Shown piece by piece: positions 1-64,000 of a DNA stretch of 64,000 nt (its first letter is position 1; each line of letters begins with the position of its first letter). Both the position numbers and the translations under genes were made by a program. Location: the NCBI GenBank assembly GCA_049325335.1, contig JBMOMC010000043.1, positions 213,852 through 277,851 of the forward strand. Reading direction: 5' to 3'. The notes below the pieces were generated by a model. It ran no database searches and was not told the DNA's origin. It was given only the letters and a program-made list of their open reading frames with translations. The stretch comes from Nitrospirota bacterium. Its GTDB lineage: Bacteria; Nitrospirota; Nitrospiria; 2-01-FULL-66-17.

Positions 1-180
1 ATGGCTCGCGACCGGTTACGGGTGTTGGAGCAACACGTCAACGCACACAAGGGTTTGTCGGACGCGGACAAAGTCCAGTTGCAGCAATACATCACCCGCA
101 TCTACGGCTCGTTCACCACGTTCAACGTGCTGTTCAAGAACCGCGAGGATCAATTCGTGGGGCAAAAGGGCGAGGAGTGA
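1..180 (+). CDS. Hypothetical protein, C-terminal part (probably truncated by the window edge)
   Basis: Open frame from base 1 reads [62 protein letters not shown] at 178-180; 7 nt upstream of the next gene. Confidence 0.75.
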
Positions 181-187
181 GCGTGCC

Positions 188-532
188 GTGAAGCCCCCTC
201 CGATCCCGCAGCTCCACCCGCAAACCCTCAAGTCGCGGCTCGATGCCGGCGAGCCCCTCGTGATCGTGGATGTGCGCGAGACGTGGGAGTACTCGCTCGC
301 GCACATCCCGGGGTCGATCAACTTCCCGTTGGGCGAACTGGCCGACTGCGTGATGGAGCTTGATCAGGAAGACGAGATCGTGGTGTGCTGCCACCACGGC
401 GCGCGCAGTTACGAGGGCGCGCAGATCCTGATCGAATCCGGGTTTCCCCGCGTGGCCAATTTGATCGGCGGCATCGACGCGTGGTCGTGCCTGGTGGATC
501 CGTCCATTCCGCGGTACCGCGAAGGCGGGTAA
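188..532 (+). CDS. Rhodanese-like sulfurtransferase (single domain)
   Basis: DVRE motif, CHHGARS active-site loop, GGIDAW motif; GAGGAG upstream. Confidence 0.9.
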   Translation: MKPPPIPQLHPQTLKSRLDAGEPLVIVDVRETWEYSLAHIPGSINFPLGELADCVMELDQEDEIVVCCHHGARSYEGAQILIESGFPRVANLIGGIDAWSCLVDPSIPRYREGG

Positions 533-566
533 CGCGAACACCGGACGGCATTCGGGGAGGAGTTGC

Positions 567-596
567 TTGACCCGCGAACCGACAGCGGGCTAAGCT
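567..596 (+). promoter_or_regulatory. Putative sigma70 promoter
   Basis: TTGACC-N18-TAAGCT upstream of the 646 ORF. Confidence 0.45.
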
Positions 597-645
597 GGGC
601 CGTTCTGAAGGCTCGGTGTCGGCCCCTGATGAGTGAAGGCCTCTG

Positions 646-1437
646 ATGGCTGTTGATCCCACCAAACCGAAGCGCATTCTCGTTGTACACGGCGTGCAAT
701 CCGGCACGAATGCCGACCAGAACCAGCATCACCTCATCGTCGAACTGATTAAAACGCGCCTGAACAACGCGCCGTTGCGGTTCGAGGCGGAGATGTATCG
801 GTACGAGAACGTCAACGATCAGGCGCAGCGGCAGCTCCGGCACGTGATGAAGTTGTTCTTCAATCACATTGTGGCGGAGAAGTTGGTGGACCTGACCGCT
901 GATATCGTTTTGGACGTGTTGATCGCGCTCAAAGGCGACAACACGGCACGGACGATCCGTCAGGGGTTGGTGGATCGGCTGCTGGAAATCCATGATGACG
1001 GCAATCCTCTCTACCTGGTCGCGCACAGCCTGGGAACGATCTATGCGTTCGACGCGGTGAATCAGTTGATTAAGACGCCGGGGTGTTTTGATCGCGGCAA
1101 CCGCAAGACCTGGCCGGTGCTGGGGTTGATCACCCTGGGTTCTCCCATCGGGCTCAGGATGTTCAAGCGCACTCGCGTGACGCCGCTCGGCCCCGGGGAT
1201 AAATTCATGCGGTGGATCAACTATTGGGACCGCACGGATCCGGTGGTGACCGGCTCGTTTTACGGGAAACCGAACGAAGGGTATGTCATTGCCGAGCGCT
1301 TCGCGACGCGCAACGAGGATTGCGGGTGGATCATCCAAGACAAGGTTGTGGATGTCGGGAAGGCCTGGTTGCCGGCGCATTGCGGCTATTGGTCGCATCC
1401 CGGGCTTGGGGATGACTTGGTGAGCTTGCTGGGGTGA
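646..1437 (+). CDS. Alpha/beta-hydrolase (lipase-like) protein
   Basis: VVHGV, VAHSLG nucleophile elbow, TLGSP, D-PV and C-terminal H-x-x-YW motifs. Confidence 0.75.
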   Translation: MAVDPTKPKRILVVHGVQSGTNADQNQHHLIVELIKTRLNNAPLRFEAEMYRYENVNDQAQRQLRHVMKLFFNHIVAEKLVDLTADIVLDVLIALKGDNTARTIRQGLVDRLLEIHDDGNPLYLVAHSLGTIYAFDAVNQLIKTPGCFDRGNRKTWPVLGLITLGSPIGLRMFKRTRVTPLGPGDKFMRWINYWDRTDPVVTGSFYGKPNEGYVIAERFATRNEDCGWIIQDKVVDVGKAWLPAHCGYWSHPGLGDDLVSLLG

Positions 1438-1466
1438 TCGCATCATGCGGGAAGAGAGGAGCTGAT

Positions 1467-2003
1467 ATGCGGGTGATGGGACGGGGATTATTGGTGGTCA
1501 CGCTGATGCTCGCGGGTTGCGCGCACCGATACGTGTACTCTGGGACCGTGGAGGCGCCGGATTCGGCGGGGCGGGTTGGGCCGCACCTGATTTATTGGAA
1601 CACAACCACGCGACCGCTCTGGTTCGACACGCAGGAAGGTAGCGTGCGGATCTTGGCGGGGTGCAGCCGCAATACCGTCGCGTATGACGAGCAGCCGTCT
1701 GGGATTTTTTTTAGGGCGCGCGGTCGCGACAAACCCGTGCTGGCGCAAGCGTCGGATCCGCGCGTCTGCGGCCGAGTCCTCACCGCCGACCGGATCGTGG
1801 ATCTGCCGGACGGCCGCGTGAACGTGACGGTGTCGTGCCAGGACGCGCCCCAAGACGATCTGGATACCCCGCAACCCTACCTCAAAGCCCGTGAACAACC
1901 CTACGAATTTCCCGTGACCAGGCGGGAAGTGAAAGACTTCGGCGAAATCCCCGCGCGGCCGGAGTGCGATCGGTCGGGGACATCCGAAACGATCCCCGAG
2001 TGA
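1467..2003 (+). CDS. Hypothetical lipoprotein
   Basis: GAGGAG RBS before ATG 1467; signal peptide with LAGC lipobox; several cysteines. Confidence 0.75.
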   Translation: MRVMGRGLLVVTLMLAGCAHRYVYSGTVEAPDSAGRVGPHLIYWNTTTRPLWFDTQEGSVRILAGCSRNTVAYDEQPSGIFFRARGRDKPVLAQASDPRVCGRVLTADRIVDLPDGRVNVTVSCQDAPQDDLDTPQPYLKAREQPYEFPVTRREVKDFGEIPARPECDRSGTSETIPE

Positions 2004-2015
2004 ATCGGAGACCGC

Positions 2016-2801
2016 GTGATGATCACGGACACGGAATCGACTGATCTACACACCCCCACCGGCCCCATGCGCACGTATGTATTTCGTCCGGCTGCCGCGG
2101 GGCGGTATCCGGGCCTGCTTGTGTACTCCGAGATCTTCCAGGTCACGGGGCCCATCCGTCGCACCGCGGCTCTGTTGGCGAGCCACGGTTTTGTGGTGGC
2201 GGTTCCGGAGATCTATCACGAACTGGAGCCGGCCGGCACGGTGTTGGCCTACGACGAGGCGGGCGCGGAACGCGGCAACCGGCACAAGATCACCAAGGCG
2301 CTGGCGAGCTATGACACGGATGCGCGCGCGGTCTTGGACTATCTGACGGCGTCGCCGCACTGCACGGGCCGGCTGGGCGTGATGGGGATCTGTATCGGGG
2401 GGCACCTTGCGTTCCGCGCCGCGATGAATCCAGACGTGTTGGCCGCCGCGTGTTTTTACGCGACCGACATCCATAAACGCGGATTGGGCAGCGGTACGCG
2501 CGATAACAGCCTGGACCGGATTCCCGAGATTACGGGTGAGCTGCTCATGATCTGGGGCAGACAAGACCCCCACATTCCGCGCGAGGGTCGGGCGCTCATC
2601 TACAACGCGCTCAGCGACGCCGGAACGCGTTTTCAGTGGCACGAATTCAACGCCGCGCACGCCTTTCTCCGCGATGAAGGCCCCCGCTACGATCCGGCCG
2701 CAGCGAGGATCTGCTACGACATGGCGCTGGAACTGTTTCACCGGAAACTCGGTGAAGGTGATCGGAGTGCGGCGGCCGCGTCCACCGAAACCAAACACTG
2801 A
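2016..2801 (+). CDS. Dienelactone hydrolase family protein
   Basis: EIF motif, GICIGG (Cys nucleophile), D and AHAF catalytic motifs. Confidence 0.9.
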   Translation: MMITDTESTDLHTPTGPMRTYVFRPAAAGRYPGLLVYSEIFQVTGPIRRTAALLASHGFVVAVPEIYHELEPAGTVLAYDEAGAERGNRHKITKALASYDTDARAVLDYLTASPHCTGRLGVMGICIGGHLAFRAAMNPDVLAAACFYATDIHKRGLGSGTRDNSLDRIPEITGELLMIWGRQDPHIPREGRALIYNALSDAGTRFQWHEFNAAHAFLRDEGPRYDPAAARICYDMALELFHRKLGEGDRSAAAASTETKH

Positions 2802-2943
2802 AGCCTGAGCCCGCCATCCATGCGGCGTTGACATCGTATGGCGCTCAGCGGGAAGATACTCCGCCATCCGCGCTGTTCCCGCGGCGCGTCGCGGCGGGGT
2901 GAGGGAAATCGTGGTTCCTCGGATTGTCACGGGAGGGCTGACC

Positions 2944-3309
2944 ATGAAGATCGGACCGACCAAGGTGATCATCATGAGCCATGCGTTGTATGACGCGAGT
3001 ACCGGCACGCTGGTCAAGGACGGGTTGTCCACGCGGGAGGCCATCAACGACTACGCGGCGCGGCACTTTATCGCCTTGCCGGTGGTGGACCATGCGGGGC
3101 GCGAGTGGTCATTCGACGGGGAGTTTGTGTACTGCCTGCACGGTGGGACGTATGAGACCCTGGATTGCGACCTCCCCCACGCCAGACCCTGCGTGGATTG
3201 CGGGGGAATGTCGCTTCCCAGCGACGAGGTCACCCTTGAGCGGGACTGTATCCGGTGCACCCAATGCGGCCATGAATTTGAGGCACGCCTGGAGATGATG
3301 GAGAGCTGA
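2944..3309 (+). CDS. Hypothetical protein with C-terminal Zn-ribbon
   Basis: GGGAGG RBS before ATG 2944; CVDC ... CIRCTQC motifs. Confidence 0.65.
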   Translation: MKIGPTKVIIMSHALYDASTGTLVKDGLSTREAINDYAARHFIALPVVDHAGREWSFDGEFVYCLHGGTYETLDCDLPHARPCVDCGGMSLPSDEVTLERDCIRCTQCGHEFEARLEMMES

Positions 3310-3448
3310 TGTCCCGTCGTCCGTCTGCCGGGGGTTGGGCGCGAGCAGGCTTCGCGTCGCAAGCCCGTTGAGTTCTTCCTGGCTCCGCGAGTTGCGGAGC
3401 CGCGATCCGACCCCGTATACTCTGGTGCCCTTGATTCCGGAACGCCGC

Positions 3449-4042
3449 GTGCAACGCCTCCTGTTTTTCGATATTGAAACCGTGCCCACCGAGCACGGGT
3501 TTACGCACGGCAAGCCGCGTGGAGCCGACGAGAGCGAGGAGCAGTACATCAAGCGCCTCTCGCTCTCCGCGCTCACCGCGCGGGTGTTGTGCCTCGGCTA
3601 CGCGCTGGAGCCGCCTACGGACGCGCCTGCACAGGTCCTGGCCGGGGACGAGGCCGCGATCCTCAAGGATTTTTGGGGGCTGGTGGAACGGGCCGATCTG
3701 TTTATCGGCCACAATGTCTTGGATTTTGACCTGAAGTTCATCGTCCAGCGCTCCACCATCCACCGGATCAAGCCCAGCCGGGAGATCCCGTTCGCGCGGT
3801 TTCGCAATGCTCCGGTGTTCGACACCATGCAGGAGTGGTCGCGCTGGGGTCGCGACAATGCCGGCCTGGAGGCGCTGGCACTGGCGATGGGCCTGGCCTC
3901 GCCGAAGGATGGGATGGACGGGTCCAAGGTATATCCCGCGTTCGTCGCCGGTAAGTTGGAGGAAATCTCCCGCTACTGTCGGGGCGACGTCGAGACGGTG
4001 CGGAACATTTATCGACGGTTGAAATTTGCGGAAGGGAGTTAG
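3449..4042 (+). CDS. DEDD 3'-5' exonuclease (PolB-exonuclease / RNase H-like)
   Basis: FFDIETVP (ExoI), GHNVLDFD (ExoII), YCRGDV (ExoIII); start codon uncertain. Confidence 0.85.
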   Translation: MQRLLFFDIETVPTEHGFTHGKPRGADESEEQYIKRLSLSALTARVLCLGYALEPPTDAPAQVLAGDEAAILKDFWGLVERADLFIGHNVLDFDLKFIVQRSTIHRIKPSREIPFARFRNAPVFDTMQEWSRWGRDNAGLEALALAMGLASPKDGMDGSKVYPAFVAGKLEEISRYCRGDVETVRNIYRRLKFAEGS

Positions 4043-5722
4043 ATGGCGACGTATCAGTACATTTTCACGATGCACAAGGTCACCAAGGTGGTTCCGCCCA
4101 AGCGCAAGATCTTGGAGGACATCTCGCTGTCGTTTTATCCCGGCGCGAAGATCGGGGTGCTGGGGTTGAACGGCTCGGGCAAGTCCACATTGCTGCGAAT
4201 CATGGCGGGCGCGGACCCGGAGTTCTTGGGTGAAGCCAAGCCGGCCAAGGGCATCAAGATCGGGTATCTTCCCCAGGAGCCGCAGTTGAATCTTTCCAAA
4301 GACGTGCGCGGCAACGTGGAAGAAGGCGTGGCCGCGGTCAAAGGTCTGCTGGATGAGTTCAACGCGGTGAGCGCCAAATTGGGCGAGCCCATGTCGGATG
4401 ACGCCATGACCGCGCTGCTCGACAAACAAGCCGCGCTGCAGGAAAAAATCGACGCGGCCAACGCGTGGGAACTGGACCGTCAGTTGGAGATCGCGGCGGA
4501 TGCCCTGCGCCTGCCGCCGTGGGACGCGGACGTGGAGAAACTCTCGGGCGGAGAGCGTCGGCGCGTGGCGTTGTGCCGGCTGCTCCTATCCAACCCCGAC
4601 ATGTTGCTGCTCGATGAGCCCACCAACCACTTGGACGCGGAATCCGTGGCCTGGTTGGAGCGATTCCTGAAGGATTTTAAGGGCACGGTGGTGGCGGTCA
4701 CCCACGATCGGTATTTCCTGGACAACGTGGCGGGCTGGATCTTGGAGCTGGATCGCGGGCGCGGCATCCCGTGGGAAGGCAATTATTCGTCGTGGCTCGA
4801 TCAAAAGGCGGTGCGACTCGCGCAGGAAGAAAAGCAGGAATCCGCGCGCCAACGCGCCCTCAAACACGAGTTGGAATGGGTCCGCACCGCGCCCAAGGGC
4901 CGCCATGCCAAGAGCAAGGCACGGCTCAAAGCCTACGAGGAACTCGCGTCCCAAGAAGTCACGTCCCGCAGCGAAACCAAGGACATCATGATTCCGCCGG
5001 GGCCGCGTCTGGGCGAACTCGTGATCGAGGTCAAGGATCTGATCAAAGGCTTCCGCGATCGGCTGTTGATCGAGGGCCTAAGTTTTTCGCTCCCGCGCGG
5101 CGGGATCGTGGGCATCATTGGTCCCAACGGCGCGGGCAAAACCACGCTGTTTCGGATGCTCGTCGGCCAGGACAAGCCAGACAGCGGGACGGTCAAGGTG
5201 GGGGATACCGTGAAGCTGGCATACGTGGATCAGTCGCGCGACGCCCTGGATGGCGCCAAAACCGTGTTCGACGAGATTGCCGGCGGTCAGGACGTGATTA
5301 TGGTGGGCAAACGCGAATTGGCCGCGCGTGCGTACGTGGGCGGCTTCAATTTCAAGAATACGGACCAACAGAAGCTCGTGAAGGAACTCTCGGGCGGCGA
5401 ACGCAACCGCGTGCATCTGGCCAAATTACTCAAGAGCGGCGGCAACGTGTTGCTGCTCGATGAGCCGAGCAACGACCTGGACGTAGAAACCCTGCGCGCG
5501 GTGGAGGAGGCGCTGTTGGACTTTGCGGGCTGCGTACTGGTGATCAGCCACGACCGCTGGTTCCTGGACCGGATCGCCACGCACATCCTGGCGTTCGAGG
5601 GCGACAGTCGGGTGGTGTGGTTCGAGGGCAATTATTTGGAGTACGAGGAAGATCGCCACAAACGCCTCGGCGCGGAAGCGGACCAGCCGCACCGCATCAA
5701 GTACCGGCCGCTGACCCGCTAA
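4043..5722 (+). CDS. ettA: Energy-dependent translational throttle protein EttA (ABC-F ATPase)
   Basis: Two ABC domains ([21 protein letters not shown] x2), no TM segments, typical [11 protein letters not shown]-terminus. Confidence 0.95.
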
Positions 5723-5810
5723 AGTTGGCTGGTATGCCGATGACGAGCGATTCCCCCCGATCATCTCAATGCCCCCTGAACCGGCGAACGATATTTCGAA
5801 TTCTCGCTCC

Positions 5811-5996
5811 ATGAAAATGCTCAAAGTCAGCCGGGGCTCGCTGTTTCTCTGCGACACCTGCTACCACATCATCGAGGAGTCGGGGCAAATCGATGGTGAT
5901 CGCGCCGCGTCCGACGCGGTGATCGGGGAGTTGTGTCCCAATTGCGAAGATCAGAACAAGCCCCTGTTGGACGACCTGCTGGGCAGCGAGGAATAA
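5811..5996 (+). CDS. Small putative Zn-binding protein
   Basis: 61 aa with CDTC ... CPNC and acidic C-terminus. Confidence 0.6.
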   Translation: MKMLKVSRGSLFLCDTCYHIIEESGQIDGDRAASDAVIGELCPNCEDQNKPLLDDLLGSEE

Positions 5997-6091
5997 TCCC
6001 CGGTTCGCATCCGCGTGGTTTCTTGATTCACCGCGGTTCTCTTGCTATTCTGGCTGGCCTGTTGCCTGTTCATCCGTCTGGTTGAATCGCG

Positions 6092-6727
6092 ATGCGCGTG
6101 ACCGAGATCTTCCACAGTATCCAAGGCGAGTCCACGTTTGCGGGACTCCCGTGCGTGTTTGTCCGCGTGACCGGTTGTCCGTTGCGTTGTACGTGGTGCG
6201 ATACCGCGTACGCGTTCTACGACGGCGACGAGATGAACTTGGATCAGGTCATGGCGCGGGTGGCGGGTTTTGGCTGCCGATTGGTCGAGATCACGGGCGG
6301 CGAACCATTGCATAACCCCGAGGCGTTCGCATTGATCGCGCGTTTGGCGGACGCGGGATACACCGTCCTAGTGGAGACCAGCGGCGCCATCGACATTGCG
6401 CCGGTGGACCGGCGCGCCGTGATCATCATGGATTTGAAATGTCCGGGGAGCGGCATGGACGACCGCAATCTGTGGGGCAATCTCGATCGCCTCAAACCCG
6501 GCGATCAGGTCAAGTTCGTGCTCAAGGACCGAGAGGACTACGAGTGGACGCGCGAGGTGCTGGCGCGCACACGGGTCCACGAGCGGCAGACCGTGTTGTT
6601 TTCGACCGTGTTCGGCGAGCTGGACCCCAAGGTGCTTGCGGAATGGATGCTGGAGGATCGCGTGTCGGCGAGGCTCCAATTGCAATTACACAAACTGATT
6701 TGGGATCCCGCCGCGCGTGGCGTGTAG
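6092..6727 (+). CDS. queE: 7-carboxy-7-deazaguanine synthase (radical SAM)
   Basis: EIFHSIQGE, CPLRCTWCDT (CxxxCxxC), TGGEP, QLHK motifs. Confidence 0.9.
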   Translation: MRVTEIFHSIQGESTFAGLPCVFVRVTGCPLRCTWCDTAYAFYDGDEMNLDQVMARVAGFGCRLVEITGGEPLHNPEAFALIARLADAGYTVLVETSGAIDIAPVDRRAVIIMDLKCPGSGMDDRNLWGNLDRLKPGDQVKFVLKDREDYEWTREVLARTRVHERQTVLFSTVFGELDPKVLAEWMLEDRVSARLQLQLHKLIWDPAARGV

Positions 6728-6769
6728 GCGGGTTCGTTCGACGAAGAGTGTGTCCGAGTAACCAAGTTT

Positions 6770-6842
6770 GGAGCCTGTTCAGGGAAGGTCAGACGCAAGG
6801 CCGACCGACAACGCGGCAGATGGCCTTTCATGACCAGGCTCC
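6770..6842. mobile_element. Short MITE-like element (apparently internally deleted copy)
   Basis: Terminal inverted repeats GGAGCCTGTTCAGGGAAGG / CCTTTCATGACCAGGCTCC (16/19 match); about 50 nt closely match 37270-37319 in reverse orientation. Confidence 0.7.
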
Positions 6843-6854
6843 TCGAGGAGGGGT

Positions 6855-8444
6855 ATGACGCGAGCAATTACAGTGAAGGCCGGGTCCATCCAGCGAGCGA
6901 CCGAAGACGCGGTGGTGGTGTTCCGGCACCAAGGCGGAGAAGCCCCTGAGTTTTTCGCCGCGATCGGCAGGGCGGTGGGGCCGTCGTTCGCGCAGGCGCT
7001 CACCGGCGCGGGTTTCGACGGGAAGGCGGGCCAGGCGGTGCTGGTGCATACCGCGGGGCGGATCACGCCGCGGGTGGTGGTGGCCGCGGGACTGGGCCCG
7101 CGCGATGGCATGGGGCCGGAGCGCGTGCGGCAGGCCGCGGCGCGGGCGGCGCAACGCGCGCGGGACGCGGGGTGCGAACGCGTGGCCTTCGACGCCGCGA
7201 TCGGGGATGATGCCGAGTCGATCGCGCGCGCGTGCGTCGAGGGCGCGCTCATGGGGTTGTATCGATTCACCCGCTACAAGACGGATCGCGACAACAACGG
7301 GCGCGACGTCAAGGCCGTGGTCTGTTACATCGGCTCGGGAGAGCATTCCGCGGCGCGGGCCGGCGCGCGCCGCGGCGCGATCGTGGCCGAGAGCGTCAAT
7401 CACGTCCGCGACCTGGGGAACCTTCCCTCGAACGTGGCCACTCCCACGTACATCGCGGCGCGGGCGCGGGCTGTTGCGCGGGCGAACAAACTCTCGTGCG
7501 AAGTGCTTGACCGCAAGGGCATGGAGCGCCTGGGCATGGGCGCCTTGCTGGGCGTGGCCCGTGGCAGCATGGAACCCCCGAAGTTCATCATTCTCCGATA
7601 CGACGGCGGGAAGACATCCGGACGCGCGTCCGATCGCCCGATCGTGTTGGTCGGGAAAACCATCACGTTCGACAGCGGCGGCATTTCGCTCAAACCCGCG
7701 GACAAGATGGAGCAGATGAAGAGCGACATGATGGGCGGGGCGGGCGTGTTGTCGGTCATGGAGGCCGCGGCCAAGTTGTCGCTGCCGATGTCGATCGTCG
7801 GGTTGTTGCCCGCGACCGAGAACATGCCGAGTGGGACCGCGATCAAACCCGGCGACGTGGTCACCGCGATGTCCGGCACCACGGTGGAAGTGATCAATAC
7901 CGACGCCGAGGGCCGGTTGATCCTGGCCGACGCCTTGGCGTATGCGGTCAAACGCTTCCAGCCCCGGATGATGGTGGACATCGCCACCTTGACCGGCGCG
8001 TGCTCCATTGCACTTGGCCAACACGCGATCGGGTTGTTGGGCACGGACGCGCCGCTTATCGACCGGCTGCGTCGGGCCGCGGACGACTCGGGCGAACGCG
8101 TGTGGCAGTTGCCGTTGTGGGAGGAGTACTACGAGCAGATCACGAGCGACGTGGCGGACCTCAAGAACACGGGCGGCCGGGCCGCGGGGACCATTACGGC
8201 CGCGGCGTTTTTGAGCAAGTTCGTGGGAAGTACGCCGTGGGCGCACCTGGACATCGCGGGCACCATGTGGAGCGACGATGCGCGCCATTATGTGACCAAA
8301 GGTCCCACCGGCGCCGGCGTGCGCCTGCTTATTCAATTTTTGATCGACGAGGCGGGAACCGCGCAGCCGCCCAAACCGCGCGCGCGGACTCGGGTCCCGC
8401 GACGGATGCGCGCCGGGATCCGCCGTGCGACGGTTCGGCGATGA
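6855..8444 (+). CDS. pepA: Leucyl aminopeptidase (M17)
   Basis: GKTITFDSGG, MKSDM, NTDAEGRL signature; GAGGAGG RBS. Confidence 0.95.
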   Translation: MTRAITVKAGSIQRATEDAVVVFRHQGGEAPEFFAAIGRAVGPSFAQALTGAGFDGKAGQAVLVHTAGRITPRVVVAAGLGPRDGMGPERVRQAAARAAQRARDAGCERVAFDAAIGDDAESIARACVEGALMGLYRFTRYKTDRDNNGRDVKAVVCYIGSGEHSAARAGARRGAIVAESVNHVRDLGNLPSNVATPTYIAARARAVARANKLSCEVLDRKGMERLGMGALLGVARGSMEPPKFIILRYDGGKTSGRASDRPIVLVGKTITFDSGGISLKPADKMEQMKSDMMGGAGVLSVMEAAAKLSLPMSIVGLLPATENMPSGTAIKPGDVVTAMSGTTVEVINTDAEGRLILADALAYAVKRFQPRMMVDIATLTGACSIALGQHAIGLLGTDAPLIDRLRRAADDSGERVWQLPLWEEYYEQITSDVADLKNTGGRAAGTITAAAFLSKFVGSTPWAHLDIAGTMWSDDARHYVTKGPTGAGVRLLIQFLIDEAGTAQPPKPRARTRVPRRMRAGIRRATVRR

Positions 8445-9514
8445 ACCTCAAGGAAAAGCTCGCGCAACTCATCATGGTCGGATTCGAGGGCACGCGCCCC
8501 GGTCCGTCCATCACGCGGTTGGTGAAGACCACGCGCGTGGGCGGGGTCATTTTGTTCCGGCGCAACGTGACGAGCCCGGAACACGTGCTCGCGCTGACGC
8601 GCGGATTGCAACGACTTGCGCCCAAGGCGCCCCTGTTCGTGGCCATTGATCAGGAAGGCGGGCGAGTGAGTCGCCTGCCGCCTCCGTTCACGCAGTTCCC
8701 CCCGGCCGCGACGTTGGGCGCGCGCAAAGGCGTGGCGCTCACGTACGCGATCGGCGAAATCATGGGCCGCGAGCTGGCCGCGGTCGGCGTGAACATGAAC
8801 ATGGCGCCGGTGCTGGACGTGAACACCAACGCGGCCAACCCGATCATCGGAGATCGCGCGTTCGGCGACAGCCCGATGGTGGTGGAGGAACACGGCCTGG
8901 CCTTGATGGTGGGACTTCAGGACCAAGGCGTGATCGCGTGCGCGAAACATTTCCCGGGGCACGGGGCCACGTCCGCCGACTCGCACTTGGAGTTGCCCGA
9001 GGTGGACGTGACGCTCCGTCAACTCGAGCGGCTGCATTTACGCCCCTTCGAACACGCCGTCGCCAACCGGCTGTCCGCGCTCATGACGGCCCACGTTCGT
9101 TACCCCTCGTTGGACGCGCGGGCGCCCGCCACCCTCTCCAAGAAGATCCTGACCGGGCTGTTGCGGCGGGCCATGGGGTTCGACGGGGTGGTGATCACGG
9201 ACGATCTGGAGATGAAAGCGATCGCGGATCGTTACGACGCGGGCCCCGCCGCGCTCAAAGCGTTCGAGGCCGGGGCGGACGTGTTGCTGTTCTGTCTGGA
9301 TCAAGACGCGCCCCGCCAAGCGATCGACGCGTTGGCGGGCGCGGTCACGCGCGGGCGGCTGTCCGAGGCGCGGATCGACCAGTCGCTCAATCGGGTGTTG
9401 CGACTCAAGGAGAAATTCCTGCTCGGCGTGAAACCCCCGAGCAAGGCGCGGCTTCGTGCGGTGGTGGGGTGCGACGCCCACCGACACGTGGTCGAACAAA
9501 CTCAAATGGGCTGA
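8441..9514 (+). CDS. nagZ: Beta-N-acetylhexosaminidase (GH3)
   Basis: DQEGGRV, KHFPGHG-x4-DSH, ITDDLEM motifs; ATGA overlap with pepA stop. Confidence 0.92.
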   Translation: MNLKEKLAQLIMVGFEGTRPGPSITRLVKTTRVGGVILFRRNVTSPEHVLALTRGLQRLAPKAPLFVAIDQEGGRVSRLPPPFTQFPPAATLGARKGVALTYAIGEIMGRELAAVGVNMNMAPVLDVNTNAANPIIGDRAFGDSPMVVEEHGLALMVGLQDQGVIACAKHFPGHGATSADSHLELPEVDVTLRQLERLHLRPFEHAVANRLSALMTAHVRYPSLDARAPATLSKKILTGLLRRAMGFDGVVITDDLEMKAIADRYDAGPAALKAFEAGADVLLFCLDQDAPRQAIDALAGAVTRGRLSEARIDQSLNRVLRLKEKFLLGVKPPSKARLRAVVGCDAHRHVVEQTQMG

Positions 9515-9590
9515 GGAAGAAGACCGAGGCGGCGGTGCACCTCGGCGCGGCGCGCGTCCAGGGACGGAGCGCGCGCCGGAAACCGACGGG

Positions 9591-9815
9591 TTACTTCCGC
9601 TTCGACGCTTTGCCGGTCAACAGCCAGTCCACGCTGACCTTGCCGAAATCGGCGATGCGCAGCAGCAGTTCGGGATTGGGCACGCGGCCCCGTTCGTACC
9701 GGCTGATGTAGTTCTGCTTTTTCACGCCGATGGATTTGGCAAACTCGGTTTGGGTCATCGACCCGCGAATCTCCCGGATTCGTTGACCGACCTGTGTGGG
9801 AGAGTATTTCTGCAT
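9591..9815 (-). CDS. XRE-family HTH transcriptional regulator
   Basis: 74 aa, MTQTEFAKSIGV...YISRYERG...VSVDWLLTG; AGGAGGT RBS. Confidence 0.9.
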   Translation of the reverse strand: MQKYSPTQVGQRIREIRGSMTQTEFAKSIGVKKQNYISRYERGRVPNPELLLRIADFGKVSVDWLLTGKASKRK

Positions 9816-9853
9816 CGCCGACCTCCTCCTGTCCGGAATATGCTGACCACGGA

Positions 9854-9904
9854 TATACACAAACGTACTGTTCGAGTATAGCCAACGCCGGAAAAGCAAG
9901 TCAA
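9854..9904 (-). promoter_or_regulatory. Promoter of the XRE gene with overlapping palindrome (possible operator)
   Basis: TTGACT(9904-9899)-N18-TATACT(9880-9875); imperfect palindrome TATACACAAAC-N5-GTTCGAGTATA at 9854-9880. Confidence 0.55.
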
Positions 9905-10893
9905 GACGGTGCGCGCCCGGAGCGGCTTACGGAGGCCGTCAGAACGCGCCGCGCCGCCGCCATATCCTCAGGCAGCGGGGCGGTAAATACCATCGGGCGT
10001 CCGTTGATGGGATGAAGGAATCCCAACTGTTGGGCGTGCAACAGTTGTCGGTTTGCGAGCACGTCCGGCGGCGGGACCGCTCGGCGGCCCCCGTAGATCG
10101 GGTCCCCCAGCACGGGATACCCCAGGTGCGCCATGTGGACGCGGATCTGGTGCGTGCGCCCGGTCTCCAGCGTGACCGAGACTAGGGTCGCGCGCCCGAA
10201 CCGCTCCAGCACGTCGTAATGGCTCACAGCGGTTCGTGGGGTGGTGGTGCGGGCCGAGATCTTTTTGCGTTCCCACACGTCACGGCCGATGGCCAGATCG
10301 ATGGTCCCCTTGCGCGGCCGCACGTCGCCTGCCACGATCGCCAGATACCGCCTCGTAATACTGTGCGTTTTGAATTGACGCATGAGCCCCGTATGCGCGG
10401 CGTCGTGTTTGGCCGCCACCAGCAGCCCGGAGGTGTCCTTGTCCAGCCGATGCACGATCCCGGGGCGCGCTTTCCCTCCGATCCCGGCCAGGTCGCGGCA
10501 ATGGTGCAACAGCGCGTTCACCAAGGTGCCGGATGCGTGCCCCGGCGCGGGGTGTACGACCAAGCCGGCGGGTTTGTTTAGGATCAGCAGATCCTCGTCC
10601 TCGTAGACGACCTCGATCGGAATGGGTTCGGCGCTGATCTCCACCGGCTGCGGCGGCGGGTGATGGATGACGATGTGGTCGCCGGGCCGAATGAGGTAGG
10701 ACGCCTTGGTGGGACGGCCGTTGACCGAGATCAGGCCGTCGTCAATGCCGCGTTGGATGCGCGAGCGCGACAACGGCATGCCCTGCCGCGTGAGAAACCG
10801 GTCGATGCGTTCCGAGGTTTCGCCTCCGGAGACGACGATTTCGGTGACGGCGTCTGCGGACTCGCGAGCATGCCCGTCGGCGTGAACCCTCAT
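9901..10893 (-). CDS. rluD: RluA-family pseudouridine synthase (RluD-like)
   Basis: N-terminal S4 domain, NKPAG, HRLDKDTSG, GRTHQIRVH. Confidence 0.9.
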   Translation of the reverse strand: MRVHADGHARESADAVTEIVVSGGETSERIDRFLTRQGMPLSRSRIQRGIDDGLISVNGRPTKASYLIRPGDHIVIHHPPPQPVEISAEPIPIEVVYEDEDLLILNKPAGLVVHPAPGHASGTLVNALLHHCRDLAGIGGKARPGIVHRLDKDTSGLLVAAKHDAAHTGLMRQFKTHSITRRYLAIVAGDVRPRKGTIDLAIGRDVWERKKISARTTTPRTAVSHYDVLERFGRATLVSVTLETGRTHQIRVHMAHLGYPVLGDPIYGGRRAVPPPDVLANRQLLHAQQLGFLHPINGRPMVFTAPLPEDMAAARRVLTASVSRSGRAPS

Positions 10894-10930
10894 GGTTTAG
10901 GGTCCTGCTGGAGTATCCCTGGCCAGGCGC

Positions 10931-11464
10931 CTAGGGACGGGCGGTTTCCCGCGCGTCGGGCTGGCGGTGAAACACCGCATGGCCCAACAGCATCACCATG
11001 CCCACGGTGATACCCGAGTCCGCGATGTTGAACACCGGCCAGTGGTACTGGCCGGCGTACAGGTCGATGAAATCGATCACTTCGCCGTACCGGATGCGAT
11101 CGATCAGGTTGCCGATCGCGCCGCCAAGGATCAGGGACAGCGAAGTCACGCTCCACCAGTCGCCGCGCTCCACCCGACGGAGAAAGATGCTGATGAGGAC
11201 CAGCGCTATGACCGACACGATCAGAAAGAACCACGTCCGAAACGAGGGGTGCGCGTCCGCGAACAAGCTGAACGCGGCGCCGGGGTTGCGGGTGTAGGTG
11301 AGATTGATCGACGGGATGATCGGGATCGATTCGTGCAGCGTCATGGCGCGTTGAACCGCGGATTTGGTCGCTTGGTCCGCAAGCACGATCACCGCGGCGA
11401 TCCCGGACGCCCACACGCCGGGTCGCCACGGGCGGGCGGCGGGGGAGAATTCGTGGCCGCTCAT
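10931..11464 (-). CDS. lspA: Lipoprotein signal peptidase II
   Basis: DQATK, NPGAAFS, GAIGNLIDR, VIDFID, FNIADS; ATGA overlap with ileS stop. Confidence 0.95.
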   Translation of the reverse strand: MSGHEFSPAARPWRPGVWASGIAAVIVLADQATKSAVQRAMTLHESIPIIPSINLTYTRNPGAAFSLFADAHPSFRTWFFLIVSVIALVLISIFLRRVERGDWWSVTSLSLILGGAIGNLIDRIRYGEVIDFIDLYAGQYHWPVFNIADSGITVGMVMLLGHAVFHRQPDARETARP

Positions 11465-14340
11465 ACGCCGGCGAGCACGCCCGCGCAGCGCCCGCACACG
11501 TCCGCGCGTCGCGGGTCCGCGCCGACGTCCGTGCGGTACGCCCAGCACCGCGCGCATTTGACGCCGGGCGCGCGCTCGACCACGACCGCCAGGTCCGGCG
11601 CGAGCGCCTCGGCATGACCGGGCCGGTGATCGAACCCGTCGAGCGCAACATCGGACACGATCAACAGCGACGGCAGCGCGTCGCGGTCTTTCGCGAGCGC
11701 ATCGCGCAGAGCGCCCGCGGCATACAATGCCACGCGGGCGTCCAGCGACGCCCCGATAATTTTGGCCGCCCGAGCACGTTCCAAGGCCTTGGCGACATGC
11801 GAGCGGGCCTCGAACAAACGCTCCCAGTGGGCCGCGACGTCCGCGGGCAGCTCCCAGGTTCCCGACGGCGTGGGGAACTCGCTCAGGTGCACGTTTGTCG
11901 TGGTTCGCGAACCTTCGGGCAGGTGGGTCCAGATGTCTTCCGCGGTGAACGAGAGGATCGGCGCCATCAGGCGGACGAGCGCGGACAGGATCGACTCCAA
12001 CGTTGTTTGCGCGGCGCGCCGAGCCGGGCCGGTTTTCGCCTCGGTGTAGAGCCGGTCTTTGATAATGTCGAGGTACATCGCGCTCAAATCCACGGCGCAG
12101 AAGTTGTTCGCGGCGTGAAACACGGTATGGAACTCATAGGCGTCGTACGCGTCTCGCACGCGCGTGACCAGGGCCGCGAGCCGGTGCAAGGCCCACCGAT
12201 CGATCGGATACAGGCGGTCGATCGGCACGGCGTCGTGTCGCGGGTCAAAATCCTCCACGTTGGCGAGCAGAAAGCGTGACGTGTTGCGGATTTTGCGGTA
12301 CGCCTCCACGAGCTGGCTCATGATCGCGGGCGAAATCCGAACATCGTCCCGGTAATCCTCGGCCGCCACCCACAACCGCAGCAATTCCGCGCCGTGTTGT
12401 TTGATGATTTCCTGGGGCGCCATGACGTTGCCCGCGGACTTGGACATCTTCTTGCCTTGGCCGTCCACCACGAATCCGTGGGTCAGCACCGTGTCGTAGG
12501 GCGCGCGGGGATCCGTGAGCAATGAGGACAGGAGCGTGCTGTGAAACCACCCGCGGTGCTGATCCGACCCTTCCAAGTACAACGCTGCGGGCCACGCCAG
12601 CTCCGGCCGGCGTTTGAGCACGGCGGCGTGGCTGACGCCCGATTCGAACCACACGTCCAGGATATCGCGTTCTTGGTGGAAGCGATGACCGCCGCATTTG
12701 ACACAGGTTGTTCCGGTGGGTAACAGCTCGTCCGAGGACTTTGAAAACCATAGATCGCTACCCTCGCCACGCTCCATGAGCTCCGCCACGTGATCTGCAA
12801 TCGGTTTGCTGGTCAGTGACGCGCCGCAGTCCTGGCACGCAAACGCCACGATGGGCACGCCCCACACGCGCTGCCGGGAAATGCACCAGTCGGGCCGATT
12901 CGTCATCATGCCCACGATGCGCTCGCGCCCCCAACGGGGCACCCAGGTGACGCGGTCGATTTCTTCCAGCGCCCGTTCTCGCAAGGTCTGGCCGCCACTG
13001 ATCGGCTGATCCATGGCGATGAACCATTGCTCGGTTGCGCGAAAGATCACCGGGTTCTTACAGCGCCAACAGTGGGGATACGAGTGTCCGATCGTGGAGG
13101 CGTGCACGAGACGTTCGCGAGACCGGAGCAGTTCGATGATCGCGAGGTTGGCGTCCAGGACGCGCTGGCCCGCGAACGGCCCCGCGTCGTTGGTGAAGCG
13201 ACCCCGGTTGTCCACGGGCGCGTACACGTCCAACCCGTATTCCATGCCGACCACGTAGTCCTCTTGCCCGTGGCCGGGAGCGGTATGGACGCACCCCGTG
13301 CCTTGCTCGAGCGTGACGTGCGTGCCGAGGACGATGGGCGAAGGTTGATCGAGCCACGGGTGGCTGAACGTCCATCCCTTGAGCGCGGCGCCCTTGAACT
13401 TGGCCACCTTGGTGATGTTCGGCCGCGTGTCGAGCCCGGTTTGCTTGGTAAAGGTCGAGTACAGATCCTGCGCTACGATGAAGGCTTCGCGTCCCGCGAT
13501 GCAGATCACGTACTCAAAGTCCGGATGCACACACACGGCTTTGTTGGCAACCAAAGTCCACGGCGTGGTGGTCCAGATAATGATGGATAGGTCTTTCCCG
13601 TGGAGCGCCTGTGCCGTAGCCGGTTGAGCGACGCCGAATGCCGTCAACAGGTCGGAGAGACGCTCGGCGTCACGTCCCCGCAATGGGAACTTCACGTAGA
13701 TCGACGGCGAGGTGTGGTCCGCGTATTCGACCTCGGCTTCGGCGAGCGCGGTCTCGTCTTGCGGGCACCACAGCACGGGTTTCTTCCCCTTGTAGAGCGC
13801 GCCGGTGTCCACGATTTTCCCGAATTCGCGAACGATGGCGGCTTCGTAATCCGGGGTCATGGTCAGGTAGGGGCGGCTCCAATCGCCCAACCCGCCGAGG
13901 CGCTTGAACTCCTCGCGTTGGATGTCCACGAACCGCTCCGCGTACTCGCGGCAGCGCCGACGGATTTCCAGCACGCTCATACCCGCCTTCTTGGGGCCGA
14001 GATCCTTGAGCACCTGGTGTTCGATCGGCAGGCCGTGGCAGTCCCACCCCGGGATGTATGGCGCGTCGTCGCCGCGCATGGTGCGATACTTGACGATCAT
14101 GTCCTTGAGGATCTTGTTGAGCGCGTGGCCGATGTGGATGTGGCCGTTCGCATAGGGCGGACCGTCGTGGAGGATGAATTTCGGCGCGCCGTGCCGTTTC
14201 GCGCGCAGCGACGCGTAGAGCTCGTCGGTCTCCCAACGCGCGAGGAGCGCGGGCTCCTGCCGCGCCAAGTCAGCCTTCATGGGAAACGACGTGGTCGGCA
14301 GATTGAGCGTGTCGCGGTAGGTCTTGGATGAATCGGCCAT
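11461..14340 (-). CDS. ileS: Isoleucine--tRNA ligase
   Basis: DGPPYANGHIHIGH, GWDCHGLP, WTTTPWT, KMSKS, C-terminal CARC/CGRC Zn finger. Confidence 0.97.
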   Translation of the reverse strand: MADSSKTYRDTLNLPTTSFPMKADLARQEPALLARWETDELYASLRAKRHGAPKFILHDGPPYANGHIHIGHALNKILKDMIVKYRTMRGDDAPYIPGWDCHGLPIEHQVLKDLGPKKAGMSVLEIRRRCREYAERFVDIQREEFKRLGGLGDWSRPYLTMTPDYEAAIVREFGKIVDTGALYKGKKPVLWCPQDETALAEAEVEYADHTSPSIYVKFPLRGRDAERLSDLLTAFGVAQPATAQALHGKDLSIIIWTTTPWTLVANKAVCVHPDFEYVICIAGREAFIVAQDLYSTFTKQTGLDTRPNITKVAKFKGAALKGWTFSHPWLDQPSPIVLGTHVTLEQGTGCVHTAPGHGQEDYVVGMEYGLDVYAPVDNRGRFTNDAGPFAGQRVLDANLAIIELLRSRERLVHASTIGHSYPHCWRCKNPVIFRATEQWFIAMDQPISGGQTLRERALEEIDRVTWVPRWGRERIVGMMTNRPDWCISRQRVWGVPIVAFACQDCGASLTSKPIADHVAELMERGEGSDLWFSKSSDELLPTGTTCVKCGGHRFHQERDILDVWFESGVSHAAVLKRRPELAWPAALYLEGSDQHRGWFHSTLLSSLLTDPRAPYDTVLTHGFVVDGQGKKMSKSAGNVMAPQEIIKQHGAELLRLWVAAEDYRDDVRISPAIMSQLVEAYRKIRNTSRFLLANVEDFDPRHDAVPIDRLYPIDRWALHRLAALVTRVRDAYDAYEFHTVFHAANNFCAVDLSAMYLDIIKDRLYTEAKTGPARRAAQTTLESILSALVRLMAPILSFTAEDIWTHLPEGSRTTTNVHLSEFPTPSGTWELPADVAAHWERLFEARSHVAKALERARAAKIIGASLDARVALYAAGALRDALAKDRDALPSLLIVSDVALDGFDHRPGHAEALAPDLAVVVERAPGVKCARCWAYRTDVGADPRRADVCGRCAGVLAGV

Positions 14341-14346
14341 TCCGCG

Positions 14347-14376
14347 ATCCTAGCAAGCGCTGCGAAGGCGTGTCAA
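14347..14376 (-). promoter_or_regulatory. Putative promoter for a leaderless ileS mRNA
   Basis: TTGACA-N18-TAGGAT with extended -10 TG; 6 nt between the -10 box and the ileS ATG; no SD. Confidence 0.6.
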
Positions 14377-15113
14377 CGCGAGCCCAGGCGGGCCGACCAC
14401 AGCGGGATGTCGCCGCGCGCGACTAATTGTTGCGCCTCTTGGTAGCGCTCGGGCGTGCCAATATCGATCCAGGTGGCGTCTGAGCGATGCCCCATGAGCG
14501 GCTCGCCGCGCTCCACGATGGCAATGTACTCGTCGGTGATGGGCGAAAAGTGGTCCACCGGGATCGCCGCGAGCACGCGCGGATCGAGCACGTGGAGGCC
14601 GGTGAACATCACGTCCTCCAAGGCCTCGCTGGCGACGCCGCGACCCAGGAAGCGGCGAATCCGGCCCGCGGCATCGACGCCCAACGCGCCATAGGTTGCG
14701 GTGGCCGGGTCGCGCCGCACCGCGAGCGTGGCTAGCGGGCGATGGGCGGCGTGCGTTCGAATCAGGTCATTCGGGTCGAGCGCGGTCAACACGTCGGCGT
14801 TGACGATCAAGAACGGCTCGTCCTTGAAGAACCCCTCCACGCGTTTGAGTCCCCCGCCGGTGCCGAGGATGACGGGTTCCTCCGAATAGGAGATCGTCAT
14901 GCCGAAGCGCTCGCCGGTCCCCAAGGCCTCCTGGATCAACTCGCCCTTGTGGTGCAGGTTGATCATCACGTCGCGAATGCCAGCCGCCGCGACCCATCCG
15001 AGCGTGTACTCGATCATGGGCCGTCCCGCGATGGGGAGCAGGGGTTTGGGCAGCCGGTCGGTCAAGGGACGGAGCCGCGTCCCCAGGCCGGCGGCCAGAA
15101 TCATGGCCTTCAC
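14373..15113 (-). CDS. murU: Nucleotidyltransferase, MurU-like (MurNAc-1-P uridylyltransferase)
   Basis: MILAAGLGTRLRPLT...PKPL, WIDIGTPERY; coupled to an amgK-like kinase. Confidence 0.75.
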   Translation of the reverse strand: MKAMILAAGLGTRLRPLTDRLPKPLLPIAGRPMIEYTLGWVAAAGIRDVMINLHHKGELIQEALGTGERFGMTISYSEEPVILGTGGGLKRVEGFFKDEPFLIVNADVLTALDPNDLIRTHAAHRPLATLAVRRDPATATYGALGVDAAGRIRRFLGRGVASEALEDVMFTGLHVLDPRVLAAIPVDHFSPITDEYIAIVERGEPLMGHRSDATWIDIGTPERYQEAQQLVARGDIPLWSARLGSR

Positions 15114-16204
15114 GTGAACTCGGGGACGTACGGGGCGAGCAGGCCCCGCAACTCCGTCAGGTCCGGGTAGCGATCCAAGACCCGTTTGGCCGAGTGCAGG
15201 GTCGGCGTGACATACGGCAGATGCGTGGGCCGTCCTTTGACCTTTTCGATGTAGATGAACCGGCCCGCGGCTTTGAGGTTACGCTGAAATCCGGTGAGGT
15301 CGAACCGGCGGTGAAACGCCGACGCCTCGGGTCGGGGACCCGGAGCCGAAGCGAGATAATAATCGATCAAGCGCTCGACCATGGCGTGGTCGAGGGTGAC
15401 GTAGGAATCACGCAGCAGCGAGGCCAAGTCATACGTGCACGGGCCCATGAGCGCGTCTTGAAAGTCGATGACGCGAAGCCGATCGCCGGTCACCATGAGG
15501 TTACGGCTGTGGTAGTCGCGGTGGACGAACACCGCGGGCGCGGCGGCCAACTCGTCGGCGACGCGGGCGAACGCCCGACGGATGGCCTCGCGCGGCGCGG
15601 CCGGAACTGCGATGCCGCGGCGGGCTTCCATGCCGTATTCGAGAAAGTGATCGAGTTCCCACGCGAGCAGCGCGCGGTCGAATCGTCGCCCGAACGCCAC
15701 GCAACGGTTGGGCGCGGCGTCCGGGTCCGGCGCTTGGATGCGCGCAAGCTCGTCGATCGCCAGCCGATACAGTGCTTCAACGCGCTCCGGCGCGGCGCCG
15801 CCCAGGGCGTCGAACATGGTGCAGTCGCCCAGATCCTCGAGCACGAGACGACCGGCCACGACATCGTACGCGTGGATCGTGGGCACCGCGACGCCGCGGC
15901 CGTACAGATAGCGCTGGATGTTGAGAAACGGCAGTTCGGTGACGCCCGCGTCGCCGCCGGAGACCGCTTCTTCGGATCGCTTGAACGCTTCGGGTTCGGC
16001 CAACTCCATCAACACCAGGGTGGCCGGATTCGCGTCCGGGGTCAGCCGAATCCTCGCATACGTTCGGTTCGACGCGTCGCCCTTGAGTCGCTCGACCGCG
16101 GTGATCCGACCGGAAAGTCCGCCGATCTTCAGCAACGCGGTCAATTCCTCGATCGACGGGTCGCGACGAGTGGAAGGTGAGGGAGTCTGGGGCGACGTAA
16201 GCAT
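15110..16204 (-). CDS. amgK: Aminoglycoside-phosphotransferase-fold kinase, AmgK-like
   Basis: GDASNRTYAR, LEDLGD, HRDYHSRNL, IDFQDA, YDLASLLRD, QRNLKAAG. Confidence 0.8.
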   Translation of the reverse strand: MLTSPQTPSPSTRRDPSIEELTALLKIGGLSGRITAVERLKGDASNRTYARIRLTPDANPATLVLMELAEPEAFKRSEEAVSGGDAGVTELPFLNIQRYLYGRGVAVPTIHAYDVVAGRLVLEDLGDCTMFDALGGAAPERVEALYRLAIDELARIQAPDPDAAPNRCVAFGRRFDRALLAWELDHFLEYGMEARRGIAVPAAPREAIRRAFARVADELAAAPAVFVHRDYHSRNLMVTGDRLRVIDFQDALMGPCTYDLASLLRDSYVTLDHAMVERLIDYYLASAPGPRPEASAFHRRFDLTGFQRNLKAAGRFIYIEKVKGRPTHLPYVTPTLHSAKRVLDRYPDLTELRGLLAPYVPEFT

Positions 16205-16413
16205 CAGGACGGGCATTCTGCCATGTGGCTCACCCGGTGTCAAAGTCGTCCCGTCATAACGGGATGATCCGCGTTGAAAGGGACAGTGTTGTGGCATTGG
16301 CGCCACGACTGTGGTGTTTTCCACGCACCGAATTGTCTTTAAAGGGCAAATTCCTAGGGCTCGCCGGAGGCATGTCCTTTGCTTTTAGAGTAGCCACCAC
16401 AGGGAGGAGTGCC

Positions 16414-17319
16414 GTGACCAAGGCCGATGTGTGGCAGCAAACCATTCAACATCCCGTACGGTGCGAAGGCGTGGGCCTCCATTCCGGGCAGCCGGTGGCG
16501 GTATGGCTCCGTCCGGCCGAGCCCAATACCGGGGTTCGGTTCGTGAAGAAGACCCCTGCGGGTGATTCGTGGCTGCAAGCCAGTATTGAGGAAGTCTCGC
16601 AGACGCGACTGGCCACGAGCCTGGGGCAAGGCGGGTCGATCGTGCATACCGTGGAACACCTGCTCGCTGCGATTAGCGGGATGGGCATCGACAATATCGT
16701 CGTGGAATTGAGCGCGTCAGAGATTCCCATCATGGATGGCAGCGCCAAGCCGTTCGTCGAAGCGATCGTCGAGGCCGGGGTCGTTCGGCAGCCCGTGGCG
16801 CGTTCCGTGATGGTGATCACCAGGGCGTTTGAGGTGCGGGACGGCGACGGCTGGATTGCGGCTGAACCGGCTTCGCGGCTGGAGATCCACAATACAGTTG
16901 CTTATGATCACGCCGTGATCGGACGGCAGGAATTCGAGTACCAGGACAATGGACCGACGGCGTTTGCGGTGACACTCGCCCCTGCGAGGACCTTTGGATT
17001 TCTTCGCGACGTCGAGCAGTTGAAGGCGTCGGGGTACATTCTCGGTGGAAGTCTGGACAATGCCGTGGTCGTGGGACCGGCCGGGATTCTGAACCCGGAG
17101 GGCCTCCGATGGCCTGATGAATTCGTACGCCACAAGACACTGGACCTGGTGGGAGACCTGATGCTGCTGGGCACGGCGCTGTGTGGCCGAATTACAGCGT
17201 ATAAAGCGGGCCATCGCTTACACGCCCAATTCATGACCTATCTAATGGCTCATCCCGAATGCCGCCGGATGATCGGGGTGGCGCAAAGGGCATTCGAGCC
17301 GGCTGGAGCCGCATCGTAA
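16414..17319 (+). CDS. lpxC: UDP-3-O-acyl-GlcNAc deacetylase
   Basis: GVGLHSG, TVEHLLAA, PIMDGS, ARTFGF, EFVRHKTLDLVGD, KAGH; GGGAGG RBS. Confidence 0.95.
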   Translation: MTKADVWQQTIQHPVRCEGVGLHSGQPVAVWLRPAEPNTGVRFVKKTPAGDSWLQASIEEVSQTRLATSLGQGGSIVHTVEHLLAAISGMGIDNIVVELSASEIPIMDGSAKPFVEAIVEAGVVRQPVARSVMVITRAFEVRDGDGWIAAEPASRLEIHNTVAYDHAVIGRQEFEYQDNGPTAFAVTLAPARTFGFLRDVEQLKASGYILGGSLDNAVVVGPAGILNPEGLRWPDEFVRHKTLDLVGDLMLLGTALCGRITAYKAGHRLHAQFMTYLMAHPECRRMIGVAQRAFEPAGAAS

Positions 17320-17336
17320 ATACAAAATAGGAGGGC

Positions 17337-17420
17337 GGTCGTCACACTGCCAGCGGTGGTGTGGCGACCACAGAAGTTCGGTCACCGTAGCCCGGGGGCT
17401 CCTCAATCGAGGAGCCCCCG
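17337..17420. terminator. Two stem-loops between lpxC and the convergent micropeptide gene
   Basis: Perfect 12-bp stem CGGGGGCTCCTC-AATC-GAGGAGCCCCCG (17393-17420) and GGTCGTCACAC...GTGTGGCGACC (17337-17369); a T-rich tract follows on the minus strand. Confidence 0.6.
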
Positions 17421-17439
17421 ATCGCCTTAGCACAGCAGC

Positions 17440-17487
17440 TTACTTCTTCTTCGCAGCCTTCTTCTTCGCCGGTTTCTTCGTCGCCAA
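17440..17487 (-). CDS. Lysine-rich 15-aa micropeptide MATKKPAKKKAAKKK
   Basis: TTG start 6 nt after GAAAGGGGGTGA; TAA stop; 8 of 15 residues Lys; followed by hairpins; not in the ORF track. Confidence 0.6.
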   Translation of the reverse strand: MATKKPAKKKAAKKK

Positions 17488-17493
17488 GTGTCA

Positions 17494-18024
17494 TCACCCC
17501 CTTTCGCGATCGCCCTCTACCGGGGCTAGATTTGCTTCAGGTGCCAGTTCAAACGTATTCGGCGCGACTTTCCGGAATCGGGGATCTCTGCGCAGCGAAA
17601 TCGCGATCGACGTGATCGGTGTTTTCGCTCGAATCCTCATGCCCCCTTCGACCAACCGTTGATAGAGCTCCCGCGCGTGCATGGGTGTTCCGGATTCCCT
17701 GAGCAGCAACGCAGCGGCCTGTGGCACGCTCAAGCCAAAGTACTTGGTTTTTCCCAGCAAAATTTCCTGGGATTGATCCGGAACGTCCAGGAGGACGCGC
17801 TGTCGCTCCCGTTCGGCATCAGTTGACGGTGGAGCTCCGGTCCCTGCAACCCGCGCCTTTTCCTGTTCAACACGATAGAGCGTCTCCGCCAGCTCCAGAT
17901 ACTTCTTGATCGTTTTGATGTCTTCTTCTAATCGGTCGCGTTTTTTCTGGAGCTCGTGAAGCTTTGTTTTATAGGCCTTAATGCGTTGGTCAAGGCCACG
18001 GAGGATGTCCTGGAGTTCTTCCAT
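17494..18024 (-). CDS. Coiled-coil + winged-helix putative DNA-binding protein
   Basis: N-terminal ~55 aa heptad/charged coiled coil, flexible linker, C-terminal AALLLRESGTPMHARELYQRL...SIAISLRRDPRFRKVAPNTFEL resembling HARE-HTH/wHTH domains. Confidence 0.75.
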   Translation of the reverse strand: MEELQDILRGLDQRIKAYKTKLHELQKKRDRLEEDIKTIKKYLELAETLYRVEQEKARVAGTGAPPSTDAERERQRVLLDVPDQSQEILLGKTKYFGLSVPQAAALLLRESGTPMHARELYQRLVEGGMRIRAKTPITSIAISLRRDPRFRKVAPNTFELAPEANLAPVEGDRERG

Positions 18025-18086
18025 AATTCATAACCTGTATCATAGCGTCATATGCGAGCATGCAATCAACTGTAGCATGCACAAAC

Positions 18087-18116
18087 AACATAGCACTCAG
18101 TATTGCTTGCTGTCAA
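18087..18116 (-). promoter_or_regulatory. Putative sigma70 promoter for the 18024 gene
   Basis: TTGACA-N18-TATGTT with extended -10 TG in an AT-rich intergenic region. Confidence 0.55.
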
Positions 18117-18198
18117 GAAAAAATATTGTGGGATGTAAGTGACCAAATGTCTTGTGCTATAACCTCATACAAATGATTCCGTGACGCGTCGAGGGAAT

Positions 18199-20538
18199 AT
18201 GAAAAGCGGCTTTTGGCTCTCTCTTTCGGTGACCACGTCTCCTTCAGGCAGAAAAATTCGCTGGTTACTCGCGGCATACCTGTCAGGGGTGGTTTTCGTG
18301 GCATGCCAACCCTCGGGCGGAATCTCAGGCGGCGTGGCGACCCCAACGATTGGGGCGCTCCCAGCCAGCACGCATCAGAATCGGATCACGCTCACTGGGG
18401 GAAAGTCCTCGGGGACCGCGATTTTTATCGATGGCATCGCCAGGGTGGTTGTTGACGATCGGACAGTATGGACCGCAGCGGTTGATCTTCAGGAAGGCCT
18501 GAATACCTTTGAAGTCATTGCAATGGATGATTTGGGTAACCTCAGCGGACCGCTTATCGTGGAAATCAGCCGCGATACCGTGCCGCCGGCTGCTCCGACA
18601 TTGTCCGCGCCGACGTCGAGTCCGACCAACCCAGCGACCCTCTCTGGGACCAAAGAGCCTGGGACGTTTGTCCGACTCAATGGCCGACGGATCACGGAGT
18701 TGTCGGATGCCACGACATGGGAGTACCGGGCAACGCTCGCCATCGTTGGCGACAATACAGTCAGCGTCACCGCGGTGGACGAGGCCGGGAATGAAAGCGT
18801 TTCAGCGGACGCGGTGGTTACGCTCACCGCAGCGAGTTGCGACCGCCCCCCGCAACCGGTGTTCCCGCTCGACGGTCGCGCCATTCAGTGGGGCGTGGCC
18901 TTTTCCTGGTCGCAAGTATCGGCCAGCACCTACGACTTGGAGGTGTCGGCCTCTCCCGGATTCGAGAGCCTCCTATTGGATGAGCCCGTCGGCGCGGGGC
19001 AAACCGAATTCGCACCGATCGGGCTGGCTCCTTCTCGGGGCGAGTACTACTGGCGCGTGGGCGCGGTGAATGCGTGCGGCACCTCGTACGGTCCCACCCG
19101 CAAGGTGGTCATCGGGTCCACCACCGGCGACGTGAACGGCGATGGATACGCCGACGTGTTGGCGGGCGCGTACACCGACAGCCGTGCAGGCGGCGGTGCG
19201 GGCGCGGCGTACCTGTATCACGGCGGCGCGGGCGCAGACGCAGACGTCGTCGCCGATGTTGTCCTGACGGGCCGCGGGCCTGGCGACACGTTCGGGACGT
19301 CGGTTGCCAAGGTCGGGGACATTGACCAAGACGGGTACGTGGATTTCCTGGTCGGCGCGCCCCGCGTTGACCGCGATTCACAGGACGATGACACCGGGGT
19401 CGCGTATCTCTACTGGGGCGGCCCCGCAATGACCACGACCGCGAGCGTTGTTTTTCATGGCGAGACTGATCAATCCCTTTTCGGGATGTCTGCGTCTGGC
19501 GTCGGCGACGTCAACGGTGATGGATTCCCGGATCTTGCGGTCGGGGCGTACCAAACGTTGGTGGTGGCGGAGTGCAACGGCATCGAACAAGAGTTGCCGC
19601 TCGTCGGGAGGGTCTACGTGTACTTCGGTGGACCCCGCGACGAGATGGATACGCTTGCCGATGTGGTCTTAACCGGAGAGACCACCGAAATCCCCAATGA
19701 CCGGTCGAGCGCATGCCGGTCCGGAGACGAATTCGGCCTGAGCGTGGCCGGCGTGGGGGACATCAACGGCGACGGGTATGACGACATCGCGGTCGGCGCG
19801 CGTGGACACGATGACGGCGTTGATGCGGACGCGGGCCGGGCGTACGTGTTCTTCGGTGGGCCGTGGTTCGTCGGTGTGGGGGCTGAACGCGCGAATGTGG
19901 TGCTGACTGGGGATGCCGCCGACGATCAGTTCGGCGCAGCAGTCGCCGGCCCCGGAGACACCAATGGCGATGGATTCGCCGACCTGCTCGTTGGGGCGCA
20001 CCAGAGTGATGCGGGAGGGACGGATTCCGGATCGGCGTCATGGTACGGGGGCGGACCGGACGGGGTCACCATGATCCAACAGTTCTCCGGCGCGGTGGCC
20101 GGGGACAGTTTCGGGGCCTCGATGGCCCCGGCCGGAGATATCGACCGCGACGGCTTTGCCGACATGGTCATCGGCGCGTACCTCGTCGGCGCCTCGCCCA
20201 ATGACAGCGGTGCGGTGTCGTATTACCGAGGTAATGCGTTGGGTACGGTCCTTCTTGCCGGGAAGATTACCGGGGAGATTACTCCCAATCCTGATGATCA
20301 GTTCGGACGCGCCGTGGCCGGAATCGGCGACATTGACGGCGACGGGTTCGACGATACCGTGGTCGGGGCCACCGGCCATGATGAGTGTTTTTTGCTCGCT
20401 GATTTTTGTTTTGACGCGGGACGCGCGTATGTGATTGTCGGGCCCAGCGTAACGAATCGGGGAGCCAACGGGGATCCGAGGGACTGGCTCCTTTCCGGTC
20501 TCAGACCCGGAGACCGCTTGGGCTCGTGGGTCAACTGA
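18199..20538 (+). CDS. Surface lipoprotein with Ig-like domains and FG-GAP (integrin-alpha) beta-propeller
   Basis: FVAC lipobox; two Ig-like repeats (..D..GN.S); seven GD[VIT][ND]xDG[YF]xD Ca-binding repeats with FG..V / VGA motifs. Confidence 0.85.
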   Translation: MKSGFWLSLSVTTSPSGRKIRWLLAAYLSGVVFVACQPSGGISGGVATPTIGALPASTHQNRITLTGGKSSGTAIFIDGIARVVVDDRTVWTAAVDLQEGLNTFEVIAMDDLGNLSGPLIVEISRDTVPPAAPTLSAPTSSPTNPATLSGTKEPGTFVRLNGRRITELSDATTWEYRATLAIVGDNTVSVTAVDEAGNESVSADAVVTLTAASCDRPPQPVFPLDGRAIQWGVAFSWSQVSASTYDLEVSASPGFESLLLDEPVGAGQTEFAPIGLAPSRGEYYWRVGAVNACGTSYGPTRKVVIGSTTGDVNGDGYADVLAGAYTDSRAGGGAGAAYLYHGGAGADADVVADVVLTGRGPGDTFGTSVAKVGDIDQDGYVDFLVGAPRVDRDSQDDDTGVAYLYWGGPAMTTTASVVFHGETDQSLFGMSASGVGDVNGDGFPDLAVGAYQTLVVAECNGIEQELPLVGRVYVYFGGPRDEMDTLADVVLTGETTEIPNDRSSACRSGDEFGLSVAGVGDINGDGYDDIAVGARGHDDGVDADAGRAYVFFGGPWFVGVGAERANVVLTGDAADDQFGAAVAGPGDTNGDGFADLLVGAHQSDAGGTDSGSASWYGGGPDGVTMIQQFSGAVAGDSFGASMAPAGDIDRDGFADMVIGAYLVGASPNDSGAVSYYRGNALGTVLLAGKITGEITPNPDDQFGRAVAGIGDIDGDGFDDTVVGATGHDECFLLADFCFDAGRAYVIVGPSVTNRGANGDPRDWLLSGLRPGDRLGSWVN

Positions 20539-20541
20539 CGA

Positions 20542-22122
20542 TTACGAGGGGGGTGTCGCGCGCGCGCGACGGCGCTTGACCAGGTCCCACACCGCGCGGG
20601 CTTCCTCGGTTCTCCACAGGGCGTGCAGCGCGCCATAGGCCGCGGCGGAGCCGGCGATTGCCGCGCTGAGCAACGCCATTTTCATGGTCCACGCTCCGGC
20701 AGTGTCCCAGATGGCCAGTCCACTCATGCCCCAACCGATCAACCCCGCGGGCGCGCTGGCGAGCACCGCGAGCGCAGCGGATCGCGCCAACGCACGTCCG
20801 CCGAACGGCCCCAACCCACGACGCAACACCACGAGCAGCACGACGAAGTTTACGCACGAGGCGACGGCGGTGGCGAGCGCGAGTCCGCCGTGGCCAAAGG
20901 GCCCCATCAACACCAGGCTCAGTCCGATATTTACCATGACCGACGCCGCGGCCACGATGACCGGAGTCTTGGTGTCCTGTCTCGCGTAGAACACCGGCGC
21001 CACGACCCGCACTCCGGCGAAGGCCCAGAGTCCCACGGTGTACCCTAATACAGCCGATGCCGTGCCCACGGTGTCCGCGGCTTCGAACTTCCCGTGTTGA
21101 AAGAGGACGTGGATGATGGGCGTTCGCAGCGCGATCAAGCCGATCATGGCTGGAATCGTGATGAACATGATCAGGCGCAGCCCGAACGCCATGGTCTCGC
21201 GCAGCCCGGTCGCGTCCTGTTTGGCGGCGTGCGTGGACAGCGTGGGCAGCAGCGCGGTGGACAACGCGACGCCGAACACCCCGAGCGGAAATTGCACCAG
21301 CCGCATTGCGTAATACAGATACGTGACGCTGCCTTGGGCCAGGTACGACGCCAACAGCGTATTGATGAAAATATTGACCTGGGACACGGAGAGTCCGACC
21401 AGGGTGGGGATCAACAGCAACCCCATGCGCCGAAGCCCCGGATGCGACGGCTGCCACAGCCATCCCAAGGCCAGGTCCGTTCGCCGTAAACTTGGTAACT
21501 GCACTAGGAGTTGCGCCAATCCTCCGATGAACACGCCGCACGCCACCGCGAGTACCGGCTCGTCGAGGAACGGGGCCAGCAGAAGCACGGCGGCGATGAT
21601 CGCGAGGTTGAACAGGGCCGGGGACAAGGCGGGCGCGGCGAACGCGCGCACCGAATTGAGCATGCCCATGGCCAATGCCGCGAGGCTGATCCAGAGCAGA
21701 TACGGGAACATGATGCGCGTTAAATCCGTGGTCAGTGCGGCCTTGCCCGGATCATCGCCGAATCCCGGGGCAATGACCGCGACCAGCCACGGGGCGAGCG
21801 CGATGCCGAGCACGGTCATGGTGGTCACGATCACCAGGATCAGGCTGAACGCGGCGCGGGCCAACCGGCGGGCCTCCTCGCGCGACTCCGTGGTCAAGGT
21901 CTGCGTGAAGACCGGGACAAAGGCCGCGGACATGGATCCTTCCGCAAAGAGTTCCCGCAGCAGGCTGGGAATCCGATACGCGACGTAGAACGCGTCCGCC
22001 ACGTGACTGGCGCCGAACGCCCGGGCCACCACCATGTCGCGCACGAATCCCAGAACGCGGCTGAGCATGGTCGCCCCCCCGATCACCCCGGCGGATTTGA
22101 GGAGTTGGCGGGCCTCGTTCAT
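20542..22122 (-). CDS. murJ: Lipid II flippase MurJ (MviN)
   Basis: SRVLGFVRD, LRELFAEG, AAFVPVF, FYARQDTKTP; many TM helices. Confidence 0.95.
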   Translation of the reverse strand: MNEARQLLKSAGVIGGATMLSRVLGFVRDMVVARAFGASHVADAFYVAYRIPSLLRELFAEGSMSAAFVPVFTQTLTTESREEARRLARAAFSLILVIVTTMTVLGIALAPWLVAVIAPGFGDDPGKAALTTDLTRIMFPYLLWISLAALAMGMLNSVRAFAAPALSPALFNLAIIAAVLLLAPFLDEPVLAVACGVFIGGLAQLLVQLPSLRRTDLALGWLWQPSHPGLRRMGLLLIPTLVGLSVSQVNIFINTLLASYLAQGSVTYLYYAMRLVQFPLGVFGVALSTALLPTLSTHAAKQDATGLRETMAFGLRLIMFITIPAMIGLIALRTPIIHVLFQHGKFEAADTVGTASAVLGYTVGLWAFAGVRVVAPVFYARQDTKTPVIVAAASVMVNIGLSLVLMGPFGHGGLALATAVASCVNFVVLLVVLRRGLGPFGGRALARSAALAVLASAPAGLIGWGMSGLAIWDTAGAWTMKMALLSAAIAGSAAAYGALHALWRTEEARAVWDLVKRRRARATPPS

Positions 22123-22292
22123 GGGGTGGCGGGCGTCGGGTGCCGGCGCGAATCCCACGCGGCGGCGCCTACCCCAGTGGTCTTGATCTTGACTTCGCCC
22201 ACGTCAGCGTGCTACAGATCTCTGCTTCAATACGCGGCTTGAGCGAGTGGGCCCGTCAGCGCAGCGACCGGACAGGATGGAGGAGCAGGGGT

Positions 22293-22562
22293 ATGGGAGT
22301 TCACGCATCGGCGATCAAAAAGGACCGGCAGGCGTTACGCCGCCGGCAACATAACCGCACCATGATGGCCGCGATCAAGACCGCGGTGAAAAAAGTCCGC
22401 GCCGCGGTCAAGACCAAGGACCAGGCCGGCGCCAAGCAAGCGTTGACCGAAGCGGTTCCCACGCTGGCGAAAGCCGCGTCCAAGAAGCTCATCCACCGCA
22501 ACCGCGCGTCACGGTTGATTTCGCGACTGACCCGCCACACCAACCGCGTCGCCGCGGGCTGA
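22293..22562 (+). CDS. rpsT: 30S ribosomal protein S20
   Basis: HASAIKK.RQ...HNR, KAASKKLIHRNRASR; RBS upstream. Confidence 0.92.
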   Translation: MGVHASAIKKDRQALRRRQHNRTMMAAIKTAVKKVRAAVKTKDQAGAKQALTEAVPTLAKAASKKLIHRNRASRLISRLTRHTNRVAAG

Positions 22563-23594
22563 CAACCCGGGCCACCAGGGCCCGGTCAGGCTCCGTCCGG
22601 TCGGAGCCGGTTCCCCTTCGCATAAAGCCGACACCAACCGCTCCATGGCAAGCGTGGGCTGCAGCGCGCCGCCTTTGATCGCGGCGTCCGTCTCCAGACA
22701 CCACGTTAATCCCGCGATGAGCCGCGTTGATGAGCGGCGCTTCGCGGCATCCGCGACGCGGGTCGCCGCGAACGGCGGCAGCCCCAACGCGCCGGCCGCG
22801 GCCGACGCCGCGGTCCCGCTCTCGATCAACGCGCGATACCGCAGCATCTTGCGCCATTGACCCGCCAGGATCGACAACATCAACAACGGGGCTTCGTCGT
22901 GAAGCAGCCGCCTGGTGGCCCCGATCGCGTCGCCGGGGTTTCCCATGGCCACGGCGTGCGCCCAATCGAACACCGAAACCGCGGCTTCTCCGGGGGAGAG
23001 CACCGACAGCTCGTCGGTTGTCAGAGGGCCGGTCGCGCCGCGGTGGCTTACCGTCAGAGTTTCAAGATCCTGAGACAGGGCGCGCATGCTGCCGTCGGCT
23101 CGCGCTAACAGGTATGCCAAGGCCTCGTCGTTCAGACGAAATCCCCGGGCGGAGGCCTCGCGTTGCAGCCATGTCCTGAGCGCGGCGGGTTTGAGCGGAT
23201 CACACGCCACGGTGACGGCGCGTTTGGCCAGCGCGCCCGCCCATGATTTACGCCGGTCGAGTTTGGCCGTGATGAAGACCAGGCAGGTGGTGGTCGCGGG
23301 ATCATCGCAGTAGGCGGTCAATAAGTCGGACGACGCGAGCCGTTCCGCGTCGCGCAGCACGATGAACCGACGCGTTGCGAACGCCGGGAGCGTCTGGGCG
23401 ACAGCCACCAGATCCTCCGCCGCGGTCTCCACGCCCGAAAACACGTGCGAGTTCATCAGGTCATCCGGCGGCGCTGCATAGCGACGCAACGCGGCCAACG
23501 CCTCGTCCGCGAGCCACGACTCCTCGCCCACGATCAGGTACAGTGGGTCGATACGTCCGGCGGCGAGCTGTTTGACGAGTTCGTGCGGAGTCAC
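22509..23594 (-). CDS. holA: DNA polymerase III subunit delta
   Basis: PLYLIVGEE, TLPAFATRRFIV, SVFDW, ETDAAIKGG; leuS-lptE-holA synteny; GTGA overlap with lptE stop. Confidence 0.85.
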   Translation of the reverse strand: MTPHELVKQLAAGRIDPLYLIVGEESWLADEALAALRRYAAPPDDLMNSHVFSGVETAAEDLVAVAQTLPAFATRRFIVLRDAERLASSDLLTAYCDDPATTTCLVFITAKLDRRKSWAGALAKRAVTVACDPLKPAALRTWLQREASARGFRLNDEALAYLLARADGSMRALSQDLETLTVSHRGATGPLTTDELSVLSPGEAAVSVFDWAHAVAMGNPGDAIGATRRLLHDEAPLLMLSILAGQWRKMLRYRALIESGTAASAAAGALGLPPFAATRVADAAKRRSSTRLIAGLTWCLETDAAIKGGALQPTLAMERLVSALCEGEPAPTGRSLTGPWWPGLSARGDAVGVAGQSRNQP

Positions 23595-24169
23595 GGCTTG
23601 GCGGGTGCGGTGTCCATCGGGCGCGGCGCCCGGTCGCGAGCCCGCAGATGCGCGGACACCCGCGCGGCCCATTCTTGGGCCACGTTGTCCGCCGCTTCCT
23701 CGATCGCGCGATTTTTGGCCGCGCGGGTTTGCAGGCTGTCCGCCGACTCCCGGTATTCCGCGGTGCCGGTGAGCGAGTCCTGAAAGGGTTCACCCTCGCG
23801 CGGGGCGGCCGTAACCTCCGCGGTGATCGCCACGCGTTGTTCCAGCGGGCGGTTGGCGGCGTCGAACGAAACCGCGGTGACGCCGACCCCGGTCACCGTG
23901 CCTCGGATCACCAGGTCGGCGGACTCGGGCGCGGACACGAGTCTCCATCCGGCGGTGTTCTCCACGCGTAATCGCACGCGCTCGGTCACACGCGCGTCCA
24001 CAAAGGGTTCGAACGTCCGGTTTTCAAAGAGCGGAACCGCCACCGGAGTGGGCCCGGTTCCGTCCCGAGACGAAACCAGTCCGTAGCCGCACCCCATTAC
24101 GAGGGCCGACGCCGCGAGCGCCGCGGCCGCGCGGCTAGCACGATACGGGAAAACCCGCAGGTTGCTCAA
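23591..24169 (-). CDS. lptE: LPS assembly lipoprotein LptE
   Basis: VMGC-GY lipobox, VPLFENRT, ADLVIRG motifs; lies between leuS and holA; start codon uncertain. Confidence 0.75.
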   Translation of the reverse strand: MSNLRVFPYRASRAAAALAASALVMGCGYGLVSSRDGTGPTPVAVPLFENRTFEPFVDARVTERVRLRVENTAGWRLVSAPESADLVIRGTVTGVGVTAVSFDAANRPLEQRVAITAEVTAAPREGEPFQDSLTGTAEYRESADSLQTRAAKNRAIEEAADNVAQEWAARVSAHLRARDRAPRPMDTAPAKP

Positions 24170-24329
24170 AAAGCGCCAGCCGCAAGGCCGCAGCGAGAAG
24201 GAACCCGGAGCGTACTGGGTCGTACGTGAGGCGTTCCGACGAGCGAGAATCCGCACCGCTCCGAAGGAGCGGATCAATTCGAGTTTCCTTACGGATGGCA
24301 AAGCAACGCCGCCTTTTTCAGCAACCTGC
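24157..24329. mobile_element. MITE-like element, 173 bp
   Basis: Terminal inverted repeats GCAGGTTGCTCAAAAAG / CTTTTTCAGCAACCTGC (16/17); internal hairpin CCGCTCC-GAA-GGAGCGG; one end overlaps the leuS TAG. Confidence 0.75.
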
Positions 24330-26809
24330 TACGGAACAACAAGGTTCACCAGGCGGCCGGGGACGTAGACCACCTTCTTCGGCGTTCGACCGCCGATCCA
24401 CCCCTGAATTTTGGGGTCAGCCAGCGCGGCCGCCACCACCTCGTCTTGCGACGCGCCGGCCGCCACCACCAGCGTAGCGCGCAACTTGCCGTTGATCTGG
24501 ACCGGCACCGTGACATGCGAGTCAGTCATCCAGACGGGGTCCGCGACGGGCCAGGGCTGCTGCGCCACCGACGGCGCGTGCCCCAACTCGCCCCACAGTT
24601 CCTCGGCCAGGTGGGGCGCGAACGGCGCGAGCAACAGCGCGAGGGTATTGAGCGCATCCCGCATGGCGGGGCCGAGCCCGGGAGCCTCCGTTGGTTTGAA
24701 CTCCGACAACGCGTTGACGTACTCCATGAGTCCGGCGACCGCGGTGTTGAAATGGTACCCGTCCTCGATGTCGTTGGTGACCCGTTGGATCGTGCGATGC
24801 ATGGCGCGTCGGACTTGAGCGACCGCATCGTCGCTCGCGGGAGCGGCCGCGGAATGGCCCGCGCCGACCTCGACCCACGACGCGACCAACCGCCACACGC
24901 GCCCCAGGAATCGGTGCACGCCCTCCACGCCCTCGTCGCTCCATTCCAGGTCCTTTTCCGGCGGCGCCGCGAACAGGATAAAGAGCCGGGCCGTGTCCGC
25001 GCCGTAGGTGGAGACGAGCTGGTCGGGGTCCACCACGTTGCCCTTGGACTTGGACATCTTGGCCCCGCCCTTGATCACCATGCCTTGGGTGAGCAGGCCG
25101 GTAAAGGGTTCATCGGCTCGGATCAATCCCAGATCGCGGATCACCTTGGTAAAAAACCGGGCGTAGAGCAGGTGGAGCACGGCATGCTCGATCCCGCCCA
25201 CGTATTGGTCCACCGGCATCCATCGCGCCGCCGCGTCCACGTCGATCGCCAACGGGCCGCGCGGGGGCGGGACCGTGAAGCGCAGGAAGTACCAGGACGA
25301 GTCCACGAACGTATCCATGGTGTCGGTCTCCCGACGCGCGGGACCTCGGCACGTCGGGCACGCGGTCTCCACGAACGCGCGAGACTCAGCGAGCGGCGAG
25401 CCGCCCCGTCCGGTCAAGGGGACGTCATGCGGCAACGCGACCGGCAATTGATCTTCGGGCACTGGCACCGCCCCGCAGCGATCGCAATACACGATGGGGA
25501 TCGGCGTGCCCCAATATCGTTGTCGCGACACGCCCCAATCGCGCAGGCGATAGTTGATCACGCGTGTGCCGAGTTTGCGGTGTTCGACCGCGACCGCGAT
25601 GCGTTGCTGCGCCTCGATCGGGGTCAGCCCGCAGAACTCGCCGGATTCGACCAGACGTCCGATTTCCGCGACGTAGGCTGCGGACAGGTCCGACGCGCTC
25701 AACGTGCCTTCGGGGTTTTGGATCACCACGCGGATCGGCAACTCGTGTTGCCGCGCGAATTCAAAATCGCGCTGATCGTGCGCGGGCACGGCCATGACCG
25801 CCCCGCTGCCGTACCCCATCAAGACGAAGTTGCCGACCCAGATGGGCACGCGGTCGCCGCTCAACGGGTTCACGGCGTACGCGCCCGTGAACACGCCGTC
25901 CTTCGCGGCGGTGTCTGCGGTGCGCACGCGCGGGTCTTGCGCGCGCACGCGTTCCACGAACGCGCGAACCGCCGCGGCCTCGGGTTTGCCCGCGATCAAG
26001 GACTCGACCAAGGGGTGTTCGGGGGCCAGGGTCATGAACGTGACGCCGAAGACGGTGTCGGGGCGCGTGGTAAATATCCGCACCGTCCGGCCGCCGCCCT
26101 CCACCGGAAACTCGATCTCCACGCCCTCGCTGCGGCCGATCCAGTTGCGCTGCATGGTGAGGACGCGCTCCGGCCAGCCGGTGAGACGATCGCACCCCGC
26201 GAGCAATTGCTCCGCGTAGGCCGTGATCTTGAAGAACCACTGCGAGAGTTCGCGCGAGGTGACCGGCGTGTCGCAGCGCCAGCACCCGCCGTCCACCACC
26301 TGTTCGTTGGCCAGCACGGTTTGGCACTCGGGGCACCAGTTCACGGCCGAGAGCTTTTTGTACGCGAGCCCGCGCTCGAACATCTTGACGAAGAACCACT
26401 GGTTCCAGCGGTAGTACTCCGGGTCGCAGGTGGTGACTTCGCGCGACCAGTCGTAGGATACGCCCAGGCGTTTGAGCTGGGTCCGCATGTGCGCGATGTT
26501 GTCGTACGTCCAGGTGGCGGGGTGCACGCCGTGTTTGATTGCGGCGTTTTCCGCGGGCATCCCGAACGCGTCCCACCCGATCGGGTGCAACACGGCGTGT
26601 CCCCGCATCCGCTGATACCGCGCGATGACGTCGCCGATGGTATACACGCGCACGTGGCCCATGTGGATGCGGCCCGAGGGGTAGGGGAACATCGCCAGGC
26701 AGTAGAACTTCTGCCGCGCGTCGGGATCGGGCGTGGCAAAGAGACGGGACGCGTCCCACGCGGTTTGCCAGCGCGCTTCAATGGCCTTGGGATCGTATTT
26801 GGGATTCAT
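24329..26809 (-). CDS. leuS: Leucine--tRNA ligase
   Basis: [35 protein letters not shown]. Confidence 0.97.
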
Positions 26810-26928
26810 CGCGACGACGCTCGAATGGCCTGTTTCATAACACAGTCGCGCGCGACGCGGCAAGCGCCGTGTTGCGGAGGCGGGGAGGGTTGGAGTAGAG
26901 TACCCATCCCAACGGGATGAGGACGGGT

Positions 26929-27264
26929 ATGGCCGTGTCGTATACGCCGGTGGAGATCGCCAAAGAAGGCGACGACGTGATTCGGATCACGTGGGACGAC
27001 GGACACCAGGGCCGATACACCACGCGATATTTGCGGGCGAGTTGTCAGTGCGCCGCGTGCGTGGACGAGTGGACCGGCCAGCGGCGCGTGACCATCGAGT
27101 CGGTTCCCGAGGGGATTCGCGCGCTCAAAATCGCGCCGGTGGGCCAGTACGGCATCCACATTGATTGGAGCGACGGACACGGGACCGGCATTTATGCGTT
27201 TGACGTGCTGCGAAAACTCTGTCCGTGCGCGGGGTGTCTGGCGACCCCCATGTCCGCGTTGTAG
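26929..27264 (+). CDS. DUF971 (GBBH-like N-terminal) Zn/Fe-S-binding protein
   Basis: [32 protein letters not shown]. Confidence 0.85.
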
Positions 27265-27287
27265 TCGTCGGGTCGGAGTCTGGCGTG

Positions 27288-27536
27288 ATGGATGAATGGG
27301 AAGACGGCAAGAAACGATTGATCGACTTGGTGCGGGACGCTGCGTCGGACGTGACGGTGGTCATTCCCACCAAACCCACGGGCGGGATGTTTTTGATCGC
27401 GCTCGCCAAGGGCAGGGCCAAAAAATTCGTGTCCGTGTCCGAAGACGACCTGATCGACCTCGTGGACGACCACGCGGTGGAGACCGAGGTGATGGGCAAG
27501 GTCCGCGGCACGTTGCGTGAGTTGGCGGGAGGCTGA
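27288..27536 (+). CDS. Hypothetical protein
   Basis: 82-aa ORF, GGAG upstream, fits tightly in the operon. Confidence 0.65.
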   Translation: MDEWEDGKKRLIDLVRDAASDVTVVIPTKPTGGMFLIALAKGRAKKFVSVSEDDLIDLVDDHAVETEVMGKVRGTLRELAGG

Positions 27537-27538
27537 CC

Positions 27539-28162
27539 ATGCGCGAAATCGTGCCCGGGGTATACGAGTGGTCGTGGTTTTCCGACGAGAAACGGATCAC
27601 CTTCAACGGCCACCTCGTGATCGAAGGGCGCGACCGCGTGCTGATCGATCCGCCGCCCATGAGCGAGGCGGACCGCGCCGCCATCGACGAGGGAGGCGCG
27701 GTGACGGCCATCGTGCTGACCAACCGAGACCACGTGCGTGAGACCGCCCTCTGCCAACGGTGGTGCGGCGCGCCGGTGTGGGTTCCCGCGGCCGACGGGG
27801 CGGGGATGGACGTGCGATTCGAGCACACCTATGACGACGCGAACCGCGTGCCCGGAGGGCTCGTGGCGATCCGCGTGCCGGGCGCCAAATCGCCGGGCGA
27901 GTCCGCCTTGTGGTCGTCCGGCCACCGCGCGTTGATCGTGGGGGATGCGGTGATCGGCGCGCCGCCCGGCGCGTTGGGCATGCTCCCTGATGAGAAGTTC
28001 GCGGACCCGGCCAAGGCGCGAGCCGGCGTGCGCGTCTTGCTCGATGCGCGTTACGACTACGACGCGGTGTTGGTGGGAGACGGCGCCTCGATACCGACCG
28101 GCGGCCGCACAGCCTTGGAACAGCTCGTCGCCGCGGTCGTGGACCATAAAGGAGACCGGTGA
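27539..28162 (+). CDS. MBL-fold protein with degenerate metal-binding motifs
   Basis: VLIDPP, LTNRDH (vs HxHxDH), GAKSPGE (vs GHTPG), GDA, VGDG (vs GHG). Confidence 0.75.
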   Translation: MREIVPGVYEWSWFSDEKRITFNGHLVIEGRDRVLIDPPPMSEADRAAIDEGGAVTAIVLTNRDHVRETALCQRWCGAPVWVPAADGAGMDVRFEHTYDDANRVPGGLVAIRVPGAKSPGESALWSSGHRALIVGDAVIGAPPGALGMLPDEKFADPAKARAGVRVLLDARYDYDAVLVGDGASIPTGGRTALEQLVAAVVDHKGDR

Positions 28163-28521
28163 TGTTCAACGTGTTCAACCGATACGATCAAACCCCGGGT
28201 GGGGTCAATGTGGCGGGCGCCGACGTCAAACAACGGCTGGATCGCGGCGAAAAGGTCGTGCTCTTGGACGTGCGCGAGCAGTGGGAGTGGGACATCGCCC
28301 GCATCAACGGCGCGACCCTGATTCCGTTGGGGCAACTCGAAGCGCGTAAGGGCGAACTCAACCCGCAGGACGAGATCGTCATCTATTGCCACATGGGCGT
28401 GCGCAGCTTAAAGGCGCTCCACTATCTCCAGCAACACGGTTTTACGAACCTCAAAAACCTGTCGGGCGGGATCGAAGCGTGGTCCGCGACGGTCGACCCG
28501 ACCGTCCCTCGCTACCGCTGA
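28162..28521 (+). CDS. Rhodanese-like sulfurtransferase (single domain)
   Basis: LLDVRE, YCHMGVRS, GGIEAW; paralog of 188-532. Confidence 0.9.
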   Translation: MFNVFNRYDQTPGGVNVAGADVKQRLDRGEKVVLLDVREQWEWDIARINGATLIPLGQLEARKGELNPQDEIVIYCHMGVRSLKALHYLQQHGFTNLKNLSGGIEAWSATVDPTVPRYR

Positions 28522-28523
28522 CC

Positions 28524-28862
28524 GTGGCCGACGCGCCGCGGTTCGTGAGGGTCGCGGCGGCGGACGACCTGCCGCCCGGCGGCTCCCTGGCCGTGCGGGT
28601 CGGAGACCTCCCCCTTGCGCTGTTCAACGTATCCGGCGCGGTCCACGCGATCGAGAACGTGTGTCCACACGCGGGCGCGGCACTGGACCGCGGCGTCCGT
28701 ACCGGCCCTTGTCGGGAAATCGTGATCTGCCCCTTCCACGGCTGGCGCTTCGACGTACGCACCGGCCGCTGCCTTCAAATACCGGGTGAAACCATCCGGA
28801 CGTTTTCGGTGCGAGTGGCGGGTGGGGCGATCGAGGTGGAGATAGCCGGGGCGGAGAAATAG
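28524..28862 (+). CDS. Rieske [2Fe-2S] ferredoxin
   Basis: CPH ... CPFHGWRFD motifs. Confidence 0.9.
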   Translation: MADAPRFVRVAAADDLPPGGSLAVRVGDLPLALFNVSGAVHAIENVCPHAGAALDRGVRTGPCREIVICPFHGWRFDVRTGRCLQIPGETIRTFSVRVAGGAIEVEIAGAEK

Positions 28863-28902
28863 TCCGAGAGGGCTGAATTGGGCAGCGTGTTCGGTGACGC
28901 GA

Positions 28903-29385
28903 TCAGGCTGCGCGTTTGATCGGACGATCGTTCGTTGGCGCGTCGCCCCGTCGTGTGGCAGGGGGTAGTATCATTTCGGGGGTCAATGTGCGTAGGCTCA
29001 GGAGGTGGATCGTGACCGCGCCGGCCACACACGCGAGCAAGGCACTGACCCACCGAAGCGGCACCACGTACACCGCCGTATACCCGATCACGCTCCATAA
29101 CACCGTGATGGCCGTGACCTTCGTTCGCAGCGGGATGGCCCGGTGTTCGCGATAATTGCGGATATAACTGCCGAACCACGGGTGATTGATTAGCCACTGG
29201 TACGAGCGGTCCGAACTTCGCGCGAAACAGGCGGCGGCCAGGAGCAGGAACGGCGTGGTGGGCAGCAGTGGCAGGAAGATGCCGAGGATGCCGAGGGCCG
29301 TGGCCAGCATCCCCACGGCGGTCAACAGCCGTTGACGTACTGACCTGGGAGGGATCCTCCGCGTGTTCCCGTCCGATTCGCCCAT
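28903..29385 (-). CDS. YbaN/DUF454 family inner-membrane protein
   Basis: GIFLPLLPTTPFLLLAAACFARSS...WL..HPWFG signature. Confidence 0.9.
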   Translation of the reverse strand: MGESDGNTRRIPPRSVRQRLLTAVGMLATALGILGIFLPLLPTTPFLLLAAACFARSSDRSYQWLINHPWFGSYIRNYREHRAIPLRTKVTAITVLWSVIGYTAVYVVPLRWVSALLACVAGAVTIHLLSLRTLTPEMILPPATRRGDAPTNDRPIKRAA

Positions 29386-29557
29386 CCGTAGACTGTAGTC
29401 GATCCGACCGGGATCGCAAGTCGCGGCGGTGGGGTGTGACGTGGAGGCGGGGGGCATCGCCTTGCCGCGATATGGATGATCTGTTACAGTCGCTTCCGTT
29501 GTCGTCGATATCCTCCACAGGCATGTTGAGCTCGGGTGCGACGCATGAGACGCGACT

Positions 29558-30616
29558 GTGACTGATCGACCGCTGGCCGTCATCGGCGCCGGGGCGTGGG
29601 GCACGGCCCTTGCGCACGTCGCGGCGACGGCCGGACGCCGCGTGCGAGTGTGGTGTTTTGAGCCGGACGTGGCCGAGACGATCGCGCGTGAGCGCCGCAA
29701 CACGCGGTACCTGCCCGGCATCGACCTGCCAGCTCGGATCGAGTCTACGACCGATCTGGCGGAGGCGGTCCGGGACGTTGCGGCGGTTCTCTTGGTCGTG
29801 CCCTCACACGCGTTCCGGTCCGTCTTCACCAAGGTGGCTCCGGTGCTGCCTCCGGATGTGCCGCTCGTGTCCGCGACCAAGGGCATCGAAGTGGACACGC
29901 TGGCGTTCATGACCGACGTGGTGCGCGAACTGCTGCCAGCCGGGAGTCGCCATCCGGTGGCGGTGTTGTCCGGCCCGTCGTTCGCGGTCGAGGTGGCCAA
30001 GGGGCATCCCACCGCGGTCACGTTGGCGTGCCGGGACCCGTTGGCGGCGCGCACGCTCCAAGAGTTGTTCACCACCGACACGTTCAAGCTCTTCACCACC
30101 CCGGATGTGATCGGGGTGCAGGTGGGCGGAGCGCTCAAAAACGTGATCGCGCTCGCGGCCGGCGGGTCGGACGGGTTGGGATTCGGGTCCAACACGCGCG
30201 CCGCATTGATCACGCGGGGTTTGGCCGAACTCACGCGTCTGGGCGTGGCCATGGGCGGGCAGCCGTGGACCTTCGCGGGCTTGTCCGGGTTGGGCGATCT
30301 GGTGCTGACCTGCACGGACCAACAGAGCCGCAACTTCACGGTGGGATATCGCATGGGACGCGGTGAAACCTTGGACGCCATCACGCGCGGCGCGAGCACC
30401 GTGGCCGAAGGCGTTCGCACCGCACGCGCCGCGTACGCGCTCTCGCGCAAGTTTCGCGTGTTGATGCCGATCGTGGAGCAAATCTACGCGGTGCTGTACG
30501 AAGGCAAGGACCCGCGCAAGGCCGTCACCGACCTGATGGAACCCGCGGTCGGAGATGAATTGTTTCGCCCGCCGGAGCGCGGGGGCGGGTGGGGCGATTC
30601 CCCCGGCGTGCGATGA
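29558..30616 (+). CDS. gpsA: NAD(P)H-dependent glycerol-3-phosphate dehydrogenase
   Basis: GAGAWGTALA, SATKG, SGPSFA, GALKNVIA, GLGDLVLTC, SRN. Confidence 0.95.
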   Translation: MTDRPLAVIGAGAWGTALAHVAATAGRRVRVWCFEPDVAETIARERRNTRYLPGIDLPARIESTTDLAEAVRDVAAVLLVVPSHAFRSVFTKVAPVLPPDVPLVSATKGIEVDTLAFMTDVVRELLPAGSRHPVAVLSGPSFAVEVAKGHPTAVTLACRDPLAARTLQELFTTDTFKLFTTPDVIGVQVGGALKNVIALAAGGSDGLGFGSNTRAALITRGLAELTRLGVAMGGQPWTFAGLSGLGDLVLTCTDQQSRNFTVGYRMGRGETLDAITRGASTVAEGVRTARAAYALSRKFRVLMPIVEQIYAVLYEGKDPRKAVTDLMEPAVGDELFRPPERGGGWGDSPGVR

Positions 30617-32241
30617 TCGAGATCGAACGGGTCTTGCTCGAACTTGCCGGCGGGGTGAGTCTGTTACGGTACGGGTTGCACCTGGCGGGCGAGGGGCTTC
30701 AGGCCTTGGCCGGCGCGCGCCTTCGGTACGCGTTGGCGTCGGTCACCAAAAACCGCGTCTTGGGGCTCGGGGCCGGGGCCTTGATCACCGCCATCCTGCA
30801 GAGCAGCAGCGCGACGACCGTGATGTTGGTGGGGTTTACCGGTTCGGGTCTGCTCACGCTCCGTCAAGCCGTGGCCGTAATCCTCGGCGCGGACGTGGGC
30901 ACAACCGCCACGGTCCAATTGTTGGCGTTTCCCGTGACCGAGTACGCCTTGGGCGTGATCGTCGCCGGATTCCTGTTCTTTTTCTTCGGACGCCGCCAGC
31001 GGACCAAGACCTTGGGCACCGCGTTGTTGGGATTCGGACTGATTTTCCTTGGACTGCGGTTGATCGCGTCGGGCGCGGAGCCGTTGGTGGACGCGCCGCT
31101 GGTGGGCCAAGCGTTCTTGGCGTTGGGGGATCACCCGGTGCTCGGGATCGCCATTTCGGCCGCGGTGACCGCGATGTTGCACAGCAGCGCCGCGACCATC
31201 GGCATCGCGCTCGCGTTGTCCGCGCACGGCTTATTGACGTTGCACGGGGCGTTACCCATCATCCTGGGCGCCAACGTGGGCACGTGCGCGCCCGCGTTGA
31301 TCTCCAGCCTGGGCGGGGTGCCGGAGGCCAAACGGGTCGCCCTGGCCCACGCGCTCTTTAAGGTGGCGGGGGTGGCGTTGGTCTACCCAGTGTTGCCGCT
31401 GTTCGAGAGTTGGGTGGACCTGTCCGCGTCCGGTCTCCCGCACCAAATCGCGAACGCGCACACCCTGTTCAACCTGGGCCTTGCCGTGGTGTTCCTACCG
31501 TTTACGGTGCCGTTCGCGGGCGTGGTGGCGCGCCTGGTCAAGGAGCGGCCGCTCGGGGACGAGTGGGCGCGGCCCAAGTACCTCGACCCCCATGTGCTGG
31601 ACGTGCCGTCGCTGGCGCTGAGCCAAGCCACGCGGGAGACATTGCGTATGGCGGATCTGGTGCATGAGATGGTGCGCGATACCATCAAGACGTTCGAGGA
31701 CGGCGACCAGGAATTGGTCGAGTCGATCGAGCGCAAGGAAGATTGGGTGGACGCGCTCAACCGCGAGATCAAACTCTATATCACCAAGCTCTCGGAAAAA
31801 TCGCTCACCAAGGAGCAGCTCGACCGGGAGATGGTCTTGCTCGCGGTGATCAACGACCTGGAGAACATCGGGGACATTGTCGACAAGAATCTGATGGAAT
31901 TGGCCAAGAAAAAGCTGTATAAGGATCTGAGATTTTCGGACAACGGCGTCAAGGAAATGGTCGAACTGCACGCACTGGTCGAGCGAAACTTTGAACGCGT
32001 CATCGCGGCGTTCGCCAGTCAGGACGCGGAAGTGGCCAAGCAGGTGATCGAGGAGAAAGCGAAAATCAGCTACAAAGAGCGGCAACTCAAACAGGCGCAC
32101 ATTCATCGCCTGCACGCGGGGCTTCCGGAATCGATCGAAACCAGCGCCATTCACCTGGATGTGTTGACCAATCTCAAGCGCATCAACTCCCACGTCACCA
32201 ACATCGCGTACCCGCTGGTCGATCAACCCTCGGAGGGGTGA
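30613..32241 (+). CDS. Na+/Pi cotransporter family protein with PhoU-like domains
   Basis: QSSSATT and HSSAA repeats, GANVGT, C-terminal DLENIGD / PhoU helices. Confidence 0.9.
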   Translation: MIEIERVLLELAGGVSLLRYGLHLAGEGLQALAGARLRYALASVTKNRVLGLGAGALITAILQSSSATTVMLVGFTGSGLLTLRQAVAVILGADVGTTATVQLLAFPVTEYALGVIVAGFLFFFFGRRQRTKTLGTALLGFGLIFLGLRLIASGAEPLVDAPLVGQAFLALGDHPVLGIAISAAVTAMLHSSAATIGIALALSAHGLLTLHGALPIILGANVGTCAPALISSLGGVPEAKRVALAHALFKVAGVALVYPVLPLFESWVDLSASGLPHQIANAHTLFNLGLAVVFLPFTVPFAGVVARLVKERPLGDEWARPKYLDPHVLDVPSLALSQATRETLRMADLVHEMVRDTIKTFEDGDQELVESIERKEDWVDALNREIKLYITKLSEKSLTKEQLDREMVLLAVINDLENIGDIVDKNLMELAKKKLYKDLRFSDNGVKEMVELHALVERNFERVIAAFASQDAEVAKQVIEEKAKISYKERQLKQAHIHRLHAGLPESIETSAIHLDVLTNLKRINSHVTNIAYPLVDQPSEG

Positions 32242-33041
32242 TGGACCGCGAGCGGTTGCGCGCGCTGCTGGAAGCGGTGCGCGACGGGGCGGCCGACGTC
32301 GATGGCGCATTGTCGGCGCTCCGGGATTTCCCGAACGAAGCGCTGGGATTCGCGTCCCTGGACCATCATCGGGATCTGCGCCAGGGGGTCCCGGAGGCCG
32401 TGTTGTGCGAGGGCAAGACCGCGCGCGACGCCGCGACGATCGTGGCGCGGCTGGCCGCCTCCGGCGCGCCGGTCATCGCCACCCGCGCGAACGCGGCCAC
32501 GGCGCGGGCGATTCGCAAGGCCGTGCCCCGCGCCCGGTACCATCCGCGGGCGCGGCTGGCGCTGGTCAATCCCCGGCCGCCGGCCGATCCGCACGGCGTG
32601 GTGGTGGTCACGGCGGGCACCGCGGATCTACCGGTGGCGGAGGAGGCGGCGTTGACCGCGGGCGCGTTGGGCAGCGGCGCGTCGATCGTGTGCGACGTGG
32701 GCGTAGCGGGCGTGCATCGGTTGATCGATCAACTGGATCGGGTGCGGGCCGCGCGGGTGGTGATCGTGGTGGCGGGGATGGACGGCGCGTTGCCGAGCCT
32801 GGTGGGCGGTCTGGTGCCGCAGCCGGTGATCGCGGTGCCGACGAGCCGCGGATACGGGGCGCATTTCGGCGGGGTGGCGCCGTTGCTCACCATGCTCAAT
32901 TCGTGCGCTTCCGGCGTGGCGGTGATGAATATCGACAACGGATTCGGCGCGGGCGTGCTGGCGCACCGCATCGAGCGTTTGGCGCGCGCGCCGGAGTCCA
33001 TGAGCCGACCGCGAGCGCGTCGGCGATTACGACGGGGATGA
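32241..33041 (+). CDS. larB: Nickel-pincer cofactor biosynthesis protein LarB (PurE-like)
   Basis: LDHHR..RQG.PE, TAGTADLPVAEEA, DVGVAGVHRL, AGMDGALPS, PTS.GYG, NIDNGFGA. Confidence 0.92.
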   Translation: MDRERLRALLEAVRDGAADVDGALSALRDFPNEALGFASLDHHRDLRQGVPEAVLCEGKTARDAATIVARLAASGAPVIATRANAATARAIRKAVPRARYHPRARLALVNPRPPADPHGVVVVTAGTADLPVAEEAALTAGALGSGASIVCDVGVAGVHRLIDQLDRVRAARVVIVVAGMDGALPSLVGGLVPQPVIAVPTSRGYGAHFGGVAPLLTMLNSCASGVAVMNIDNGFGAGVLAHRIERLARAPESMSRPRARRRLRRG

Positions 33042-33044
33042 GAG

Positions 33045-34445
33045 ATGAAAATCGCGTACTTTGATTGTTTCTCCGGTATCAGCGGCGACATGGTGTTGGG
33101 CGCGCTGATCGACGCGGGGTTGAGCCTCAAGCGATTGGAAGAGGCGCTGGCGCCGCTTAAACTTCCCGGATATCGGTTGTCGGCCAAAACCGTCGAGAAA
33201 GCGGGCGTGCGGGCCACCAAGGTGGACGTGGTGGTGGACGATCGCCGAGTGCCGATCCGGGATTATCCGCAAATGGCCGCCGTGTTTCGCCAGGGTCGCC
33301 TCCCGCGCACCGCCGAAGACACGGCGGCGGGCATTTTGGAACGGTTGGCGCGCGCGGAAGCGGAAGTCCACGGCCGCAAGCTCTCGCAGTTACATTTTCA
33401 CGAGCTGGGCGGGGTGGACACGTTGGTGGACATCGCGGGCGCGGTGCTCGGGTTGTCGTTGCTGGGCGTGGAGGAGGTGTACGCCTCGCCGCTGAACATC
33501 GGCGGCGGGTTGACTCGTTCGGCCGCGTTCCCGATTCCCGCGCCGGCCACCGCGGCATTGCTCACGGGCGTGCCGGTGTATTCCTCGGGCATTGATCGCG
33601 AACTGACCACGCCGACCGGCGCGGCCATCATCGGCGCGTTGGCCAAAGGGTTCATCCCGTTCCCCTCGTGCCGGGTGGAGGCGATCGGCCACGGCGCGGG
33701 CGAAACCGAGTTGCCCGCGACACCCAATGTGTTGCGCCTGTTCGTGGGCGATCGGCTGACCGAGCGCTCCTGGGGCGAAGATCGCGTGGTGCAGATGGAG
33801 ACCACGATCGATGATCTAAACCCCCAGATTTACGAGTATCTCTTGGAGCGGCTCCAACGCACGGGCGCGATCGACGCGTACTTGACGCCGATCATCATGA
33901 AAAAAGGCCGGCCAGCCATCACCGTGACCGTGCTCGCGCGTGCGGAACATATCGCGCGCCTGGCGCGGGTGCTCTTCGATGAGACCTCTACCCTGGGCGT
34001 CCGGATTCTCGACGTCAATCGCATGGTCCTGCCCCGCACGCTGCAAAGTGTGTCCACGCCATGGGGCCGCGTGCGGGTGAAAGCGACCCGTCACGACGGA
34101 CGGGAAGAGCTGCGCGCGGAGTACGACGATTGCCGGGTTCTGGCGGAAACCAGCGGACGCCCGTTGCGGGCGGTCATGCAAGAGGTGTCCGCATTGTTGC
34201 GCACGCTGTCGGGGGACGCGCCGTTGGATCCGATCGTGGCGCCGCCCGCGCTGCCCGAGGTGGTAAGCGACGGGGGCGTGGCGTGGGGTGAACCGATCGA
34301 AGGGGACGCGGAACCCGCGCCGGTCGAAGACGGGGCGTCGGATGCCCGACCGGCGCGCGCCGGAACCGGCCGCCGACGCCGCTCCCGCCACCGCCGGCGC
34401 CGGCCGCGGGGCGGAAAGAAACCGGACAACACTCCGCCGGCATGA
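33045..34445 (+). CDS. larC: Nickel insertion protein LarC
   Basis: YFDCFSGISGDM, HFHELG, PAPAT, ELTTPTGAA, ETTIDD, MKKGRP, EYDDC. Confidence 0.92.
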   Translation: MKIAYFDCFSGISGDMVLGALIDAGLSLKRLEEALAPLKLPGYRLSAKTVEKAGVRATKVDVVVDDRRVPIRDYPQMAAVFRQGRLPRTAEDTAAGILERLARAEAEVHGRKLSQLHFHELGGVDTLVDIAGAVLGLSLLGVEEVYASPLNIGGGLTRSAAFPIPAPATAALLTGVPVYSSGIDRELTTPTGAAIIGALAKGFIPFPSCRVEAIGHGAGETELPATPNVLRLFVGDRLTERSWGEDRVVQMETTIDDLNPQIYEYLLERLQRTGAIDAYLTPIIMKKGRPAITVTVLARAEHIARLARVLFDETSTLGVRILDVNRMVLPRTLQSVSTPWGRVRVKATRHDGREELRAEYDDCRVLAETSGRPLRAVMQEVSALLRTLSGDAPLDPIVAPPALPEVVSDGGVAWGEPIEGDAEPAPVEDGASDARPARAGTGRRRRSRHRRRRPRGGKKPDNTPPA

Positions 34446-35443
34446 CCTTCGCGATCCTCATCACCACGATTATCGTCGCGATCGCGGTGATTTTAGCGGG
34501 CAGCGCGCTGTTTACCAACGGCGTGGAGTGGCTCGGCAAACGGCTGGGCGTGTCCGACGGCGTGGTGGGCAGCGTGTTCGCGGGTGTGGGCACCGCGTTG
34601 CCCGAAACCGTAATTCCCATCATCGCGATTTTTTTCGGCGACGGTCCGGACCGCCAGGCGGTCGGCATCGGGGCGATCCTTGGCGCGCCGTTTATGTTGA
34701 GCACGTTGACCTTGCCGCTCTTGGGCGCGGGATTGCTGGCCTTTGCCGCGCTGGGACGCCGACCCTGGACCTTCAAGCTCGACGCGGCCGCGGTGTCCAT
34801 TGATCTGCGGTTCTTCCTGATTGCGTACACGCTAGCGGTGGCCTCGACCATGATCGACTCCAAAGCCGTACACGTGGTCGTGGCGGTCGGCCTGATCGCC
34901 TTGTACGTCCTCTACCTCAAAACGATCGTGGGGCACGCCGGGGAAGGCCACGGCGAAGACTTGGCGCCGCTCTACATCGCCCGGCGCAACCCCGAGCCGC
35001 CGATGGGCCTGATCGCGATCCAAGTGGTGGGGGGGCTGGGGGTGATCATCTGGGGCGCGCACTTGTTCGTGGGGACGGTGCAGTCGGTGGCGACCATGGC
35101 GGCGATATCGCCATTGTTGCTGTCGTTGTTGATTACGCCGGTGGCCACGGAATTGCCCGAAAAACTCAACAGTCTCCTCTGGATCGCCCAGAAAAAAGAC
35201 ACGCTTGCGGTGGGGAACATCACGGGCGCGATGGTGTTCCAAGGCACGTTCCCGGTGGCGGTGGGGTTGATCGGCACGCCGTGGCAGCTCAACGCCTACG
35301 GCATGGTGAGCGCGTGGTTGGCGTTGATTGCGGGCGCCGTGCTCTACGCGACCATGGCCACGCGCGGAACCTGGCGGCCGTCGTATCTGATGGCGGGGGC
35401 GGTGCTGTACGTGGCGTTCGGCATCTATGTCGCCAATTGGTAA
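34442..35443 (+). CDS. Sodium:calcium antiporter (CaCA) family
   Basis: GTALPET and ATELPEK alpha repeats; about 10 TM helices. Confidence 0.85.
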   Translation: MTFAILITTIIVAIAVILAGSALFTNGVEWLGKRLGVSDGVVGSVFAGVGTALPETVIPIIAIFFGDGPDRQAVGIGAILGAPFMLSTLTLPLLGAGLLAFAALGRRPWTFKLDAAAVSIDLRFFLIAYTLAVASTMIDSKAVHVVVAVGLIALYVLYLKTIVGHAGEGHGEDLAPLYIARRNPEPPMGLIAIQVVGGLGVIIWGAHLFVGTVQSVATMAAISPLLLSLLITPVATELPEKLNSLLWIAQKKDTLAVGNITGAMVFQGTFPVAVGLIGTPWQLNAYGMVSAWLALIAGAVLYATMATRGTWRPSYLMAGAVLYVAFGIYVANW

Positions 35444-35504
35444 GCGAGCGCTCGCGTTCATGGCGGTCGCGGTGATACACTGGGTCGGTCAACGGAGCTG
35501 ATCG

Positions 35505-37271
35505 GTGCGCGACAGCGTTCAACGGCGGATCGTCTTATCGATTCTCATTGTCGGCGTGGCGTCCCTGTTGCTGGGACTGTCTCTGGTCTATTTTGTCGGC
35601 AAATCCACGCTCAAACAATCGATCGGCGCGAACTTCGAAGAATTGGCCGACGTCACGGCCAAAAAGCTCGACGAACTGATCGACCATCACGTTGAACGGG
35701 CGATGTTTTTGGCTGGCCTCGACGACGTGCTCGACGCGGTCAAGCAAGCCAACGCCGAACACGCGGCGGATCCCTCCGACCCGCGGCTGCAGAACGACTG
35801 GGCGCAACTGGGGTCCGCGGATCCGGACGTGGCTCGGGTGGTGGACAACCCGGCGGCCAAGGCGTTTCGCGCGGTGACGCGGATGTCCGGCGACCAGGCG
35901 GTTGATCATCCGTCCCACGAGATCGTGATCGCGGCCGACGCGCGCGGCCGCGTGGTGGCCGCCACGCGCAAACCCGCGGCCTACTCGTTCAGCGACGAGA
36001 CGTGGTGGCGGGAAGCCTACGCCAGCGGCCAGGGTCGGCTGTTTCTCAGCGACGTGTTGTTTGACGAGAACCTGGGCCGGTTCGTGTTCATCATCGCCAC
36101 GCCGATCCGACAAGGCGGTCGGGTGGAGGGCGTGTTGGCCATGGTGCACGACGCGCAGGCGTTTTATCAATGGCTGACCTCGATCCAAGTCGGGCGGACC
36201 GATCACACGATGTTGGTGGCCTCGGACGGCACGTTGCTGTTTTGTCCGGTGTTTCCGATCAAGGGCCATACCCTGCACCCCAGCTTGATGGCCTCGATCG
36301 TGAACGGCGGCCGCGGGTGGGGGACCACGGGGCACGACGTACACTACCCGGGTTCGGAGGCGATCAACGGCTTCGCGCCGGTCCGGGCCTCGACCACGCC
36401 CGGCGTCAACTTTGGCGGCAAAGTCTGGTACATCTTCACTAGCCAAGACCCCAAAGAAACGTACGGACCGGTCTACACGTTGTTGGGGTGGATCATTTTC
36501 TCCGGCGCGGCGGCCATCGGATTGTTGCTCTTGTTGGGCCTGGCCGCGGCCAAACGTATCGTCCGGCCGATCCGGATCGTGCAAAGCGGCGCGCAAGTGA
36601 TCGGCAACGGTAACCTGAACCACCGCATCCACGTGGACACCGACGATGAAATCGGCGCGCTTGCACGCGGTATCAACGAGATGGCCGCCAAACTGTCCAC
36701 GTCGTACAACGAGTTGGAGCGGATGGTGGAGGAGCGTACCCGCACGCTCGCGCAGCGCACGAGTCAACTCGAACAACGCAACCAAGAACTCTTCCTGCTG
36801 CACGCGGTCGCGTCATCGCTGAATAAAGCGCAGTCGCTCGACGACGTGCTGGGCGAGCTGCTCAACAAGGTGTTGGGCGGGGTGGAGGCGCACGCGGTGT
36901 TCATCGGACTCGCCGAGCAGGGACGCGGCGTCTTGTTGCACGGCCGCCCCCAGTTCCTGACCACGCAGGACGACATGGCACATCTCGCGGAGTCGGTGGT
37001 GCAACAAGTGTTGACCGTCCGGGACCTGGTCACGGTGCCGGACACCGGGGCCGACCCGGTGTATCAGGCGTTCGCGCGTCAGGCCCGATCGCTGATCGGC
37101 ATTCCGCTTCGCGCCAAGGACAAAATATTGGGTGCCATCGTGTTGGTGTATCTCAAACCGCGTGTTCCGACCCCGGAGGAACGGGAATTTCTCGCCTCGA
37201 TCGGCCATCAGGCGGGCGTGGTGGTGGAGAATGCGCGCCTCTTCGGATTGTTCAAAAACCTCGCCGAATAG
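35505..37271 (+). CDS. Membrane sensor (Cache + HAMP + GAF) lacking an output domain; possibly truncated
   Basis: Two TM helices around a Cache-like region, HAMP (DEIGALA..INEM), S-helix (LERMVEERT), GAF ending ENARLF, stop 8 codons later. Confidence 0.8.
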   Translation: MRDSVQRRIVLSILIVGVASLLLGLSLVYFVGKSTLKQSIGANFEELADVTAKKLDELIDHHVERAMFLAGLDDVLDAVKQANAEHAADPSDPRLQNDWAQLGSADPDVARVVDNPAAKAFRAVTRMSGDQAVDHPSHEIVIAADARGRVVAATRKPAAYSFSDETWWREAYASGQGRLFLSDVLFDENLGRFVFIIATPIRQGGRVEGVLAMVHDAQAFYQWLTSIQVGRTDHTMLVASDGTLLFCPVFPIKGHTLHPSLMASIVNGGRGWGTTGHDVHYPGSEAINGFAPVRASTTPGVNFGGKVWYIFTSQDPKETYGPVYTLLGWIIFSGAAAIGLLLLLGLAAAKRIVRPIRIVQSGAQVIGNGNLNHRIHVDTDDEIGALARGINEMAAKLSTSYNELERMVEERTRTLAQRTSQLEQRNQELFLLHAVASSLNKAQSLDDVLGELLNKVLGGVEAHAVFIGLAEQGRGVLLHGRPQFLTTQDDMAHLAESVVQQVLTVRDLVTVPDTGADPVYQAFARQARSLIGIPLRAKDKILGAIVLVYLKPRVPTPEEREFLASIGHQAGVVVENARLFGLFKNLAE

Positions 37272-37460
37272 CGCCTGTCCATGAACGGCCATCTGCGGCG
37301 TTGTCGGTCGGCCTTGCGTGCTCACGGTTATCGTAGGGGCGTATGGCTATACGCCCCTACAGGCGCGCAAGGCGCTCCCTCCGCCTTGCGACCCACCTTC
37401 AGGGAGAGAAGTGCCGGAAGTCCCCGAAGGGAGCACCTGGCGCGTTCCTGAACAGGCTCC
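37270..37460. mobile_element. MITE-like element with nested REP palindrome
   Basis: Left end matches the reverse complement of 6793-6842; right end TTCCTGAACAGGCTCC matches the 6770 terminal repeat; begins at the sensor TAG. Confidence 0.7.
37333..37360. repeat. GTAG-type REP palindrome
   Basis: GTAGGGGCGTAT-GGCT-ATACGCCCCTAC; related copy at 56715. Confidence 0.8.
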
Positions 37461-37521
37461 CTTTACAGGGTTTTACAAGACGAAAGTCGAAGAGAACGGC
37501 TGCGCCCAAGGCACCGTGACC

Positions 37522-38319
37522 ATGAGCGCTGACCTTCGTCCCCGCAAGTCGCTTGGGCAATGTTTTCTCACGGACCCGCGGATCGCGGAGAAAATCGTCT
37601 CGCTCGGGGGCGTCGATCCCTCGGATCGGGTCGTGGAGATCGGCCCGGGGCGCGGCATCCTCACCCGTGTGTTGGCCGAGCGCGCGGTGGAGGTCCTGGC
37701 GATCGAACTCGACCCGCGGTGGAGCGCGGCGTTGCGGGAGGAGTTTGCCGGGAACGCCCGCGTACACGTTGAACAGGCCGATGCGCTGGCCTATCCGTTC
37801 GAGGACCTTGCCCCGGGTTTCAAGGTCATCGCGAATTTACCGTATAATATCTCGACGCCGATCCTCTTTCGGCTGTTGGGCCTTCGCGATCGGGTCACGC
37901 TGATGGTGCTGATGTTACAGCGCGAAGTGGTGGACCGTTTGCTGGCGCGTCCGGGCAGCAAGGCGTACGGCGCGCTTTCCGTGGCCGTGGCGTACGCCGC
38001 GGACGTCCGCAAGGGATTTGCCGTGGCGGCGGGGAGTTTTTCCCCGCGTCCGGCCGTGGAATCGGCCGTAGTGGTGATCACGCCGAGGGGCCAGCCCGCG
38101 ATCGTGGTGCGGGACGAACCCACGCTGATGCGCGTGATTCGTGCCGCGTTTGCGCACCGACGCAAGGTGTTGGCCAACGCGCTTACGGACGAAGGCTTCG
38201 CGAAGCCCGCGGTGATCGCGGCGCTTCAGGAATCGCGCATCGACCCGACTCGACGGGGCGAGACGTTGAGTTTGGAAGAATTCGGTTGGTTGGCCGACGC
38301 GGTGATCGCTAGAACGTGA
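37522..38319 (+). CDS. rsmA: 16S rRNA adenine dimethyltransferase
   Basis: KSLGQCFL, VEIGPGRG, ANLPYNIS, MLQREV, RRK, RGETL. Confidence 0.95.
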   Translation: MSADLRPRKSLGQCFLTDPRIAEKIVSLGGVDPSDRVVEIGPGRGILTRVLAERAVEVLAIELDPRWSAALREEFAGNARVHVEQADALAYPFEDLAPGFKVIANLPYNISTPILFRLLGLRDRVTLMVLMLQREVVDRLLARPGSKAYGALSVAVAYAADVRKGFAVAAGSFSPRPAVESAVVVITPRGQPAIVVRDEPTLMRVIRAAFAHRRKVLANALTDEGFAKPAVIAALQESRIDPTRRGETLSLEEFGWLADAVIART

Positions 38320-38941
38320 CCGTGAGGTTGAGCATGGCCGAGCGTCGGTCGTATGTGAACGATGGCACCACGGTGTCGGACCCCGAGGCCACGCGCCAGG
38401 CGTTGGCCGCGAGTTGGGTCGCGGCAGCGGTCACGATCGCGGAGCGCGAGAACCCGGTGGATTCGCGGATCCCGACCGGGTCGAGGCGAGAGTCCTCTCG
38501 CGGCGACAGGTAGAACGCGTATACGGTGTACCAGAAAAAGTCGGTGCCGCTGAACAACAACAATGCACGGTTGTACGTGGTCGGCTCATTGCGATAGTCG
38601 CGCAACGCGAGTTCGAAGGTGTAACTGGACGCGATTTCCCCTCCGAGACGATAGGTGAGCACGGCATCGTCCGGAATGCCCGACGCGGTGCTCAACCCCA
38701 AAAAGTACGAGCCGTTTTCTTCGCCGAAAAACTTGGGGGGCGCCGTGCGCGCGCCGACGCCTTCCGCAATCAACACGTGCCCGGATTCGTGAATCGCGAG
38801 ATTGGTGACGAACGCCAGTCCGACTTCGATCGAGTCCGTAAGCCAGGCCGAGTCGGCTGCCGGTACTGTCGGGGGCTCGACCGCCGCGGCCACGAACCCG
38901 ACCACGGCGAGCCCCATCCGGATGATCCATCGGCGAGACAT
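38309..38941 (-). CDS. Hypothetical exported/membrane protein with HExxH motif
   Basis: Signal-like N-terminus, AIHESGH, C-terminal LNLTVTF. Confidence 0.6.
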   Translation of the reverse strand: MSRRWIIRMGLAVVGFVAAAVEPPTVPAADSAWLTDSIEVGLAFVTNLAIHESGHVLIAEGVGARTAPPKFFGEENGSYFLGLSTASGIPDDAVLTYRLGGEIASSYTFELALRDYRNEPTTYNRALLLFSGTDFFWYTVYAFYLSPREDSRLDPVGIRESTGFSRSAIVTAAATQLAANAWRVASGSDTVVPSFTYDRRSAMLNLTVTF

Positions 38942-39026
38942 ACGTGGTGAGGATAACCCCTCCCAGGTATTTGTCCACGTTCGCATCCGGTTGGAGACGC
39001 GTCGAGCGGCATGGTATGATCGGCGC

Positions 39027-39803
39027 GTGCGTGACGATCCCTTCAATGCGCTCGGCAATCGGGCGTTCGCCCGCGGTGATCTGGCCGCGGCGCTGGGGTA
39101 TTACCAGCGAGCGGTGGACGCGCAGCGCCACGCCGGGTCGGATCGCGCGTTGGCGGTGGCCCTGGGTAACGTGGCCAACGTCTATGCGTCCATGGGGCGA
39201 GGCGACGAGGCTTCGAGCCTGTATCGGCAGGTGTTGGACATCGAGCGCCGGCTGGGCGACGAGCTGCAGATCGCGCTCACCTTGCTGCACCTGGGGAACG
39301 TGTCCGCGGACGCATTGGATGCGTCGCGCGCCCGCGCCTATTACCTGGAGGCCAAGGATCTCTTGGAGCGTCTCGGCGAGACCGGCCCCTTGGGGGTGCT
39401 GCACCAGAACACGGGATTGCTCGCGCGCGAGATCGGGGACTACGAGGCGGCCGTGACCGCGTTCGAGGCCGCGTTGACCCTGATGCGGCGAGCCGATGAT
39501 CGACGCGGCGTGGCCGCGGTCTATACCAACCTGGGCCGGACGTATCACCTCATGGGCCGCCTCGACGACGCGGTGGCCTGTTGTTCCACCGCCTACGCCA
39601 TGGCCGAACGCGCGGGCGATGAACTGGCGATCGCGTCGGCGCGCTACCACTTGGCGGGCATTTGCGAAGCGCGCGGCGATCGGGCCGCCGCCATCATGCA
39701 CCTGCGGATCGTGGTGGACATTGACCGGCGGTACGGGTTGCCCAAATACGAAGAGAACCGCGCGCGCCTGGCGGTGCTGGAAGCTGAGGCCACGCCGGGA
39801 TGA
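39027..39803 (+). CDS. Tetratricopeptide repeat protein
   Basis: Repeated LGN.A / LG..Y...G...A patterns; GTG 6 nt after a TATGAT -10 box. Confidence 0.85.
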   Translation: MRDDPFNALGNRAFARGDLAAALGYYQRAVDAQRHAGSDRALAVALGNVANVYASMGRGDEASSLYRQVLDIERRLGDELQIALTLLHLGNVSADALDASRARAYYLEAKDLLERLGETGPLGVLHQNTGLLAREIGDYEAAVTAFEAALTLMRRADDRRGVAAVYTNLGRTYHLMGRLDDAVACCSTAYAMAERAGDELAIASARYHLAGICEARGDRAAAIMHLRIVVDIDRRYGLPKYEENRARLAVLEAEATPG

Positions 39804-40222
39804 GTCCGTCGAACGCGGTCATGGAATCCGTCAAAACGTGGCTGGCCGGCCGAGGCGTCGCGTCCGAACTGGACGACGAAGGCCGGTTGAGTTTTGAAGC
39901 GGCGCGCGGCGAGTGCCTGGTGGAGGTGGACCCGGCCGGCGTGGTGCGGTGTCAGTTCGGGATCGACTTGGAGGAACTGCGCGACTTAATCGCGGGCTCC
40001 GCCACCGAGGACTTGGGCGAGGATGAACTGGTCCGCGCGGCTCGCTACCATCTCCAGACCCTGGCCAAACCCTACGCGGCGCGTCTGGCCGCCGGACAAT
40101 TCACAGAGGAATACGAAGTGACCCCGGCGTACGCAGTGATCGGCTACGTCCACGCGGTGGATCTGTCCCGGCCGGACACCGTGCTGCCGGTGCTGGAGCG
40201 ATCGCTAGAAATTTTGCGGTAA
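39800..40222 (+). CDS. Hypothetical protein
   Basis: 140-aa ORF overlapping both neighbours (ATGA, TAATG). Confidence 0.7.
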   Translation: MSPSNAVMESVKTWLAGRGVASELDDEGRLSFEAARGECLVEVDPAGVVRCQFGIDLEELRDLIAGSATEDLGEDELVRAARYHLQTLAKPYAARLAAGQFTEEYEVTPAYAVIGYVHAVDLSRPDTVLPVLERSLEILR

Positions 40223-41157
40223 TGGACGCGCCGCGCGATACCGTCACCGTGTTCGCCCCGGCCTCGACCGGTAACATTGGACCGGGGTTCGACGTGCTGG
40301 GGATGGCGCTCGCGGGCTTGGGGGACACCGTGCACGCGCGACGGATCTCCGAGCGCAAAGTCGTGATCCGAGAAATTCGGGGCGATGGCGGCAAACTCCC
40401 CACCGACGCGCGCAAGAACACCGCGGGCATTGCCGCGGCCAAAGTCCTCAAGCTGCTCAAAGCCGACTCGGGCGTCGAACTGATCCTGGAAAAGAACATT
40501 CCCGGCAACGGCCTCGGCAGCAGCGCGGCGAGTGCCATTGCCGGCGGGTTCGCCGTGAACGCCTTGTTCGGCTCGCCGCTGTCGAAAGCCGACATCTTAT
40601 TGCCCTGCGCCGCGGCCGAGGCCTCAGTGAGCGGCGGCTACTTTTTGGACAACGCCGCCGCCTCGCTCTTTGGGGGCGTCAACGTGACCAATCCCGAGAC
40701 GCGTGAGGTAATCTCCCTGGGCGGGCTGGCGGGCGCGGTCATCGTGGTGGCCACGCCCAGGTATCAACTCTTGACCGCACGTTCGCGCAAAGTCGTGCCC
40801 AAACGCGTGCCCCTGGCGTCGATGATCGCAAATTGCTCGCGGGCGTGCGCCATTGTCGCGGGCGTAGCCAAACAAGACGTTGAGATCTTCGGCCGTTCGA
40901 TCGTGGACCTGGTGGTCGAGCCCGCGCGCGCGCCGCTGATCCCCGGCTTCGCGGCCGTCAAACGCGCCGCGCTCAAGGCCGGGGCCCTGGGCTGTTCAAT
41001 CTCCGGAGCCGGGTCGTCCGTGTTTGCGGTGACCACTGACAAGGCCCTTGGCGAGAGTATTGGCAGTGCCATGCAGCGAGCGTTTGGGCGTGCTCGTCTG
41101 GAATGTGTGGTGACCGTGACGACGATCGACCCCGCCGGGGCACGTGTTGTTCAGTAA
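40222..41157 (+). CDS. thrB: Homoserine kinase (GHMP)
   Basis: PASTGNIGPGFDVLG, PGNGLGSSAAS, DN..ASLFGG, ISGAGS. Confidence 0.92.
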   Translation: MDAPRDTVTVFAPASTGNIGPGFDVLGMALAGLGDTVHARRISERKVVIREIRGDGGKLPTDARKNTAGIAAAKVLKLLKADSGVELILEKNIPGNGLGSSAASAIAGGFAVNALFGSPLSKADILLPCAAAEASVSGGYFLDNAAASLFGGVNVTNPETREVISLGGLAGAVIVVATPRYQLLTARSRKVVPKRVPLASMIANCSRACAIVAGVAKQDVEIFGRSIVDLVVEPARAPLIPGFAAVKRAALKAGALGCSISGAGSSVFAVTTDKALGESIGSAMQRAFGRARLECVVTVTTIDPAGARVVQ

Positions 41158-41190
41158 GCTGTTTGGCCAACTAGCAGGAGCGACCGCCTC

Positions 41191-42039
41191 ATGCCGATCA
41201 TGTTCAATTCGATCCTACATGAAGCGGGCTTGCCGCTGGCCGATGTTCGCCTCATCCGTCACAAAGACAAACGAGCGACCAGGGGCCGCACCCCTTACGA
41301 ACTGTGGCGCGACAACCGCCCACAGTTCGAACTGTATCAATCCGTTCAAAGCATACCGAATCGAAAGAAATTCACGGCACTGTATTGGGCAGTGTTTATC
41401 GTCAATCTTAGCGATGAGACGATGTTTGCGGGAGTCTATGCCGTGAAGTATCGAGGGCTATTGGAACAAGACACACCCAAACCACATATGGATGGGATTG
41501 ACGAGGCCGGAAGCGGCGATGTTTATGACCTCACGTTGCAGGACACGCTGAGTGACCTCATCGGGAAGCTATTTATCGATTGGGGGCCAGGAGCCCTCGC
41601 GTGGGTACAATACGCCGACCGGAATGATAAGCCGGTCACTGAGTTGCGTATAGCATTTCAGGAACCAGCTTTTCCTGGCTTCTTGAACTTCATCCAGGCC
41701 CTCTCAAAGATCGAGAATGTGCCGAAAAGCTGGATGGCCGCCCTCCAGTCCTCCCGGGGAGTCTACTTGCTGACATGCCCCAAGACAAAGGAACAGTATG
41801 TTGGCTCGGCGACTGGTGAAGAAGGGTTTTGGGGTCGCTGGCAAGCCTATGTCCACACGGGACACGGCGGCAATCTTGGTCTCAAGAGTCGCGACCCAAG
41901 CGATTACCAGGTTTCGATCCTGGAAGTTGCGGGAACATCCGCGACAACAGACGACATATTAAGGATGGAAGGTCGGTGGCAGTCCAAGCTGCAAAGCCGA
42001 GAAATGGGGTTGAACCGGAACTGGGCTGGTCAGTCGTAG
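41191..42039 (+). CDS. GIY-YIG nuclease domain protein
   Basis: C-terminal GVYLL...YVGSA...GRW..Y...ILE...E..W...LN; visibly more AT-rich codons than neighbours; AGGAG RBS. Confidence 0.85.
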   Translation: MPIMFNSILHEAGLPLADVRLIRHKDKRATRGRTPYELWRDNRPQFELYQSVQSIPNRKKFTALYWAVFIVNLSDETMFAGVYAVKYRGLLEQDTPKPHMDGIDEAGSGDVYDLTLQDTLSDLIGKLFIDWGPGALAWVQYADRNDKPVTELRIAFQEPAFPGFLNFIQALSKIENVPKSWMAALQSSRGVYLLTCPKTKEQYVGSATGEEGFWGRWQAYVHTGHGGNLGLKSRDPSDYQVSILEVAGTSATTDDILRMEGRWQSKLQSREMGLNRNWAGQS

Positions 42040-42209
42040 GGACGAAGAAGAGAGTGCGGAATTGGGGCCAGAGAGGATCAATAGGGGACGTTGACCCACG
42101 TGTACGGGAATCTCTTGAACGTCTCCGACCTCGCGCGGTCGCTGACCGTGTCCGGGCCATGGTCAAAACGGATACAGGAGGCTTACCAGGGGCTGACAGA
42201 GTCCGAGGT

Positions 42210-42236
42210 GTGGTTCGACAGGTTCACCACGGACGG
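42210..42236 (+). repeat. TTCGAC-type REP-like unit
   Basis: GTGGTTCGACAGGTTCACCACGGACGG, 25/27 identical to 59294-59320. Confidence 0.7.
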
Positions 42237-42272
42237 CACAGTTTCGAAATCGTTGATCCGATCAGCCCCGCG

Positions 42273-42302
42273 TTGACACACTCGAATTCGTTACGTTACG
42301 AT
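42273..42302 (+). promoter_or_regulatory. Putative trxA promoter
   Basis: TTGACA-N18-TACGAT; GGAGG RBS follows. Confidence 0.55.
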
Positions 42303-42326
42303 GTGCCGAAACGATTGGAGGGGTAG

Positions 42327-42656
42327 ATGGGACAGGCAGTGAAGGTGGAAACTGCGTCGTGGGACGCGACGGTCCTCAAGGCCAATGGCTTGGTGATGGT
42401 GGATTTTTGGGCGGTGTGGTGCCGTCCGTGCCAGATGATCGCGCCGATTATCGAGGAACTGGCGAAGGAATACGACGGGCGACTCACCGTCGCCAAACTC
42501 AACACCGATGAAAACCCTGATCTCGCGAGTCGCTATCAGATCATGGGCATCCCCACGCTGATGTTTTTTCGCGACGGGAAGGCCATCGAAAAGATCGTCG
42601 GCGCCGCGTCCAAACAGCAGTTCAAAGAGAAAATCGAGACACTCCTCGCGTCCTAA
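42327..42656 (+). CDS. trxA: Thioredoxin
   Basis: VDFWAVWCRPC, IMGIPTLMFF. Confidence 0.95.
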   Translation: MGQAVKVETASWDATVLKANGLVMVDFWAVWCRPCQMIAPIIEELAKEYDGRLTVAKLNTDENPDLASRYQIMGIPTLMFFRDGKAIEKIVGAASKQQFKEKIETLLAS

Positions 42657-42681
42657 TCCGGCGCTCCTTTGGTGAGGGCGT

Positions 42682-44421
42682 ATGCTCCGTGATCTGCGGG
42701 TCCAACGCTTCGCCCTCATCGACGATCTGCAACTGGCGTTCGGACCCCGTCTGAACGTCTTGACCGGGGAAACCGGCGCCGGAAAATCCATCCTCCTTGA
42801 TGCGGTGACCATGGTCCTCGGCGGCCGCGCCTCGCCGGACATGGTTCGCTCCGGCTGTGAGGACGCGGTGGTTGAAGCCTCGTTCGACGTGGCCGCGCAG
42901 TCGCCGGCCGCCGCCGCGCTCGCCGACATGGGGTACCCGCAGGATGACGACTTGGTGGTTCAGCGCGTGGTCTCAATCACCGGGAAGGGCCGCGTCTACG
43001 TCAACGGTCGGCCGGTAACGGTGTCGGCGTTGGCGCAGGTGACCGGGCACCTGATCGACCTGCACAGTCAACACGATTATCAGTCGCTGATGCGCGCGGA
43101 CACCCCGTTGACGGTGCTGGACGCGTTCGCGAAGGCCGAGGATTTGCGGCGGGCGTGTCGCGACGCCTGGTCCGCATGGCTCGAATTGGATCAGGCGTTG
43201 TCGTCCCAATCCGCTCGGGCGGCCGACCGGGCGCGCGAGATCGCTCTGTTGACGCACGAGGTCGAGGAGTTGGATCGCTCGGAGCTCGCACCCGGCGAAG
43301 CCGAAGCGCTCGAACGCGAGCGCACCGTGTTGCGGCACGCCGAGCGTCTGCTTGCCGTCTCGCGGGCCGCGCAGGAACGGCTGAACGAGCATGGCGTGCT
43401 GGAAGGGACCGGCGCGATCGCAACGGACTTACAGGCCGCGGCCGCGCTCGATCCGAAACTCACGGAGGCGTCCGAGTTGGCGGCCGCGGCCTTGGTGCAG
43501 CTCCAGGAACTTGCGTCAACGCTGCGTCGGTACGGCGACGGGGGCGAGCCCGAGGAGGGACGGTTGGACGCGATCGAGTCTCGCTTGGCCGAACTCCAGC
43601 GTTTACGAAGAAAATACGGGGTGGAGTCCGACGAGTTGGCGGGCCTGGCCGTGCGTAAACGCGAGCACCTGCGCGCGCTTGAAACCGAGGTGGAGTCGAG
43701 CCACACGTTGGGCGCGCGCGCCGAGGAGGCCCGGCGCCGGCTGGAAACCGTTGCGGACCAACTGCACCAGCGTCGTGTCGAGACGGCGGGGAAACTCGCG
43801 TCCTTGGTTGACGCGGAGTTGGCGCGCCTGCGCATGTCCGCGCGATTGCAGATCGAGGTCGCTCCCACGGATGCGTCGGGCGCGATCGGTCCGCTTGGGC
43901 GCGATCGCGCGGATTTTCTGATTCAGACCAACCCCGGCGAACCCGCCAAGTCCTTGCGCAAGGTCGCCTCGGGCGGTGAACTGTCGCGGGTGATGCTGGG
44001 GCTCAAGTCGGTACTCGCGAGCGTGGACGCGGCGCCGACCTTGATCTTCGATGAAGCGGACGCCGGCGTGGGCGGCGCGGTGGCCGAGGTGGTGGGGCGC
44101 CGCTTACGCGCGATCGCGGATCACCGGCAGGTGTTGTGCGTGACCCATTTGCCCCAAGTGGCGAGCGGCGCGGAGACCCACATTCTCGTGGAAAAAACGC
44201 TCGAGCGCGGGCGAACCAACACCACGGCGCGACGATTGACCGAACGCGAACGCGTGCGGGAAATCGCGCGGATGTTGGCTGGCGAGGAAATCACCGCGAC
44301 CGCGCTGCATCACGCGGAAGAAATGATTCGGTTGGTGACGGCTCCGCAGTCGGAGCCGTCCGCGCCAAGAGGCCGCGCCCGGCCGGGCGGCGCGGGACGT
44401 CGCCCGGCCGCGGAGGCCTGA
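42682..44421 (+). CDS. recN: DNA repair protein RecN
   Basis: TGETGAGKS, coiled coil, ASGGELSR, LIFDEAD, VTHLPQVA. Confidence 0.95.
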   Translation: MLRDLRVQRFALIDDLQLAFGPRLNVLTGETGAGKSILLDAVTMVLGGRASPDMVRSGCEDAVVEASFDVAAQSPAAAALADMGYPQDDDLVVQRVVSITGKGRVYVNGRPVTVSALAQVTGHLIDLHSQHDYQSLMRADTPLTVLDAFAKAEDLRRACRDAWSAWLELDQALSSQSARAADRAREIALLTHEVEELDRSELAPGEAEALERERTVLRHAERLLAVSRAAQERLNEHGVLEGTGAIATDLQAAAALDPKLTEASELAAAALVQLQELASTLRRYGDGGEPEEGRLDAIESRLAELQRLRRKYGVESDELAGLAVRKREHLRALETEVESSHTLGARAEEARRRLETVADQLHQRRVETAGKLASLVDAELARLRMSARLQIEVAPTDASGAIGPLGRDRADFLIQTNPGEPAKSLRKVASGGELSRVMLGLKSVLASVDAAPTLIFDEADAGVGGAVAEVVGRRLRAIADHRQVLCVTHLPQVASGAETHILVEKTLERGRTNTTARRLTERERVREIARMLAGEEITATALHHAEEMIRLVTAPQSEPSAPRGRARPGGAGRRPAAEA

Positions 44422-44423
44422 CG

Positions 44424-44837
44424 TCAGGCGCTGGCGATATGTTGCGGCGCGTGAGGCTGCCGCCGATCCAGCACCCGCCGGATCGTGGTGAGCATTTCCG
44501 TGATATTAAACGGTTTGAGCAGGTAGTCGGCGGCTCCGAACCGGATTCCGTCCACCGCGGTTTTGAGCCCTCCAAACCCGGTGACAATCACCACGTCGGT
44601 CTCGCTGTGATCGCGTCGGATGCTTTGCAGCACGTCCGTCCCGTGCATCCCGGGCATCTTCAGGTCGAGCGTGACCAAATCGATTTTGTGAACCTTCATC
44701 AGCGCGAGCGCGTCGGCGCCGTTGTCCGCGGTGTACACGTGATAAAAGGGTTTGAGGATCATCTTGAGTGATTCACGCGGACCCACTTCATCGTCCACGA
44801 CCAACACGGTGACGTTTTCTCGAATGGCCTGTTCCAT
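44424..44837 (-). CDS. Single-domain response regulator
   Basis: VVDDE, LDLKMPGMHG, TG, YLLKPF; no output domain. Confidence 0.9.
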   Translation of the reverse strand: MEQAIRENVTVLVVDDEVGPRESLKMILKPFYHVYTADNGADALALMKVHKIDLVTLDLKMPGMHGTDVLQSIRRDHSETDVVIVTGFGGLKTAVDGIRFGAADYLLKPFNITEMLTTIRRVLDRRQPHAPQHIASA

Positions 44838-44971
44838 GAGGACTCCTTCTCGATCCGGGGTAGACGCCTATGGCGTCACGCGCGGGGACAGGCGCTAAGC
44901 ATAGCAAACTCGGGGGGCGCGTCGAGCCGATTCCTTGACCGTGGGTGGACAAACCCGTACAATCCGGCCCC

Positions 44972-45808
44972 GTGAGCGTGCAAGGCGCGTGTAAAACCCG
45001 TCCAACGCCGTGGGTCGCGCGAACACGATGGACGGCCGGGATCGCGGCGCTCGCGGCCGTCCTCGCGGCGGCAGGGCCGGCTCGCGGCGAACGCCCGTTT
45101 CTCGTGACCGAACGCGCGACGCTGCTCGATCACGGGGAGGCGCGGTTGGAAGTCGGCGTCGACGCGTCGCGCTTTTCCTCGGACATCACGCGTTACGCGA
45201 TCAACACCGAACTGACGTCCGGCATCCTGACGAATCTGAATTTTACGGTCGAAGCGCCGTACCTGTTCGTGACCGGAACGGATGGGGGCACGCAGGGCCA
45301 GGTGGGCGACGTGGTGCTGCGGCCCAAGCTCCAACTGCTCAAAGGTCGAGAAGCCAACCCGCTGTCCTTGGCCGCCGAATTGGTCTTGAAGTTTCCGAGC
45401 TGCGACGACGCCGTGGTCGCAAACGTCCCCCACGTGATACCGGCGTGTACCGGAGAAGCGGATCTGGGCATGGTGGCGATCGCCACCAAAGAATTTCAGC
45501 CCGTGACCGTGCACTTAAATCTCGGCTATACCTTGGTCGGGAATCCTCCGGGCCGGAATGTGGATGACGTGACCACGTATTCGCTGGCGTTTGAATACGT
45601 GACCATCCTGCCGGCGGTGACGGTGGTCACGGAGTTATGGGGAGAAACCAGTCGAGAGCCCGGTGTCTACGGCAACGCGCTCGCGCTCTTGCTGGGGGTG
45701 ACCTACCAACTCAATCGCCGGGTGGTGTTGGACAGCTCGTTAACGGCGGGACTTTCGTCCCCGAGCGCGGACTACACGGCCGCGTTCGGCATGTCGTACC
45801 GGTTTTAG
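44972..45808 (+). CDS. Outer-membrane beta-barrel protein (MetA-pathway/transporter-like)
   Basis: Signal peptide, RPFLVTE.A, amphipathic strands, C-terminal MSYRF; TTGACC-N17-TACAAT 8 nt upstream of GTG. Confidence 0.7.
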   Translation: MSVQGACKTRPTPWVARTRWTAGIAALAAVLAAAGPARGERPFLVTERATLLDHGEARLEVGVDASRFSSDITRYAINTELTSGILTNLNFTVEAPYLFVTGTDGGTQGQVGDVVLRPKLQLLKGREANPLSLAAELVLKFPSCDDAVVANVPHVIPACTGEADLGMVAIATKEFQPVTVHLNLGYTLVGNPPGRNVDDVTTYSLAFEYVTILPAVTVVTELWGETSREPGVYGNALALLLGVTYQLNRRVVLDSSLTAGLSSPSADYTAAFGMSYRF

Positions 45809-45827
45809 GCGATCCCGCGAGGCGGGC

Positions 45828-46019
45828 TCAGACGGCCTTCTGGACCCGTTGGGACTTGAGGCAACTCGTGCAGACCTTGATCCGCTTCGACGAGGCGGCG
45901 ACCACCGCATGCACCGAATGAAGATTGGGCTGCCAGACTTTTTTCGTCTTGTTGTTGGCGTGGCTGACGTTAAACCCGACCTGACGGCCCTTCCCGCAAA
46001 TTCCACACACGCGTGCCAT
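45828..46019 (-). CDS. rpmB: 50S ribosomal protein L28 (Zn-binding type)
   Basis: [10 protein letters not shown]...[17 protein letters not shown]...VCTSCLK; GAGGAG RBS. Confidence 0.95.
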
Positions 46020-46137
46020 GAAACCTCTCCTCTTCACGTGACTGAAAGCCGTCCACATTAACACGGGCTCCTCAAAAGTGCAAGCCGGTCGGCCGTTGCC
46101 TCCTCGTCCGGGGTCATCGCAGCCTCCTCCCACGGTC

Positions 46138-48558
46138 ATGGAATACCTGCGGCGGATGGCGCGTCCGGTGGAATTCGCGATTCGGGAGGAACACAAGAAC
46201 GTGGCGCTGGTGCGCAACCTCGGGGCGTTCCTGGCGCGGTGCGCCGGGGACGGGTTGGCCGTGGCCGCGTACCGGATGATCCATCCCGATTTACGTCGAT
46301 TGCAGGGTCTTGCCGCGGGGTATGACGATCTTCCCGCAACCGCGCGTCGGGAGCGATTAGAAGCGGTGCGCGACCTGCTGGCGCGGATGAGCCGCCGCGA
46401 CGCGGCCCGCGACCAGCTCGCCGCGCCGTCGGCAGCCGCTCCCGTGTCTCCGTGGGGCGTGGACCTCGCGGAGCCGGTGGCCGCGTTGCCCGGGATCGGG
46501 GTCCGGCGCGCGGCCTTGTTGGGCAAGCTCGGCATCGAACGCGTGGAAGACCTACTTTGGCGGTTGCCGTGGCGGTACGTTGACCGCTCATCCGCGACCC
46601 CCTTGGGCGAACTCCGGGTCGGGCAAGACACGACCGTCTGCGCCGAGATCCGCTCGATCGAGGAAGTGGTCACGTCGCGCCGACGCATGCGGATTTTGGA
46701 AGTGGTGGTGGGTGACGCGACCGGCGTGTTGACCGTGAAGTGGTTCAACCAGCCGTATCTGCGGGCCCGCTTGGCCCCGGGGCAGGTGCTCATGTGCAGC
46801 GGGCGGATCAAGGCGTCCCGGTCGCTCTCGCTCATGGAAATGGACGGTCCGCAGTTTGAGATCTTGGAGTCCGAGGGGGACGCCTCGCTGCACACCGGGC
46901 GGGTCGTGCCGGTTTACCACGAGACCCGCGGGCTCAACTCCCGCGCGCTGCGGGGGCTGGTGGATCAGGTGCTCACGCACGGGCGCGGCGTGGAGCAGGA
47001 CGCATTGCCCGATTCCCTGCGCGAGCGGCACGGACTCATGCCGAAACAGGCGGCGTGGCGCGCGGTGCATTTTCCACCGCCCGACGCGGATCTCGCGCAA
47101 TGGAACGTGGGGGTGAGTCCGGCGCACCGACGGCTGGTGTTCGAGGAACTGTTGCTGTTGGAATTGGGGCTGGCGGTGCGTCGACGGGAGACCGCGGCGG
47201 ACGCGGAGGGCATCGCGTTTTGCTGCGATCCGGATCGGCTGGCCGCGTTGTGGCGCGCGTTGCCGTATGCGCCCACCGGGGCGCAGCGACGCGTGGTGGA
47301 CGAGGTGCTGCGCGACATGGCGTCGTCCAAACCCATGAACCGGTTGATCCAGGGGGACGTGGGGTGCGGCAAAACCGTGGTCGCGGCCGCGGCCGTTTGG
47401 ATGGCCGCGGGTGACGGGTACCAAGCCGCGTTCATGGCGCCCACGGAATTGTTGGCCGAACAACACGGCCGCCAGTTGGCGACGCTGTTGGGCGGGCTTG
47501 GGCTGCGCATCGCCCTGCTGACCAGCGATTTGGCGCGCCGGGAGCGCGCGGAGTTGCTCGCTCGGTTGGCCGACGGCGCGATCGACTGCGTGGTGGGCAC
47601 CCACGCGCTGCTGCAACCCGACGTGCGGTTTGCGCGCTTCGGGTTCGCGGTGATCGACGAGCAACATAAGTTCGGCGTGATGCAGCGCTCCCATTTGGTC
47701 CGCAAAGGGTATCATCCGGACGTGTTGATCATGACCGCGACGCCTATTCCCCGCACGTTGGCGATGACCGTGTACGGGGACCTGGACGTGTCCGTGATCG
47801 ACGAAATGCCGGCGGGCCGGGCGCCGATCGAGACGCGGTGGCACCGCGAATCGCAACGCGCCGCCGCGGACGATGCGGTCGGCCGCGCGATCCGGGCGGG
47901 ACGGCAGGTCTACGTCGTGGCGCCGCGCATCGACGAATCGGACGAGGGCGACGTGCGATCCGTCGGCGTGGTGGCGGACCACCTCCGCGCGCGTCACCCT
48001 GACGCTCGGATCGGGGTGCTGCACGGCCGCATGCCCAAAGCGGACAAGGACCGGGTGATGCGAGCGTTTCTGTCGCGCGAGCTGGATGTTCTGGCGGCGA
48101 CCACGGTGGTGGAAGTCGGGATCGACGTGCCGAATGCCACGGTGATCGTCATCGAACATGCCGATCGATACGGACTGGCGCAACTCCACCAACTGCGAGG
48201 ACGCGTGGGGCGAGGCCGGGAGGCTTCGGTTTGTCTCCTGCTGTCGCCGAGTCGAATTTCCGATGAGGCTCGAGCGCGGTTGGAAACCATGACGTCGGTT
48301 CGCGACGGGTTTGTGATCGCGGATCGTGATCTGGCCGCGCGCGGCCCCGGGGAATTTCTCGGCACGCGTCAGTCCGGGCTCCCAGACCTCAAAGTGGCTA
48401 ATTTGATCCGCGACGCGCAGTTAGTGGAACTCGCGCGTCGCGAGGCGTTCGCGTTGTTCGAGCGCGACCCCACGTTGTCGGCCCCGGAGCATCGTGTATT
48501 GAAAGCGGCGCTGAAGCGGACGTGGGGACGGCGACTCGCGCTCGCCTCCGTCGGCTGA
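46138..48558 (+). CDS. recG: ATP-dependent DNA helicase RecG
   Basis: [46 protein letters not shown]. Confidence 0.95.
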
Positions 48559-48560
48559 CC

Positions 48561-48869
48561 ATGGTGGACGTGTGGCGAAAAATTCGCGAGGACGGTTCGA
48601 CCGGGTTCCTCGCCCTGTTGGCCGGCGCGATCAGGGGCGGCCGCGCGCTCCCCGAGACGCTGCGATTGCGATGGAATCTGCGTGACACACGCGTGGAACT
48701 CGACGCGGCGTACGCCGAACTGGGCGAGTACCTAACCGAGGCCCTCCACGCGGGCGGCGCGGTAGAGCCGAACGACGAGCGGGCGCGCGGCCTCTGCGGA
48801 CGGATCGATGAGTTGCTCGCGGCCGAACAACGATTGCGCGATGAACTCTCGCGCGGGAGCGTGCCGTAG
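48561..48869 (+). CDS. Hypothetical helical protein
   Basis: 102-aa ORF filling the gap between recG and ppx. Confidence 0.6.
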   Translation: MVDVWRKIREDGSTGFLALLAGAIRGGRALPETLRLRWNLRDTRVELDAAYAELGEYLTEALHAGGAVEPNDERARGLCGRIDELLAAEQRLRDELSRGSVP

Positions 48870-49856
48870 ATGTCGGGTCCGCATGCCGAGACCGCGGTGG
48901 TCGCCGCCGTTGACTTGGGCACGAATGCGTTCCGTCTTCTGGTGGCCGAGGTCAGCCGCGACGGGCGGCTGACCGTGCGTCACCTGCATCGGGTGTTTCC
49001 TCGGCTCGGCGAGGGGGTCGGGCGGACCGGGCGATTGACCGAACGCGCCATGACCCGGGCCATCGACTCGTTGGCGGAAATCCGCGCGGCCATGGAACGG
49101 TTTCCGATCGACGCGGTGGTGTCGGTGGCCACCAGCGCGGTGCGCGAAGCGTCCAACGCCGCGGAGTTTCTCGATCGCGCGCGGGCGAAGGCGGGGCTCG
49201 ACGTGGAGGTCATTTCCGGGATCGAAGAGGCGCGCCGAACCTGGTTGGGCGTGCGCGCGGGGTTCGCCGCGGTCGGCCGCGCGGTGGGGGACGCCGTGGT
49301 GATGGACATCGGGGGCGGCAGCACCGAACTCATCAGCGTCCGCGGGGGCGAGTTTCACGACGCGATCAGCTTGGATCTGGGCGTGGTGAAGTTGACGGAG
49401 CGGTGCGTGCGCCATGACCCGCCGCGGGAGGACGAACTGAGCCGGTTGCACGCCGAGGCGCGCCGGGCGCTGCTGGGAGCGATCCCCGTGCGCGACGCCG
49501 CGGGGCCTGGGCTCGCCGTAATTGGCACGGCCGGGACCGTCACCGCCGCGGCCGTCCTTTCCATGGGGTTGACGCACTACGAACCCGAGTTCATTCACGA
49601 TCGCCTGATTCCCCGTTCCGCGGTCAGAGCGGTTGCCGCGCGGCTGGCGGGCATGACCGCGGAGCAACGGCGAACGCTTCCGTCGCTGGATCGGGGACGA
49701 GAGGACGTCATCCTCGCGGGGCTCGCCATTCTGGGGGAGACCCTCGATCTGTTCGGAGCCGAGGAAGTGCGTGTCAGCGAATACGGGTTACGCGAGGGGC
49801 TGGTCATTGATTGGGCGGAGCGCCACCTGATATCCGGGGTTTTTCGGAAAGCTTGA
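48870..49856 (+). CDS. ppx: Ppx/GppA family exopolyphosphatase
   Basis: DLGTN, ATSAVREASN, EEAR, DIGGGSTE, GLREG. Confidence 0.9.
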   Translation: MSGPHAETAVVAAVDLGTNAFRLLVAEVSRDGRLTVRHLHRVFPRLGEGVGRTGRLTERAMTRAIDSLAEIRAAMERFPIDAVVSVATSAVREASNAAEFLDRARAKAGLDVEVISGIEEARRTWLGVRAGFAAVGRAVGDAVVMDIGGGSTELISVRGGEFHDAISLDLGVVKLTERCVRHDPPREDELSRLHAEARRALLGAIPVRDAAGPGLAVIGTAGTVTAAAVLSMGLTHYEPEFIHDRLIPRSAVRAVAARLAGMTAEQRRTLPSLDRGREDVILAGLAILGETLDLFGAEEVRVSEYGLREGLVIDWAERHLISGVFRKA

Positions 49857-49945
49857 GTCGCGGATGAACCTGTGGCATAATCCCACGATTCCGACCGCCG
49901 CCCGTGCGCGGCGGATGGCATTCATAATGAAAGGGGCTCTGTTCC

Positions 49946-50770
49946 GTGCCGCAACCGATTAAAAGTCCGGTCAACCACCCCGCTTTTGACCCGAACGAAT
50001 TGATTCGGGCGGATCGGGTGCAGGATTGGTTCCTCAACAACCTTCGTACGGTCGTCACCGTGGTCGGGATCATCGCCCTCGTCGGCTCGGCGTGGGGCGT
50101 CATGGCGTTTGTCCAGCACCGGGCGGAGAAACGCGCCGCGGAATTGTATGTCAGTGCGTTGACCACGTTTCAGGGAGCGCTCACGCCGGAGCGACAGCTT
50201 CGCGCGCTGGCGCCGGATACCAAGGAGATCGTCGAACGCGCGATCAAGGAATTTCAGGCCGTGCGCGACCAGTACCCTCGAACCGCGCACGGGGCGATGG
50301 CTTTGTACCATCAGGCCAACGCCTCCGCCATGCTCGAGCGGTACGACGAGGCGGTGTCGGCGTATCAGACGTGGTTGTCGGCCTATGCTCAGCAACGGGA
50401 GCTGCTGCCGCTGGTCACGATTCGCTTGGCGTATACCCTCTGGGCCAAGGGCGACACGCAAGAGGCCCTGACGCGTTTCGAGGCGGTCGCGAACATGCCG
50501 GACGCGCCAAATCGCGATATGGCGTATTTTGAGAAGGGGCGCGTGCTTGAACAGATGGGTCAGAAAGACCAGGCGCTTGAAGCGTATACCACACTAGCCA
50601 AGGACTTCGCCGCGTCGCCCTGGGGCAGCGAAGGCAACGCCCGGATCATCGCGTTGGGCGGCACGCCTCCCGGAGCGGCCCCCCCCAAGGCCGCCGAAGC
50701 ACCCCAGGCTCCGGCGGCGGGCCAACCCGCCCCGACCGCATCCGGCGAACAGCCGGCAGCCGCGAAATAA
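49946..50770 (+). CDS. Membrane-anchored TPR protein (YfgM-like)
   Basis: Single N-terminal TM, TPR helices, Pro/Ala-rich tail. Confidence 0.75.
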   Translation: MPQPIKSPVNHPAFDPNELIRADRVQDWFLNNLRTVVTVVGIIALVGSAWGVMAFVQHRAEKRAAELYVSALTTFQGALTPERQLRALAPDTKEIVERAIKEFQAVRDQYPRTAHGAMALYHQANASAMLERYDEAVSAYQTWLSAYAQQRELLPLVTIRLAYTLWAKGDTQEALTRFEAVANMPDAPNRDMAYFEKGRVLEQMGQKDQALEAYTTLAKDFAASPWGSEGNARIIALGGTPPGAAPPKAAEAPQAPAAGQPAPTASGEQPAAAK

Positions 50771-50844
50771 CTCGAATTAAGTAGAGACAACCGAAAGACG
50801 TTGTTCCCGAGCAGGGCGCGGAACACCCCCTGCGGAGGTCCTTC

Positions 50845-50894
50845 GCACGCTCTGAGCCCGTCGAACCACGCTCCAGACTTTTGCAGCAGCCTGC
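50845..50894 (-). repeat. Terminal-repeat + TTCGAC unit, partial element
   Basis: Minus strand reads (TA)GCAGGCTGCTGCAAAAGTCTGGAGCGTGGTTCGACGGGCTCAG; end is 15/17 identical to the 24329 terminal repeat; overlaps the TAG of the transglycosylase gene. Confidence 0.65.
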
Positions 50895-52405
50895 TACGAC
50901 TGCTCGGCGTTGACGTACAGGCTCAACCGCTGTCCGGCCCGGATCGGACTTCTCGCCCCGAGGCCGTTCCACTCGCGGATCTTCGCCACGGTGGTGTTGA
51001 AACGTTTCGCGATGCCCCAGAGCGTGTCGCCGCGACGCACGCGATACCGAAGCGGCTTAGCGGCATCGAGCGGTTCCTCAACGACCAATGCCGCGTTGGC
51101 CACCGACGAAGAGACGGATTCCTCCTCGATCGAGCGATTCCCGGTGGGAACGAGGATTTTCGCGCCGCCCCGGACGCTGGAGCGTTTGAGGTGGTTGATG
51201 TCGCGGAGCGTTGATGTGGTGGTGCCGAATTTTTTCGCGATCGACGCCAAGGTCTCGCCGCGTCGGACCGTGTGTTTGACCCAGACCGTCTTCTCCCATT
51301 CCGGGATGTTCGCGAAATTTTCCTGGAATGTGGCCTTGGTCCCGAACGGCAACTTGAGGCGGTAGTTTTCGTAGTCGATCGGGGTCACGCTTTGTTTCAG
51401 TTCCGGGTTGAGTTCTTTGACCGCTTCATAGGGGACGCCGGCTGTTTTGGCGATCAATTTGAGGTCGGTCGGACGATCGATGACCACTTCGTCGAACCGC
51501 AGCGGTTCGTGGTAGTTCAAGGTAAACCCGTATTTCTCAGGATTTTTGGCGATGATGGTCGCGGCCATGAACTTGGGGACGTAGTTGCGGGTCTCGGGCC
51601 GCAGGTAGTGGGTGGTGCGAAGGTCCCAGAAGTCGTCGGCCTGCGAGCGTTTCATGGCCCGACCGACTCGTCCTTCTCCCGCGTTGTACGAGGCCAGCGC
51701 AAGCGGCCAAGAGTTGAACATGGCGTAGAGATCTTTCAGATAGGCAGCCGCCGCGTGGGTTGATTTGACTGGATCGCGACGTTCGTCGATCCACTCGTCG
51801 ATTCGAAGTCGGTACTTCTTCCCGGTGCCCTTCATGAACTGCCAGGGGCCCACTGCCCGCGCGCGTGAGTATGCGTATGGGTTGAACCCGCTTTCAATGA
51901 GGGCGACAAAAACCAGGTCTTCGGGGAGGTTGTTTTCCCGAAAGATCTGCCGCATGAGCGGCAGGTATCGGCCGGATCGACTCAGCCACAGTTCGGTTTT
52001 ATCGCGAATTCTGGTATTGAAGTAGTCGATATGGGCTTCTACGCTGGCGTTGAGAATAATCGGTACGTCGTACGTGGTGGGTTCGTCCTCATCGCTCTCG
52101 GGCGCGGGTTCTTCAATAATCGCCACGTGGGGCGTTGTGTGGTCAGCGGATTCGGGCCATGTTGCGGCCGGGGCCGCCTCGTCGGCCGGGGAGGATGGCG
52201 CCGAGTGCGTGGCGACCTCGTCCACCGACGGAGGAACGACCGCCTGATCATATGACGGGGAAACGCTCGGTTGGGCCGGAGCCGGTTGCGACGGCTGGAC
52301 GGCGCGGACCGCGGGGCGCGCCAAGGTGGCTGTTTTCGGGGGCGGCGCTGCGGCGCACGCCGTCATGACAATCAGTAATGCCGGAAGCACGGAGATCCGT
52401 CTCAT
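50894..52405 (-). CDS. Lytic murein transglycosylase with LysM domains (MltD-like lipoprotein)
   Basis: MTAC lipobox, IESGF, GPWQFM, ASYNAGEG, ETRNYVPK, two LysM (V.RG[ED]TL..IAK.F). Confidence 0.9.
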   Translation of the reverse strand: MRRISVLPALLIVMTACAAAPPPKTATLARPAVRAVQPSQPAPAQPSVSPSYDQAVVPPSVDEVATHSAPSSPADEAAPAATWPESADHTTPHVAIIEEPAPESDEDEPTTYDVPIILNASVEAHIDYFNTRIRDKTELWLSRSGRYLPLMRQIFRENNLPEDLVFVALIESGFNPYAYSRARAVGPWQFMKGTGKKYRLRIDEWIDERRDPVKSTHAAAAYLKDLYAMFNSWPLALASYNAGEGRVGRAMKRSQADDFWDLRTTHYLRPETRNYVPKFMAATIIAKNPEKYGFTLNYHEPLRFDEVVIDRPTDLKLIAKTAGVPYEAVKELNPELKQSVTPIDYENYRLKLPFGTKATFQENFANIPEWEKTVWVKHTVRRGETLASIAKKFGTTTSTLRDINHLKRSSVRGGAKILVPTGNRSIEEESVSSSVANAALVVEEPLDAAKPLRYRVRRGDTLWGIAKRFNTTVAKIREWNGLGARSPIRAGQRLSLYVNAEQS

Positions 52406-52428
52406 AAGGCTCCTCAACACATTGCGCG

Positions 52429-52541
52429 ATGCTACTGATTTCTCAACCACGGTGTCAACCTTAGGTTCCTAATTCTAATAATAATTTATGGAGGGTGAAA
52501 TGGACGTACCGGAAGTATAGGCGCGACCGGACGGCTGTCAA
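52429..52541 (-). promoter_or_regulatory. Tandem putative promoters for the transglycosylase gene
   Basis: TTGACA-N18-TAGCAT (52458-52429) and TTGACA-N16-TATACT (52541-52514), with an AT-rich tract between them. Confidence 0.5.
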
Positions 52542-52613
52542 CACGCGCGGCGCGCCGCGGGCAATTGACACCCGTGACCGCGCCGTGCTACACGAAGGTC
52601 CTTGCTCGCCGGC

Positions 52614-53483
52614 ATGTCGATCACCAGACACTCCATTCGTTGCGTGGCCGCCGCGGTGCTTGCGTGGCTGGCGGTCAGCCCGTTTCCCGATCACGCGCGC
52701 GCCGCGGTCGTCGAATGGTTGCCCGCCGCGTCGCTGTTTCGCCCGTTGGCGGCCGATCCACGCGAGGCGCATCATAGTTTGCGATACGTGGCGGGGTCCG
52801 GTACCGCGCGCGGGGAGGCGTCGTTCGGGGACACGTTCGGCGTGGCGCGGATTGCCTCGGACTGGACGGCGCAGGTCGGGCTCCAAGCGTCGGTGTTCAC
52901 CCGGTTTAATCGCGACATGGACTCCGCCGGGTTTCTCGACATCAACAGCGCGGACTACACGTTGTTTATCCCGGTGGACGTTCGATTCGATCGCGTCGTC
53001 GTTCGTTCCGGCATCGGACACCTCAGTTCCCATCTCGGCGAAATCGAGGCGCAACGACGAATTCATGATGGCGAGGCGCTGTTTTTTGATCGCAGCTTCC
53101 TCTACCGCCGCGACTACGCGCGCGTGGTCGCGGCGTGGGATGTGACGGACCGGCTCAGAATCTACGGCGGGGCGAGTGTTGCGGTGCACCTGACTCCGGA
53201 GGGCGGGCGAACCGCCGCGCAGACCGGGGTGGAGTGGTTCGGCCCGCCGCGAGTTTCGGGGAGGGTGGTCCGGCAGTGGTTCGCGGCCGCGGACTTGCAA
53301 ACATGGGCTGAGTCCGATTGGGCGGCCAATGCCAACGTCGAAGGCGGATTGCGCCTGTCGCGCGCCGATGGGGAGCGCGGGATTCGATTGGCCGTCTCGG
53401 GCTATGCCGGGCGGTCACTCCAACGCGTGTTGGCGCAAGACCGTGAACGGTATCTCAGCGCGGGTTTGGTGTTCGAGTTCTGA
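52614..53483 (+). CDS. DUF1207-like outer-membrane protein
   Basis: Signal peptide, LFRPLAADPRE, INSADY, HLSSHLGE, C-terminal VFEF. Confidence 0.7.
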   Translation: MSITRHSIRCVAAAVLAWLAVSPFPDHARAAVVEWLPAASLFRPLAADPREAHHSLRYVAGSGTARGEASFGDTFGVARIASDWTAQVGLQASVFTRFNRDMDSAGFLDINSADYTLFIPVDVRFDRVVVRSGIGHLSSHLGEIEAQRRIHDGEALFFDRSFLYRRDYARVVAAWDVTDRLRIYGGASVAVHLTPEGGRTAAQTGVEWFGPPRVSGRVVRQWFAAADLQTWAESDWAANANVEGGLRLSRADGERGIRLAVSGYAGRSLQRVLAQDRERYLSAGLVFEF

Positions 53484-53522
53484 CGCGGGTGCGCCTGTGG
53501 TGTCGGGAATCCGGGCCGGTGA

Positions 53523-53924
53523 TCACAGGGGGGCTTGCGGCTCGGCGTTGAGCCGAGCCAGAAATTCTTCGGGCACGCGCCGCGGTTTACCGCGTTCGTC
53601 CACGCAAACCAGGCGGGCGGCGCCCTCCACGATAAGCCGGTCGTCGCCCGTGCGGTAGATCTCGTGGGCAAAGGTGAGGCTCGTGCGGGTGATGTCCACG
53701 ACGTCGGTGTCGATCTCCAGCACGTCGTTGTACCGGCCGGGGGAGCGGTAGGACACTTCCGTGTGCGCCACCACGAACAGCAGGCCTACGGCCGCGTAGG
53801 CCGCGACCTCGATGCCGCGATCCCGTAGATACTCGGTGCGCGCGCGCTCGAAGTAGCGCAGGAAGTTCGCGTAGTAGACCACGCCGCCGCAATCAGTGTC
53901 CTCGTAGTAGACGCGGATCTGCAT
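53523..53924 (-). CDS. YbgC/FadM family acyl-CoA thioesterase
   Basis: RVYYEDTD.GGVVYYANFL.YFERARTE. Confidence 0.9.
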   Translation of the reverse strand: MQIRVYYEDTDCGGVVYYANFLRYFERARTEYLRDRGIEVAAYAAVGLLFVVAHTEVSYRSPGRYNDVLEIDTDVVDITRTSLTFAHEIYRTGDDRLIVEGAARLVCVDERGKPRRVPEEFLARLNAEPQAPL

Positions 53925-54829
53925 TACCGTCCCTCCAGTCGGTCGCCATGGGCCTCGACGCGTCGGCCCGCACGGTCGCGCATGCCGCAGGCCATGTACA
54001 GCGTGGTGTGAAGGAGCGCGTGTGCGCCGGTGCGCGACAGGATGATGGCGCCCGCGTCTCCCCCAATCCGCCGGCGCATCCAGCCCATCGCCCGACGACC
54101 CGCGGTCTTGGGCGTGGCGCCGCGCGCCAGGTCCGCCGCGATCAATCGCGCGAGGCCGGCGCGGATAATGGTTTCGCCCGTGCCCGTCATGGACACTGCG
54201 CCGGCCCGATCGTCCGCGTACGTGCCCGCGCCGATCAACGGGCTGTCTCCCACGCGGCCCGGCAACATGCGGGTGATGCCGCCGGTGGAGGTCGCGGCCG
54301 CGACGTGTCCGCGCGCGTCGATCGCCACCGCGCCGACCGTGCCGGAAGCGGGCTTGGCCGATTTCATCACTCGGCGATAGAGCGTGTTCCAGGAGGCCGA
54401 CGTCACCGGACGCGGCTCCGACGAGCGGGGAATCTTCTGGGAGCGCGCGAATCGTTCGGCCCATGGACCCACCAGGAGCACGTGCGGCGATGCATCCATC
54501 ACCCGCCGCGCCGCGCGCACCGGATTGCGGATGCCGGTGACCGCGGCCACGGCCCCGGCCGCAAGGGTGCGGCCGTCCATGATCGAGGCGTCGCGCCGCG
54601 CCACGCCATCCAGTTGCCGATACGCGCCCGAGCCCGCGTTGAACCGCCCGCTGGATTCCAGCACTACCACCGCGGCCTCCACGGCCTCTACCGGCGAGCC
54701 GCCGTGTTCGAGCAGCGCGTACCCCGCGTCTAATGCCTGCGCGATGACGGCCAACGCGCGGGCGCCGGGACGACGGCTGCCGCACCCCCCGTGCACGAGC
54801 AGGATCGGCGCGCGGCTCCGCGCCCTCAC
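53924..54829 (-). CDS. Isoaspartyl peptidase / L-asparaginase (Ntn hydrolase)
   Basis: VHGG, FNAG.G, DASIMDG, GTVGAVA, TSTGG, GRVGDSP, TGTGE. Confidence 0.9.
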   Translation of the reverse strand: MRARSRAPILLVHGGCGSRRPGARALAVIAQALDAGYALLEHGGSPVEAVEAAVVVLESSGRFNAGSGAYRQLDGVARRDASIMDGRTLAAGAVAAVTGIRNPVRAARRVMDASPHVLLVGPWAERFARSQKIPRSSEPRPVTSASWNTLYRRVMKSAKPASGTVGAVAIDARGHVAAATSTGGITRMLPGRVGDSPLIGAGTYADDRAGAVSMTGTGETIIRAGLARLIAADLARGATPKTAGRRAMGWMRRRIGGDAGAIILSRTGAHALLHTTLYMACGMRDRAGRRVEAHGDRLEGR

Positions 54830-56676
54830 GGCGCGGGCTCGACGCGCCCGCCGAGGTGTGTGGCCAGGAAGCGTTCCGCGACCGCGTAGAATCGCAGCCG
54901 GTTTTCGGGTTTGGCGAACCCGTGGCCCTCGTCCGGGAACAACACGTACTCGTACGGAATACCCTTGCGTTTCATGGCGTCCACGATCTGTTCGGACTCG
55001 GCTTGTTTCACGCGCGGGTCGTTCGCGCCGTGGGCGATGAGGATCGGCGCCTTGATGCGATCCACGAAGAACAAGGGCGACCGGCTCTTGAGAAAGGCGG
55101 CTTCGGTCGCGGGGTTGCCCACCCGTCGATGCTCGATGGCGCGGAACGTCTCCCAGTAGGGAGGGATGGTCTCGATCATAGTGATTAGATTGCTGGGACC
55201 CACGATGTCCACCGCGCAGCAAAATAGATCCGGCGTGAATGTTGCGCCGACCAACGCGGCATAACCGCCGTACGACCCCCCGTAAATGGCCACGCGTGTC
55301 GGGTCCGCGATCCCGGCTCCGACCGCCCATTGTACGGCATCAATCAGGTCGTCATGCATCTTGCCGCCCCATTCCTTGTCCCCCGCGTTCAGAAAGCGCT
55401 TGCCGAATCCGGTCGAACCCCGGAAATTGATCTGCAAACACGCGTAGCCGCGGTTGGCCAGCCACTGGGCTTCCGGGTCATAACCCCACGTGTCGCGCGC
55501 GTGCGGGCCGCCGTGGACATTGACGACCATGGGTAGGCCGCGACGCTCCGGCCCTGGCGGGTACGTAAGGTAGCCGCGTAATGTGAGACCGTCGCGCGAC
55601 GTGAGATCGAGCGGCTCCATCGGCGCCAAGGTGAAATTGAGCAGATCCGGCTTGCTGTGAAAGAGCAGGCGGCCGCGTGTGCTGCGGCGGTCATAGGCGA
55701 AAAACGCGGTGGGTTCGCGATCCGACGTAAACGCCACGATCCAGGTATGATCCGCGTGGTCGCGGCTCATGATGGACGCATCGCCGTGGTGGAGGCCGCG
55801 GATCGCGTCAAAATCTTTGCGGATCGACGGGTCGAGCACGGTCCACTCGGTCCGAGCGCGATCAAACGCCACGGCCTGGATCTCGTACGTGTCCGGGTGG
55901 ATCATGACTCCGCCGATGTCGAACTGCTCGTCGTGCGCCAGCACGCGGCGGTTGGCGTCGGCGAGCCGCAGCTCGACCAGTTGGTTCGTGTCGCTCCCGC
56001 TGGCATCCTCGAGGTAGATCGAGGTGCCGTCTTTTGAGAAACCCACGGGTTGGCTGTTGAGACTGTCGTCCGCGCTCCAGGTAAGAAGTGTTCGCCAGGT
56101 GGTCTCCGGGGAGTCACGAATCAATAGCTCGAACCCTCCGTCCGGCGTGGCCTTGAGCGCGCCGCGCACGTCAAAGCGCGCGTCCGTGACCCATGATGCC
56201 ACGTCGCCCGGGTTCTTGGCCGCCGGACGCATGTCGCCCGTGCGCAGGTCCAGACGGTACACGTCGTGGTACCGCGCATCGTCCTTGTTCATGGCGATCA
56301 GCAGTTCGTGCGGGAAATGCTTGTCGCGATCCACGATTTGTACCTGCACCTCGGGAAACGGCGTGAGATCGCGGACGACCTTGGTGTCCACGTGGACTGC
56401 ATAGAGCCGCCAGTTCTCATCGCCGCCGATGTCCTGCAGGTACACGATGTGGTGTCCGTCCGCGGCCCACAAATAGAACCGGATCCCGCGGTCGTGGTCG
56501 TCCGTGACCGGCTGGGCGTCGGTTCCATCGCTTGAACCCACCCATACGTTGAGCACGTTGTTGACCGGCGCGAGAAACGCGAGGCGTGTCCCGTCGGGAG
56601 AAATCTGGGGGCTCGTGCGCACTGGGTTGCCGAACAGCACGGTGCGGGGGATCAAGGGCGGTTGCGCGGTCGTCAT
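54826..56676 (-). CDS. S9 family (prolyl oligopeptidase-like) peptidase
   Basis: HGGP, NFRGSTG, GGSYGG, DPRV, DEGHG. Confidence 0.92.
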   Translation of the reverse strand: MTTAQPPLIPRTVLFGNPVRTSPQISPDGTRLAFLAPVNNVLNVWVGSSDGTDAQPVTDDHDRGIRFYLWAADGHHIVYLQDIGGDENWRLYAVHVDTKVVRDLTPFPEVQVQIVDRDKHFPHELLIAMNKDDARYHDVYRLDLRTGDMRPAAKNPGDVASWVTDARFDVRGALKATPDGGFELLIRDSPETTWRTLLTWSADDSLNSQPVGFSKDGTSIYLEDASGSDTNQLVELRLADANRRVLAHDEQFDIGGVMIHPDTYEIQAVAFDRARTEWTVLDPSIRKDFDAIRGLHHGDASIMSRDHADHTWIVAFTSDREPTAFFAYDRRSTRGRLLFHSKPDLLNFTLAPMEPLDLTSRDGLTLRGYLTYPPGPERRGLPMVVNVHGGPHARDTWGYDPEAQWLANRGYACLQINFRGSTGFGKRFLNAGDKEWGGKMHDDLIDAVQWAVGAGIADPTRVAIYGGSYGGYAALVGATFTPDLFCCAVDIVGPSNLITMIETIPPYWETFRAIEHRRVGNPATEAAFLKSRSPLFFVDRIKAPILIAHGANDPRVKQAESEQIVDAMKRKGIPYEYVLFPDEGHGFAKPENRLRFYAVAERFLATHLGGRVEPAP

Positions 56677-56714
56677 AGGATGGTCGTTGGATGCCGGTTG
56701 ATGGTCTGGTATTG

Positions 56715-56742
56715 GTAGGGGCGCACGGCCGTGCGCCCCTAC
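56715..56742. repeat. GTAG-type REP palindrome
   Basis: Perfect 28-bp palindrome GTAGGGGCGCACGGCCGTGCGCCCCTAC; contains the stop codon of the 56739-57281 gene. Confidence 0.85.
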
Positions 56743-57281
56743 GTGGTCATGGGCAAATGAATCAGGGCCATGACCACGGCTTGTTTGGCGTACGCGCGGC
56801 GCGTGAGGCGGCCGTTGGTCAACACGCCGATCGCGCCTTCCGCCGCGCCCAGCTTTGCGTTGTTGCTCAACCCCGCTTTCACGAACGCCTGGGTCACGTC
56901 CAGACCCTCGTCGATCACGAGCCGCACCACCTCCGGAGGATATTCGAACGCCGAGGCCAGACCCAGGTGGTCGCGGCGGCCGTCAAAGATCGCGCACGCG
57001 CACACGTTCATGTAGCCGCTCTGCGTGTGCGGGACCGCGAACAACCCGTCTTCGATGCCGACACTCAGGGCGCAATGTCCGAACGCGTTCCGCGCGCGGT
57101 TGATGGCGCCGCGCAGCGTGTCATCCAATGACGTGGGTTGTTCGGCGACTCCGGTAGCCACGTCGCGCGGGACCAGGTTGAGCGCGCCGAAGCGCCCTGA
57201 TTCGGCAAACACCTCGCGCACGGCGTCGATTTTTACGGGGTTGGTGGAGCCGATGTGAACAATAAACGGAACGTCGGACAT
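56739..57281 (-). CDS. yjjX: Inosine/xanthosine triphosphatase (YjjX-like)
   Basis: GSTNPVK, GV.EQP, GA.NRA, GIEDG, GAIGVLT.G..TR. Confidence 0.85.
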   Translation of the reverse strand: MSDVPFIVHIGSTNPVKIDAVREVFAESGRFGALNLVPRDVATGVAEQPTSLDDTLRGAINRARNAFGHCALSVGIEDGLFAVPHTQSGYMNVCACAIFDGRRDHLGLASAFEYPPEVVRLVIDEGLDVTQAFVKAGLSNNAKLGAAEGAIGVLTNGRLTRRAYAKQAVVMALIHLPMTT

Positions 57282-57300
57282 AACGATGGGACGTGGTAGG

Positions 57301-57690
57301 CTACCCCCCGATCACCGCGTCGGCTTCGATCTCCACTAGCATGTCGGGGGCGATGAGGCGGCTGACTTCGACCATGGTGGTGGCGGGCCTGACCGCGGAG
57401 AAGACTTCGCCGTGAGCCTTGCCGATCTGTTCCCATTCCGCGATGTTGGTCGCAAAGATCCGAGTGCGTACCACGTCGTCGATCCGCGCGCCAGCCTGTT
57501 CCAGCGCCGCCTGAATGTTCTTGAGCGCCTGTTTGGTCTGCGTGTAGGCATCACCCGGTCCCACAATTTTACCGTCCGGGCCCGTGGCCGTGGTGCCTGA
57601 AACAAACACGCGCGCCCCGACCTTCACCGCGCGTGAGTACCCGATGATGGGTTCCCATTTGCTGCCGGTGGAAATATTCTCGCGACTCAT
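57301..57690 (-). CDS. RidA/YjgF family protein
   Basis: [42 protein letters not shown]. Confidence 0.9.
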
Positions 57691-57805
57691 CTCGCTCCCT
57701 CCTGACTGGTGAGGCCGCAGTATGCCACAGCGCGGAGCGATTTTGCTAAGATGGACGGACCCATAAACCCGGAGCAACACGCCGATGTCGCCTGAGTCGT
57801 TACCC

Positions 57806-59269
57806 ATGGCCTACTCGCCAACGCCGCTGTCACTCTTGCCCCGCATGGCCAACCGACATGGACTGATCGCGGGCGCGACCGGGACGGGCAAGACCGTGAC
57901 ATTGCGCGTGCTGGCGGAGCAGTTCTCGCGCATCGGCGTGCCGGTGGTGATGGCGGACGTGAAGGGGGATCTGTCGGGGTTGGCGCAGCCCGGCGCGGAA
58001 CACCCGAAGGTCAGCGAGCGCGTGCAAAAACTCGGGCTCAAAGATTTTGCGTTCGCGCCCTGTCCGGTGGTGTTTTGGGACGTGTTCGGCGAGCAGGGAC
58101 ATCCGCTGCGCGCCACGGTGTCGGACATGGGGCCATTGTTGTTGGGCCGCCTGTTGAATCTCAACGAGACCCAAGGCGGGGTGTTATCCGCGGTGTTTTC
58201 GTTCGCGGACGAACAAGGGCTGTTGCTGTTGGATATGAAGGATCTGCGCGCGTTGTTACAACATGCGGCGGTCAATGCCAAGACGCTCAAAGCGCGTTAC
58301 GGCAACGTCACGAGCGCCACCGTGGGGGCGATCCAACGCGGGCTGCTGGCGCTGGAGGAGCAGGGAGGCGATCGCTTTTTCGGCGAGCCGGCGTTGGATC
58401 TGAACGATCTGATGCGCGCCGGACTGGACGGCCGCGGGGTGGTGAACATTTTGGCCGCGGACAAACTGTTTCAGGCCCCGACCTTATATGCCACGGTGTT
58501 GCTCTGGATGCTCGCCGAGCTGTTCGAGAACCTGCCCGAGGTCGGTGATCCGGACAAACCCAAGTTGGTCGTCTTCTTCGACGAGGCCCACCTGTTGTTC
58601 GCGGACGCGCCCAAGGCGTTGCAGGACAAGATCGAGCAGGTGGTGCGGCTCATTCGCTCCAAGGGCGTGGGTGTGTACTTCGTGACGCAGACGCCGTTGG
58701 ATATTCCCGACGCGGTGTTGGGCCAGCTCGGCAACCGCGTGCAACACGCCTTGCGCGCGTTCACGCCGCGCGATCAAAAGGCGGTCAAGGCCGCGGCGCA
58801 GACGTTCCGCGACAATCCGAAGCTGGATGTTGAATCCGCCATCACGGAACTTGGCGTTGGTGAGGCCTTAGTGTCATTCCTCGATGAACAAGGCCGGCCC
58901 TCGGTCGTTGAACGCGCGTTGGTACGACCGCCCGCCAGCCGCTTGGCCCCGCTCGCGCCCGCGGAGCGGCAGGAGGTGATGCGTCGATCCCCGGTGTCCG
59001 GGCGGTACGAGCAGACGGTAGATCGTGAGTCCGCGCATGAACGGTTGTCCGCGCGCGTGGGAGGCGGCGAGTCGTCGGCCGGTCCAGCGCGGCTCCCGGC
59101 CGATGCTACGCTCCCGCCGAAGCCGACCACGCGGCAGGTCCCGAGCGTGGTCGGAGCCGCGGCCATGAGCGCGGCGCGCGCGATCGGGAGCCAAATCGGC
59201 CGGGAACTGATTCGGGGGGTGCTGGGGTCGCTGCTGGGCGGCGGAACCGCTGGACGCCGCCGTCGATAG
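57806..59269 (+). CDS. DUF853 / YjgR HerA-like ATPase
   Basis: [45 protein letters not shown]. Confidence 0.9.
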
Positions 59270-59375
59270 TCGGCTGCAAAAGACGTGACAAGCGTGGTTC
59301 GACAGGCTCACCACGAACGGAATACGCATTCGAACATCGCGTTCCAACTCCGTTCGTCCTGAGCTTGTCGAAGGA
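59270..59375. repeat. Inverted pair of TTCGAC-type units (REPIN-like) between convergent genes
   Basis: GTGGTTCGACAGGCTCACCACGAACGG (59294-59320) and CCGTTCGTCCTGAGCTTGTCGAAGGA (59350-59375) are near reverse complements; preceded by degenerate terminal repeat GGCTGCAAAAG after TAG. Confidence 0.8.
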
Positions 59376-59377
59376 CC

Positions 59378-60670
59378 CTACTGGGGAACCTGGATCGAGA
59401 GTTCGGCCAACACGAGCCGTTCCGGGTCCGGGGCCTTGCGCGATTCCCGCAGCAAGACGGATGCGTCGGGCAGAACGCGGCCTTCAAAGCTCACGGTGCC
59501 GTTGGTCAGTACGGTCACGGGTCGGCTGAAGTCGATCTGATCCCGGCCCAGCAGCAGCGTGTAGCGGGTCACGCGTTCGGCGCGCACCGCGATTGTGTTG
59601 TTCTTGATTCGGGCATTGACCCGGGCCCAGGCCCCGTCCTGCAATCGGCGGCTCTCCTCCTTGTCGAACTCCGATGTCCAGAACGAGGCGGCGTCCCGGC
59701 TTTCGTCGATCCGGACCCAATAGAGGCGGCCGGTGTGGTCGCGGTCTCGCACCACGGTCAAGCGGTCGGGTACCCCCAGACGATGGCGCACTGAAAGCCA
59801 TTCGACCAAATCCGGGAGTTCCTCCTGCGGGAAGAAATGGCCGCCGGCCATGGGGTGTTCTTTTTCATGTTCTCGGTACACGACTTGAAACCCGTTCTTC
59901 TGAAGGTATGAGACGATGTCCCGGCTGTATGTGACCGGCATCACCTCGTCGCGGGCGCCGTGGATTATGTAAAAGCGGGTGTGACGCGCGTTGTCCAATA
60001 ACGGGTATAGGCCGCGCGGCAGCGCCGAAGCCATGGGCACCAGCGCGGCAAAGCGGTCCGCGTGGTTCAGCCCGATCACGAAGACGCCGGTCCCGCCGTT
60101 GGACATGCCGGTCAACATGACGCGATCCGGATCGATCCGGTAGACGCGGGACACTTCGGCGAGCACCGCCATCACCAATTCTTCCGCCTGGTTGGTCCAC
60201 CAGGCGGCGTCTTTGATCGTGGGGCAGGCCAAGATAAAGCCGTCTTTGAGGCGCGGCTGCCAGCGGTCCAGGTATGTTTCGCCCCCGAAGCCGGCGCCGT
60301 GCAAACAAATCACCAGAGGGTAGGCGCGGTCCGCGCGATACGATGCGGGCACGTAGAGCGCATAGTGAAACGTGCGATTGCCGACCTGGAACCGGCGTCC
60401 CGGCTGTTTGCCCACCGGAGCGTCCGGTAGGGTTGGAGCGATGATAGCCTGGTGCACCGCGTTTTCGAGGTCATCCACCGGCCTCGTCGCCAGCTCCGGC
60501 AGCAACCGTTCGGCCTGCTCGTCGCTCGCGGTCAAGTACGCCCGAACCCCGGACAGGGCGTCCGGCGTGGGCGCGGACCACTGCCGGGGGGACGGGCAGC
60601 CCGCAAGGAGCGCGACCAGAATCGTCAGCACGCACCGGCGACCGAACGAGGTCCGGGGTCGGACACGCAT
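59378..60670 (-). CDS. Alpha/beta-hydrolase lipoprotein (esterase/peptidase-like)
   Basis: LAGC lipobox, YVP..Y...PL...LHG, GMSNGG, HGARD, GH. Confidence 0.8.
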   Translation of the reverse strand: MRVRPRTSFGRRCVLTILVALLAGCPSPRQWSAPTPDALSGVRAYLTASDEQAERLLPELATRPVDDLENAVHQAIIAPTLPDAPVGKQPGRRFQVGNRTFHYALYVPASYRADRAYPLVICLHGAGFGGETYLDRWQPRLKDGFILACPTIKDAAWWTNQAEELVMAVLAEVSRVYRIDPDRVMLTGMSNGGTGVFVIGLNHADRFAALVPMASALPRGLYPLLDNARHTRFYIIHGARDEVMPVTYSRDIVSYLQKNGFQVVYREHEKEHPMAGGHFFPQEELPDLVEWLSVRHRLGVPDRLTVVRDRDHTGRLYWVRIDESRDAASFWTSEFDKEESRRLQDGAWARVNARIKNNTIAVRAERVTRYTLLLGRDQIDFSRPVTVLTNGTVSFEGRVLPDASVLLRESRKAPDPERLVLAELSIQVPQ

Positions 60671-60793
60671 GTCGCCACGGTACACGGCTCGTCCTCGGAA
60701 TGTAAAGGTTGCCGGATACGGTGATCGGAAAAAGTGGTGGTGGCGGACCGGGGTTTTTCGTTACACTGGGCCACGACTCGCTTCGGAGGTCCC

Positions 60794-61159
60794 ATGGACA
60801 GTGATGACGTCCGTCCGCCCTCGCCGTGGCAGGTTCCGGTCGGGGTTGCGATTTTTACAGTCACCGGCGTGTTGGTCGGCCTGTACTTGGATCACTGGGG
60901 CATCGTGATCGGCGGGGCGATCTTCGGGGCGTTGATCGGCGTGGGTGTGGGCAAGCTGGGCGCGCACCGGTTTTTCCTGAGTGTGGCCGTGGGCACCGTG
61001 ATCGGCGCCTTGGTCGGGTGGCGCGCGGGCGGACCCGCGGTGGTGCCGATGATGGCCGGGACCGGGAGCGCGGTGGGCGGGTTCGTGGGGATTACGATCG
61101 AAATGTTGGTCGGCGCGCGCCAACACCAAGGTGAGAAGCGCGCGCCGGGTTCGCGATGA
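60794..61159 (+). CDS. Small Gly-rich membrane protein
   Basis: GGAGG RBS, four hydrophobic GxxxG segments. Confidence 0.65.
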   Translation: MDSDDVRPPSPWQVPVGVAIFTVTGVLVGLYLDHWGIVIGGAIFGALIGVGVGKLGAHRFFLSVAVGTVIGALVGWRAGGPAVVPMMAGTGSAVGGFVGITIEMLVGARQHQGEKRAPGSR

Positions 61160-61356
61160 CCTCGGTCCGCGCGGCGCGGGGAATGGGCCGTCTTTTTTTC
61201 GTCACCGGGTTTATCTTCGCCGTGGTGGGGCTCACGTCACATGATCGGGTGTGGCTCAGGGCCGGTGTGGCGCTGCTCGTCACCGGGATCGCGGCCACGG
61301 GGTACGCGTTGTACCGGCAAATCACCGGCCCACGATCACACCACCCACGGTCCTAA
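61156..61356 (+). CDS. Small two-TM membrane protein
   Basis: ATGA overlap with the previous gene; two hydrophobic helices. Confidence 0.55.
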   Translation: MTSVRAARGMGRLFFVTGFIFAVVGLTSHDRVWLRAGVALLVTGIAATGYALYRQITGPRSHHPRS

Positions 61357-61371
61357 CCCGGGCCGCTGCGC

Positions 61372-61974
61372 TCAGTCCGAATCGCAGGACGCGCAGTCTC
61401 GGCAGTCCGGCCGGGGCTCGTAATCGATCACGCGCCCGTATCGATCCAGTTCAACGTGACAACACGCCAACAACATGGCCTTGACCTGCTCGCGGCCGCG
61501 TTGCACGCGCGACTTGGCGCCGGAGAGCGAGAGCCCCAGTGCTTCCGCCAACTCCCGCTGGGTGCGGCCCTCGATCTCGGTCAACGTGAGGGCTCGCCGA
61601 TAGGGTTCGGGCAGGCGGTCGATGAGCGGCCGCACGCAACCCGCGAGTTCTTCGACCGCGGACGCGGGTTCTTGAACCTCGGCGGCCAGATCGTCGGGGA
61701 GTTCGACCGCTGCGGGCCCCGACGCGCGGCGCCGAAGATGGTCGATCACCGTGTGGCGCGCGATCTGGTAAATCCACGCGGGCAACCGTTCGGTGTCCGC
61801 GAGCCCGCCCAGGCCCGCGTGGATTTTGATGAAGACCATTTGCAGGATGTCGTCGGCATCCGCGTCGTCGCCGACGCGACGGCGGATAAATTGCCGCACC
61901 GGGTCCGCGAACGCGGCCCAGACCGTGTCCGTGGACGGTCGCTCAGCGGGCGGGTCGATCGATGCGCCCTTCAT
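61372..61974 (-). CDS. sigZ: ECF RNA polymerase sigma factor, SigZ-like
   Basis: DADDILQ.VF, AWIYQIARH..ID, SLSGAKSRVQRGR, C-terminal CCHVELD..G.VID and Cys tail. Confidence 0.85.
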   Translation of the reverse strand: MKGASIDPPAERPSTDTVWAAFADPVRQFIRRRVGDDADADDILQMVFIKIHAGLGGLADTERLPAWIYQIARHTVIDHLRRRASGPAAVELPDDLAAEVQEPASAVEELAGCVRPLIDRLPEPYRRALTLTEIEGRTQRELAEALGLSLSGAKSRVQRGREQVKAMLLACCHVELDRYGRVIDYEPRPDCRDCASCDSD

Positions 61975-62392
61975 CAAGGTCGATCAAATCGAACAGGCTC
62001 AGCGCGGCCACGTCACAACGCGCCGCCACGTCTGGATACATTTGGGCGCGACGCGTCGCCCGCTCGGGATCCGGACGATACGCGTCGATCGCCGCAACCC
62101 ACGCCCGCTTCTCCGCGGCGGAGTGAGGCACGGCGTGTCGCTCCACCCACGCCAGGACCGAGGCGTCGTCCGGCGCGGCGAGAATCGCGGCGCGAAGAGC
62201 TTCGCGGTCGAGGCCCGTGAACGCGAGGAATCGTCCGTCCAACGTAAGTTCCGGGCCCAGTAATTGCGGGTGGTACTCAGGCGGCAACCGGCCTTGGGCG
62301 TGCAACCGGACCTTGTCGATTAATCGGGGAAGGAAGACATAGTCTCCGAGCGTCTCGCGCGGGGAGCGAAGGGGCGGCACGAGCGCGCTCAT
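61943..62392 (-). CDS. DUF5069-like protein
   Basis: RSPRETLG....LPRLIDK.R....G.L..EY, LD..FL.F.G, ID.DEGR; ATGA overlap with upstream gene. Confidence 0.75.
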   Translation of the reverse strand: MSALVPPLRSPRETLGDYVFLPRLIDKVRLHAQGRLPPEYHPQLLGPELTLDGRFLAFTGLDREALRAAILAAPDDASVLAWVERHAVPHSAAEKRAWVAAIDAYRPDPERATRRAQMYPDVAARCDVAALSLFDLIDLDEGRIDRPAR

Positions 62393-63537
62393 GCCGCCAG
62401 CGCCTGGGAAAAGTCTGCGATCAAATCGTCCGTGTCCTCGATGCCGACCGAGATTCGGACCAACCCGTCGGAGATGCCGAGTCGTCGGCGGTCCGCGGCG
62501 GACATGCCCGCGTGCGAGGTGGTGGCGGGCCGGGTGATGAGTGATTCCACCCCGCCCAGGCTGGGTGCGGAGATGGGAAGCGTGACGCGATGGATCATCC
62601 GGTCGGCCGCGTCCACGCCGCCCCGCAACTCCATGCTCAACACGCCGCCGAATCCGGAGAACAGTTCGGCCGCGCGCGCGTGGTTGGGATGGCGCTTCAA
62701 GCCGGGATAGTTGACCGAGGCGATCGCGGGGTGTTGCGCCAGGAATTCCGCGATGCGCAGCGCGCTCGCGTTCTGGTGGCGCATGCGCACCGCGAGCGTC
62801 TTCATACCCCGGTGCAGGAGAAACGCGGCGTGCGGATCGAGCGATCCGCCGAGGTGATTGAGCCGGTGCGTGATGCGCGTGATCCATGCGTTCGAACCGA
62901 TCACCGCGCCCGCGACAATATCCGAGTGGCCGTTGAGGTACTTGGTCGCGCTGTGAATCGACAGATTGAACCCGACCGCGAACGGCCGAAAGTTCAGGGG
63001 GCTCGCGAGCGTGTTGTCGATCACGGCAAGCAACCCGTGTTGTTCGGCGAACGCCGCGACCGCGCGCAGATCCGCCACCTCCAGCAACGGGTTGGTCATG
63101 GTCTCGACGTAAATGACTTTGGTGGCGGGTTTGAGCAGCCGGGCCCACGACTCCGGGTCGTTCGCGTCGATGAAGTCGTGCGAAATGCCGAACGCGGGCA
63201 GGTCTTTGGTGATCAGATCGTGCGTCCCGCCGTACAGGCAGGCTTGCGCCAGCAGATGATCGCCGGACCCGAGCGCGGTCAACAACGCGGTGGAAATCGC
63301 CGCCATCCCGCTGGCCATCACCACCGCAGCCTCGCCGCCCTCTAAGGCTGCCAGTTTCTGATGCAGGGCGATGTGGTTCGGTGTGTTGTTGAGGCGGATG
63401 TACTTCAGATCGTCATAACTGGCCTCACCGCCGTACTCGAAGTTGGCCGACTGAAAAATCGGCAACGACACTGCGCCGCCAATGCGCGGTGTCGGCTCGC
63501 CGGCGTGGATCAGGAGCGTGTCGATACGGTCGGTCAT
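62389..63537 (-). CDS. Cys/Met metabolism PLP-dependent enzyme (cystathionine gamma-synthase/lyase family)
   Basis: SGMAAI, YGGT, ET.TNP, DNT, HSATKYLNGHSD, SLGGVESL, RISVGIED. Confidence 0.92.
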   Translation of the reverse strand: MTDRIDTLLIHAGEPTPRIGGAVSLPIFQSANFEYGGEASYDDLKYIRLNNTPNHIALHQKLAALEGGEAAVVMASGMAAISTALLTALGSGDHLLAQACLYGGTHDLITKDLPAFGISHDFIDANDPESWARLLKPATKVIYVETMTNPLLEVADLRAVAAFAEQHGLLAVIDNTLASPLNFRPFAVGFNLSIHSATKYLNGHSDIVAGAVIGSNAWITRITHRLNHLGGSLDPHAAFLLHRGMKTLAVRMRHQNASALRIAEFLAQHPAIASVNYPGLKRHPNHARAAELFSGFGGVLSMELRGGVDAADRMIHRVTLPISAPSLGGVESLITRPATTSHAGMSAADRRRLGISDGLVRISVGIEDTDDLIADFSQALAA

Positions 63538-63558
63538 GACGGTCTCCGATGATACCGC

Positions 63559-63588
63559 AGCATAGGGGTTGTGCGCCTGGCGGGTCAA
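63559..63588 (-). promoter_or_regulatory. Putative sigma70 promoter
   Basis: TTGACC-N18-TATGCT upstream of the GGAG RBS of the PLP enzyme gene. Confidence 0.5.
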
Positions 63589-63686
63589 GGCCGCCGCACG
63601 CGGCGCTTGCTTGACTCGCGCCCCGCCCGCGGGTGAACATGCGCGGGCCGCGTGTCGCGGCCGTGCGGGTCAAGCCGGGAGGAGCC

Positions 63687-64000
63687 ATGGGCGGATTGTT
63701 CAAGGCGATCGTATTCAGCGGGTGTCTGGCGGTGGCGTTTGTCGCGGGGTACTGGCTGGGGAATCACCGACTCGACGACGTGACCGAACACGTCACGTCG
63801 CTCAAGGAAGAACTGGGCGCGAAAACCGCGGCGATCGACCGAGAAATGCTCGCCGTGAAGCGGCGGGAAGCCTTGGCGCAGGCGCGGGAGGCCTTGGCGC
63901 GGGCGCGCGAGGCGCTGGCGGACAAAAACGTCAAAGACGCCCAAGAGGAAATCGCGGTGGCCGCGGAGCGCATCGAGGCCTTGGCGCGGGACGCGGCCTC
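63687..64000 (+). CDS. Membrane-anchored coiled-coil protein, N-terminal part (runs off the window)
   Basis: GGAGG RBS; MGGLFKAIVFSGCLAVAFVAGYWLG then helical heptads; no stop before the window end. Confidence 0.7.
   Translation, partial: MGGLFKAIVFSGCLAVAFVAGYWLGNHRLDDVTEHVTSLKEELGAKTAAIDREMLAVKRREALAQAREALARAREALADKNVKDAQEEIAVAAERIEALARDAA

Follow-up and report, generated by a model that had tools for sequence, protein, structure and literature searches.

A conserved two-gene unit of Nitrospirota: a coiled-coil HARE-HTH protein gene followed by a micro-gene for a lysine-rich, H1-like peptide

What kind of system is encoded where a coiled-coil protein gene is directly followed by a minute Lys-rich ORF in a Nitrospirota genome? 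The locus lies in a stretch of 64,000 nucleotides (the window), for which an earlier note had proposed a new nucleoid or xenogeneic-silencer system, consisting of a Rok-analogous DNA-bridging protein and a basic H1-like tail supplied as a separate peptide. Our analysis indicates that the unit is real, conserved and apparently undescribed, and that it likely combines a HARE-HTH regulator with an H1-like polycation, a new silencer being the less probable reading. The order of HARE-HTH protein gene and tiny Lys-rich peptide gene is conserved in Nitrospira, which comprises the main nitrite oxidisers and the comammox organisms, and in its relatives. A literature search, mostly among papers outside subscription, returned no publication on the HARE-HTH gene or the peptide, and the best E value in an Rfam search was 4.6. 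The unit and its neighbour contain the following features.

18087..18116, minus strand: sigma-70-type promoter TTGACA-18-TATGTT (TTGACA at 18116-18111, TG-extended -10 box at 18092-18087)
18058..18080, no strand: candidate operator, two GCATGC palindromes at 18075-18080 (predicted start site) and 18058-18063
17494..18024, minus strand: gene of the 176-aa protein (ORF call)
17545..17724, minus strand: HARE-HTH domain PF05066, residues 101-160 (Pfam E 1.3e-7)
17493..17505, minus strand: 13-nt Shine-Dalgarno GAAAGGGGGTGAT of the micro-gene, overlapping the last codons and the stop of the 176-aa gene
17440..17487, minus strand: micro-gene with TTG start, 15 aa, (M)ATKKPAKKKAAKKK (ORF behind the Shine-Dalgarno, family conservation)
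17393..17420, minus strand: 12-bp G/C-rich, terminator-like hairpin closing the unit, with no U-tail in this genome
16414..17319, plus strand: lpxC (PF03331), convergent neighbour outside the unit, used as synteny marker

An A/T tract lies a little upstream of the promoter. A promoter scan of 16500-19000 found 2 sites against 1.0 +/- 1.1 in shuffled sequence and is not significant by itself, so the promoter call rests on conservation: every one of the 88 distinct upstream regions that were aligned has TTGAC at the promoter position, and about 88% have TA where the -10 box lies. The unit thus has its own promoter in an AT-rich intergenic region, as had been suggested, with an intergenic GC content of 0.40 and a GC content of 0.556 in the 176-aa gene. 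The surrounding region (16300-19000) is indeed less GC-rich than the rest (0.583 vs 0.647 for the whole window, the 5th percentile among 2.7-kb windows of the genome), which comes mostly from the promoter and the two genes. Horizontal origin, which the low GC content might suggest, was rejected because the protein gene is class-wide and stands beside lpxC, convergent and at most 2.5 kb away, in 58 of 82 loci.

The micropeptide followed by hairpins was likewise recovered, as a 15-codon ORF with the closing hairpin and a second, weaker one near 17335-17371 (z -2.8 for a 191-nt segment) behind it; neither was called by terminator prediction, and a hairpin 3' of the peptide ORF is also visible in the related loci inspected. 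In four studies the unit is covered by contigs from RNA runs of relatives with about 94% identity. Two of these studies have both genes and the hairpin on a single contig, and in every study the contigs begin 8-19 letters beyond 18050, slightly inside the predicted transcription start. They are a hint, not proof, that both genes share one transcript, because the contigs were retrieved using the protein gene itself. In this genome two TGA codons separate the peptide from the protein, with which it is in frame. Fusion of the two products by read-through was nevertheless rejected, since the homologues of 192-194 aa are extended at the N-terminus and the spacing between protein and peptide varies widely.

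The reading of the 176-aa protein as a coiled coil, a linker and a winged-helix C-terminus is supported by the ORF, the predicted model and the Pfam search. The match to HARE-HTH (32.3 bits against a cut-off of 25.9) assigns the protein to PF05066, of which it is the sole match in its genome, and 83 of the 89 members of the protein family match this profile. The predicted model has a single coiled-coil helix at residues 2-62 (pLDDT ~90-98), a disordered linker at 64-86 and a winged helix of three helices and two strands at 100-160 (pLDDT of the isolated domain 88.7), the basic HARE-HTH winged helix as a whole spanning about residues 96-162. Mean net charge over 98 sequences is +0.6 for the N-domain, -0.3 for the linker and +6.6 for the winged helix, and the C-terminal tail beyond the winged helix has 1-22 residues and a mean charge of -1. 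The coiled-coil pattern suggests that the protein dimerises. The gene has a weak Shine-Dalgarno, with an energy of -4.1 here compared with -7.9 to -12.6 in four HU/IHF genes and a family median of -5.2 (83 sites), and its GC3 is 0.60 vs about 0.8. Most homologues, acidobacterial ones included, end in small hydrophobic residues (QAV, EAV, QVA, AAS), which we take to be reminiscent of a C-terminal protease tag; the ending ERG of this genome's clade and closest homologues is due to the Shine-Dalgarno of the peptide, which overlaps the last codons of the protein gene.

Searches with the model confirmed that the C-terminal domain is a winged helix and that Rok is among the top Foldseek rows. With the whole model, Foldseek ranked Rok first (E 3e-3) and RNA-polymerase delta second, and with the domain it ranked delta first (E 3.3e-3, TM 0.64) and Rok second (E 7e-3, TM 0.59), no row reaching E 0.001. 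VIA placed forkhead domains (Z 8.6, rmsd 2.2, 71 aligned) and delta (Z 8.3, rmsd 2.7, 72 aligned) in a tie, and Rok was absent from its best 50 rows, an absence that is not decisive against Rok. Judged from the predicted model, the fold appears to be a tie between delta, forkhead and Rok. An NCBIfam search with the protein returned coiled-coil noise only; sequence searches of the PDB yielded coiled-coil peptides plus a single weak row for delta (E 0.46).

Rok and sRok of Bacillus (PF23159; PDB 5zuz, 5zux) share with the protein the plan of an N-terminal dimerisation helix, a neutral linker and a C-terminal winged helix, and the accessible part of one study describes for Rok the neutral linker and bridging by dimers (PMC9757077). 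The wider plan of H-NS, MvaT, Lsr2 and Rok, with an oligomerisation domain, a flexible linker and a DNA-binding domain, is also present in the predicted model. The acidic N-domain and basic linker of H-NS, MvaT and Lsr2 are absent, as the charges given above indicate, and Rok is the published exception to this rule. A search of the genome with the Rok profile PF23159 gave nothing at E <= 1, with B. subtilis as a positive control; H-NS, MucR and Lsr2 families also had no match in the genome, and H-NS and MucR had none in four relatives. The winged helix belongs to HARE-HTH and not to the Rok family. According to the available portion of the source, Rok prefers AT-rich 5-mers through the minor-groove triad N154/T156/R174, which acts with K171 (PMC6212790); the footprint of the present protein is a single palindrome with a GC core. 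Its helix 3 begins with K-T-P-x-T-S and its wing has the sequence K-V-A-P-N-T-F, and in a presumed register neither Asn nor Arg stands where the published spacing would place them. A partner peptide of Rok is not described in the accessible parts of three sources (PMC6212790, PMC6936261, PMC9757077); here a peptide gene follows.

The phylum sample comprised 401 genomes, 134 of the window's class and 267 outside it. The protein was matched in 121 of the class genomes, 119 of them strongly and with one strong copy each, the remaining two being a broken remnant and a distant relative; outside the class, 10 of 267 genomes had a match, seven of them strong and all from one family. Named homologues belong to Nitrospirota, identity is 56-91% among the best 120 matches, and a helix stretch at residues 40-53 is near-invariant. 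The conservation of the protein exceeds the needs of a simple local repressor. More distant proteins of the same plan exist as well; in the phylum of G401, which is likely Acidobacteriota, 8 of 150 genomes have such proteins, about 50% identical in the domain. Four genomes of that phylum (L154-L157) have a related winged helix at the end of a 335-475-aa protein, upstream of an apparent sigma factor/anti-sigma pair. Another distant protein with this coiled-coil/winged-helix plan (L165, G321:C23:88760-89285; 175 aa) lies away from lpxC and adjoins a short ClpP-like ORF, with no peptide ORF nearby.

The second gene was followed in 82 loci (52 and 30 from two homologue sets). All 82 contained a Lys-rich ORF with a 10-13-nt Shine-Dalgarno at most 700 nt downstream of the protein gene, and eight contained two, so the expected co-occurrence of micropeptide and orthologues was found throughout these loci. 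The peptides have 11-62 residues, 53% Lys and 28% Ala. Near-identical 12-aa forms differ by 428 synonymous and 25 non-synonymous codon changes; the peptide is under purifying selection and, by the evidence of its sequence, is a real gene. Its Shine-Dalgarno pairs with the genome's own 16S tail at -21.2 kcal/mol, which equals the strongest best-start among 3717 long ORFs, and the median over 86 sites is -19.8. TTG is the start codon in 55 of 90 peptides and may temper output, and AAA-AAA is rare (36 of 572 Lys-Lys pairs).

Profile scans need a longer sequence than the 15-aa peptide, and longer homologues were used in its place. The long forms match Hc2/H1-like models weakly (E 5e-3 to 3e-5) and below cut-off; against PF07382 and NF038053 the longest homologues scored 17.5 of 40 bits and 24.4 of 80 bits and fall outside both families. 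The peptide shares Lys/Ala/Pro composition and repeat pattern with the C-terminal domain of AlgP, with chlamydial Hc2 (PF07382) and with NF038053, and the KPAA domain of AlgP is tied to DNA and polyphosphate granules in the available part of the source (PMC9239181). It differs from these proteins as a free peptide without a folded domain, far under the cut-offs and with its own gene and a maximal Shine-Dalgarno. A loose peptide pattern, found in 131 of 141 genomes, also matches ordinary genes and was not used as a count. The one match in viral contigs was the N-terminus of a longer ORF, with no micro-gene. Elsewhere in this genome (G000:C2, near 67200-67510, plus strand), a small predicted coiled-coil lipoprotein ends in an H1-like tail, KPKPAPKPAAKAPAKKAPAKKK, which is the only other H1-like tract in the genome.

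Do the two products work as partners? Nine Nitrospiraceae genomes have no intact protein gene, and eight of them (G083, G136, G210, G285, G295, G311, G357 and G371) keep the promoter and the peptide ORF beside lpxC, with protein-gene remnants that are frameshifted, truncated or eroded beyond recognition; the ninth (G325) has no peptide beside lpxC. In the LpxC tree the losses fall on 3-4 branches, and a single clade was rejected (7 rows vs 16, p-AU 0.001). An apparent co-loss of protein and peptide came from a search pattern blind to GGGGGGTGA sites. In other classes a peptide of this kind stands behind an HTH-nucleotidyltransferase gene, accompanied or not by a HEPN gene, and in two families of the class it occurs without such a neighbour in the stretches examined, once still beside lpxC. 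It is also found in tandem, and some genomes carry unlinked extra copies. Conversely, eight strong acidobacterial homologues of the protein have no peptide ORF within 1.5 kb, and a narrow peptide pattern had no match in the eight acidobacterial genomes, a count that weighs little. Five genomes of families f4, f7 and f10 have neither part at lpxC. On this pattern of gene content, the protein and the peptide are not obligate partners; since either can occur alone, the proposal that a separate peptide supplies the basic tail is weakened. A similar idea is known from H-NS with Hha/YdgT, where a small basic partner adds positive charge to a bridging protein, as described in the accessible part of the source (PMC6936261), but here there is no H-NS fold or charge asymmetry, and the peptide is unfolded and persists without the protein. 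The HTH-nucleotidyltransferase genes that precede the peptide in six loci (L101-L103, L089, L104 and L106), mostly together with a HEPN gene, resemble a type VII toxin-antitoxin pair and score below the MntA cut-off.

The loci without the protein gene also point to a candidate operator. The two GCATGC palindromes are likely the site that the winged-helix protein would bind; both are retained in L001, and among the 39 sites of W-GCATGC-W in the genome only these two lie in a context below 45% GC. Across Nitrospiraceae, the palindrome AAGCATGCTT at the transcription start has decayed exactly in the eight genomes that retain the locus without an intact protein gene, whereas the promoter is retained in 8/8. 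Behind the -10 box, AAGCAAGCATGCTT has 0-2 mismatches in 25/25 located intact Nitrospiraceae promoters (33 tried, 8 dropped because the search pattern found no promoter, and two rows being one genome) and 4-8 mismatches in 8/8 loci that lost the protein gene, a comparison that covers 3-4 losses within one family, whose members are not independent. A genome-wide search of 26 genomes found the element at the gene's promoter in 18/18 intact and 0/8 lost cases, and no excess elsewhere, other sites being no commoner than a reversed control. A regulon was rejected on the same ground, as no other AT-rich promoter in this genome has the palindrome. The palindrome could also have decayed as a feature of the 5' leader after the first gene became useless. 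The 88 aligned upstream regions are studded with AGCA/TGCT half-sites, and AGCA is over-represented in the genome (rho 1.41). Outside Nitrospiraceae the half-sites are arranged otherwise, for example as TGCTTTAAAGCA in the promoter spacer, an arrangement suggesting that the site is short and flexible and could be bound genome-wide too. As a separate observation, CAGCTG is strongly avoided genome-wide (observed/expected 0.15) and so are several other palindromes, which suggests restriction-site avoidance.

Several lineages lost the protein and yet kept the peptide. The free Lys-rich peptide is thus the likely main product of the unit, and the protein, likely present in small amounts, probably represses its own promoter, a reading to which we give a probability of roughly one half. 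From a palindrome that is kept and lost with the gene, and from the weak Shine-Dalgarno of the protein, we infer a scarce autorepressor. A strong sigma-70 promoter would drive one mRNA for both genes, the protein would dimerise through its long helix, and two tethered winged helices would bind AGCA/TGCT half-sites across the start site and damp transcription. The peptide would be translated heavily and might act as a sequence-independent polycation like the tail of histone H1, which neutralises or condenses DNA, or RNA or polyphosphate. The protein would set the dose of the peptide and would itself be dispensable, the peptide working without it. The earlier note had expected a protein that is neither scarce nor confined to one operator; a single palindrome at its own start and a weak ribosome-binding site suggest the opposite.

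The proposal of a Rok-like nucleoid protein or xenogeneic silencer, whose dimers would bridge DNA genome-wide at short sites, its own promoter being no more than the best of these and charge perhaps being added by the co-expressed peptide, we consider unlikely on balance. It accounts for the Rok-like plan with a neutral linker and a basic winged helix, for Rok being in the top two Foldseek rows and for the lack of known silencer families in the genome, as well as for one strong copy per genome behind a strong promoter; patchy distribution is likewise found for Rok in the available part of the source (PMC6936261). The same Foldseek rows all fall short of E 0.001, Rok is outside the VIA best 50, and the Rok Pfam model is unmatched apart from one of the 89 family members, a distant one (E 0.0011). 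Each genome has the conserved site once, and its core is G/C; the ribosome-binding sites are weak and GC3 is low, and peptide and protein each persist without the other. On the other side, silencers can repress their own genes too. The indirect signs, namely the weak Shine-Dalgarno and one conserved site per genome, point away from a xenogeneic silencer. A bolder version, which appears quite doubtful to us, combines both products into an unrecognised Nitrospirota chromatin module. The free H1-tail peptide would be a major nucleoid polycation, invisible to gene callers and trypsin proteomics, and the coiled-coil/HARE-HTH protein would be a fifth, convergent bridging silencer, which reads short AGCA half-sites, binds the peptide via its invariant acidic helix stretch, and senses and sets its dose.

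The micro-ORF may instead act as an RNA or translation event (a ribosome sink, an mRNA stabiliser or a lysyl-tRNA sensor) with the peptide as a by-product. The near-complete pairing to the 16S tail, the frequent TTG starts, the very short ORF followed by a hairpin and the rarity of AAA-AAA pairs would fit such a role, but a Lys/Ala/Thr/Pro composition held over 11-62 residues, the H1-like repeat expansion and the tandem and unlinked copies make it improbable; moreover, there is nothing downstream to attenuate in most loci because the next gene is convergent. We hold it to be less probable still that the protein is an RNA-polymerase-associated factor like delta (RpoE), with the peptide replacing or modulating delta's lysine tract. 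Delta is in the same Pfam family, as the control genomes confirm, ranks first for the domain model, and is, along with forkhead domains, the best structural neighbour. Delta has an N-terminal HARE-HTH domain and then a long acidic tail, and this architecture was not found here; the domain is C-terminal behind a 60-residue helix, basic and without an acidic tail, and has another helix 3, the delta stretch FYTDLN aligning to IAISLR. The promoter element is also lost together with the gene.

A conserved and selected gene for a polycation of 11-62 residues is a candidate chromatin or polyphosphate factor, one that would escape standard annotation and tryptic proteomics. The locus also offers an unusually direct way to study a bacterial HARE-HTH protein that stands alone, and the predicted operator together with the natural knockout series of close relatives with and without the gene makes its specificity and any global role testable. 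The divergent gene at 18199-20538 (plus strand) encodes an ordinary surface protein of 779 aa that carries Ig-like domains and seven FG-GAP repeats, and a phosphotransferase (APH family) and nucleotidyltransferase pair at 14373-16324 (minus strand) is presumably amgK-murU of peptidoglycan recycling.
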